Shown here one piece after another: positions 1 to 44,430 of a stretch of DNA of 44,430 bases. Source of the stretch: Prasinococcaceae sp. CCMP 1430 (lineage: Eukaryota; Plantae; Prasinodermophyta); the NCBI GenBank assembly GCA_013416795.1, contig RQSC01001147.1, forward strand, positions 97,270-141,699, written 5' to 3'. Under the pieces are notes generated by a model. The model was given only the letters and a program-made list of their open reading frames with translations. It was not told the origin of the DNA and made no database searches. Each line of letters begins with the position of its first letter. Positions within the stretch are counted from its first letter, which is position 1. The position numbers and the translations under genes were made by a program.

Positions 1-227
1 GGCGCCAGCGCTGCTGAGGACACCTGGGAAGACGCTTTGCGCCCGCGAGCGCGCCGAGGCCGTTGCGAGATATTCGTGACTGCGAGTGCGATGCTGACCC
101 CGCCACCGCTCCGCCGCCGCGCTGGTGTGCTGCTGCGCGCGCCGCCGCCGCCGCGCTGCCGCGCTCGCCGCCCGCCGCCCGCCTGCGTCCGCGCCTTACG
201 CCCTCTGTCGCCGGCGCGTCCTCACAG

Positions 228-834
228 GCCAGAACATCCGCAAGCTGGTCAAGGACGGCTTCGTCATCCGCAAGCCGACCGTGATCCACTCGCGCGACCG
301 CACCCGCAAGATGCACAAGGCCAAGGCGCTCGGCCGCCACGAGGGCTATGGCAAGCGCCGTGGTACCCGTGAGGCGCGCCTGCCCACCAAGCTCCTGTGG
401 ATGCGCCGCATGCGCGTGCTCCGCAAGATGCTGGCCAAGTACCGCGACAGCAAGAAGATCGGTGCGTCGTACCCGCCGCGCGCGCGCCAGGAGTCCCTGG
501 ACTCGCGACCGCGCCGCGCTCCCCCCCCTCCGCGCGCCGAGCCCCCACAGCTGACAGGCTTCGCTTCCGCGCGTTCCTGCTCGCAGACCGCAACATGTAC
601 CACGACATGTACCTCAAGGTGAAGGGTAACGTGTTCAAGAACAAGCGCGTGCTGATGGAGGCGGTGCACAAGGCGAAGAGCGAGCGCCTGCGTGAGAAGA
701 CCATCGCCGACCAGTTCGAGGCGCGCCGCACCAAGAACGCCGCCGCGCGCGCGCGCAAGATCGCCCGCCGTGAGGAGCGTCTCAACCTCGGCATCAGCGT
801 GGAGGAGCAGGCCAAGGCCGCCGCCGCCCAGTAG
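228..834 (+). CDS. RPL19: 60S ribosomal protein L19 (eL19), 5'-partial; exons 228-461, 587-834
   Basis: Spliced translation (R)[22 protein letters not shown]...[36 protein letters not shown]|[24 protein letters not shown] is typical eL19. Acceptor CAG at 225-227; intron 462-586 is GT..CTGAC..CAG and keeps frame; stop TAG 832-834. Confidence 0.97.
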
Positions 835-1224
835 GGTGCTGTCGGACCACTTCGAGGCTTTATGTTTCGCTGTATAATCAGGGCGCGGCGCACCCGAGCT
901 GACCGCACTCCTAAACGCTGCTGGGGCTATTGTCGAGGACGCGGCGCCGCACACATTTCAGACACGTAATGATGCGGAGCGCATTCTCACTCTGATCGAT
1001 CCTGCGCACGCAATGATGCGCCGCGCGCCGCGCCCTCGGCGCCACACGGCGCTGCCGCCCTTGCTCCCGGTGCGAAGAAGTCTCGGCCCTGCGCAGTTGT
1101 CAAGTTTCTTTAAAATCGTCACAGGTCACCAACCATCCCGCTGCCACGAGCGCACACCGCATCGCGCGCTGTCCGCGGAAGTCGCCCACACGCCGCCACC
1201 GCCGCCTCCTGCCTGCCGCGCTCC

Positions 1225-2680
1225 CTAGAGGAAATAGTCGGGGAGGGGCTTCTGCTTGACCTCGCCGTCCTTGGGCTGCGGTCCCTTCGGCGGCGCGTGG
1301 TCGAACTGCAAGAACTGGTGCTGCATGTGCTCATCGACCTCGAGCAACGCCGCCTTGTTGCCACAGCGGTAGCAGTAGTTCGGCGCCGAGAAGATCGTGA
1401 CCACCGACTTCTCGTGCGCCCACGAGTAGCCGTCCATGACCAGCTGGTGGGCGCGCACGATGAAGTCAAGCCCGTTTTGGTGATTGAATTGCTCGGAGAT
1501 GTCCTGGCCGAACGTGTATCCCGCGCCACGCGGCGAGATGCCCCAGCCCACGCGCTCGTCGGGGTCCGACCACAGCAAGTCGCACATGGGCCCCTCGTGC
1601 GGGACCTCCTCGAAGCGGTTTAGGTGGCGGATGTGTTCGAGCGTGTCGAGGCTCGGGCTGAGCCCAGCGTGGGGGCAGAAGAGCTTGTTCTCGACCACAG
1701 CCGCGAGCGGCAGGTAGTCGAACAGATCGGTGATCGCCTGCCACACGCTCGGGCTGCCGTACTTGCGCAGGCACTCGTCGTAGAAGCCGTATACTTGCGT
1801 GATCTGGCGCGACTCGTGGTTGCCGCGAATCAATGTGATGCGCGAGGGGTACCGAACCTGCGCTCGGCAATGCGGTGGAGCAGGCGCGCAGTGCCGCGCG
1901 GCAAACGGGCACGCGCAGCGTCGGCGGCGCGCCAACGCCATCAGTTCGCACGACAAGCGGCGGCAGCGGCTCGTCAGCGAGAGGCCAGGCAGGGGCGAGC
2001 AGAACCGAGCAGCTGCGCGCCCGGAGCAAGCTGTGCCCTAAGCCGAGCAACCGGGGGCGCCCACACGTGACGAGGAGAGCACGCGCGCACGCGCCGCACC
2101 TTGAGCGCGATCACCATCGTCACCGTCTCCACGCTGTAATACCCTCTGTCAACATAATCGCCCAGGAAGAGAAAATTGGTCGTCGGAGGCTGGGGTGCGA
2201 GAAGAGAGGGGAGGACGGGTTGGGGGGGAAGGGGACAAAGGGGGTCAGCTGCCGCCCGCGCGTGTGCACCACGTCACGCAGCAAGAGGTGCAGACCGCGA
2301 AAGACACGCTCGCGCGCTCGCGCGAGGGGCTCCACGCAGCTAGCACACGCGCCAGGGGAAGAGGGGAAGGGGGGGAAGGGGGGAAAACGCGGGGTGCGGG
2401 TGTCTCCTCGCACTGGTCGTCTTCGCTCGCGAGCACATACCTGTCCTGCGATCTGGAAGAGCTCGAGCAAGTCGTGGAACTGGCCGTGCACGTCGCCCAC
2501 GATCGTCACCGGCGCGGGGACGGGCTGCACGTTCGACTCGCGCTCGAGGACTTCCTTGCACTTCGCGCACAGGTCGCGCACGGCCTCCTCCGGGAGGACG
2601 CGCACCTCGCGCAGCGTGCCGATGCGCGCCTCCAGCATCGACGCCTCGTGCGCATCGAGCACTTTCTCCGCGCCGCCCAT
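1225..2680 (-). CDS. PP2Ac: PP2A-type Ser/Thr phosphatase catalytic subunit, ~320 aa; exons 2680-2441, 2189-2100, 1857-1225
   Basis: PPP motifs GDVHG, GDYVDRG (exon 2, not shown in frame by the ORF track), RGNHE and [11 protein letters not shown], plus C-terminal PDYFL. Both introns are phase 0 GT-AG. Closer to PP2A than PP4/PP6 by [16 protein letters not shown] and [10 protein letters not shown]. Confidence 0.92.
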
Positions 2681-3410
2681 GGCTTATTAACCACGCGCGC
2701 GCGCCCCAGGAGCGGCGGCGTGTGCTGGCGTTCGGCCGCGCGCGCCCAGCGCTACGACAGCACCCTCGCCTGTCGTGAGGGGGTCCGCGCGCGCGCGCGC
2801 CCTCCGCCCGAGCCGCGCACCGTCCCCTCCCCCCCACGCACTCGGCGCCCCCCGGCCTCTGTATGGCGCCCCTCGCAGCGCAGCGCAGTGGCCGCCCCGC
2901 GCGGTTTGGGTGCGGCGGATTTCGGACGCGCTGCCGCACCCCCTCCCTTCCAGCCCCCCGCCAACCCCGGCGCGCGCGATCGCGTGCGATTTGATATGCA
3001 AAAAAGAGGGAAATAAACCCTTATTCGCAAATACCTAAATGCCGAAAGTGGGGTGCGCGCGCCGCACGCGCGCGCGCGCGGGGATCTTTGCCTGTGCACT
3101 TGCAAGGGCGCGCTGGGTCGAAACCGGTCTACCTGCGGCCATCGCCGGTCCGACGCGATTCATGACTGGGGTATTTTTGGTCAAGGCCGGCAGGTCAGAC
3201 CGGGAATGCGAATGTGACTTCGGGGCTTTGGTACGTGGGTCGACGCGGGGCAGAGCGACGTCCAGCTGACGCACTTGCACTACACGCGTGTGGGCGCAGT
3301 CGACGGGCCGCAGCTGGACGTCTCGGCCGCGTCGGGTCGTCTCTCGAGCTCGTCGCGCGGCGAGTAGTGGCGAGTACCAGTGTGCAAAGCTAAGAGGCTC
3401 CGCTATTACT

Positions 3411-4760
3411 TCAATACGGCGCGTACCGCGCCGCCGTGCCGCCTCGGTGGGGGCCGGCAGCGTGGGCGCCACCAGGCGCCCGCCCACCGGTCCCTGCGGG
3501 CGCGTATCCCAGCGCTGGTGTGTTGTGCAGCGACATGTTAGGCCCTGATGCGGAAGGAAAGGTGCCGCCCGCAGCTGCATACGTGTGGGCGCCTATGAAG
3601 TGGGCGCCTGGGGCAGTGCCTGGCATCTGCTGCATCGGCATCTGCTGCTGTGGAGCAACTGGTGCATGCTGCGCATACTGCGTATGCTGTGTCTGTGGGC
3701 CAGGTGCCGCCGCGGCGTAGCCCGAAGCACCGAATGGCAGGTACGCGTGCTGGTATGGAGCTCCCCCCGACGGAACGCCCATATGCGTCCACGGCTGCTG
3801 CGGCGGCGGTAGCGACGGATGCTGCTGCTGAAACTGCTGGAGGTGGGGCGTGACCGTCACGCCGAGAGCGCGGCTTTGGCCAGTGGTGCCATTCGCTATG
3901 TTGCACTTCAGCGGAGTATTGCCGAGCGTCTCGAACGTGCGCGCGATCGGTGGGGCTTGCTGCGCGCACCCCGCGGATTCAGGCTCAGCGTAGTGGACGA
4001 AGGCGATCGCGAGCTTGTTCGCCCCACGTGGCGGAGGTAGATCGACGGCCAGCACGGTGCCAAATTTGGCGAACGCGAGCGAGACATCGCCCGCCCGCGC
4101 GTCGAGTGGCAGCCCACTCACGTACAGCTTCGATTTCGCTTCGAGGTACCTGCCGGAGCCGTCATTCAGCCCAGCGCGCGGGTCGCGCTTGACACCGGGT
4201 GGCACCACCGAATCGTCGTTGATGTGCACCGCAGGACGTCTGCCGCAGAGGGTCACACCCTCGGCGGTCAGGATGCGGTGAGCTCGCTCCGCGAGCTCGT
4301 CGTTCCTGTACATCGCGCGGCCGGTGCCGCCATTCTTTTGCCCCGCGTACATCTTTCCCTGCGGCGGCCGAATCTTGAAGTCCACCAGCCCGACGGCGGC
4401 GCCGAGCTCTTTGAAACCTCTCTTGATGTCGTCCGTCCACGCGTGGAAGGGGAGGTTTGCCAGCCGCAGCACGTTGCGCCGAGCCGCTGCCGTCGCCTTG
4501 ATGACACCCGTCGCCGTTGCGTCAGTGGTGCCCGGAAAGAGCGCCGAAGTACTTCGACCGTCGAACTCCTTCAGGGCCCTCTCCGCGGCTGCGCGGTCGG
4601 TGTACTGGATCACTGCGGTGCCATCGCCAGGCACTTTCACGGCGTGCAGCTGGCCGTGCGGCACGCAGGCGGCGGTGACGGCGTCCTCTTTCACGCTGGT
4701 TGGAAGGCCCTCGAGGAAGATCTTGCACCCAGCCTGCGGCAGAGCAAGCAGCGCCTGCAT
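3411..4760 (-). CDS. RNA-binding protein with three RRM domains and Q/P/G-rich tail; start uncertain
   Basis: Three RNP2/RNP1-like units (KIFLEGLP..TAVIQY; NVLRLANLP..GTGRAMY; KLYVSGLP..IAFVHY). First in-frame ATG is 4760; the frame stays open to 5036 (GTG). Ends RYAPY*. Confidence 0.85.
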   Translation of the reverse strand: MQALLALPQAGCKIFLEGLPTSVKEDAVTAACVPHGQLHAVKVPGDGTAVIQYTDRAAAERALKEFDGRSTSALFPGTTDATATGVIKATAAARRNVLRLANLPFHAWTDDIKRGFKELGAAVGLVDFKIRPPQGKMYAGQKNGGTGRAMYRNDELAERAHRILTAEGVTLCGRRPAVHINDDSVVPPGVKRDPRAGLNDGSGRYLEAKSKLYVSGLPLDARAGDVSLAFAKFGTVLAVDLPPPRGANKLAIAFVHYAEPESAGCAQQAPPIARTFETLGNTPLKCNIANGTTGQSRALGVTVTPHLQQFQQQHPSLPPPQQPWTHMGVPSGGAPYQHAYLPFGASGYAAAAPGPQTQHTQYAQHAPVAPQQQMPMQQMPGTAPGAHFIGAHTYAAAGGTFPSASGPNMSLHNTPALGYAPAGTGGRAPGGAHAAGPHRGGTAARYAPY

Positions 4761-5089
4761 GTCGCTGCTGCCTGCGGCCGTGTCCCCGCCCCCGCCCGCG
4801 TCCGTGCCCACGTCAGTGCTCGCGCCTCCGCCTGCACCCCCGCCAGCACCAGCATGCGTATCCGCGTCCACATCGGCAATGCCACCTGCGCCGGGATCTG
4901 AGCCGCCTGCCTCGGCCCCAGCGGCCACTATGTGCCCGCCCGCGACCTCTGCGGCGGCCTCGGCCTCGGCCTCGCTGCCTCCGCCGCCGCCGCCGCCTCC
5001 CGCCGCGAACCACGCGCCGCATGCCCGCACCTTCACAACCTCCTCAGGGGGCGGGGGCGCGCGGCGCGCGGCGCGTCTTGGGTGGGGCC

Positions 5090-7708
5090 ATGGCGCGCCT
5101 GCCGGGCTTCGGCCGCTACCAGCTCGCGAGCGCGGCGGTGACCGCGGCCGCCGTGTGGCACGCGCTGCACACGCGCGGCCAGTTCTATCCTGCGGCGGTG
5201 TACCTCACGTCCTCGAAGATCCACGCCGCCGTGCTGGGAAACCAGGCGTTCGCAGCCATGCTCGCGGCGGGCGCCGCCATCAAGGCGGCGCTTCTTGGGC
5301 CGCTCGGCGAGAGCGAGGTCGAGAGGCTCTTCGAGCGCATGCGCGACGCCGTCATGGAGACGTGCCTCGCGATGACGATTTTTCGCGACGAGTTCAACGC
5401 GGGCTTCGTGGCGCTCTTCGTGACGCTGCTCTTTTCAAAGGTGTTCCACTGGCTCCTTGCGGATCGGGTGGAGCGAATGCCCGCGCAGGCGGACGCCGAA
5501 GCCGCGGGGGTCGGCGCAGGCGCGGGCAGCGCAGTGCGCCACTTCCACCTGCGCGCGACAGCGCTCATGGCGCTTCTCTTCGCGGCGGACACCGCGCTGC
5601 TCAAGCACTGTCTGCAGACGACGATGACCGAGGGGCCGTCGGTGCTGCTGCTTTTCGGCTTCGAGTACCTTCTTCTCGCGAGCACAACGCTCTCTACCTT
5701 TCTCAAGTACATTCTGCACACGGCAGACCGCTCCATGGGGGGCGCGTGGGAGGCGAAGAGCGTGTACCTCTTCTATGTGGATCTGGTGACAGATTTGCTG
5801 CAGCTCTTCGTGTACCTCATTTTCTTCCTGATTGTCTTCGTGCACTACGGCCTGCCGATCCATCTCATCCGTGACCTGTACTCGACGTTTCGTAACTTTC
5901 GGCAGCGCCTGTCCGACTTCGTGCGCTACCGCCGCGCGACGAACAACCTTTCGACTCGCTTTCCGGACGCGACGCCCGAGGAGGTTGCAGCAGACAATGT
6001 GTGCATCATCTGCCGGGAGGACATGGAGGCTGGTGCGGCTGGCTCCGCGCGTCCGAAGAAGCTTGCGTGCGGGCACGTCTTTCACTTGGGCTGCCTACGC
6101 ACGTGGCTAGAGCGCCAGCAGACGTGCCCGACGTGCCGCGCCATCGTGGCGCCCCCGCCGGCGAATGCAGCCCCAAACGGCGCTGCGGACAACGCTCCAC
6201 AGGCGCAGCAGCAGCCCCAGCAGCCCGACGAGGCAGCGCGCGCCGGTGCTGCTGGCAATGATGCTGAGCTTCTGCGGGGCGCAGTGCGTCCGCCTGTGCC
6301 TGCAGAACGTGTCGTGCAGGCGCGCGAGGCAGCGAGGCAGCAGGCGCTCGCAAACCACGAGCACCAACAGGCGCAGGTGGGAAATATGCTCGAGCGAGCA
6401 GCGCAGCTGGAGGGGAGGAGGAACGAAGTGCCAACGGCGGACACGGTGCAGCACCGGCTGCAGCAGCAACAACAACAACACCAGCGACAAGAGGACGAGC
6501 GACAGGAGTCGCGGGCTCAGCAACAGCAGCAGCAGCGACGGCAGCAGCAGCAACCGCAGCAGCAAGGGCCGCAGGCGCAGCAAGCGCAACGGACGCCTCG
6601 AACGCAGCAACAGGAGGAAGCGCAGGCACAGCCGCATCTGGCGCAGCAAGCACAGGCCCAAATTCGTCACGTGCGGCAAGCCACCCCGCCGACGCCGACG
6701 AACGCCTCCACGCCGGGGCACTCGTTGACCCCTCCGGCGCACAGCCCGCAGCAGGGCGTGCCAGGCGTTGACTCGAGCTATCTCGCTATGCTGCAGCAGC
6801 AGGCTGCGGCGGCAGCTGCTGGGGTGCACACAGCTTCGCCTGTGCCGTCCACTGGGACAACACTTCGGGTGCCCGACGGAATCGAGGCGCCCCCCGCCAC
6901 TCCTGCCGGTGGCGTGCCCGCTGCAACGGCGGCACAAGTTGAGGCATTGGCGGTGGCACTGCAGTCACACGCGCACCTACAGATGGCCATGGCGATCACC
7001 CAATACCATGCCGCGGCTGCGACATACGTGAGCGCCGCCGCTGCCCGCACAGGTTCGCCGCTGTCACCTGAATTGCTCCAAGGCATTGGCGCCAGCATCC
7101 CCCCACTGGCTGAGCAACTCACACCGGGGTCTGCCGGCGCACGGCTGTTTGCCTCGGCACAGTCCACGCCACCTCAAACCACAACGACATCGACGACGAT
7201 GGCGCATCGGAGTCCAGGGGATGGCGTCGTGACTGCGGCTGCCGGGGAGGAGGCTGCGGGCCCGTCGAACACGAGTGAGGCGGGAACGCGTGTGACGGCG
7301 GAGGACGGTGGGCAAGGACGTTCGCAGGCCGCGGCCCCCGTCGCAACGGCGCCCCCCTCGCCGGGGACGCAACATTTCATCGATCAGGCCACTGCGGTCC
7401 TGACGCGGGCCGAATCGCTGCGGCTTGGCGAGGTGCCCGCGGCGGCTGAAAGTGCCAGCCCAGGGGGTGAAGGGAGGTCCGGTGGTGTGGAATTCGGCGT
7501 CGAGGCTTCGGAAGCCAGCGCTGGGGCAGGCGCCGAGGTCTGCGAGCCCAGCACTGGCGCGGGCGTGTCCGAGCGCACCGACGATAATGGGCCCAACTCG
7601 CCGTCGGTGAGCGAGTTGCGCAGGCGCAGATTGGCGCATCTCTCCTCGCCCACGAATGAGGGAGGCGAGAGTGGCTCGGATGGCAGCAACTCGCGCGCGG
7701 CCCCGTAA
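5090..7708 (+). CDS. HRD1: ERAD E3 ubiquitin ligase HRD1/synoviolin, intronless, 872 aa
   Basis: N-terminal TM region with GQFYPAAVYL, EVERL.ER...AVMETCLAMTIFRDEF, KVFHWL, LLFGFEY and YGLPIHLIRDLY; RING-H2 CIICRED...LACGHVFHLGCLRTWLERQQTCPTCR; long Q/A/P-rich tail. ATG 5090 is the plausible start inside track ORF 4700..7708. Confidence 0.95.
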   Translation: MARLPGFGRYQLASAAVTAAAVWHALHTRGQFYPAAVYLTSSKIHAAVLGNQAFAAMLAAGAAIKAALLGPLGESEVERLFERMRDAVMETCLAMTIFRDEFNAGFVALFVTLLFSKVFHWLLADRVERMPAQADAEAAGVGAGAGSAVRHFHLRATALMALLFAADTALLKHCLQTTMTEGPSVLLLFGFEYLLLASTTLSTFLKYILHTADRSMGGAWEAKSVYLFYVDLVTDLLQLFVYLIFFLIVFVHYGLPIHLIRDLYSTFRNFRQRLSDFVRYRRATNNLSTRFPDATPEEVAADNVCIICREDMEAGAAGSARPKKLACGHVFHLGCLRTWLERQQTCPTCRAIVAPPPANAAPNGAADNAPQAQQQPQQPDEAARAGAAGNDAELLRGAVRPPVPAERVVQAREAARQQALANHEHQQAQVGNMLERAAQLEGRRNEVPTADTVQHRLQQQQQQHQRQEDERQESRAQQQQQQRRQQQQPQQQGPQAQQAQRTPRTQQQEEAQAQPHLAQQAQAQIRHVRQATPPTPTNASTPGHSLTPPAHSPQQGVPGVDSSYLAMLQQQAAAAAAGVHTASPVPSTGTTLRVPDGIEAPPATPAGGVPAATAAQVEALAVALQSHAHLQMAMAITQYHAAAATYVSAAAARTGSPLSPELLQGIGASIPPLAEQLTPGSAGARLFASAQSTPPQTTTTSTTMAHRSPGDGVVTAAAGEEAAGPSNTSEAGTRVTAEDGGQGRSQAAAPVATAPPSPGTQHFIDQATAVLTRAESLRLGEVPAAAESASPGGEGRSGGVEFGVEASEASAGAGAEVCEPSTGAGVSERTDDNGPNSPSVSELRRRRLAHLSSPTNEGGESGSDGSNSRAAP

Positions 7709-7716
7709 TACATACG

Positions 7717-7732
7717 TTACATGATGTTTACA
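7717..7732 (-). terminator. Two TGTAA green-algal-type polyadenylation signals (CIA30 gene); similar motifs at 10197, 13721, 20532, 24883 (+) and 34416 (-)
   Basis: TGTAA lies at or within ~50 nt of six stop codons; UGUAA is the established chlorophyte near-upstream poly(A) element. Confidence 0.6.
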
Positions 7733-8407
7733 TTTGCGCCCATGCGAGTGTCATCGCCCTCAGCTGGAAGGCGCCCGGCCGGAAAGACACGCGCTCACCG
7801 CCGCCATGTGCGTCGCTGAACTTGGAGCACATGAGCGACAACCCCACGGCATCGCGTGCTCGCAGTGGCGGCGCGTCAGGAACCAGGCGCCCGCGGAAAG
7901 AACAAGTGAATGCAGCGAGCGGCAGTACCACCTGCACCTGCGCGCGAGCAAGCGCATGCGCGCGCACGCGCACACAGGCGCACGCGTCAGCGTGTGCCCG
8001 CACCAGCGCGCTCTTGTGCCTGCAGGTGGCGTAGTGCGTCGCACCTCCTCTCCTGCGGGCGCCTCGAAGTCGTGTTGATACGACGGGGCGCCGAAGCCGC
8101 GCTGTGTTCGGACGCTCAGCTTGTACGCGTTGCCGTCCCCGGCGCACATGAGCACGAGTGCGTCGGGCTCGGCGCTTCCGTCTTCTGCTGGCAGAGCGGG
8201 GAGCTCCGGGAGCGCGATGGAGGCGAAGCCGCCTCCGCCCGCCTCGGACACGCTGCCTTCGAATCGCAGTGCGCCGCCGTTGGCATCCGCGTCCGCCGCG
8301 CAGGCGCTCGCGCCTCCCATGACGGTGTCATTCACCGGGCGGCACTGACCCGCGAGCGGCGCGAGGCGCAGGGGGCGCCCGAGCGTGCGAGCGACCGCGG
8401 GGGGCAT
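7728..8407 (-). CDS. CIA30/NDUFAF1-family domain protein; exons 8407-8045, 7937-7728
   Basis: Motifs VNDTVMGGAS, FEGSVSE.GGGGFAS, GDGNAYKL, SYQHDF and V.LPL..F..SFRGR are typical of the CIA30 family. A phase-0 intron 8044-7938 joins the two track ORFs. Confidence 0.85.
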
Positions 8408-8621
8408 CCTGTAGCCCCGCGCGCGCGCGTGCGCAGGGTGTGGTGCGCGTATGGTACCTGTGCACCGCTGGCGCGCCTGATCCGAAAAGGATAGGACGTG
8501 ACGCAGTGTTCGCGCGCACCCCACGCCTCACACCCCGAGCGCTGCAGCGCGAGGGAGCGGGCGGGCGCGCGCCAGAAGCTCCAGCCAGAGCGCTGCAGCG
8601 CGCAGGTGCGGGCAGGGCGCA

Positions 8622-10163
8622 ATGGCACTCGCTCGCGCCGCTGCGGGGGGTGGGAGCCGCGGCACCGCGCGCGACGGAGGCGGCGCGCGGGGGCGCGGCG
8701 CACGCGCGCGCGGCCGCGGCAGAGGCCGCGGGGGAGGCCGCGGCAGAGGCCGCGGCAGGGGCCGCAGTCGCCATCGGCGCTCGAGCGGGCCGCCCGCGGA
8801 GCGAGTGAAGTTCACGCGAGCCCTCCCTCCACCTGAGGAACTCTCCGTGGCGATAATTGGCGGAGGCGCTGCCGGCTGCGCATGCGCAGCAGAGCTCGCG
8901 CGTGCGGGCGTCGCTGTCGCCCTGTTCGACACGGGCCGGCACGGCGTCGGTGGGCGACTGGCCACGCGCGCGGCTTCTGATGGCTCACTGCCAGCGGGGC
9001 AGGCGGGTGCAGCTCGCGCGGAGGTTGCCGCCGATCCCGCGCTCCGCTTCGATCACGCGTGCCAGCTTTTTGCCGCAACTGGCGAGGCTGGCCGAGACGG
9101 CTTTCGAGAGGCTGTGGAGCGGTGGGTCGACGAAGGCCTCGTGCGTCAGTACGACGCGGGTGCGGTGGGTTGCATCTCGTTGCCTGAGACTCGAACCGAT
9201 GGCGGCGCCGCGGGCAAGGCTGAGGCCGGAAAGGAGTCGGCGGTACGCGGTGTGCACGATGAGCCACTGGAGGGCACGTTCTACTACGGCGCCGGCGGCA
9301 TGCGGTCCGTTGCGGGAGCGATGCTCGAGGGATACGCCGAGGGAGAGGGGGCGCAGGTGAGTGTCGTTGCACCTTGCTGGGTGGGCCGCATGGAGGCCAC
9401 CGAAGCCGGCTGGGCACTGCACGGGGAGGGCAAGGCGCGAGGAACGTACGATGCTGTCGTGATCAGCCACAACGGCAAGTGCGCCAACGCCTTGCTGAAG
9501 CCATCGGGGGCACCTGACACGTTCGAGCTCTTTCGTCGACTGCGCCTCGGGCCGGTGTGGGTGGCACTTGTGGCATTCGAGTCAGGCGTGGAGCTGGCGC
9601 ACGGCGCCGGTGCCGACGGTGCGGGATACGAGGCGGCGTTTGTGCGCGGCGCGCAAGCCCTGGGCTTCGCCGCCGACCAAGGCAGCAAGATCGGCGGTTG
9701 CGAGAAGGGGTCCAGCATGTGGGCCCTGTACTCGAGGGGTGACTACGCCAAGAAAAACAAGGTGCCGCAGGAGCGCGTGTCGCAGTCGGACGCTGACGGC
9801 GTGCTTGCCGACTTGCTTACCGATTTCGAGGTTCTCGCGGGTGGGGAGCTGCCGAGCGTGCGCTACAGCTTCTGCCAGCTTTGGGGGGCCGCTCTGCCCC
9901 TCAACGCCACGAGCGAGGCCGAGTACGCGCTGGATGCGCCCACGCGCGTCGCTGCATGTGGCGACTGGCTCGGCGGCGGCGCTAGCGTGGGCGACGCATG
10001 GCGGTCCGGGCGCGCGGCCGCGCGCGCACTCGTTGCACTCGCGGAGCGCGAAGCGGCTGGTGGTGCGCCGTCGTGCGACGAGCAGAGCGTCGCCTTGGGG
10101 GACACGCTACGGAGCGTCACGGCAGACGCCGCCACGCTTGGGCTGCGCGGCGCACGCGGCTGA
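8622..10163 (+). CDS. FAD/NAD(P)-dependent oxidoreductase (renalase/amine-oxidase-like), probable organellar transit peptide
   Basis: VAIIGGGAAG Rossmann motif, FDTGRHGVGGRLATR, FDHACQLF, QLWGAALP and ACGDWLGGG; R/G/S/A-rich N-terminus; TGTAA at 10197-10201. Confidence 0.88.
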   Translation: MALARAAAGGGSRGTARDGGGARGRGARARGRGRGRGGGRGRGRGRGRSRHRRSSGPPAERVKFTRALPPPEELSVAIIGGGAAGCACAAELARAGVAVALFDTGRHGVGGRLATRAASDGSLPAGQAGAARAEVAADPALRFDHACQLFAATGEAGRDGFREAVERWVDEGLVRQYDAGAVGCISLPETRTDGGAAGKAEAGKESAVRGVHDEPLEGTFYYGAGGMRSVAGAMLEGYAEGEGAQVSVVAPCWVGRMEATEAGWALHGEGKARGTYDAVVISHNGKCANALLKPSGAPDTFELFRRLRLGPVWVALVAFESGVELAHGAGADGAGYEAAFVRGAQALGFAADQGSKIGGCEKGSSMWALYSRGDYAKKNKVPQERVSQSDADGVLADLLTDFEVLAGGELPSVRYSFCQLWGAALPLNATSEAEYALDAPTRVAACGDWLGGGASVGDAWRSGRAAARALVALAEREAAGGAPSCDEQSVALGDTLRSVTADAATLGLRGARG

Positions 10164-10241
10164 GAACAGAGACGGGCATCAGGCGTGCGCGGTCGCTGTA
10201 ACAATAGCGATCAGTGTGTGAGTACAGATACAGAGAGTTAG

Positions 10242-10793
10242 CTAGAGACTGTCGTCGGAAGTCGCGTCTTGGACGCACACGCCAGCAGTCCCGTTGGCCG
10301 AAGGTGCCTTGCAGCCATGGACGGACACGTCGTGGGCGTTTCTGGTGCAGCGCCCCCTGTAGCCATGGCGCTTTTCGCACCAGTAGTCGGCCTCGCAGCG
10401 CGCGCACAACGGCAAGCGCGGTGCGATGCCGTATTTGAGCTCGGCGTCGTACACACGCTCCTCGATTGCGTCAAGCTCGGCGAGGAGATCGTCCTCACCC
10501 ATCGTGAGGATGCCCTCCAAGCTCACCGTCCGCTTGCCCGAGACGGTGCTCACGCTGAGCGCCGAGTCGCCGTCTTTCGCGCTCCACACCGCCGCCTCCA
10601 CGGTTTTGGAGGGCACCTCGCACAACCCCCGCGCGCCCGCGTGCGTGTCCTCGTAGTCTGTGTGGTACGTGTCCGCGAGCGCATGGCGAGCGAAGAGCGC
10701 GCAGAGCACAAGGAGCGGCCACGCGCCGCGCGCGCCGCCACGCGCGCCACCTCGCGTATGGGCGGGGGGCCTCGAGGCCCCCCGCGCGCGCAT
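10242..10793 (-). CDS. Hypothetical secreted protein with Cys-rich C-terminus (alternative start 10949)
   Basis: Hydrophobic signal-like WPLLVLCALFARHALA/DT, then protein-like composition and six C-terminal Cys. No family recognised. Confidence 0.55.
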   Translation of the reverse strand: MRARGASRPPAHTRGGARGGARGAWPLLVLCALFARHALADTYHTDYEDTHAGARGLCEVPSKTVEAAVWSAKDGDSALSVSTVSGKRTVSLEGILTMGEDDLLAELDAIEERVYDAELKYGIAPRLPLCARCEADYWCEKRHGYRGRCTRNAHDVSVHGCKAPSANGTAGVCVQDATSDDSL

Positions 10794-11606
10794 GGGTCGC
10801 CTGCCCGCTTCAAAGCCCTTCCTACCCCGCCGTTTGAGGCGCTCCGGCACGCGCCGCGCCGCGCGGCGGGCGTGCGCGTACGTGCCGCGCGCGCGCTCTG
10901 CCCCCGCAGGCAGGGCGCCGCGCCGCGGCACTCGGTTGCCGGGGGCCATAGCTCGCGTGCCGCCCGGCCCGCGGGGGAACTCTGAGCGGCGCAACAAAAC
11001 ACGGAGCGCGAAAAGTAGTAGGGATCGGCGGATCGATGGGGTAAAAGCCTTCAAGAATCTATCTTTGCCATTACACACGGGATTCTTGCCGGAACGGAGG
11101 CGATTTTTTTGAAGTCATCGCGCGCGGCGAGCCGGCAGAACAAAAACAATTTCGCGCATTTTTCCTTGAAAGTTCCACGCCTGGAAAAAAGCGGGAGGGG
11201 GGGCCGAGGGGGGAGGGGGGCAGGTCGCCGCCTGTGGTCGAGGCGGTCGCCAGGGGAGCTCGTGGGGTGCGCGCCGCGCGTTCTGCGCGACTCGTGCGTG
11301 TCGTGTATTATCTTATTATTGACGCCGCGTGTGGCTCTGCGCTACTACGTTGCTATTATCGAGGCGCCGCCTGTCGCCACGCCTGCTCGCCGCGGGCAGG
11401 CGGGCAGTGCCGCGATGGATGGTGGGCGTGGCGTCGCGCGCCGCCGTAGGGCAGGCGGCGTGTCAGCACGCGATGCTCGTGCGTGAGAACGGGCAATGGG
11501 ACGCCACGCTTTCGGTCCACCGCGCGCCCCGATCGCCGCGCAGCCACTCGCATTGGCTGCGCGACGCGGCTCAGATAACTACGACACCTGGTTGTCACTC
11601 ACGCGC

Positions 11607-12003
11607 TCAGCATCGGCCAGCAGCCCGCCGCACCGCCGGAGCGGCCGCGGGAGAGGCCGAAGAGAGTTTGGTTGCCCGCAGCCCCCGGCCAAAGACTGGC
11701 TGGTGGGGGCGTGCGGTCAGACTTGTGAATCGTCACCGCCGGCTTTCGCTCCGCCCGCGGCGTGCATGCACATCGCGGCATCGCGGCAACACGCGCAACC
11801 GCGCTCGAGGCGTGTTCCCGTGGGACTTACCTTGCGAAGGCGGCCATGCCACGGCTGCGTCTTTCGCGCCGAGGCCCACCGGGCAGACATCGGACGCGTC
11901 CCGGGAGACGCTCCCTGTGGCGGTGGCAGTTCGGTGCGTGAGCAGGCGCGCGCGCGTCAGCGTCGACGCCTTCGCGCTCGGTCGCCCTCACCCGCTTCTG
12001 CAT
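11607..12003 (-). CDS. Putative small spliced ORF (~62 aa, basic); exons 12003-11992, 11914-11831, 11699-11607
   Basis: Two intron-like segments, each with donor (GTGAGG, GTAAGT), CTGAC and CAG acceptor, join in phase 0 to give MQKRGASPGTRPMSARWASARKTQPWHGRLRKPVFGRGLRATKLSS... No homology recognised; could be non-coding. Confidence 0.3.
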
Positions 12004-13061
12004 CGGTCCCCACGCCCAGCACAAGTTAGGGCGCAGCTGCGCGCGACCCGGTCTGCGCGCCCGCAGCCGCCGCCGCGGGGCAGAGATCTCCCAGGGGTGT
12101 AACGGCGTTCGTGGCACATGTAGCCGCGTCACCTGACTAACCCTGGTTGCGCGCGGGCGCCCGCGCCGCTCCCGCTCGCGCCGCCCCCGGCGAGCGCCTT
12201 CGAGCCGCGCGCCGCGCCGCCCCGCGCGCGCGCTGTGGCATAAGGGCCGCCGCCGCGCCACACCCAAACATCCACCCACCATCAAAACGCATGCGTCGCA
12301 CGCATGCGTTTCGCCATCAACGCACCAGCCAGCGCGCGCGGCGGCGCGGCCCGGCGGCCCGCGCGCGATTGCGATTGACCCGGGTTCGCCCCGGATCTAT
12401 CTGGGGATCGTCCCGTGGACGACGCGCCGCGACCCCCTCCTTAGACCGGGGGACGACGGTGTGGTGCCTCTACCTCTGGTCCGGTCGGGTTGGGGGCGTC
12501 GCAGCGCTCGCGCCCGCCGCCTGCGCGCCTGGCCGCGCCCCCGGGTCGCGCGTCGCGAAGCGCGCCCCGAAAAAGTACCATTAAGGGTTATTAATGATTG
12601 TAGGGTCTACGTTGGTAGGATTTTCGAGTCATCTATATGCGTTGCGGTCCGCGCGGAGGCGGGCGCGTGCCGGGGCGGGGCGCGGGAATGGTTTGGGTCC
12701 GCGGTTGCGCGCGCGCCTTTGGCGCTTTTTTTGCCTTCTTATCCGCCGCGCGCCGCCGCCGCCGCGTCGCGCCACGTCGCCCCCGGCCGGGGGACCGGAG
12801 CGAGGGGCGCGGGGAGGGCGCGCGGCCGCCGAACGCGCGCGCCAGCACACGTTTCGACGAGGACATAAATGTTCATGAATGTTTCATTTATTTCATATGC
12901 GAACGGACTCATTATGAAACGTTCAAGTACATATAGGATGTGGTCGAAACGCAGGCGCGGCCGGCGCGCGCGCGCGGCGGCTGCGTTTTGTCCCGCATGC
13001 GTTTTGATGGCGCGGGGCGGGGGCGCGGGCGCTGGCGAAGTGGGGGTTTTGAGAGCGGCGC

Positions 13062-13705
13062 TCGGACACGTCTGCGATGTCATTCACGCTGGCGCTCAAC
13101 CAGCCGGGGGAGGACTTCGAGGGCGGCGGCACGTGGTTTGAGGTGTGCATGCGTCGGAGTGGGCGTAATTTCATGCGCGTGTGCGCCTGTGCGAATGCGT
13201 CTGCGACGTGCGCGCTTTGTTGATTCCCCCCCTGACGCGTTCGGGCTCCGCGGACCCCGCCCCACCCCACCTCCCTTCCTGCCTCCTCGTGCGCGCGCGC
13301 ACGCTCGCGCAACAGGCGCTCGGCCCGCACGACCCCACGGACGGGTGCACGCCACTGGGGCGGGTCGTCGATGCGGATTGCGGGCATGCGGTAGCGTTCG
13401 CGGGGCCTTTGAGACACGCTGGATACCCTGTGAGGAGGGGCGTTCGGTTCATACTGGTGCTCTTCTTGTACGTCGAAGGGTTTGCCTACGGAGAGTTGCT
13501 ACGCCGCGCGTCAGAAGAGTGTGCACGCGCCGCTGACGCCGAGCCCGAGAGAGGCGCTGCGCGCGCTGACGGCCCGGGCACAGCTCTGAAAGGCGGGGCT
13601 GAGCCCAAGCCCTCCGGCGACATGCCCGGAGGCTTCGTGGTCTACCAGCAGACGACCGATCTGGTCAAGATGCTGAACCGTCGCGTCATGTCGGTGCTCG
13701 ACTGA
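13062..13705 (+). CDS. 2OG-Fe(II) oxygenase (PLOD/P4H-like) domain, apparently 5'-truncated; exons 13062-13142, 13316-13705
   Basis: SDTSAMSFTLALNQPGEDFEGGGTWFE|ALG...GHAVAFAGPLRHAGYPVRRGVRFILVLF matches the 2OG_FeII core (distal His and 2OG-binding Arg). Phase-0 intron 13143-13315; TGTAA at 13721. In-frame TGA at 13050-13052 and R in place of the HxD His. Confidence 0.65.
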
Positions 13706-14012
13706 CACGCGCGCCCCTCGTGTAACGTACTGACTTCTTGCACGCTGTTGGTCGATGGAATCATCACGTGCTCTTACTCTCACCCGCCGGCCGCCGGCGG
13801 CATCTTTGTTGAGGCCGCGCACGCCGAATGCGCGCGCGTGCGCCTGAGTCGCCTGTCGTGCACTAAGCGCGCGCGACCCGAAGTCTCAGCACGGATCAGA
13901 CTGTCGGCGCAACGTCTGTCCGGTCGGGCCGCGCGCGGTGTTTGTCTCCCTCTGGCGCTACTTCTTCCAGGCGGGCATCTCCGCGCACGCCGGCCGTGGG
14001 TCAGCGCGACGG

Positions 14013-15665
14013 TCACTTCGCCCCGCCCCCCTTCGTCGCGTTCCCGTTGGCCGGGGCGGTGGCAGTCACGCTCCCCTCGCGCGACCTCTCCGCCCCCGCG
14101 CGATTGTAGCTCGTGAAAGCGGCCGACGCAGCGAAGAGCTTGGCCGCAGCGGTCGTCGCAGCGGGCTGCGCGGTCGCGGCGTCGTTGGCCGCTGCGCGCT
14201 GCCCGGGCGCGGGCTCGGATCCCGAGGTCGATCCCACGCCGCGCTTGCTGCCCTCGCCACCGTCATTGCCGCTACCGCTTCCTTCGCCCTCGGCGCCGTC
14301 CGACGGCGAGCGCCCTCCGTGGTCGTCGCTGCCGCTGCCGTTGCTGCCACCGCCACCGTCGCCCTTCTTGCTGCGCTCGGCAATGGAGGACGGGGGCGTG
14401 TGGGTTGCCTCGCCGGCCGCGCCCGCGCCTTTTGCGGCGCGCGCGCGCTCGGCGCTGCCGTCGCCCTCGTTGCCGCTGCCATCGCTGCCGTCGTTGCCAC
14501 TGCCGTCACCGCTTCCGCCGCCCTCGTCGTTGCCGCTGCCACTGCCGCACTCGCCGCCGCCGCCGCCGTGCGCCGTGGACTTGGTGGGCGCTCCGCCGCC
14601 GTTGGCGCCCGCGTGCGCGGCAATGCTCGTCCCACCCTTCGAGGCGCCGTTGCCGTTCGCGAGGACGTCGGGTTTCTTCTCGTGCGCGCCCGCGTCCGCG
14701 TCGACGATCGTGCTCTCCTTGCCTCCCGAGCCGTCGGTGTCAGGCGACGCAGACGACCGTCTCTTGGCGCGCTTTGCGGGTCTCTCGGCGTCCGCCGGAG
14801 CGGCGGCCGCGTCTGCGCTCGTGCCCGCGTCGCCTTTGGCAGGCCCTGCCGGCTGAGCCGCGCCGCCCGGCGCTTCTTTGTCCTGCTTTTGGGCGTTCGG
14901 AGCAGCGTGCGCCTGGGCGGCAGGGGCAGAAGCGCCGGCGGTGGGGCCTGGCTTGGTACCCGCCGCGGCGTCCTGCGCGGCCTTGGCGGCCTGCGCCGCC
15001 TGCGCCTGCGCCGCCTGCACGGCCTGCTGCTGGGCGTGCACCTGCGCCTGGACCTGCGCCTGCGCCTGGGCCTGCGCCTGGGCCGCCTGGGCCTGCGCCT
15101 GCGCTTGGGCCTGGGCGTGCGCCGCGTGTGCCTGCTGCATCATGGCCATGTGCTGCTGCATGGCGGCCGCCTGCGCCTGCGGCGCCTGCGCGCCGCTCGC
15201 CGACGCGTACGGGTTTCCCGCCGCCCCGGCCTGCATCCACGGTGCCATGCCTGCGTGCATGCCCACCGGCGGCATGCCTGGCGCGCCCCAAGGCGGGTAC
15301 GCCATGCCGGGCGGCGGCGCGGCGCCCGGCGGCATTCCATAGGGCATCATCGTGGGGGCGGCCACGGCCGCCGCCTGCGCCTGCGCGGCCTGTGCGGCCG
15401 CCTGCGCGTCGCCGCCGGCGGACCCGCCCTCTCCGTTGGCCGCGGCCTGCGCGGCCTGGGGCATGCCTTGCATCATGGCCATCTGTGGGTGGGGCATGCC
15501 CGGCGGCACGCCCATGAAGCCCGTGGCCGCCATCGGGTGCATGACCATCCCCGCGAAGGCGCCATACTGCGCGGGGTGATAGCCCAGCGCTGCCGCCTGC
15601 TGCGCCTGGGCCTGCGCCTGCATGTGCGCTTGCTGCTGCTGCTGCAAGGCTTGCGCGTTCGCCAT
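14013..15665 (-). CDS. Low-complexity Q/A/P/M-rich then G/S/D-rich protein with NLS-like PAKRAKRR; 5' end may be lost at N15692
   Basis: Long open frame with biased composition and GCC/CAG-rich codons; no folded domain recognised. No bZIP or CCT domain found downstream. Confidence 0.7.
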   Translation of the reverse strand: MANAQALQQQQQAHMQAQAQAQQAAALGYHPAQYGAFAGMVMHPMAATGFMGVPPGMPHPQMAMMQGMPQAAQAAANGEGGSAGGDAQAAAQAAQAQAAAVAAPTMMPYGMPPGAAPPPGMAYPPWGAPGMPPVGMHAGMAPWMQAGAAGNPYASASGAQAPQAQAAAMQQHMAMMQQAHAAHAQAQAQAQAQAAQAQAQAQAQVQAQVHAQQQAVQAAQAQAAQAAKAAQDAAAGTKPGPTAGASAPAAQAHAAPNAQKQDKEAPGGAAQPAGPAKGDAGTSADAAAAPADAERPAKRAKRRSSASPDTDGSGGKESTIVDADAGAHEKKPDVLANGNGASKGGTSIAAHAGANGGGAPTKSTAHGGGGGECGSGSGNDEGGGSGDGSGNDGSDGSGNEGDGSAERARAAKGAGAAGEATHTPPSSIAERSKKGDGGGGSNGSGSDDHGGRSPSDGAEGEGSGSGNDGGEGSKRGVGSTSGSEPAPGQRAAANDAATAQPAATTAAAKLFAASAAFTSYNRAGAERSREGSVTATAPANGNATKGGGAK

Positions 15666-15691
15666 TTGTTGGGGGGAGGCCGTGACGGAAG

Positions 15692-15692
15692 N
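15692..15692. other. Single-N scaffold gap, probably of unknown true size
   Basis: N at 15692; a plus-strand coding frame runs right up to it and the minus-strand gene starts 27 nt away on the other side. Confidence 0.8.
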
Positions 15693-17276
15693 GGCGCAGT
15701 CGCCCGCCGCCGCTGGAGGCGCACGCGCGTACGTCTCCGTGCGCGCCGGCGCAGGGCGGGCCATGGGCACCACAGCGGAGGTGCGATCGCCCGCCGCGGG
15801 CGCGCGCGTCTGCGCGCGTCCGGACGCTCGAGCTGGCGTAAGCGCGCAGGGGCGAAAGCGCCCGCCGCTGACACGAATGCGCGCGCGGGAGAGCGGCGCG
15901 CACAGGTCGATAGCGGTGGCGCCGTCGCGTGGGAACAGACCGTACTGATATCGCTGCCGGGCGTGAGCGCTGGCGAGCTGCCTGAGGTGGAGTTCAAAGT
16001 GTGGCTGCTAGGTGCTGAGGGCGGTGGGGCGCGCTGCGCGGGGTTGTGCACGCTACCGCCGCCGAGAGACGCTTGCAGCGGCCCTTCCGACGAGGCGCGC
16101 GTCCCCGTGAATGCACACAGACTCCAAAGCATCGGAAAGCCGTTGAAGGATGCTGGCGCGCCCGAGTTGCTCGCTGGCGTGTGTGTTGCTGCGGCGGACA
16201 GTGATAAAGAGGCTGACGAGGGGGGACGGAAGTATACGCGCCGGCGAAGCTTGGCAGTCCTCCCGTCGGCCGTGCGTGCACGCAAGCTCTCCTTCGAGGA
16301 GGTGGCTGAGCTCAAGAGGACGCTCTCGCGCCAGGACACGACCTCGGAGGTGCCCCTCAGCCCGCACACCAAGGAGGTGCGCGCGGGCAAGTCGGGCGCT
16401 GGTGCTACGAAGCGTACGAGCGCACCAGCACATGAGCACGATCCAAACCACGGCAGCCACGCGGTCATAGAGGGTGTAGGCGCCGCGGCCGCGCATGCAC
16501 GCTCACCGCAGCGGGCGGCTGAGACCACGAAAGAGCCTGCGGGTGGCTCAGTGGGCGCGCCAGAAGGTTCCGGGAGTGGCATTGACAGTACAGAAGGCGG
16601 TGACTCCCTTGCTGGGCCTGACCGCGTCGACAGGGTTGTTGCACAGCTGTTGGCGACGAGCGTGGAGGCCCTTGCCGCAGCGGTCGAGACCGCGCGCGGC
16701 GTGGGCATACGCGAGGAGCAGGCAGCTGCTGCGCGCGCCGCAGTCGCCGAGAACCGCACGCACGCCTCTAGGGAAGAAGCGAATCCTGAGGCTGTGACTG
16801 CTCCTTACACAACTGGTGATGCGCGTGTGGATGCACTCGTGGACGCCGCCGCGGCGGCAGTTGCAGCACACTCCGACGACACGAGGTCGAATTGCGATGG
16901 GCCTACCAGGGAGGCGTCCCCGTTCGCTGAGCCAGCCCAAGTCTCGGCAAGGGATGCGTTGGCCGAGACAGGAGAGCTCCAGGCCGAAGCCGAAATGGCC
17001 AAGACCGAGGAGGGAGCGGAGGCGCGGAAGGCTGCGGAGGCACTGGCGAAAGAGCGCGAGCTAGCCGCGACCGACTTGTCCGAGCCACCGGGAACGCCCC
17101 AGCTCGAAACGAGCATGCATGCGCACGCTGCCGACGCCGACGCTTTCGCGGCGGAGCGCCACCGCCTCGAGGTGCAGGCGTACGCCACTTATTGCAGGTG
17201 GGTGGTAGAGTTGCAGAGACGGGGACCCGCAGATGTTCAGGTGCCACCCTACGTGTCGCCCTACGACCGCGCGTGA
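15693..17276 (+). CDS. Protein with N-terminal C2-like domain and disordered/coiled-coil C-terminus, 5'-partial; exons <15693-15780, 15906-17276
   Basis: AYVSVRAGAGRAMGTTAE|VDSGGAVAWEQTVLI...EVEFKVW resembles the C2 pattern PYVxV..KTxV..GGxNPxWNExFxF. Phase-0 intron 15781-15905 (GTGCGA..CTGAC..CACAG). Confidence 0.62.
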   Translation, partial: GAVARRRWRRTRVRLRARRRRAGHGHHSGGAIARRGRARLRASGRSSWRKRAGAKAPAADTNARAGERRAQVDSGGAVAWEQTVLISLPGVSAGELPEVEFKVWLLGAEGGGARCAGLCTLPPPRDACSGPSDEARVPVNAHRLQSIGKPLKDAGAPELLAGVCVAAADSDKEADEGGRKYTRRRSLAVLPSAVRARKLSFEEVAELKRTLSRQDTTSEVPLSPHTKEVRAGKSGAGATKRTSAPAHEHDPNHGSHAVIEGVGAAAAHARSPQRAAETTKEPAGGSVGAPEGSGSGIDSTEGGDSLAGPDRVDRVVAQLLATSVEALAAAVETARGVGIREEQAAAARAAVAENRTHASREEANPEAVTAPYTTGDARVDALVDAAAAAVAAHSDDTRSNCDGPTREASPFAEPAQVSARDALAETGELQAEAEMAKTEEGAEARKAAEALAKERELAATDLSEPPGTPQLETSMHAHAADADAFAAERHRLEVQAYATYCRWVVELQRRGPADVQVPPYVSPYDRA

Positions 17277-17460
17277 AGACGCGGCCCGGCGCGAGCGCTG
17301 GGAGAGTGATACATAGACACTTACTTCAGCCGTTCGAGTGCGAATGCGCGATGAGTCATTGGTTGCCGGGGGTGCGCGTGCAGGTCAGGATTCCCTGCTA
17401 AGGCCTCTCTACGCAACTCAAACGTCATTAATATAACACCCACCGCTGCGGTCTTCTAAC

Positions 17461-19233
17461 TCATGGGGTCAGAGGTGTCGTGGGCGCAGCGGTGGGTGCC
17501 GCTGTGGGCGACGGCGTCGGGGGCTGGGGCGTGAGGCATGCCCTGGCGGTGTCCTGCCACACATCCGATTGGTACTCGGCGTACAGACCGCAGGCTGCGC
17601 GCCCAGCCATCGGTGGTCGCCACGACACCAATGCGCGTGCGTAGCGCAGCGTTATTAGCATCAGGAGTGCAGGTCACGCATGGGATGCAAGCATTGAGGC
17701 GTGCACGTCGCCGCGGGCGTCAGTCAGCATTGGACATGCGCCGCCCCCCACGCACCTCTGGCCTGGTTGACGACGAGGTTGCAGCATGTGCACCCGTTCG
17801 CCGGCGCGTTAAGATATTCCCACACCCAGTTCAGGCCGGAACGTGGGTTGCACCCCGCCGGAGCGCAGCTGTCCGGGCCCGCGCCGCTGCAGTCCTTGGG
17901 CACGCATTCCGGCTCACTGAAATCGTAGGGGCCGCCGATGACGGGGCAGGGGTCGGCGAAGCAGCTCGTCTCTGGATCGCTTGGATCGAGGCACAGCGCG
18001 TTTTCCGTGATGTTGTTGGCGATATCGTTGAACAGCGAAGCGCACATGTAGCCGGGCCCAGCGAATTGCGCCTTGGAAAGCGTCTCGAGGTCGGGCGCGA
18101 TGGCCGTGCCACTTGAGTCCCTGACGACCGCCGTGTCACATGCGTTCGGCGCGACGCCCTCATCGAAGGCTTCTGCGCAACGTTCGTCCTCACACAGCTC
18201 CGCGAACGCCGTCACGCAATTGGCTGAGCAAACCTCGTTCCAGTCGCGCTCGAGCACCTGGAAGCTCATCGCATTGAAATGCCAAACGCCGCATGCCTTC
18301 GATTTGCGTCGCGTGGAATGCGCGCCACGTCCATCATGGCGGCGTGCGCAGAGCGTTGGGAGATCCGCAGCGAGCGCTTGCGTCAGCGCGGGCAGAATCG
18401 CGCGATCGTGAACGGCCGGCGGTGTCTCGACGTGCAAGCGGCGCAGTGCTGAGCGGCGCCAACCATCCGTCGGATCGACATCGCACCTCGTAGAGCGGCT
18501 TGATGCAAAACTCGAGCGGATTGAAAGCCGTGGGGGCAGCGGTCGGCGCAGCGGTCGGCGCCGTCGTAGGCGCAGCAGTCGGCGCCGTCGTGGGCGCGGC
18601 GGTCGGCGCAGACGTCGGCGCTGCGGTCGGCGCCGTCGTGGGCGCGGCGGTCGGCGCAGACGTCGGCGCGGCGGTCGGCGTTCCCGTTGGTGCACCAGTT
18701 GGAGTCGCCGTTGGTTGGGCAGTCGGTGAAGCAACTGGCGCTGACGTTGGGAACGTGGTGGGGCTCGTGGCCGGCGTCGACGTTGGGAACGTGGTGGGGC
18801 TCGTAGCTGGCGTCGACGTTGGGAAAGTAGTGGGGCTCGTAGCTGGCGTTGGCGTAGAGCCGCTTGGCGAGGTTGTCGGCGAATCGGTGATGAATCCAGG
18901 CGAAGTCGTCGGCGAGAGCGTCTCACCCGTGGGCGCCGTCGTGGGCGACGCCGTGGGGGGCAGAGTGGTCGTGGGCGCACTGGTGGGCGACGTCGTTGGC
19001 GATGTCGTCGGGGGCAGAGTCGTCGTGGGCGCACTGGTGGGCGATACCGTGGGCGACGTCGTGGGGGGCAGGGTGGTCGTGGGCGCAGTCGTCGGCATAA
19101 CTGTCGGTGACAACGTCGCGCCTGCCTGCTGCATGCCCACACCCACCGCAACAGCAATCGCAGCTGCCGCAGCAAGCGTGCGGCGCCTGACGGCGCGCGG
19201 GCGCCCAAAAGGCACGGCCATCGCCACAGCCAT
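17461..19233 (-). CDS. Secreted mucin-like Pro/Thr-repeat glycoprotein with Cys-rich domain, ~460 aa; exons 19233-18487, 18257-17756, 17594-17461
   Basis: Signal-like LAAAAAIAVAVGVG, ~200 aa of PT(T/S/A)APT repeats, then a domain with about 19 Cys and a short PT tail. Both introns are GT-AG and frame-consistent (phases 0 and 1). Confidence 0.82.
18525..19110 (-). repeat. Coding tandem repeats (PTTAPTAA, PTSTPATSPTTF, PTTTLPPTTSPT units)
   Basis: Directly visible degenerate 12-48 nt tandem units in three blocks. Confidence 0.9.
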
Positions 19234-20067
19234 CCTTGCGGCAATCGGGCGGGGCGCGCTTGTGTCTCAGCGTCTGCCGACGCGCTCGAGGACCGCAAGG
19301 GCGTGCACGCGCGTGCAGTGGTGGTCGGGGGGCGGTGTGGCGAGTTCAGGCGCGCTTCCGCCTACACACACGTGCTCCTCGGCCCCCAATGAGTCAACAC
19401 ATTGGGGTACTCAGTCATCAATCTGGGAGATTGCAATTTTTTCCCGCCAAAAAATAGTGGCAAAATTGAGCGTCGCCGAAATTGATTGCGTCACAGTGAC
19501 GTGCGCTGACAGCGAAGTCAAAAAGCAACGGACGCGAAGAAGGCCTTCTCACATGCAGAGACCGGCTGCAGGGCGCCCGCTCCTGGCGCGCCTTCCTTCC
19601 TACGCGACCACGGCCACCAGCCTCGCCGCGGCGCTCGGGGCCTCGAGCGACGCGGCGGCCTTGGCCTTGGTCTTGGGCCTCTTGGGCCTCTTGGCCCCGA
19701 CACGGGCGGTGGCGGTGGCGCTGCTTCAAGAAGTGGAGGAGGCTAGCGGGGGGGGGGGCGGTGCAGCGCATCGCCGCAGCGCCTCGGTCGGTCGGTGAGA
19801 GAACGGAGCACTCGCTCTGCCGCGACCCGGGACGAGCCGGGAGCCGCACTCGGGAGCGCGCGAGAGCCACAACAGGGGTTCCAAAGAAATTGCGGGTAAT
19901 GTGGCGTCGATGCGGAATCCTATGGAATCCAGAGGGGACCAGTCCACACGCGGGCGGGTCGGCGCGTGTCACTCGCTGCGCAGGACCCACCCACCCACCC
20001 CACCCCACCCTTCCTGCCCGCCCGACCTCTGCCGCACCCGCTCTTGTCGCGCGCGCGCGGTTCGGCG

Positions 20068-20536
20068 ATGCCGGCCATCACGAGCAACGTCGAGTTCGAC
20101 ACGGTCGCCAGGGAGTGGCGCTGCAAGTGGGACGAGGAGAACGAGAAGGCGTCCCTCTCGGCCGCCCAGGAGGCGCTCGGCGCGGTCCTCGCCGACGTCA
20201 AGGCGATCGACGGCGTCAAGGCCGTCCAGCGCGTGGTGTGCGGCGGGTGCCACGACTTCAAGGTAGGCCCTCGCGCGGGCGGGGCAGTCGCCGCGGGCGC
20301 GCTTGCGCTCGCCTGCGGGCGCGCGAGCGCGGACGCGTCCGCTGGCCGTTGTCGCGCCGCGATCGTCGGCTGACATTGCGACGCCCGCGCAGGTGATCAT
20401 CTCGCTCGACGCCGCCAAGTTCGGCGCGTGGGAGGGGGCTGAGTTCGCTCCCGAGGCGACGTTCCTCAAGGCGCTCGGCGAGATCGACGGCATCAAGAGG
20501 ATCGAGACCCAGACCTTCACGCTCATGCCCATGTAA
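20068..20536 (+). CDS. Conserved-looking small hypothetical protein, 112 aa; exons 20068-20262, 20393-20536
   Basis: MPAITSNVEFDTVAREWRCKW...VQRVVCGGCHDFK|VIISL...IETQTFTLMPM*. Strong codon bias, phase-0 intron with CTGAC, TGTAA overlapping the stop. Confidence 0.88.
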
Positions 20537-21429
20537 GCGCCGCTGTGCCCGGCGCGCTCTTCGGTGCGCTGCGTCGCGCGCGCCGCGCCCCTCGGCTGCT
20601 TATGGTGAGGCGAGGCTGTCGGTAACCAGCACATCCATGCACAGCCGCGAGGTATCGCGCTCGCCTCGCCATCGCCATCGCCGCGCCGCCCCACGCTGTC
20701 GGTGCCCCCTCCCCTCCCCCCCCCAAACAGGGCCACCACCAGACTCTGCGCGCCCCGGCGTGCCGTTCACGGCGGATCTCGCGGATCCACTTTTCGGCGC
20801 GTGCGCAACCGCACCGGCATCGTGACTCAGATCCGTGTCAAGACCGCGTGCCGTGTTGCTGCCGCGCGCGCGTGCGACGCGGCGCGGCGCGGACCCACTC
20901 CACGATGGGAAACCGCGGCCGCGAGCGCGAAATCCGCGCTCTCGCGCTCTCCAGCTGGCGCGAGAGCGGCGCTTCTCTCTCCCCCGGGCCGCGCAGGTCA
21001 TTTCAATTCAATCGAGGAAGGCTCCCGTAGTCAATTTTGAGTCAATTTTGAACGTTCTAAATGCTGGGACGTACGAGGAGCCCGCGGCTGTGCGGTGGGT
21101 GTTGGGCGCGCGCATCGTCCGTGCTGCCACTGCGCACGCGCGCGGGGAGGGCCCCCCCTCCCCCCACCTTCCCCCGACCGCGACGACCGCGACGACCGCG
21201 ACGCTGGGGGGCGAGGGAGGCGGCAGACGCCGGCTTCCGACCAGGGAGGGAACGTGACCGCCGCGGCGGCCGCCGCTGCTGGTGGCGGCAGCGGCGGCGG
21301 CGGCGGCGACGAGAGGCCGAGCGGTCACCCGCTTTTCGTACCGCTCGCGAAGGAGCGACCGAAGCTGGCATCCCTCGCTCCCACCAGCACGCAGGCCTAC
21401 GCCCACGCCCACTACCACCACCCTGACGC

Positions 21430-24400
21430 ATGGCGATGGCGCTGCCGGTGCCCGAGTCCGCGGGCTTCTTTGGGATGTACCGACGCTCCGCGGACGTGGC
21501 GCTCGCGAGCGCCGCCGCCGAGCCGCAGGTTGGCCGGCGGAGCTGGAACCCGTTCGGTGGTGGTAGCGGGCCAAAGACCACGCCAGACGGGGCCATCACG
21601 GCCGTGCAAGATGACTACTCTGCGGTGGTCGCATTCTGCGAACGCGTGCGCGAGACGCCGCTCGGGGTGCAGGACGCCCTGCGGGAGCTCGAGCCCTTCG
21701 TGGGCTCGCATGACGCCGGCGAGGTGATGATTGGCATGGTGTGGCTCGACGTCGGCGTGACCAACTGCCACGACGTCGGCTTCGGCGCAGCGGTCGCCGC
21801 GCCCGAGTGGCTGGCGAGCCTCGAGTCGGCGTGCCAGCGGCACCGGCGATGCGCGGGTGTGGTTGGGTTGTGTAGCACGAACCTCATCAACTGGGCGAGC
21901 AAGTTCCCTGGCGATTCGGCCGAGGCCGCCGCCTTCATGCGGCAGCACTACGCGTTGGCGGACCTCGGCCACTCGGTGGACCTGCGCCGTGAGTCGGCTG
22001 TGCGCCGCTCGCACGCGACGAGACCCGTGACCGCGGCACCGACCTCGCCGTCCAGGAGCTCCGCGCCGTCTGCGCCTTCGCTGTCGCCGAGCGTGGCGCC
22101 GCAGCAGCCGGTGCGCGGGGCCATCGGCGGGCGCACGCCCGGGCAGGGTGACAGCGCGGGGGGTGCGAGCTTGCTCCCCGATGGTTTGCTGCGACAGAGA
22201 GCCTCGTTCTCGCCTGCTGCGGGTGTGGGCGCTGCGTCCGCAAGGACACCGTCCTCGGCACCGGCGGTGGGCGCAGCTTCGACGGTCGAGATGCCACGCA
22301 GGCGAGCAGCATCGCCGTCGCCGGGCTTGGGCTTCCAGCTGCCGACGACGCCAGCTGCCAATCTGCCGAGACCAAGTCCGGCCGTGCCACCGCAGGGAGC
22401 GCAGCAGCAGCAGCAGCACCGGCCGCGGTCGACGCCGAGCCCCTTGCAGGAGGACGAACCCGAGGACGAGGCGGCGTTCTATCGCCAAATGCGGGAGGCC
22501 ATTGAGCTCTCCCGCGTCGAGTCGCTGTCGCGCGAGGAGCTGCCGAGCGTGGCCGACATCACAGGGGCGCCCGCCAGCGCTGACGCCGAGGATGAGCAGC
22601 TGCAAAAGGCGCTCGAGCTCAGTCAGGATCCTAGTGAGCAGGTCGTACGCAGGGACAATGAGCCTCAGATGGAAGACCCGATTCACGCCATCATGGAACT
22701 CTCGAGGATGGAGGCTGAGCACGAGGCGCTGCGTCGCCAGCGAGATGCCGCGGAGGCCGCCGCGCAGTCGGAAGCCGCCGCAGCCGCCGCAGCCGGCTCC
22801 GCGCTGTCGGCAGCCGAGATGGAGGCCCGGGAGGCCAAGGCGCGATCCGAGCAGCTGCTGGCTGACCTCAAGGAGGCGCGCGCTCGGATCGCGAAGCGCG
22901 CTGCCGAAGTCGAGGCAGCCAACCTGGCGATGGTGCAGGGCATGACCCTCCCCGACGGCACCGTCGACAACATGGTCAGTGCGCGGGCGCATCAGGAGGG
23001 CGAGGCGGAGCTTCGCAGGCTTCGCAAGGAGGATGCGCGCTTCCAGGGCGCCATTGAGCAGCTCCAGGAGATGGAGCAGTTCACGGCGGCGAACAAGCTC
23101 GGCGCCGCAGAGGCGGGCGCCATCGAACAGGCGATCGTTTCTGACCTGCTGCAAGGCGAAATCGAGGCGCGCGCTGGCGTCGATGCCAACGCGCGCGGCC
23201 GTGGTGCGAAGGGTGCCCCTTTTGTCGACGAGCTGAATCAGCGCTTCTCGACCGTGAATGCCTCGCGCTCCCCGAAACACAGCGCCGATGGCGCCAGCGG
23301 CGCCACGGCCGCGACTCCTGCCGTCGCCGGGGCCGTCGCCGCGTCGAAGGGCCCAGCGATGACTAACGAGGAGCGATCCACGGCGCAGAAGCGGCGGCTC
23401 TTTGGCTTGCTGCCCCCTTCAAAGGAGGCTCGGGAGCGCTCGATGCGCGAAGTCGCGGGCCCTTCCACCAGCGCGAATGGCGGCCACGCTGTAGGAGGGC
23501 AGACCGGCGGCAAATCCCGGACGCGCGTGCCGCCCGCCCCTCCGTCGGGAGGCATGGCGCCACCACCCAAGGTCATGGCGATTCCCAAAGGTGCCGGCGG
23601 TGGCGTGAATGCCCTCGCCGCAGCGGCCGCAGCGGCTGCTGCTGGACGCAGAGGCAGCGCAAATGGCGCCGGCGCCAAGGCCGCGGGCGCAGGCCAGAGT
23701 GCGAAGCCCCTGTCTGGTGCCACGCCGTCTCCGTCGCGGCCGAAAAAGGACCTGACCGCGCTGCTAAACGAGATCCGCGCGCAGGCCGCGGCTGGAGCAG
23801 CGGGTGGACCAGGGTCGCCTAGGAAGGGACCTGCGGGCGCGGGCATTCCGCCACCACCGCCACCGCCGCCGAAGAAGGGAGGCCCACCACCTCCTCCACC
23901 CCCGCCGGGGAAGGGTCCGCCACCGCCCCCCCCGCTTCCTGGTCGAGGGGGAGCATCGCATGGCTTAGCTGGCGTGCAGCGCGCACCCGAAGTCGTCGCC
24001 ATGTATCAGGCACTGCGCAAACAGCTGCTCGGGAACGTGGGCGGCGGCGGCGGCGGTGGTGGCGAGCGCCGCGGCAGCTCTGCGAACATCGGAGGTGGCG
24101 GTGGGGAGGGCTCGATGGCCGAAGCCATGGCGGAGATGGAGGCGAAGAGCCAATACGCCGTCGACGTGCGCAACGACATAGAGAATTATAGCGATGCGAT
24201 CTCCGGGCCCGACGGCCTGGCGAGCCAGATCACCAAGGCGAAGTTTCGCCGCATGGACGACTGCGTCCGCTTTGTGGACAAAGTCGACGAGGCCCTCAGC
24301 GCCTTGTCCGACGAGCGCGCAGTGCTCAAGGCCTTCGACTGGCCCGAAGAGAAGTACGACGCCATGCGCGAGGCGCGCGCCTCCCACCTGCAGCTCATGG

Positions 24401-24834
24401 AGATGTCGAGCCGACTCAAGGGGTGGCCCAAGCCCCGCCCTGGCACGCTGTGCGAAGACGAGCTGCGCATGATGGAGACGTACTTCGACAAGGTGTGCCG
24501 TGTGCTGGACGCGCAAGCGCGCACGGTGGAGTCAGACGAGAAGCGGTTCAACAAACACGGCGTGCCATGGGACAGGAACGCAGGCAAGGCCGTCAAGCAC
24601 GCTTCGCTCAACCTGGCGGACTCATACCTGAAGCGCGTACTCACGGAGAGCACGGCGGCGTCCGCGCGCGCCAACGAGGCGCAGAGTGCGCGCACGCAGG
24701 AGCTCCTCACCAAGGGCGTGCGCTTCGCCTTCCGGGTGCACCAATTCGCGGGCGGCTTCAACGCGGAAACGCTCAAGTCGTTCGAGGCAGTGTCGACGCA
24801 GCTCAAGGGCATCGTCCAGGCGCAGGGCGGCTGA
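21430..24834 (+). CDS. CHUP1/IPGA1-like protein: VHS-like N-terminus, UIMs, coiled coil, polyproline tract, CHUP1-type C-terminal domain; 1134 aa, intronless
   Basis: C-terminal VQRAPEVVAMYQAL, EMEAKSQY..DV, FVDKVDEALSALSDERAVLKAFDWPEEKYDAMREA and FAFRVHQFAGGF match the CHUP1 C-terminal domain. Polyproline at ~23845-23940; UIM-like segments at ~22489-22716. In-frame stop 6 nt upstream fixes the start; TGTAA at 24883. Confidence 0.88.
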   Translation: MAMALPVPESAGFFGMYRRSADVALASAAAEPQVGRRSWNPFGGGSGPKTTPDGAITAVQDDYSAVVAFCERVRETPLGVQDALRELEPFVGSHDAGEVMIGMVWLDVGVTNCHDVGFGAAVAAPEWLASLESACQRHRRCAGVVGLCSTNLINWASKFPGDSAEAAAFMRQHYALADLGHSVDLRRESAVRRSHATRPVTAAPTSPSRSSAPSAPSLSPSVAPQQPVRGAIGGRTPGQGDSAGGASLLPDGLLRQRASFSPAAGVGAASARTPSSAPAVGAASTVEMPRRRAASPSPGLGFQLPTTPAANLPRPSPAVPPQGAQQQQQHRPRSTPSPLQEDEPEDEAAFYRQMREAIELSRVESLSREELPSVADITGAPASADAEDEQLQKALELSQDPSEQVVRRDNEPQMEDPIHAIMELSRMEAEHEALRRQRDAAEAAAQSEAAAAAAAGSALSAAEMEAREAKARSEQLLADLKEARARIAKRAAEVEAANLAMVQGMTLPDGTVDNMVSARAHQEGEAELRRLRKEDARFQGAIEQLQEMEQFTAANKLGAAEAGAIEQAIVSDLLQGEIEARAGVDANARGRGAKGAPFVDELNQRFSTVNASRSPKHSADGASGATAATPAVAGAVAASKGPAMTNEERSTAQKRRLFGLLPPSKEARERSMREVAGPSTSANGGHAVGGQTGGKSRTRVPPAPPSGGMAPPPKVMAIPKGAGGGVNALAAAAAAAAAGRRGSANGAGAKAAGAGQSAKPLSGATPSPSRPKKDLTALLNEIRAQAAAGAAGGPGSPRKGPAGAGIPPPPPPPPKKGGPPPPPPPPGKGPPPPPPLPGRGGASHGLAGVQRAPEVVAMYQALRKQLLGNVGGGGGGGGERRGSSANIGGGGGEGSMAEAMAEMEAKSQYAVDVRNDIENYSDAISGPDGLASQITKAKFRRMDDCVRFVDKVDEALSALSDERAVLKAFDWPEEKYDAMREARASHLQLMEMSSRLKGWPKPRPGTLCEDELRMMETYFDKVCRVLDAQARTVESDEKRFNKHGVPWDRNAGKAVKHASLNLADSYLKRVLTESTAASARANEAQSARTQELLTKGVRFAFRVHQFAGGFNAETLKSFEAVSTQLKGIVQAQGG

Positions 24835-24977
24835 TACTCCACGATGAAGGCGCGCGCATGGTGCCTAATGCACAGACAGCGATGTAAACCACCGTGTACA
24901 ACAATGCTCCCCGCCAGCGCGCTCGCTCGAGCGACAGGCGACTTCCCCTGGTGGCTGAAGTGGAACATGAACGCTTA

Positions 24978-26769
24978 TTAAATCACCACTTCGTACTCAG
25001 TGTTGACGGTCCAATCCAACGTACTCTCGATTGGCTTCATGATCATGTAGCCGTTCGCCACAACGTAGAAGGCCAGCACCGGCATCGACAGCACGATGCC
25101 TGCCCATCTGGTGGTAGGATCGTCTGACGTGTACAGCTGCGTCGGTGCCCGCGAGGCGCACGAGTTAGGAGCGGAGCGGAGTCAGCGAACGCGAAAGTGC
25201 TGAGGCTCAAGTTCGCGCACGGCACTCTCGCGCGTGCGCATATTGCACGGTGGCCGTGGGCAAGCGTGCGCCCCGCTAACGCACCGATCCGAACATGCCA
25301 CCGCCTGGGGCAACAGCCACCCAGAAGTTGATGAACAGGACGGCGCCGGTGAGCGCCCACATGAAGATGCTCTCGGTCTGGTTGGCGACCCACATGCCCA
25401 TCTTTCTTCGGGAGGTGCAGAATTTGACCAGCGGCACCAGCGCGAAGGGCAGCAGCAGCGCGAGCGAGGCGTTCACAAAATTGACCATCTGGTTGAGCGA
25501 GCTGTCGTCACCGAAGACAGCGACCAGCACGGCGGGAATGATGGCCGACAAGCGCGTGAGGATCGCGCGCTTCCACATCGGCAGGCGCATCTGCAGAAAT
25601 CCATCCATGATGTACTGCCCAGAGTACGTGGTGGTGATGGCCGAGCTCTGCCCCGCGGCGAGCAGCGTCAGCGCCCAGAGCAAGCAGCCGTTCTTCACTG
25701 TCAGAAACTTGCAGAAGTCCGAGTTGCCCTGCACCTCATCGGCCAGAAGCTCGCCCGTGTCGGGGTCCACCTGGCCATATATCCGCTCGGCGGCGAGCGA
25801 CGTGATGCAGCAGTTGATGACAATGGTCACCAGAATGGGGAAAACAGGCTCCACGCTGGCCAGGAAGACGGCGCGCTTGATGTGCGAGGGCGTGCGCGGC
25901 ACCTTGCGCGACTGCACAGCAGCGGTGTGCAGGAAGAGGTTGTGAGGCATCACGACGGCGCCGAGCACGCCCGCAGCCGCGAACGTGCCGCCGGGGGGTA
26001 TGTCGGGCACGGTGATGCCACGCACGAACGCCGTGCCATCGACACCCACCAGCACCCACTCGGCGAGCAGCAGCACGCTCATCGCACCCACAAATGCCAG
26101 CACGATGCCCTCCATTACGCGCGTGCCCCAGTGCTGCGTCATGAGGAAGAGCATGGTGGTCACCGCGGAGAGCATCACGCCCACCCACGTGTCCCAGCCA
26201 GCCAGCAGCTTGAGCGCGAAGCCAATGCCAATGACTTCGGGCAGGTCGGTGATTATGACCATGAATTCGGCCACCGCCCAAAAAATCACGCGCCAGGTGC
26301 GCGGGTACTCGTCGGCCATGGCCTGGCTCAGGGTCTTGCGCGTGCACTGGCCGAGCCGCACGCAAAGCACCTGCACGTAGATGGACAGCAGGCTCGTCCA
26401 TAGCACGACCCACAGCATGGCGTAGCCCGTTTCGGCGCCCGACTGGATGTCGGCCTGGTAGTTGCCCGGGTCGACGTACGCGATGCACACCAGCCACCCC
26501 GGCCCGACGTAGCGCAGGAACTCGCGCCATGTGAGCTTGGCGGGCGGCGGTGTCACGTCGGCCCCCGCCGCCTCTAGGTCAACGCTGTCCGTCCCATCGA
26601 TGGACAGACGCGGGTTCTCGTGGAAGCCATTCGAGTCCTCACCCCCCTCCGCGGCCGCGCCGAGCGACGCGCCCTCCGCCTCATTGCCGGCTGCCGCGGC
26701 GCGGGCGGCGGCCGCAGCTTCGTCGAGCAGCAAGCTCGACTCGCCGACCTTTTTCCCCCCCTCGCTCAT
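24978..26769 (-). CDS. NRAMP: NRAMP/SLC11 divalent metal transporter, ~547 aa; exons 26769-25285, 25136-24978
   Basis: GPGWLVCIAYVDPGNY (DPGN), VMPHNLFLH and AAGQSSAITTTYSGQYIMDGFL motifs. Phase-0 intron 25284-25137 adds the last TM helix. Confidence 0.96.
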
Positions 26770-27424
26770 CGATCGCGACGAGGGGGCCGCCGCTCCGCCC
26801 CAAGCAGCCCCCCCCCCCAAACTCAGGCCGCCTGCGCTTTCGCGCCGCCCGAGCCCCCGCACCTCCCCCCCTTGCGCCCCCGCGGCCCTGTCTCCCCCGC
26901 GCGCGCGCCCCGCGCGGCGTGTGGCGCCCGCAATGGCGCCCGCATCGCCCCGCCGGCTGCAGCGGCTCAGGCCGACAGCCGGCGGCCGCACCACCTCGCG
27001 CGCGCCCGGCACACGCAACGTCCAACCCACGGAATCCGTCCGCGAAACCGGCCGGGAGCCGCGCGGCTCGCAGCCGGTCTGACATGCGGACGCGCGGCAC
27101 CCCGCCGACGAATTTGCAATTGTGCAGTTCATGGGAGATCTCACCACCCCTCACAGTGAGCGGCGTACCCGAGAGCGATAGGGGCTTCGGGCGTTGGATG
27201 AACAAGTTGACTTCGTCGCGGATCTTAGCGTCGGTCATTTTTCGGAAGTCCTTTTTTTTTTTCTCGAGGCACTTTTGCGAGGCCCCGCCGGCGTGGATTC
27301 GCGCTGCGGCGTGCGGGGCGGTGCCATCAGGCGGCCTGGCGAGTGGCAACAGCCGCTACAGCGCGCGCGCCGCGCGCGAGGCGGCCCCCCCCGCGGGGGG
27401 AAGGCGGGAGGGGGCGGGGCAGCG

Positions 27425-28573
27425 ATGGCCACGGAGGGAGCCGTGCCCGTGTGGGCGGACACTGGCGAGGCGGTGCGACCCGCCGGCAGTGGCGGCAACG
27501 GCGGCGGCAAGAGCGGGGAGAGCGGCGGCGAGCCCCTTCCGCCCCGCCCGGCGGCGGGCCTCGCGGCGGACGCGACGCGGCGCTTGCGCGGCGTGCTCGA
27601 GGGAGGGTCGCTGGCGACGCGCCTGCTGGTGGGCGTGCTGGTGGTGGGCTACCTGGTCTCCCGATTGGTCGGCGAGCGCGCGGACCTGTTCTTCGCGCTC
27701 GTGTGCCGAAAGACGCTGCCGCGCATCTGGAACGTCGCCACTGCCGGGATCTACGAGACGTCGCTGCCATCGCTCGCGCTGTCGTCGACAGCGCTGCTGG
27801 TCTCGTCGCGGCTGCTCGAGCCACAGTGGGGGACGAAGGAGTTCTTCGCGTTCATGGCCTGCATAAACGCGTGCGTGGGAGCGGCAACGTTCGCGTCGCT
27901 CTATGCGCTGTACGCGATCACGCAAGACCTGTACTACCTCAACGCGCGCGTGTCTGGTTTCTACGGTGTCACGGCGGCACTGCTCGTTGCCGCCCGGCAG
28001 CTCATGCCCAATGAGCTTCCGGTGCCCGCTCTGCCCTTCTTGCGCGCGAAACACCTGTGCCAGCTCTACCTGGTCAGCGCGGCCGTGCTCACCGTCGCAT
28101 CCGGCGCCAAGCATCACCACATGGGAATGTGCCTCTTCGTGGTCTATGGGACGTGGTTCGCGTGGATCTACCTGCGCTTCTATCAGCGACGCGCCGCGGA
28201 CCTCGAAGCGGGCGATCAGTCGGAGGAGATGTCGTTCGAGGCCTTCTGGCCGGAGCCATGCCAGCCGCTCTGTGCCAACCTCGGCTCGGTGTGCTTCAAG
28301 TGGTGCTGCGTGCGACCGGCGGACGTGGTGGCGCGAGCGCAGCAGCGTGGTGGCTCCGAGGCCGAGGCCATTGCAGCGGCCGCTGCGCGGCGTGACCCGA
28401 CGCTTCCACCGGCGCAGCAGGAGTCGGAGAGACGCAAGCGAGAGGCGCATACTCAAAGGGCGCTGAAGCTGCTCGAGGAGCGCCTACGTGCCTCAAACGC
28501 AGCTGCGGATGCTGTGGATGCTTCCGCCGGGGATGACGAAGGCGCCGCGCCATCTGGAGAGAGCAATGTGTAG
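27425..28573 (+). CDS. TMEM115: TMEM115 / rhomboid-like (DUF1751) Golgi membrane protein
   Basis: IWNVATAGIYE, LEPQWGTKEF, AWIYLRFYQR, GDQSEEMSFEAFWPE and C-terminal RALKLLEERL; no catalytic rhomboid GxSG motif seen. Confidence 0.88.
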   Translation: MATEGAVPVWADTGEAVRPAGSGGNGGGKSGESGGEPLPPRPAAGLAADATRRLRGVLEGGSLATRLLVGVLVVGYLVSRLVGERADLFFALVCRKTLPRIWNVATAGIYETSLPSLALSSTALLVSSRLLEPQWGTKEFFAFMACINACVGAATFASLYALYAITQDLYYLNARVSGFYGVTAALLVAARQLMPNELPVPALPFLRAKHLCQLYLVSAAVLTVASGAKHHHMGMCLFVVYGTWFAWIYLRFYQRRAADLEAGDQSEEMSFEAFWPEPCQPLCANLGSVCFKWCCVRPADVVARAQQRGGSEAEAIAAAAARRDPTLPPAQQESERRKREAHTQRALKLLEERLRASNAAADAVDASAGDDEGAAPSGESNV

Positions 28574-28790
28574 CAGCAGCAGCGGCAGCGCACAACACGT
28601 GGCCCTTATCATATATATATAATACAGCGAGATGCTTTCCACCCAGTGGCGTCGCTTCGATGCGCCCATACGAGAGGCACGGTGCGGCAGCTTGCGGCAC
28701 GGCGTGCGCGCTCTCTAGTACGTGTGCGCTCGAATCATCGAGGCGAACGAGGGACAGAAAAAAAATGAATATGGATGGCTTCCCCTTGGT

Positions 28791-29695
28791 CTATGCGTGC
28801 GCGGCGCTGGTCGCAGGGGGGTACGCGATGTCGCCGCTGCACGTGCTCTTGATGCTCGGGGGACAATCCATGAACTTGAGGTCGGTGCCCACGCAAAGCC
28901 ACACCTCGCCGACCTGGCTGCCAACGCCTTTGGCGGCCGAGCAGTGGATGGCCGGGGCGTAGCCCACCGCCTTCTCTATGGCATCGGCCATGTGCTGCGC
29001 ATCGTACTTTCTCTCGGCGCTCGGCGTTATCCCAGCGTCGCTGAGCGCGCCGTAGAGGTCTGTTTCTTGCTGCATGTCCAGCGTTGTTTGGAAGAAATCG
29101 AGCTCGCTGTTGATGAACGGGGACGCGCACGTGCCTGCCGGGGCGGCATCGGGCGTGCGAGCGCGCGGCCAGTACGTCAGAGGACGCACGCCACGGCGGG
29201 ATGCGCGCGCGCGCGCGCGCGACGAGCGACCGCTCAGGCCATCGGGCTCGGACGCACCGTGCTTGTCCCATTCGTGCTTCCAGAACTTGGTGTCCGCGCC
29301 GGAGTACGATGGCCAGTACTCGTCGAGGTCCTCCTCGATGGACGCAACCTTTGACTCGTCGAAAGGCGCGCTCTTGTCGCAGAACGAGGGGTACGAGCCG
29401 TTGTCGTAGTTGGCCCAGAGCCCGTGGATGGTGAAGTGGTTGGCGGGCGGCTGCTGCGAGCAGTGGGCGCTCGACTCGTCGCACATGGACTCGCCCCACT
29501 GCTGCACCAGTAAGAAGAAGTCGGCCTGCGCCTGGCGCAGCGGCGCGACCGCGCCCGCCGCGGCGACCCACTTCGTCCCAAGAACGCTCGCTCACGCGGC
29601 CCGATGGCGCTGGCTGCTGCGAGCGGCCGCGCGCCCTCGGCGCGTGCGACGAGCGCCAGCGCGGCGGCCGCGGCAGCCGCGGCCCTTCCCGCCAT
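28791..29695 (-). CDS. Ribonuclease T2 family, secreted; exons ?29695-29596, 29525-29258, 29134-28791
   Basis: CAS-I FTIHGLW and CAS-II FWKHEWDKHG|TCA (phase-1 intron 29257-29135); ADFFLLVQQW N-terminal strand. The signal-peptide exon is 1 nt out of phase with exon 2 (see findings). Confidence 0.9.
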
Positions 29696-30206
29696 TGCAG
29701 CTCGCCCCCGCAGCCCCGCCTCCTCTCCGCCTGGGGCCCACCACGCCCCGAGCGCCGCGTGTGGTCACACGGTAGCGCTGAGTGGAGCAGCTGAACGTGT
29801 GGGCCGCACAACTTCCGAGTTCAAAGTTCCAGGTCAGCGCGCTCGCAACAGTGAAACGACGCGTGCACGCATGCGATCGCACGTCCACGCCACGGGCATA
29901 CGAACCCTCAACACAAAACCCCTAATGTGCCTCTGCTCTGCGCGTTTCGCGTTCCGCTGTTTCCTGGTGCGCCCGCGCCTCCCCTGCGTTTCGCACTTCC
30001 GATCCCGGCCCCCCGGCCCGGATTCTGCGGAGGCCCGAAATCGCCGTCCGGAAAGCGCGGGAAAGGCGGCGCCGCCAAGGACGGGTGGGGCGAGAGCGGT
30101 GGAGGGACAGAGAGGGACTAACTTCCGACTTCCGAGGGTGCGGGGCGCCCGCTCGCGCCACACGGCGCGCGGCGGCCGCCGGCGCCCCACACACCCGCCC
30201 GTCGCC

Positions 30207-30893
30207 ATGGGAAGCAAGGACGAGGACGCCTACGCGGCGCTCCTGGCCACGCCCGCCGAGGACGAGGACTGCACCACGTGAGGCATCGACGGGGCGTGCG
30301 ACGAGGACACCGCCGTGGCCGTCCCTCCCGCGCCCCCCAGCGGCAGGGGCCCCGCCGCCCCGCAGGGCAACGGCGAGCTGTGGTCCGCGCTCTTCACGGT
30401 CGCGGTCTCGGTGCCCGCGCTACTGGGCTCGTGATGCTGGCCTCTCCTCTTGGCAGGCGTGCTAGGCGTGACCGCCTCAGCAGCCGCCAAGAGCTTCAGC
30501 CACTCGATCTCCGCAGCGGTCACGCTGGCCTGCCTCACCAACCTCACGCAGTATGTGCACTGGAAGGGGGTGACTTCTAAGCGCCGCGGTTCCTTCTGGC
30601 GCCGCCACGGTCCGACCATCCTGTGCGCCCTCGCGGTCCCTCTGGTGATGCTCGACCTCACGCGCCATCTGCTGCAGGACGCGGAGATCTGGACTGGGCC
30701 CTCGAGCCACATGTTCCGCCCCGACTGCTCTCCCACGACGGGCCTCTCTGGCATCAGGTGCCTCAGCTGGACCGGCTTCTTTTTCACCATTGTCGGGACC
30801 TACGCGGGCTTCGCGCTGCTGCTCATCGGCGTCTTCTGGAGCGCCGGCTTTGTCGGCAAGGTGGAGAGGGCATGGGCACTCGCACGCCGCTAG
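30207..30893 (+). CDS. MSP: Membrane selenoprotein (MSP family), 228 aa, two in-frame UGA read as Sec (U25, U76)
   Basis: ATG 30207, TGA 30279-81, TGA 30432-34 and TAG 30891-93 are all in one frame, with coding-like sequence throughout: DCTTUGIDGAC...ELWSALFTVAVSVPALLGSUCWPLLL...TRHLLQD..W...CLSWTGFFFTIVGTYAGFALL. Downstream SECIS present. Confidence 0.88.
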
Positions 30894-31027
30894 CAGACGT
30901 AGATAGCGCCTGCGCGCGCGCCCTGGCGCGGCCCAAGAGAGAGAGAGAGAACATCAAGAATGCACGCGCAAGCAGCTCGGGGCAATCGCCCCGAGAGGGC
31001 TGCTCGTCGACACGCAGCGAGCGACGC

Positions 31028-31106
31028 GCACCGTCCCATGACGCGCCGGTGGTAAAGCGGCCCTCGGCCGCATCGCCGGATGCTGAAAACACACACACGA
31101 CGGTGC
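31028..31106 (+). promoter_or_regulatory. Eukaryotic type II SECIS element in the MSP 3' UTR
   Basis: Helix I GCACCGUC(31028-35)/GACGGUGC(31099-106); AUGAC(31038-42) opposite UGAA(31084-87) gives the G.A/A.G quartet; 11-bp helix II with one bulged A; unpaired AAA(31054-56); mini-stem GCGGCC/GGCCGC. Confidence 0.9.
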
Positions 31107-31209
31107 CACTCGCAGCGGGCCGCACGGGCCACCCGCGCGGCCACAAGCGACCGTGTTGCACAAGAGTAATGATCAAGCATTGTATGAGTACACAGCGCCG
31201 TCGAGGCGC

Positions 31210-32842
31210 TCAGTCGTCGACGAAAAGGGAGCTCGCAGAGTAGTCGAGCACCCACTTGACGCTCGCGACGTACATCGCCGCGTGGCGAGCGACGTACAAG
31301 CCCACCACAGCGGCCGCCTCGGCGTAGCCCGCACCCGTCCCTTGGCCGGCGGACGCGGCGGCCTCGCGAATGGACTCGATCCAGTCGAAGCCTCCGATGG
31401 TCATCAGCGCGGTGACGCTCAGCACGGCGGCGATGGCGTCCTGCGTGAGGGCGGACATGCGCGGCGGCGGCGAGCCCTCAGGCTGGCCGCCGGACCGCCA
31501 GGCCTCCGTCCACTCCGCCGCCTCGTCCTCCGCGCTCATCGCCTGCGGAATTCAGAAGCGAGGGACGGGCGCGGCAGCGCGCCATCGTGCGCGCGGGCGG
31601 GGGTGAGCACGCGAGCGCGCGCGCGTGCGCGCGCAGCGCCAGGACACGGAGCAAGCGCCCCAACGCAGGTGCGCATCTCGTGCGCTATGGCAACCGCACG
31701 CACGGCGCTGCGCACGGCGCCGCGCGTGTACGCACCGGCATCGGGACGAAGCCCCGTTCTGCGAGCGAAGCGACGAGGTCTTCCATGTGCAGAACCCCGT
31801 ACAGGAGCGCCGCCGAAGGCACCGCCCCCACTCCCGCTGCCGAACCTGCCGCGGACTGCCTCGCGAGCGCCGCGTCGAGCGTGCGCAGCGCGGCGTCGTT
31901 GCGCGCTCGAATGACCACCGCATCGGCGCGCTCGCTCTGGCCTGACACGACGAGCTGCGCGAGCGCGAGCCTGCGTGCGCCCTCCAGGTCGAGTCTCGCC
32001 GCTGCGCGCACCGTGGCCGCCAGCGCAGGCGCGGGTCGCCCTCCCTGCCACGACCAGTCGAGGCACAGCAGCGCCGCTTCCGGGGCCGGCGCCAGCCAGC
32101 ACAGCGCCCGCAGCGCCCGCGCACCCGCCGTGGCGACCGCGCCAGCAGCGCGGCTCCCTGCCGCGTCGCTGCGCGAACTCGCGCCGGGCCCCGCCCAAAG
32201 GGCCGCCCACGCAGCCCCAGCCGCTCCGCCGCGATATGTGCTCGTCCCCCCCCGCCCCTGGTCGTCCTGCAGCGCGCCCAGCTCCGCCGCGCTCAGATCC
32301 GCCACGTACCACCGCGCGGAGCGGTACGCCTGCTGTAGCGCATCGAGCTGCGCGACGAGCCCGTGATTCGCGGCGAGGCGCCGCTGCTGCGCGGTGGGGT
32401 ACAGGTCGCACGAGAGCTGGCGCAGGGCCACGGGCGTCGCCTCGATCGACCACGTGAGGCTCTCGTCCGCCACCATCTCGAAGAGCGTCTCCCGCGCGCC
32501 CGCGCGGCAGCGGTCCGCCAGCGCGGCGAAATACTCGCTCGTGCCGACGTGCACGCACCCGACAAGCTCGACCCGCGCGCCATCATCGCGCCGCACCAGC
32601 GTGCGCGCGCGCGTCTCGAGCACCCACGCCCCTCGCTCGGCATCCTCCAGCCGCAGGCGCACGCTCTGCCCCGCCGCCGCGCCCCCCGCCACCCCCCACG
32701 ACCTCTCCAAGTCGTTCTTCACCCCTTCCCCCTGCTGCCCGATCACTCGCGCGCGCTCGCGCTGTGGCGCACCGGCGCAGATTCGCGCCCTCTCTCTCTC
32801 GCGCCTGAGGCGCATGCTTGCCAATGAGGGCGAAGCAGGCAC
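31210..32842 (-). CDS. TraB/GumN-like hypothetical protein with C-terminal TM segments; exons ~32842-31736, 31542-31210; start uncertain
   Basis: VELVGCVHVGTSEYF, LVAQLDAL, VVIRARNDAAL and LLYGVLHMEDL resemble TraB-like proteins. Phase-0 intron 31735-31543. A GTAAGT donor at 32863 suggests a further 5' exon. Confidence 0.65.
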
Positions 32843-33075
32843 ATAGACCCACGGGCGACTTACTTATCGAGATGGAGTCGATCATAAACCCTACATGACA
32901 TCAATCCATGCAGCAACTACAGTAAAGTACTGCACAGCACCATCATCATGGTACGGTACATACCCCAAACAAAGGAACCCTAACATGCCGCTGGCGTGCC
33001 CCCCTCATCCCCCTGGCCCCCTCCTCCTTGAAAACCCGCGTTCGTCCTCCGCCCTGCCCTCGTCCCGCGCCAGTA

Positions 33076-33254
33076 NNNNNNNNNNNNNNNNNNNNNNNNN
33101 NNNNNNNNNNNNNNNNNNNNNNNNNNNNNNNNNNNNNNNNNNNNNNNNNNNNNNNNNNNNNNNNNNNNNNNNNNNNNNNNNNNNNNNNNNNNNNNNNNNN
33201 NNNNNNNNNNNNNNNNNNNNNNNNNNNNNNNNNNNNNNNNNNNNNNNNNNNNNN
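33076..33254. other. Assembly gap (179 N), probably containing the NF-YB first exon
   Basis: Run of N. Confidence 0.98.
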
Positions 33255-33360
33255 GGGGGGGAAGAGGAGAGCGTTTCGGGTTGCGCGCACGCTGACACGC
33301 AGACCTTCGCCAACCATGCCCCGGTGCTGACCCACCCACGCACCCACCCACCCTGCTCAG

Positions 33361-34114
33361 GATCATGAAAAAGGCGCTGCCGAGCAACGCAAAGGTCGCC
33401 AAGGACGCCAAGGAGACTGTGCAGGAGTGCGTGAGCGAGTTCATCTCCTTCATCACCTCGGAGTACGTACGCGCGAGCGGGCGGCCGCGCGGGGAACGGC
33501 GGCGAGGCAATGCTGGGGGCGCGAGTGCGTTGGGAGAGATTTGCGCCTCTCACGGCACGAAAGGGGGGGTGCGGCGGTTGGCTAGGTCGTCGCGACTAGG
33601 TCGCGCACCTTCGCTGTTTGCCGCGACCTGATTGCGTGAGCTGACCGCCCCCCTCACCCCATCCCCACCCATCCATTCAACCCAACTCCCGACCCTCCTT
33701 GCCTGCCGCGTGATCCCGCCACCTCCTCCCTCGTCGCGTCTCGACGCACCCTGTTCATGCGCGCCCTGTCTCTCGCCCGGCTTGCTCCACAGGGCGAGCG
33801 ACAAGTGCCAGCGCGAGAAGCGCAAGACCATCAACGGCGACGACCTGCTGTGGGCGATGTCGACGCTCGGCTTCGAGGAGTACGTCGAGCCGCTCAAGGT
33901 GTACCTGCACAGGTACAGGGAGAGCGAGGGCGAGAAGGCGTCGGCGGCCAAGGAGGGCAAGGCGCCGGTGAGTTCATTCGGCGCGCTGAAGAGGGCGAGC
34001 GCACTTGCGCGCCGCGCGCCACACCCGGCGCACAACGCGCACGCCACACGTCCGTATGGTCTGAGCAACGGCCGCTGACCCCCCTTCGCGCTCTCACAGG
34101 ACGCGCAGTTCTGA
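33361..34114 (+). CDS. NF-YB: Nuclear factor Y subunit B (CBF-A/HAP3), 5'-partial; exons 33361-33462, 33793-33967, 34100-34114
   Basis: [34 protein letters not shown]|[43 protein letters not shown] histone-fold signature; introns are frame-consistent. Confidence 0.96.
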
Positions 34115-34443
34115 GCATCGGCAGTGCCTGCATGCGCTCCTCGCGCGCCCGCGCAGCGCTGCACGAAGGCGGCGCATACGACTGGCACCCGTAGTCGCAT
34201 GCGCATGCGTGCGACCTTTTTGATCCTTCCGCGGGCGCGGCGCTACCTCTAAGATAGCCAAGACGCGCAGGCGTGGCATGTACCTCAAGGCGAACCGCGT
34301 CCACGCGAGTCCAGCTGCGCTCGGCGGCGCCGCAGTGAGATCCGAACGTGAGCTCAGGCGCGCGTGTGGGTGACGAGTACGCGCGGGCCTTGGGTGTGCT
34401 AAATGGTTTTAGTTGTTACACGAACGAAGCAGCGGCGGGGGGT

Positions 34444-35441
34444 TTACTCCTCGTCCTCCTCCTCCTCCTCGTCCTCCTCCTCGTCCTCCTGCATCAAAGC
34501 GGGGTGCATCGCAAGCCGGGCCAGGTGGGGTCAGCAACTAGTGCAGGGACTGGACAGCGCACCGACGCGCGCGACGGCGCACGCGCGCGGTGGCACGCGC
34601 TGCGTGCCGCGCGCGCTTGCAAACGCACCTCGTCCTCCTCGAAGATGAAGCCCTGGGCACGGCCACTCAGCACCATCTTGGCCGTGGAGAGCGCCTGTCA
34701 CGCGCACGTCGCACGAGCGCGTCTTGTCGTCAGCACCGCGACGAGAGCGACAGAAAGCATTCCCAAACCCTCTCAGGTCGGCGCGCGCAGCGACGGCCGC
34801 AGCGCCGCGCACGCTCACCTTCTCCGCCTGCACCTGGCCCTGCTTCATCCACACGGCGCGGTGGGTGCGCTTCTTCATCTTGGAGCGGCGCTTCTTCGGC
34901 ACAGCCATGCACACGCTGCGGTCGCGCCAAGCAGAGCGCGGGCGAGACGGCGGGGCGCGCCACGAAGGCTGTCAGCGAGTGCGCTCGGGCGTCCATACCA
35001 GAGGCAACCCCGCGGCGCTTGGCATTTCGTGCGGGGCGCGGCGTGTGCTGCACCCCACGCAAGCGATGCTGCGCTACCCTGCGCGAACATTTCCGCTTGG
35101 GGCGAGGGGCCGTCGCGCCGCCCCCGGCCCGGCGGCGGCAGCAGCGCACGCGATGCCCTTCGAAGCGCGCGCGCTCGCACGCGTGCACTCCCCCTCCCCT
35201 TCACTGCACGCGCACCCACGCACGCGCGCATGCGCTCGCTCTCGCGGCGTGGCCCTTTCTTCTCCCATACACACCGCCCGCCCTCGCGCCGCGCCCTGTG
35301 CTCGCGGCGCCCTCACCAGTCGCGCGACTGCTGGACCCCCCCTGCCGGCGCGGGCGCGACGCGCGGGCGCGCGCCCATGAACGCCGACTGCGCGGCGGCG
35401 GGCGCCGCCGCCGACACGCGCGCTGCGACCGCGAACACCAT
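34444..35441 (-). CDS. rpl32: Nuclear-encoded plastid ribosomal protein L32 (bL32c) with transit peptide and acidic tail; exons 35441-35317, 34915-34819, 34694-34629, 34488-34444
   Basis: Spliced: MVFAVAARVSAAAPAAAQSAFMGARPRVAPAPAGGVQQSRDC VCMAVPKKRRSKMKKRTHRAVWMKQGQVQAEK ALSTAKMVLSGRAQGFIFEEDE EDEEEDEEEEEDEE*. All three introns are GT-AG and in phase; TGTAA on the minus strand at 34416-34420. Confidence 0.88.
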
Positions 35442-36073
35442 GGCGTTCGTGGGTGTGCGCGTAGGCTGCAATGTGGCGCGCCTCGGTCGCTCCCCCCGCT
35501 CTCTCCCCCCTCTCCGCCCGCCCGCCGGCGTGCGTGCGCAGATTGTACGATTCTTACGGCTCCTCCCTCGCGCGCGGGGCGCGCTGCCGGCAGCCCCCTT
35601 TGCCCGGCAGCGCCTGCGGCGCGGATCGCGCGGTCGGTCGGTGCGATGCGGTTCCCCACGTATGATCCTACGCACCATCTGCTGCCACCACACCCGTCGC
35701 CACCATCACCGCCATCATCGCCCCCCTCCTCGCGTCGAAAACGCACGTCACCATGCATTGCGCCGGGCGATGCTCGCGCGCCGCGCGGCCACGTCGCGCC
35801 CGCGGCCGAGGCCGAGGCGAGCGGAGATGAGCCCCATCCGTCAGAACGAAAGGGAGGCGGAGGCGCGCGGGGTCGCAGGCCCGGCCCGGATGTGCTGGGT
35901 GGCTGGTGGTCGACACGGAGACTGAGGCGGAGACGAGCCTCCGGAGTCGAGCGTGCGCTTGTGGAGGTTCTGGGAAAGGGCTCGGAACATTTGGGTCACA
36001 CCAGCCAGGCGACCGGCGAGCGGGTCTGGCTGGACTGGCTGGAGCTGGAGTCTCTCGCCGGACGCGGTCGCCT

Positions 36074-36185
36074 CGATCGATCGATCGATCGGTCAGTCGG
36101 TGTCCATTTCCCGCACCGCGCGGAATGTACAACGAATCGTTGTTTGGGAAATGATGGACATCGATCAATCGATCGATCGATTGAT
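36074..36185. repeat. (GATC)n-flanked inverted-repeat element
   Basis: GATC tandem arrays at both ends; arms TGTCCATTTCCC and GGGAAATGATGGACA; inner hairpin ACAACG-AAT-CGTTGT. Confidence 0.7.
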
Positions 36186-36410
36186 GAGGCGCGCACGACT
36201 CCGGATCTCTCTCTGCGTGGAGCGCTCGCTCTCTCGGTGGGCGCGCGCTCTCGATTGTGCGGCCTATCCCCGCGCCTGATCCGAGACGGCCCAGACGGAG
36301 GGCTGCGCCAGCCAGCGCGCGTGCAAGCGCGCCTGCAGAGTGCGGTCGCGCAGATCTGCGAGCGCTGCGGCGCGGCGGCTGCGCGGATGGCGGCGTGGGC
36401 GGCGCGCGTG

Positions 36411-36470
36411 NNNNNNNNNNNNNNNNNNNNNNNNNNNNNNNNNNNNNNNNNNNNNNNNNNNNNNNNNNNN
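36411..36470. other. Assembly gap (60 N), probably containing TrpRS 5' exon(s)
   Basis: Run of N. Confidence 0.98.
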
Positions 36471-36612
36471 GCGGGCGCCGGGCCGGCGCGCGTGTGCGGG
36501 GGCGCGCGGAAGAGGGGGGAGCTCGCTCGCTCGCTCGCTCGCTCGCTCGCGCTGACGCGCGCGCGCCCCCCGAACGGCCCCCGCAACGCCACTCCCTCCC
36601 GTGGTGCGACAG

Positions 36613-37627
36613 GGGCATCTTCTTCGCGCACCGCGAGCTCGACCAGATTCTGGACGCGTACGAGAAGGGCGAGCCCTTCTACCTGTACACCGGCCGCGGC
36701 CCGAGCTCGGAGGCGCTGCACATGGGCCACCTCATCCCCTTCCAGTTCACCAAGTGGCTGCAGGACGCGTTCAAGGTGCCGCTGGTGATCCAGCTGACGG
36801 ATGACGAGAAGTGCATGTGGAAGAACCTCAGCGTCGAGGAGGCGCAGCGCCTCGCGCGCGCCAACTGCAAGGACATCATCGCGTGCGGCTTCGACCCGCA
36901 GCGCACGTTCATTTTCTCGGACTTCGACTACCTCGGCGGGCCGTTCTATCACAACGTGGTGCGCATCGCCAAGTGCGTGACGCTCAACCAGGTGCGCGGC
37001 ATCTTCGGCTTCCAAGGCGAGGACCACATTGGAAAGGTCGCCTTCCCGCCCGTGCAGGCCGCGCCGAGCTTCCCGACGTCCTTCCCGCACATGTTCGGCA
37101 CCCGCTGCGATGTGCGCTGCCTCATCCCGTGCGCCATCGACCAGGACCCGTACTTCCGCATGACGCGCGACGCCGCGCCGCGCCTGGGCTACCTGAAGCC
37201 GGCGCTCATCGAGAGCCGATTCTTCCCGGCGCTGCAGGGCGAGTCGGGCAAGATGAGCGCCAGCGACCCGAAGTCCTCCATCAACGTGACCGACACGCAC
37301 AAGGAGATCAAGAACAAGATCAACAAGTACGCGTTCTCGGGCGGCGGGGAGACCGTGGAGGAGCATCGCAAGAACGGGGCGAACCTGGCCGTCGACGTGC
37401 CCTGGAAGTACCTGAACTTCTTCCTGGACGACGACGAGGAGCTGCAGCGCATCGGGCGGGAATACGGCTCTGGGCGTATGATGACCGGCGAGATCAAGGC
37501 CAAGCTGGTCGAGGTGGTCTCGGAGATCGTCGAGAGGCACAAGGCTGCGCGCGCGCTGGTGACGGACGAGGTGGTCGATGCATTCATGACGCCGAGGCCC
37601 ATGCCCTGGAACGAGCTCTTCGGCTAG
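36613..37627 (+). CDS. WARS: Cytosolic tryptophanyl-tRNA synthetase, 5'-partial
   Basis: [30 protein letters not shown] (HIGH), [14 protein letters not shown] and KMSAS (KMSKS) motifs; acceptor CAG at 36610-36612. Confidence 0.97.
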
Positions 37628-37802
37628 AGGAGTAAGACAGCTGCATATATATATAACATGCGCGGGCGGTGCCTACCGCGCGCTCGCGCGTGGCGCGCGT
37701 GGCGCGTCGAAGGAGCGCATCGCCGCCAAGGCTTCGCGTGGCGCCATTCGGAGATAGAGTACATGCACGCCTCGTCGTGCCGCCGCCGCGCCCCCGTCTC
37801 TT

Positions 37803-38894
37803 TCACGCGTGCGCGTGCGCGACGCCCGCGCTCCGGCGCTCGGCAGCTGCGATGGCTGCAAGGTGCACGCACAGCGCCAGCGTCACGGCCGTGATGAAGG
37901 CGCCGCTCACGCCGCCAAGCAAGTACACTGACATGAGGCATCCCCAGCCGCTCACCACCGCGCCCCAGGTGCTGCCGAGCAGCCACACTCGGTCGCGCAG
38001 GAAAAGCGCCCTCGGCATCATGAGCGCGTTGCCCACCGCACCGATGAGCACGCTCGAAACGCTCAGCCCCGCGAGGGCCTCCGGCGACCGCAGGTTTTGC
38101 GCTATTTGCGAGACGCCGAGGACCATGAAGTGGAGCGTCGCCACCCAAGCTCCGACGCCCACCCATGCTGAGCCCAGCTGGGCGCTGCCTGAGCTCCCAT
38201 CCGCCAAACTCACGACGGCGCGCCGGCGCGCAGCAAGCGCGAGCGCGCACGCCGTCGCCGCCGCCGCCGCTGTGGCGGCGGCTGACGCGCCGCCGTCCAA
38301 ACAAGCCCGCAGCAGGACGGCAGGCAGCGTCGTCGCCCCGCCAAGCACCGCCGCCGCATACCACGCGCCTTGCACCGCCTGCATCCACTGCGCTCCGCCG
38401 CTCCGGCCCTGCGCCTCGCGGCCGCCCAGCAGCGCGCTGACGTTGATCGCCAGGCCCAGCGAGGTCGCGCAGAGCACCGCGACGAGCAGCGGCGCCGGCA
38501 TGTGCCCCGCCACGCAAATCTGCGTGAGCACGGCGGCGTTTCCGAGCACGCCGACCACCTGCACGCCCGCTCCCGCGCGCTCCTCCTCCCGCACGAAGTA
38601 CGACAGCATGAGCATGTTGCCCACGAGGCTCGCGGCGTACCCGGTCCACGGCAGCACGCTGAGCGCGCTGCCCGCGCCCGCCGATATGTTCGCGGCGTTC
38701 TTGAGTATTTGTGGCAACGTGAGCCCGAGGAACGCGACCGTGGACAGGTTCACGAGCCATTCCGAGGTGCGCCCAAAGCGCTCGCGGGCGGCCGCGGCCG
38801 GGTGGACGCTGTCATCGCCCCGGCCACTGCGTCCATCGTCCTCGGCGCTCGTCGCGAGCTGCGCGGCCGAGGCCGAGCGTGGACGCAGCCGCAT
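37803..38894 (-). CDS. MEX1: Plastid envelope maltose exporter MEX1-like
   Basis: LPQILKN, PWTGYAASLVGNMLMLSYF, QVVGV, AGHMP, VSQIAQNLRSPE.LAGLS and GNALMMPRALFLRD.VWL.GS.W match MEX1/RCP1 motifs; multi-TM hydrophobicity. Start uncertain. Confidence 0.88.
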   Translation of the reverse strand: MRLRPRSASAAQLATSAEDDGRSGRGDDSVHPAAAARERFGRTSEWLVNLSTVAFLGLTLPQILKNAANISAGAGSALSVLPWTGYAASLVGNMLMLSYFVREEERAGAGVQVVGVLGNAAVLTQICVAGHMPAPLLVAVLCATSLGLAINVSALLGGREAQGRSGGAQWMQAVQGAWYAAAVLGGATTLPAVLLRACLDGGASAAATAAAAATACALALAARRRAVVSLADGSSGSAQLGSAWVGVGAWVATLHFMVLGVSQIAQNLRSPEALAGLSVSSVLIGAVGNALMMPRALFLRDRVWLLGSTWGAVVSGWGCLMSVYLLGGVSGAFITAVTLALCVHLAAIAAAERRSAGVAHAHA

Positions 38895-39180
38895 CCGCCC
38901 CCACCGACGAGCGCGGGGACATCATCGTCGCTCTCGTCCCCGCTCTGCTTGGCTCGCTGAGTCGCCTCGTCGGCCGCCGTGCGCGCGAGCGCACGAGCGC
39001 GCTTCGCCGCCTTCCGGTGCTTCTTCGTGTTGAGGGCGCCGCGCATCGACGCGTCGCGCGGTGCCGACAGCGCGTCCTGCAGCGCCGTGTACTGCAGGAT
39101 CTGTGTGCCACCGCTCCCGCGGAAGAGGACCGGCAGTGCTTTTGTCACGCCGCCCACAGTCAAGTGCGCCTTGTTCGCGC
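38750..39180 (-). CDS. 3' fragment of an unknown gene starting at the single-N gap (39184); open frame overlaps the MEX1 start
   Basis: After CAG at 39183-39181 the frame reads GANKAHLTVGGVTKALPVLFRGSGGTQILQYTALQDAL...TKKHRKAAK...SGDESDDDVPALV, which is protein-like. No family recognised. Confidence 0.45.
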
Positions 39181-39477
39181 CTGNGTAACGAGAACCTGGC
39201 TGCTTGCTCGCCGGACGGGTGCCCGTGCCACGGCGCGCGGCGCGTCCCGGGTGTCGCCATCAACAAAGCATATTCTTTACCCACGGGAGAGCTCTTTTTG
39301 GCGCGGCGGGGGCTGCGTGTGCGCCGACTTGCCGCTGGCAGCCCGTCGCCGTTGTTACTTTACTATTTCCTTCCGCAGCGGCGGGGCGCGGCGGAATCCC
39401 GGATCCGAATCGGTGGGCGCCCCGCGGTTTCGCGGCCGGCGCGGGCGGTGCGCTGCGCACCGCGGGCGCGCTCCGGC

Positions 39478-39495
39478 NNNNNNNNNNNNNNNNNN
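39478..39495. other. Assembly gap (18 N) followed by a (GC)n run; probably contains the cyclophilin first exon
   Basis: Run of N, then about 13 GC dinucleotides. Confidence 0.95.
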
Positions 39496-39645
39496 GCGCG
39501 CGCGCGCGCGCGCGCGCGCGCGTCCATGCGCCCACCCGTGGCGGCGCGCCGATCGCGCGGCTGCGCCAGCTGACCAGCTGCGCGCCTACCCTCTGCCCGT
39601 TCGCCACGTTGCGTACCTTCTCGCGCTGCCCTCGTCCGCTCGCAG

Positions 39646-40158
39646 ATCTATGTGGACAAGATGCCCATCACCGCCTCGAACTTCATCGACCTCGCCAAGA
39701 CCGGCTTCTACAACGGCATCCACTTCCATCGCGTGATCGACGGCTTCATGCTGCAGTTCGGCTGCCCGCACGCGAAGGACGCCAACTCGAGGCGGGCCGG
39801 CACCGGCGGGCCCAACCCGGGCACGTCGTACAAGAACCTCGCCACGGGCGAGACCATCACGCGCAACCGCGAGGGCGGCATCCCCGACGAGCTCACCCAG
39901 AAGCTCTCCAACGAGCCGGGCACCCTCTCGATGGCCAACACCGGCCAGCCCGAGTCGGGCGGCTCGCAGTTCTTCGTGAACACCGTGCACAACAACTTCC
40001 TCGACTGGTTTGACCGTTCGTCGCCCTCGGCGCACCCGGTCTTCGGCAAGGTGACCTCGGGCATGGACGTCGTCAACAAGATCGGCAAGACCCGCTGCGA
40101 CCACAGCGACCGCCCGGTCCAGCCGATCCAGATGATCAGCGTGGAGGTCTCCGCCTAA
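39646..40158 (+). CDS. Cyclophilin-type peptidyl-prolyl isomerase, 5'-partial
   Basis: [43 protein letters not shown] and HPVFGKV; acceptor CAG at 39643-39645. Confidence 0.95.
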
Positions 40159-40506
40159 GCCGAACGCATCCCATCCGAATGAATTTGGCGAACCTCTTCC
40201 TTCAAGGGCCGAGCCCTCCAACCGCGCCTGGTAGCACGCCCCCCAACCCACCCACCCAGAACGATGTTCTACGACCAGATGACTCGCCGGGACGCCGCGG
40301 GGGAAGGCGGGGTGCCAGCGCGCCACGCTCATGAGCCAGCGCAGGCCGCCACTGCAGCCGCAGCGCCGCGCGATGCTCGCCACGACCGCTAAGGGCAGCT
40401 CTGAGTGTACGTATATCTACATGCCGCGAAGGCGCGCGCGCATTGGCGTTGGCCCGCAGGGGCAGGGCGCGGCGCGCGCGTGACTTCGCCCCTCCATCCA
40501 GCGCGC

Positions 40507-43500
40507 TCACCGCCTGGCAGACTTGCCCGCGCGCGACCGCTGCACGCTCGCGAGCTGCCTGATCGCGAGCACCGCCAGGTCCCTGGCAGCGCTGTCCGCC
40601 AGGACGAGGGTGACGCTGCCTTTGGCGTTCGAAAGCGTGAGCTGGTTGGCCGACGCGGTCGAGCACACCACGCTGCATTCGAGGGGCACGCTTTTCCACA
40701 GCGCCTTGTTGCGCTTGGACCTGAACGACACCTTGCGCGGTTCTAGTACGAGCGAGCCTTCCTCGCGCTTGTTTGCCGCGTTGGTCGCGCCCAGCGTGGC
40801 CTTGCCGTCGGTGACCATGCGGCGGAGCCACTGGTCTTGCTCTGGCAGTGGCAGCAAGCGCTTGCCTTCCGCCAGAGTCACTGTCTCGACGCTCCCCAGC
40901 ACGCCCTCAGCGTTGGTGGGCGTGCACTCCACGGCGATGACAGACCCGACGTCATCTGCGGACAGGTCGTACGTGGGCGTGGTCGCGCCGGGCACGGCCA
41001 CGCCGTCGCGCGTCCACTGGAAGAGACAGAGGGTCATGCCGTTGACGGGGTTGCCGCACGCCTGCATCGTTTGACCGACCTCGACCTTGCCCAGGACCTG
41101 CAGGTCCGCGACGGCCGGGAGCGACTCGTCCGATTCCGCAGCGGGAGAGGCGAGCGCGCTGTCGGCGCTCGCGTGGGCATCCGCGTCTGTTGCGGGCTCG
41201 GCTGTGGCCGCGATGTCGTCGCTGCTCGCGCTCCCGTCGGCGGCCGGAGGCAAGACCTGCTCGGGGGGATCGCTGCTCGGCTCCGGAGAGTCCTCAACGT
41301 CGCGTACGCCTGGCCTCATGGCAGTGGCGATGCGCGTCAGTGCGGCCTCGCCGCCTCCCGCCTCGCCGCCTCCCGCCGCCGCGCCGCCCTTGCCAGGAGT
41401 GCCAGGCTCGGTGGCATACTCTTGCACAAAGGCGCGAAGGGTGAGAGCGATGAGGTCCCTGTCCTTGCCGCTGACGGCCATGAGGCTGCGGCTTTGCACA
41501 CCGCCGCCGGCCTTGACCGCAAAGCGCTCCTTCTCTGTGCGGGCCAGGGAGATGTCGATTGCGGCCGAGACTGGCACACTCGCCAGTGTGCTCCCGTTGG
41601 ACTCGACGGTCACCGCCTCGTGCGTGAGCTTGAGCGTCGCGTCGTGCTTCTCAGTGACGCCCGGGATGGCCACCGCGAAGGAGGCCTCCTTCGCCTCGAC
41701 GTTCGCGCTGACCGCGGCCTCCACCTCGGGCGCGGTGGCGAGCTTGTCGGTGCTCGTGCTCACCGGCGTGCCGGCGACGCCCTCGCTGCTCACCGGTACC
41801 GCGTCCACTCGCAGCCTGCAGCCCACATCGTCCGCGCTCGCGAAGAGGATGGGCGAGTTGCATCCCTTGAGCACCGAGTATGTGCTCGCGGACGGATCCG
41901 AGCGGTACCACTGGAAGCGGCAGCGCGTGCAGCCGTCGAGCGAGCCCTGCGCGGTGATTTCCGTCCCATGATACTCGCGCGAGCTCAGGCTCAGCTTCAC
42001 GATGGTTGGACGCGGAGAATCTGTGTGCTGCTGCATGTGTGTGGGCACCTCCGCCGCGGCGGCCTCGGCCTGGGCAGCTTCGAGCACCGCTCGCTCGGCC
42101 CTCTCGGCGGCGGCCCTCTCAGCGGCGGTGGCAGATGCCTCGGCAGCAGCCACTTCCGCGGCGGCTTTGGCGGCAGTTGCCTCGGCCTGCCGCGCCGCAT
42201 CCTCCTCGGCGGCACGCTTGGCGCGCTGCGACGCCTCCTCCGCCTGCTTCTCCGCGAGCTTCGTGGCCACCTCGAGCGCCTCCTTGCGCGCCTCTTCGGC
42301 CGCCTCGCGCTTAGCAGCTTCAGCAGCCGCGAGCTTTGCGCGCGTAAGCTCGAGCGCCTCGGCAGCGGCCGCAGCGAGTTCTGTGGGTGTGGAGGGGGCG
42401 GAGGGCGCGGACTCGTCGGTGTCAGCAGCATCGCCCGTGTCGGGCGAGCTGCCCTCCTCCTGCAGGCTCGCGCGAACCTCGTCCCAGCCCTGCTCGTGCG
42501 TCTCCACCTGCTTGGAGAGCTCGTCCTTGGCCGACTCGAGCGTGGCGATCCGCTCCGTGGAGGCGGCGACGGCGGCGTGGGCCTCGTCTGCGCTGGCGCT
42601 CGCTGCGGCTGCGGCCGCCACGGCGTCGTCACGCTCACGCGCGGCGCGCACGCTGCGCGCCTCTGCCTCCTCTAGCTTGGCCAGCAGCTCCGCTGGCGGC
42701 TCCGCGGGCGTCGTTCTCTCCACGGCGAGCTGCGCCTTGAGGTCGTCGAGCAGGATCTTGACGTCAGCGCACAGCGTCGCGGCGTCGGGTGCGGAGCCCT
42801 TGCTCAAGCCAGCCTCTTCGACGATGGGAAGGAGCTCGCGCTCGTAGACGGCAACCCGGTCGGTCAGCTCAGCAACCTCTTCTTTGTAGGCCGCATTGGA
42901 GGCCCTCAACTCCTGAACCTCGGCGCCGAGCGCGCGCGCGCCCGCCGATGCCGTCTCCGACTTGGCCGCGCGCGAGGTGGCTTGCGAGAGCGACACGCGC
43001 GCCTCGGCGACCTCGGCGCGGAGCTTCGAAACCGTGTTTGTCATCTCGAGCTTCTCCTTGGCCCACTGTGCCTCCCGCGACAACGAGGCCACCTCGGTCT
43101 GGCCACTCGCAGCAGCGGCGCCAGCGACGTCGCCGCGCGCGCTGGAGAGTGCGGCATCCTTCTCAGCGACGCGTTGCTCGAGCAGCGCCATCTCGCCGCT
43201 CCAGTACGCCTCCTTGTCTTCCAGGTACTGAGACTTGATCTCGAGCTCTCGCTCAAGCCGCTTCACGCGCGTCTTGAGCACCTCGGCCTCGCCGGTAGGG
43301 CCGGGGGCAGCTCCCGCGCTCGCGGCTTGCGCACTGAGGTGCGCCGCGGCTGCCGCGGCGGCCTGCGCGTCTGGCCTCGGTGCCACCGCCTGCGAGAGCG
43401 CCGCCTGGCTCTCCGCGAGCTGCTCGGTGAGCTCCTTGATCTTATCCTCGAGCAGGGTGGCCTCTCGCCCCTTGGACAGGCTCTCCCACTCGACCGCCTT

Positions 43501-43695
43501 GAGGCGGCTCTTGAGCCAGTTGTTCTCGTGCACCTTCTTCGTGATTTCCTTCTCGGCGGCGTCTATGACCTTGCTCCACGCCGTGACCTGCTGTCGCAGG
43601 CTGGGCGACACACCCGCACCGCCCACCGCCGCGGCGGGCACACCGCCTGCGGTCGCAGCAGGCGTCTGGAGGGCCAGCCCGCCGGGGTTCGCCAT
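40507..43695 (-). CDS. Long coiled-coil protein with two Ig-like + PH-like modules (SCAB/AIR9-A9-like), ~1062 aa
   Basis: About 550 aa of heptad-rich region, then two repeats FQWYR...ASADDVGCRLRVDAVP...RDLIALTLRAF and ACGNPVNGMTLCLFQWTR...ATTPTYDLSADDVGSVIAVECTP...RDLAVLAIRQL. An acceptor (CTGAC..CCAG) at 43718 implies an upstream exon. Confidence 0.8.
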   Translation of the reverse strand: MANPGGLALQTPAATAGGVPAAAVGGAGVSPSLRQQVTAWSKVIDAAEKEITKKVHENNWLKSRLKAVEWESLSKGREATLLEDKIKELTEQLAESQAALSQAVAPRPDAQAAAAAAAHLSAQAASAGAAPGPTGEAEVLKTRVKRLERELEIKSQYLEDKEAYWSGEMALLEQRVAEKDAALSSARGDVAGAAAASGQTEVASLSREAQWAKEKLEMTNTVSKLRAEVAEARVSLSQATSRAAKSETASAGARALGAEVQELRASNAAYKEEVAELTDRVAVYERELLPIVEEAGLSKGSAPDAATLCADVKILLDDLKAQLAVERTTPAEPPAELLAKLEEAEARSVRAARERDDAVAAAAAASASADEAHAAVAASTERIATLESAKDELSKQVETHEQGWDEVRASLQEEGSSPDTGDAADTDESAPSAPSTPTELAAAAAEALELTRAKLAAAEAAKREAAEEARKEALEVATKLAEKQAEEASQRAKRAAEEDAARQAEATAAKAAAEVAAAEASATAAERAAAERAERAVLEAAQAEAAAAEVPTHMQQHTDSPRPTIVKLSLSSREYHGTEITAQGSLDGCTRCRFQWYRSDPSASTYSVLKGCNSPILFASADDVGCRLRVDAVPVSSEGVAGTPVSTSTDKLATAPEVEAAVSANVEAKEASFAVAIPGVTEKHDATLKLTHEAVTVESNGSTLASVPVSAAIDISLARTEKERFAVKAGGGVQSRSLMAVSGKDRDLIALTLRAFVQEYATEPGTPGKGGAAAGGGEAGGGEAALTRIATAMRPGVRDVEDSPEPSSDPPEQVLPPAADGSASSDDIAATAEPATDADAHASADSALASPAAESDESLPAVADLQVLGKVEVGQTMQACGNPVNGMTLCLFQWTRDGVAVPGATTPTYDLSADDVGSVIAVECTPTNAEGVLGSVETVTLAEGKRLLPLPEQDQWLRRMVTDGKATLGATNAANKREEGSLVLEPRKVSFRSKRNKALWKSVPLECSVVCSTASANQLTLSNAKGSVTLVLADSAARDLAVLAIRQLASVQRSRAGKSARR

Positions 43696-44392
43696 GGCGT
43701 CCGCGCTGGGGCGCACCCTGGTGGTGCGTGAGGGGGCAGGGACGTGTCAGCGCTTGTGCGCCGCGCACGGCGCGGCAGGGCAGCCGCAAGGGCGTGAAAC
43801 GCCTCCAGAGCGCGCACGCACACACGCGCTTGCCCTGGGCCTAGCCCCTGACGCACTCACGCACGCACGCGCACACGCACGCGCATCTTTTCAAATTCGC
43901 CGCCCTGCGCTCGGCGCTGCGAGGCGCCGCGGGCGGCCAGCCTGTCCCACCGCAGAATCTCCGACGACCCCCACACCCACAGCTCGCGGCGCCGGGCTCC
44001 TCGAGCAACTCACCCTCCGTCTGCCACCGCGCGCGCAGCACCCGCGCGCGCACGGCGCGCGCCGAGTGGCTCGCCCCCCCCCCCCTTCTTGCCCAGCGCG
44101 CCCCTCCTCCGCCCCCCCAACAAAAAAGCCTCTGCTCGAAACGCACTGCGGCCGCCGGCCAGCCGCCGCGCCGGGCGCCGCGGAGCAGTTTTGGGGTATG
44201 TTTAGGGTCAAAGTCAAATAGGGTTCGAATCAGGCGTGGCAGCGGCCTTTGCCCTCTCCCCGTTCCCCCCCGGCCAATCGGTGTTGCGGCGGCCGCGGCC
44301 GTTACGACTGCGCGCGCGCGCTCCGACGACGCGCGGCGGCGCGAGAGCCTCTTGGCCTCCCGCAGGCGCGCAGGTGGGGGGGATGGACTCAC

Positions 44393-44430
44393 CTTGCTCG
44401 CGCAGCTGCACCTCTTCCTGCACGCCGGTG
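44393..44430 (-). other. Exon running off the window end, with a strong donor; possibly the 5' exon of the 40507-43695 gene
   Basis: CAAG|GTGAGT donor at 44392; an unpaired acceptor sits at 43718. Confidence 0.45.

Follow-up and report, generated by a model that had tools for sequence, protein, structure and literature searches.

The window analysed here, a 44,430-nucleotide stretch of contig RQSC01001147.1 from the green alga Prasinococcaceae sp. CCMP 1430 with a GC content of about 69%, carries on its forward strand a single-exon gene (30207–30893) for a protein of the MSP family, with 228 residues and two predicted selenocysteines (Sec). The reading frame runs from the ATG at 30207 to the TAG at 30891–30893 and is interrupted by two in-frame TGA codons, one at 30279–30281 in the context E-D-E-D-C-T-T-* and the other at 30432–30434 in the context L-L-G-S-*-C-W-P-L-L-L-A-G (asterisk, TGA). 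Read as Sec, the first TGA gives a C-T-T-U motif in an acidic N-terminal tail (30270–30281; Cys22 and Sec25), to which motifs in relatives correspond, and the second gives the family signature G-S-U-C-W-P (30426–30443; Sec76 and Cys77), which is matched in published MSPs, in Haematococcus and, with Cys in place of Sec, in Cys homologues. The two predicted Sec residues are 51 residues apart. A preliminary description of this DNA had proposed a single frame running through both TGAs and split by the ORF track; the frame translates as claimed, and the mechanical list of ORFs fragments the gene into 29604–30281 and 30450–30893. The nearest entries in the protein databases searched begin downstream of the second TGA. 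Ordinary ORF and gene callers cut up a two-Sec MSP gene in this way, and a correct gene model is now given. The best named matches of the gene next to it are from green algae, at approximately 40% identity. The genome of Prasinoderma coloniale has been reported to have 69.8% GC and to encode many selenoproteins (PMC7455551). We looked for tRNA genes, and hence for tRNA-Sec, in the 44-kb window and found none.

We found that the gene is expressed as a continuous transcript. A contig of 1,016 nt assembled from run X1 (record 1) corresponds to positions 30177–31192 of the forward strand with 0 mismatches and 0 gaps, at a depth of 152, and comprises a 5′ untranslated region (UTR) of approximately 30 nt, the coding sequence and a 3′ UTR that bears the candidate SECIS element described below. 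The depth in the same run was 0 across the 340 nt upstream (29800–30141) and 11.5 on the convergent neighbour gene. Run X1, in which 91% of the sampled words were present, is probably RNA, which is a guess as to its nature; this profile, unlike that of a DNA library, and the discrete ends of the contig favour RNA. A second run yielded one contig spanning 30346–31135, and a relative from a metatranscriptome likewise retains ...AGA-UGA-CWPLL. The gapless contig indicates that the mRNA retains both UGAs and the SECIS element, with nothing spliced out.

One alternative explanation is that the TGAs are removed by splicing, or that two nonsense mutations have turned the gene into a pseudogene. Both TGAs do lie in a GTGA context, and introns are frequent in green algal genes; the Haematococcus homologue has several. 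However, the candidate introns (30278–30365 and 30431–30456) are retained in the transcript contig, which is colinear with the genome throughout, and removing them disrupts the reading frame. Both TGAs also occur at homologous positions in distant taxa, and four TARA metagenome contigs with 97–98% identity to the window retain the two TGAs and show indels in the UTRs but none in the coding sequence. We therefore regard splicing or decay into a pseudogene as extremely improbable. The preference for recoding over splicing, originally expressed from the DNA letters alone, is upheld by the unspliced contig from the probable RNA run and by the in-frame TGAs of many relatives.

The 3′ UTR of the transcript contains a hairpin (31028–31105, forward strand) with the layout of a type II SECIS element, in agreement with the earlier proposal that such an element follows the stop codon; the fold, the pattern scan and the layout in relatives all point to it. 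Helix I of this SECIS-like element pairs 31028–31035 with 31098–31105, and the core is an internal loop in which AUGA (31038–31041) faces UGA (31084–31086). Helix II has a 5′ arm of 12 nt and consists of 3 + 8 bp, its 3′ strand carrying a single bulged A (31080). An unpaired AAA (31054–31056) begins exactly 12 nt past the AUGA, and is followed by an apical mini-stem of 6 bp (31057–31062 with 31066–31071) closed by a 3-nt loop. The segment 31015–31110 folds with −41.6 kcal/mol (z-score of −2.68). A strict scan, which demanded an AUGA core, AA 10–13 nt later, a 3′ GA, no more than one unpaired position in helix II and a 7-bp helix I, was run on both strands of the 44-kb window and picked out a single site, 31028–31105, as compared with a mean of 0.02 sites in dinucleotide-shuffled controls (2 of 100 shuffles contained any). 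Sites found by a lax scan at 15541 and 37481 on the forward strand and at 25739 on the reverse strand were rejected, as they fold without a proper helix II.

Rfam yielded no SECIS match at E ≤ 10, either at the MSP locus or across the whole window, and none 3′ of the Haematococcus MSP gene; we take this silence as low sensitivity towards algal SECIS elements rather than as absence of the element. When 20 SECIS candidates of homologues were used to build a covariance model, this model ranked the site first in the window, with only 12.5 bits (E = 0.73); the bulged A displaces the register in it. Helix II shows covariation across these 20 candidates, which had been pre-selected by a pairing criterion, so that the covariation statistic is partly circular. 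The change of C31047 to U in relatives preserves the pair as G-U, and L005, a relative with 73% identity, retains CCC-AUGA-C, the 12-nt spacing to the A-run, the bulged A of the 3′ arm and (C/U)GA, giving the same architecture as in the window with different helix sequences. Close relatives have (A/G)UGACGCGC...GUAAAG in common, and closer, prasinophyte-like relatives have (A/G)UGACGCGCGCC...GUAAAG followed by an apical stem, which closely resembles AUGACGCGCCGGUGGUAAAG in the window.

The piece of the protein that follows the second Sec (residues 77–228) matched the 'Membrane selenoprotein' of Haematococcus lacustris in UniRef (P0005) with an E value of 5.2e-35 and 53% identity, and an exhaustive HMMER search recovered 359 representative clusters (50% identity) at E ≤ 1e-3. 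The MSP family was defined by Lobanov et al. in 2007 in Ostreococcus, Chlamydomonas, Volvox and Dictyostelium (PMC2375036). In that report, MSP is said to have 'had two Sec residues', the first Sec of the Dictyostelium protein lying in an N-terminal C-x4-U motif; in the supplementary alignment, LVGSUCWPLL is present in five of five species and the Dictyostelium sequence has GEDCEGGVU in its N-terminal part, and a 75Se-labelled band of matching size was reported for the Dictyostelium protein (PMC2375036). The window protein shares with this family the Sec motif LxGxUCWP(L/V)L, the D..RH.LQD element, the loop cysteine pair in Y/F-R-x-x-C...C-L-S, a length of approximately 170–230 residues, a predicted multi-pass membrane topology and a putative SECIS element in the 3′ UTR. 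It carries DLTRHLLQD at residues 150–158 and a loop reading F-R-P-D-C ... R-C-L-S, the cysteines of which are Cys174 and Cys185. The D, R, H and D of D..RH...D are invariant or at least 90% conserved among relatives, and the two loop cysteines are invariant in all 12 aligned sequences. As all conserved MSP elements are present, the window protein is, judged by its sequence, a member of the MSP family and goes beyond a look-alike. The database match and the shared motifs thus strengthen to membership what had been put forward as a resemblance. The novelty that the preliminary description implied does not hold, as MSP has been known since 2007 and its two-Sec form in Dictyostelium has been published (PMC2375036).

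Pfam had no match to three pieces of the window protein, the tail included. When six full-length relatives were searched at E ≤ 10, no family model was found and only scattered sub-threshold matches appeared (zf-LITAF in one member; TrkH, DUF1218 and Ndc1 in others), which we judged to be chance. A search of the literature available to us found no functional study of MSP, and the family goes unmentioned in Liang et al. 2019.

Similar to the window gene, the MSP gene of Dictyostelium discoideum has two Sec codons per mRNA, the second in GSUCWP and the first in an acidic tail that also has a nearby Cys (GEDCEGGVU in Dictyostelium and EDEDCTTU in the window). The two differ in the spacing of the tail motif, which is C-x4-U in Dictyostelium and C-x2-U in the window, and in lineage, as Dictyostelium belongs to the Amoebozoa and the window to a green alga. 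They also differ in the SECIS, where UGUA precedes the core in Dictyostelium elements (PMC2375036) and CCC-AUGA-C is found in the window. By contrast, the green algal MSPs of 2007 were modelled with one Sec. Further eukaryotic selenoproteins with several Sec residues, such as the algal UxxU SELENOW and multi-Sec PDI_e (PMC7539508), resemble the window protein in that several UGAs are recoded by one SECIS element in the 3′ UTR, and differ from it in that their Sec residues are clustered in one motif, whereas those of the window protein are widely separated and probably lie on opposite sides of the membrane.

Both TGA positions are conserved well beyond close relatives. In the Haematococcus genome, GS-TGA-CWPLLLAG lies just 5′ of the annotated start, and approximately 500 nt further 5′ is an ATG-initiated exon that reads MSDPELGTPLLVDEGCAAGA-TGA-PMPKR and is followed by GT. 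Several full-length database proteins have a 'W' at both Sec positions (EEECTTW ... LIGAWCWP). The DNA of such 'W'-annotated, AT-rich relatives (including L009–L011) has TGA at both Sec sites and TGG for true Trp residues. Scanning metagenomes with a degenerate DNA pattern for P-A-L-x-G-x-TGA-C-W-P gave at least 120 loci. Among the matches listed, 42 had an MSP-like downstream ORF, 38 of these were non-redundant, and 36 of the 38 had at least 25 in-frame residues ahead of helix 1. A second in-frame TGA was found in the acidic N-terminal tail of 30 of these 36 Sec-type MSP genes, again among the matches listed, and the tail motif of the 30 was equally divided between [D/E]-C-x2-U (15) and C-x4-U (15). 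The linkers that join the tail to the domain in the listed relatives are of very different lengths and sequences, and the frame is kept. In Cys-type relatives, which have GSCCWP at the membrane site, tail Cys pairs of the form CxxC, CxxxxC or CxC replace the Sec motif, and they lie either in the N-terminal tail (PECPVCP and NCEYGNC) or in the C-terminal tail (GEDCNCEV, GEDCGCEV and CETC). Many relatives thus have Cys or TGA aligned at both positions, as the two-Sec reading of the locus had anticipated. On this comparison of sequences, the predicted tail Sec is a regular feature of MSP rather than an oddity of Dictyostelium, and the first UGA in the window is its homologue.

We considered whether the second UGA alone encodes Sec, with the first UGA ending a 24-codon upstream ORF and the domain being reached by a non-AUG start or by reinitiation. 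In line with this possibility, the MSPs of Ostreococcus, Chlamydomonas and Volvox were published as models with a single Sec and lacking an N-terminal C..U (PMC2375036), and the tail motif is absent in 6 of the 36 metagenomic relatives among the matches listed. However, ATG 30207 is the sole ATG 5′ of the conserved UC motif inside the transcript contig, and the frame translation contains no in-frame AUG between 30282 and this motif; translation of the conserved domain therefore needs read-through of the UGA at 30279. Furthermore, the acidic C-x2/4-UGA stands in the frame of the domain in those 30 of 36 listed relatives despite their variable linkers, Cys homologues put a Cys at the position of the tail Sec (CxxC or CxxxxC), and two Sec residues as well as a 75Se band of matching size were reported for the Dictyostelium protein (PMC2375036). 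Translation with a single Sec is thus very unlikely. These results strongly suggest that 30207–30893 is a genuine, expressed, single-exon MSP gene in which both UGAs are decoded as Sec by means of one type II SECIS element (31028–31105), a prediction that we hold with high confidence.

The hydropathy profile of the window protein has hydrophobic stretches at residues 58–94, with the UC motif in the middle, and at residues 134–156 and 188–220. As a structural guide, we used an AF2 model of P0066, a natural Cys homologue with an N-terminal CxxC and a CC site, which was built from a 95-sequence alignment and had a mean pLDDT of 86.5 and a pTM of 0.73. Its helices span residues 26–46, 50–57, 64–91, 95–119, 148–173 and 175–183; the region around the CC/UC site has a pLDDT of 72–80, the lowest in the membrane part, and the tail has no secondary structure (pLDDT of 57–70). 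The model suggests that the chain crosses the membrane in four helices; the CC/UC site comes immediately past helix 1 and precedes a short helix that is probably re-entrant. In the window, helix 1 would comprise residues 57–75 (30375–30431; hydropathy and model helix 26–46), and the hydrophobic segment after the UC motif, residues 78–94 (30438–30488; model helix 50–57 and hydropathy), would form the short helix, followed by coil. Helix 2 is placed at residues 96–119 (30492–30563; model helix 64–91 and alignment), and a K/R-rich loop at residues 120–135 (30564–30611) is probably cytosolic by its charge bias. Conservation and the model place helix 3 at 30612–30680, where it ends in the D-x-x-R-H-x-x-x-D element (residues 150–158; 30654–30680). 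The loop with the invariant Cys174 and Cys185, in (Y/F)-R-x-x-C ... C-L-S, follows at 30714–30767 (alignment of 12 sequences), and helix 4, together with a short, basic, amphipathic C-terminal tail, would occupy 30768–30890 (hydropathy, model and charge). All of these features are on the forward strand.

In the family as a whole, the loop between helices 2 and 3 has on average 4.0 K/R and 0.4 D/E over approximately 17 residues, and the C-terminal tail is basic as well. By the positive-inside rule, both would be cytosolic, and with four helices the N-terminal tail would be cytosolic too. The UC site, the D..RH...D element and the loop cysteine pair would consequently lie on the non-cytosolic face, opposite the tail. 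An even number of helices with both termini in the cytosol would also allow the tail Cys pair to occupy either terminus, as it does in Cys-type relatives. An alternative topology with five helices may place the UC site on the other face, and we keep this arrangement in consideration because the confidence of the model is low around the UC site. The proposal that the tail CxxU is 'thioredoxin-like' is right with respect to the spacing of the motif and goes no further: the tail is variable, is predicted with low confidence and has C-x4-U in half of the relatives, and its Pfam search and the P0066 model gave neither a domain match nor structure, so that a CxxU at the start of a helix in a thioredoxin fold was not found.

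Searches for relatives of the predicted fold outside the family gave nothing significant in the PDB by Foldseek (E > 1), in the wide VIA search (Z ≤ 7.4) or in the ESM atlas by shape (TM < 0.5) or by features. Among the AFDB clusters, there was likewise no significant non-family match; a model with a MerC domain came first (E = 0.5, TM = 0.46), and a DsbB model was also below significance (E = 1.5, TM of approximately 0.2). The fold of MSP is thus predicted with confidence and has no recognizable solved relative.

The mechanism that we favour, tentatively, is that MSP acts as a membrane thiol/selenol oxidoreductase, or as a hand-off protein, with a mobile pair in its cytosolic tail. In such a mechanism, the non-cytosolic face would hold a thiol/selenol active site made up of the UC motif, the D/R/H/D residues and the two loop cysteines, while the pair in the acidic tail (Cys22-x-x-Sec25), a tail which is probably disordered, would face the cytosol. 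Electrons, or else a thiophilic ligand, would pass between the tail pair and a soluble partner, and by some means between the tail pair and the membrane site as well. An acidic dileucine-like PLL motif would point to sorting into an endolysosomal or vacuolar compartment. The preliminary description had suggested a relay leading from the CxxU of the soluble tail to the UC in the membrane; if the tail and the UC site are on opposite faces, as modelled, it must traverse the bilayer, and we consider such a relay possible. DsbD/CcdA and the Mer transporters perform comparable transmembrane steps. The Cys pairs of DsbD/CcdA, DsbB and VKOR are spread over membrane helices, loops and mobile domains. 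The resemblance of these proteins to MSP, in which several Cys pairs are conserved as well, would be one of functional analogy only, and we detected no similarity in sequence or fold.

Instead of being a redox enzyme, MSP might handle thiophilic metals or metalloids (Hg, Cu, Cd, Zn or selenium itself) much as the mercury transporters MerT, MerF and MerC of bacteria do, the ligand being handed from one to the other of two sites, the vicinal Sec-Cys within the membrane and the pair in the tail. MerT and MerF combine a vicinal Cys pair at a membrane helix with a second pair in a loop and a flexible pair in a tail, and the vicinal (Sec/Cys)-Cys, loop pair and tail pair of MSP would fit this layout by analogy. 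The MerC-domain model was, as noted, the first non-family match among the AFDB clusters, and P0066 has a sub-threshold match (E = 0.0077) to LITAF, a domain that binds zinc and is anchored to membranes. However, both the MerC and the LITAF matches are below significance (zf-LITAF scored 16.8 bits, where 23.8 is the cut-off), the LITAF match occurs in one member alone and runs through a short linker that is absent from the others, and the Pfam models of MerT, MerC and MerF matched none of six members at E ≤ 10. We therefore consider a role in handling metals unlikely.

The MSP family, including its two-Sec form, was published in 2007 (PMC2375036), and the MSP gene in the window leaves the picture of Sec decoding unchanged. 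What appears to be new, as judged by comparing sequences, is the family-wide pattern of a Sec/Cys pair in the tail, which was found in 30 of 36 Sec-type MSPs among the matches listed. The tail Sec as a rule, the tail Cys pair at either terminus and the orphan fold provide handles on the mechanism of MSP. It is conceivable, although we would call this a doubtful proposition, that the tail Cys-x2/4-Sec is the ancestral and near-universal partner of the Sec-Cys in the membrane, and that MSP represents a class of Sec-dependent transmembrane relays. If this is true, what MSP moves across a membrane would be reducing equivalents or a thiophilic ligand (selenium or mercury, for example), and MSP would constitute a eukaryotic class of relays that has so far gone unrecognized.

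The gene order around the membrane selenoprotein (MSP) gene is common to the window and the TARA contig L001: a DUF1751 protein, an RNase T2, MSP and then two minus-strand genes. In the window, the RNase T2 family gene lies upstream of MSP on the opposite strand (28791-29507, minus strand; Pfam E-value of 1e-47). Over positions 29903-30049, 5' of the MSP transcript start, there is a metatranscriptome contig (run X5, depth 8.4) and no coverage by the culture transcriptome. The contig may derive from the divergent RNase T2 gene, as part of its UTR, or may reflect a difference between strains. Runs of N (33076-33254, 36411-36470 and 39478-39495; 259 N in all within the window) are all distant from the MSP gene.

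The SECIS core of the window gene is AUGA, whereas that of its closest marine relatives among the matches listed is GUGA (3'UTRs of the MSP loci L049, L056, L064, L074, L115 and L127). For Ostreococcus SECIS elements, Lobanov et al. (PMC2375036) reported a conserved G, with which the GUGA core of these relatives is in line. A lax SECIS scan of the window returned four sites versus 0.57 expected. Weak pattern or covariance-model matches were located at 15541 and 37481 on the plus strand, and at 25739 and 38882-38935 on the minus strand, the last being a covariance-model match with an E-value of 1.5. These further sites are probably due to chance, because they lack a proper helix II when folded and are located within long ORFs.

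Many MSP tails carry a short motif close to the Cys-Sec pair, of the form acidic-x-x-(x)-P-L-L or P-L-I. Motifs of this type were found in the window (30207-30260), in the protein homologues P0006, P0010, P0011, P0022, P0066 and P0099, and in the Haematococcus lacustris locus L007 (3377-3420). Instances include DPLL, TPLM, KKPLL and EIPLL, the window counterpart being AALLATP. In sequence, the motif resembles an acidic dileucine sorting signal, which would be consistent with a tail that faces the cytosol and with sorting to an endolysosomal or vacuolar compartment. Residues 12-57 of P0066, a Cys-type member, also gave a sub-threshold match to the Pfam LITAF-like zinc ribbon, a zinc-binding, membrane-anchored domain (16.8 bits versus a cut-off of 23.8). 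This match, seen in one MSP member only, is driven by a CxxC, a hydrophobic helix and a CC. Three other Cys-type homologues (P0056, P0109 and P0140, with CCWPSL) carry a long C-terminal fusion, 200-500 residues in length and of low complexity.

The annotated 'membrane selenoprotein' model of H. lacustris comprises 122 residues, with its start placed 3' of the UC codon. The sequence upstream of this model contains a GS-TGA-CWPLLLAG exon, together with a C-x4-TGA-bearing candidate for the first exon (L007, 3377-3450 and about 3900-4030). Because the start follows the UC codon, and this exon and the candidate first exon lie upstream, the public model appears, from the genomic sequence, to be truncated. 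The same upstream-exon question may apply to the published one-Sec MSP models of other green algae.
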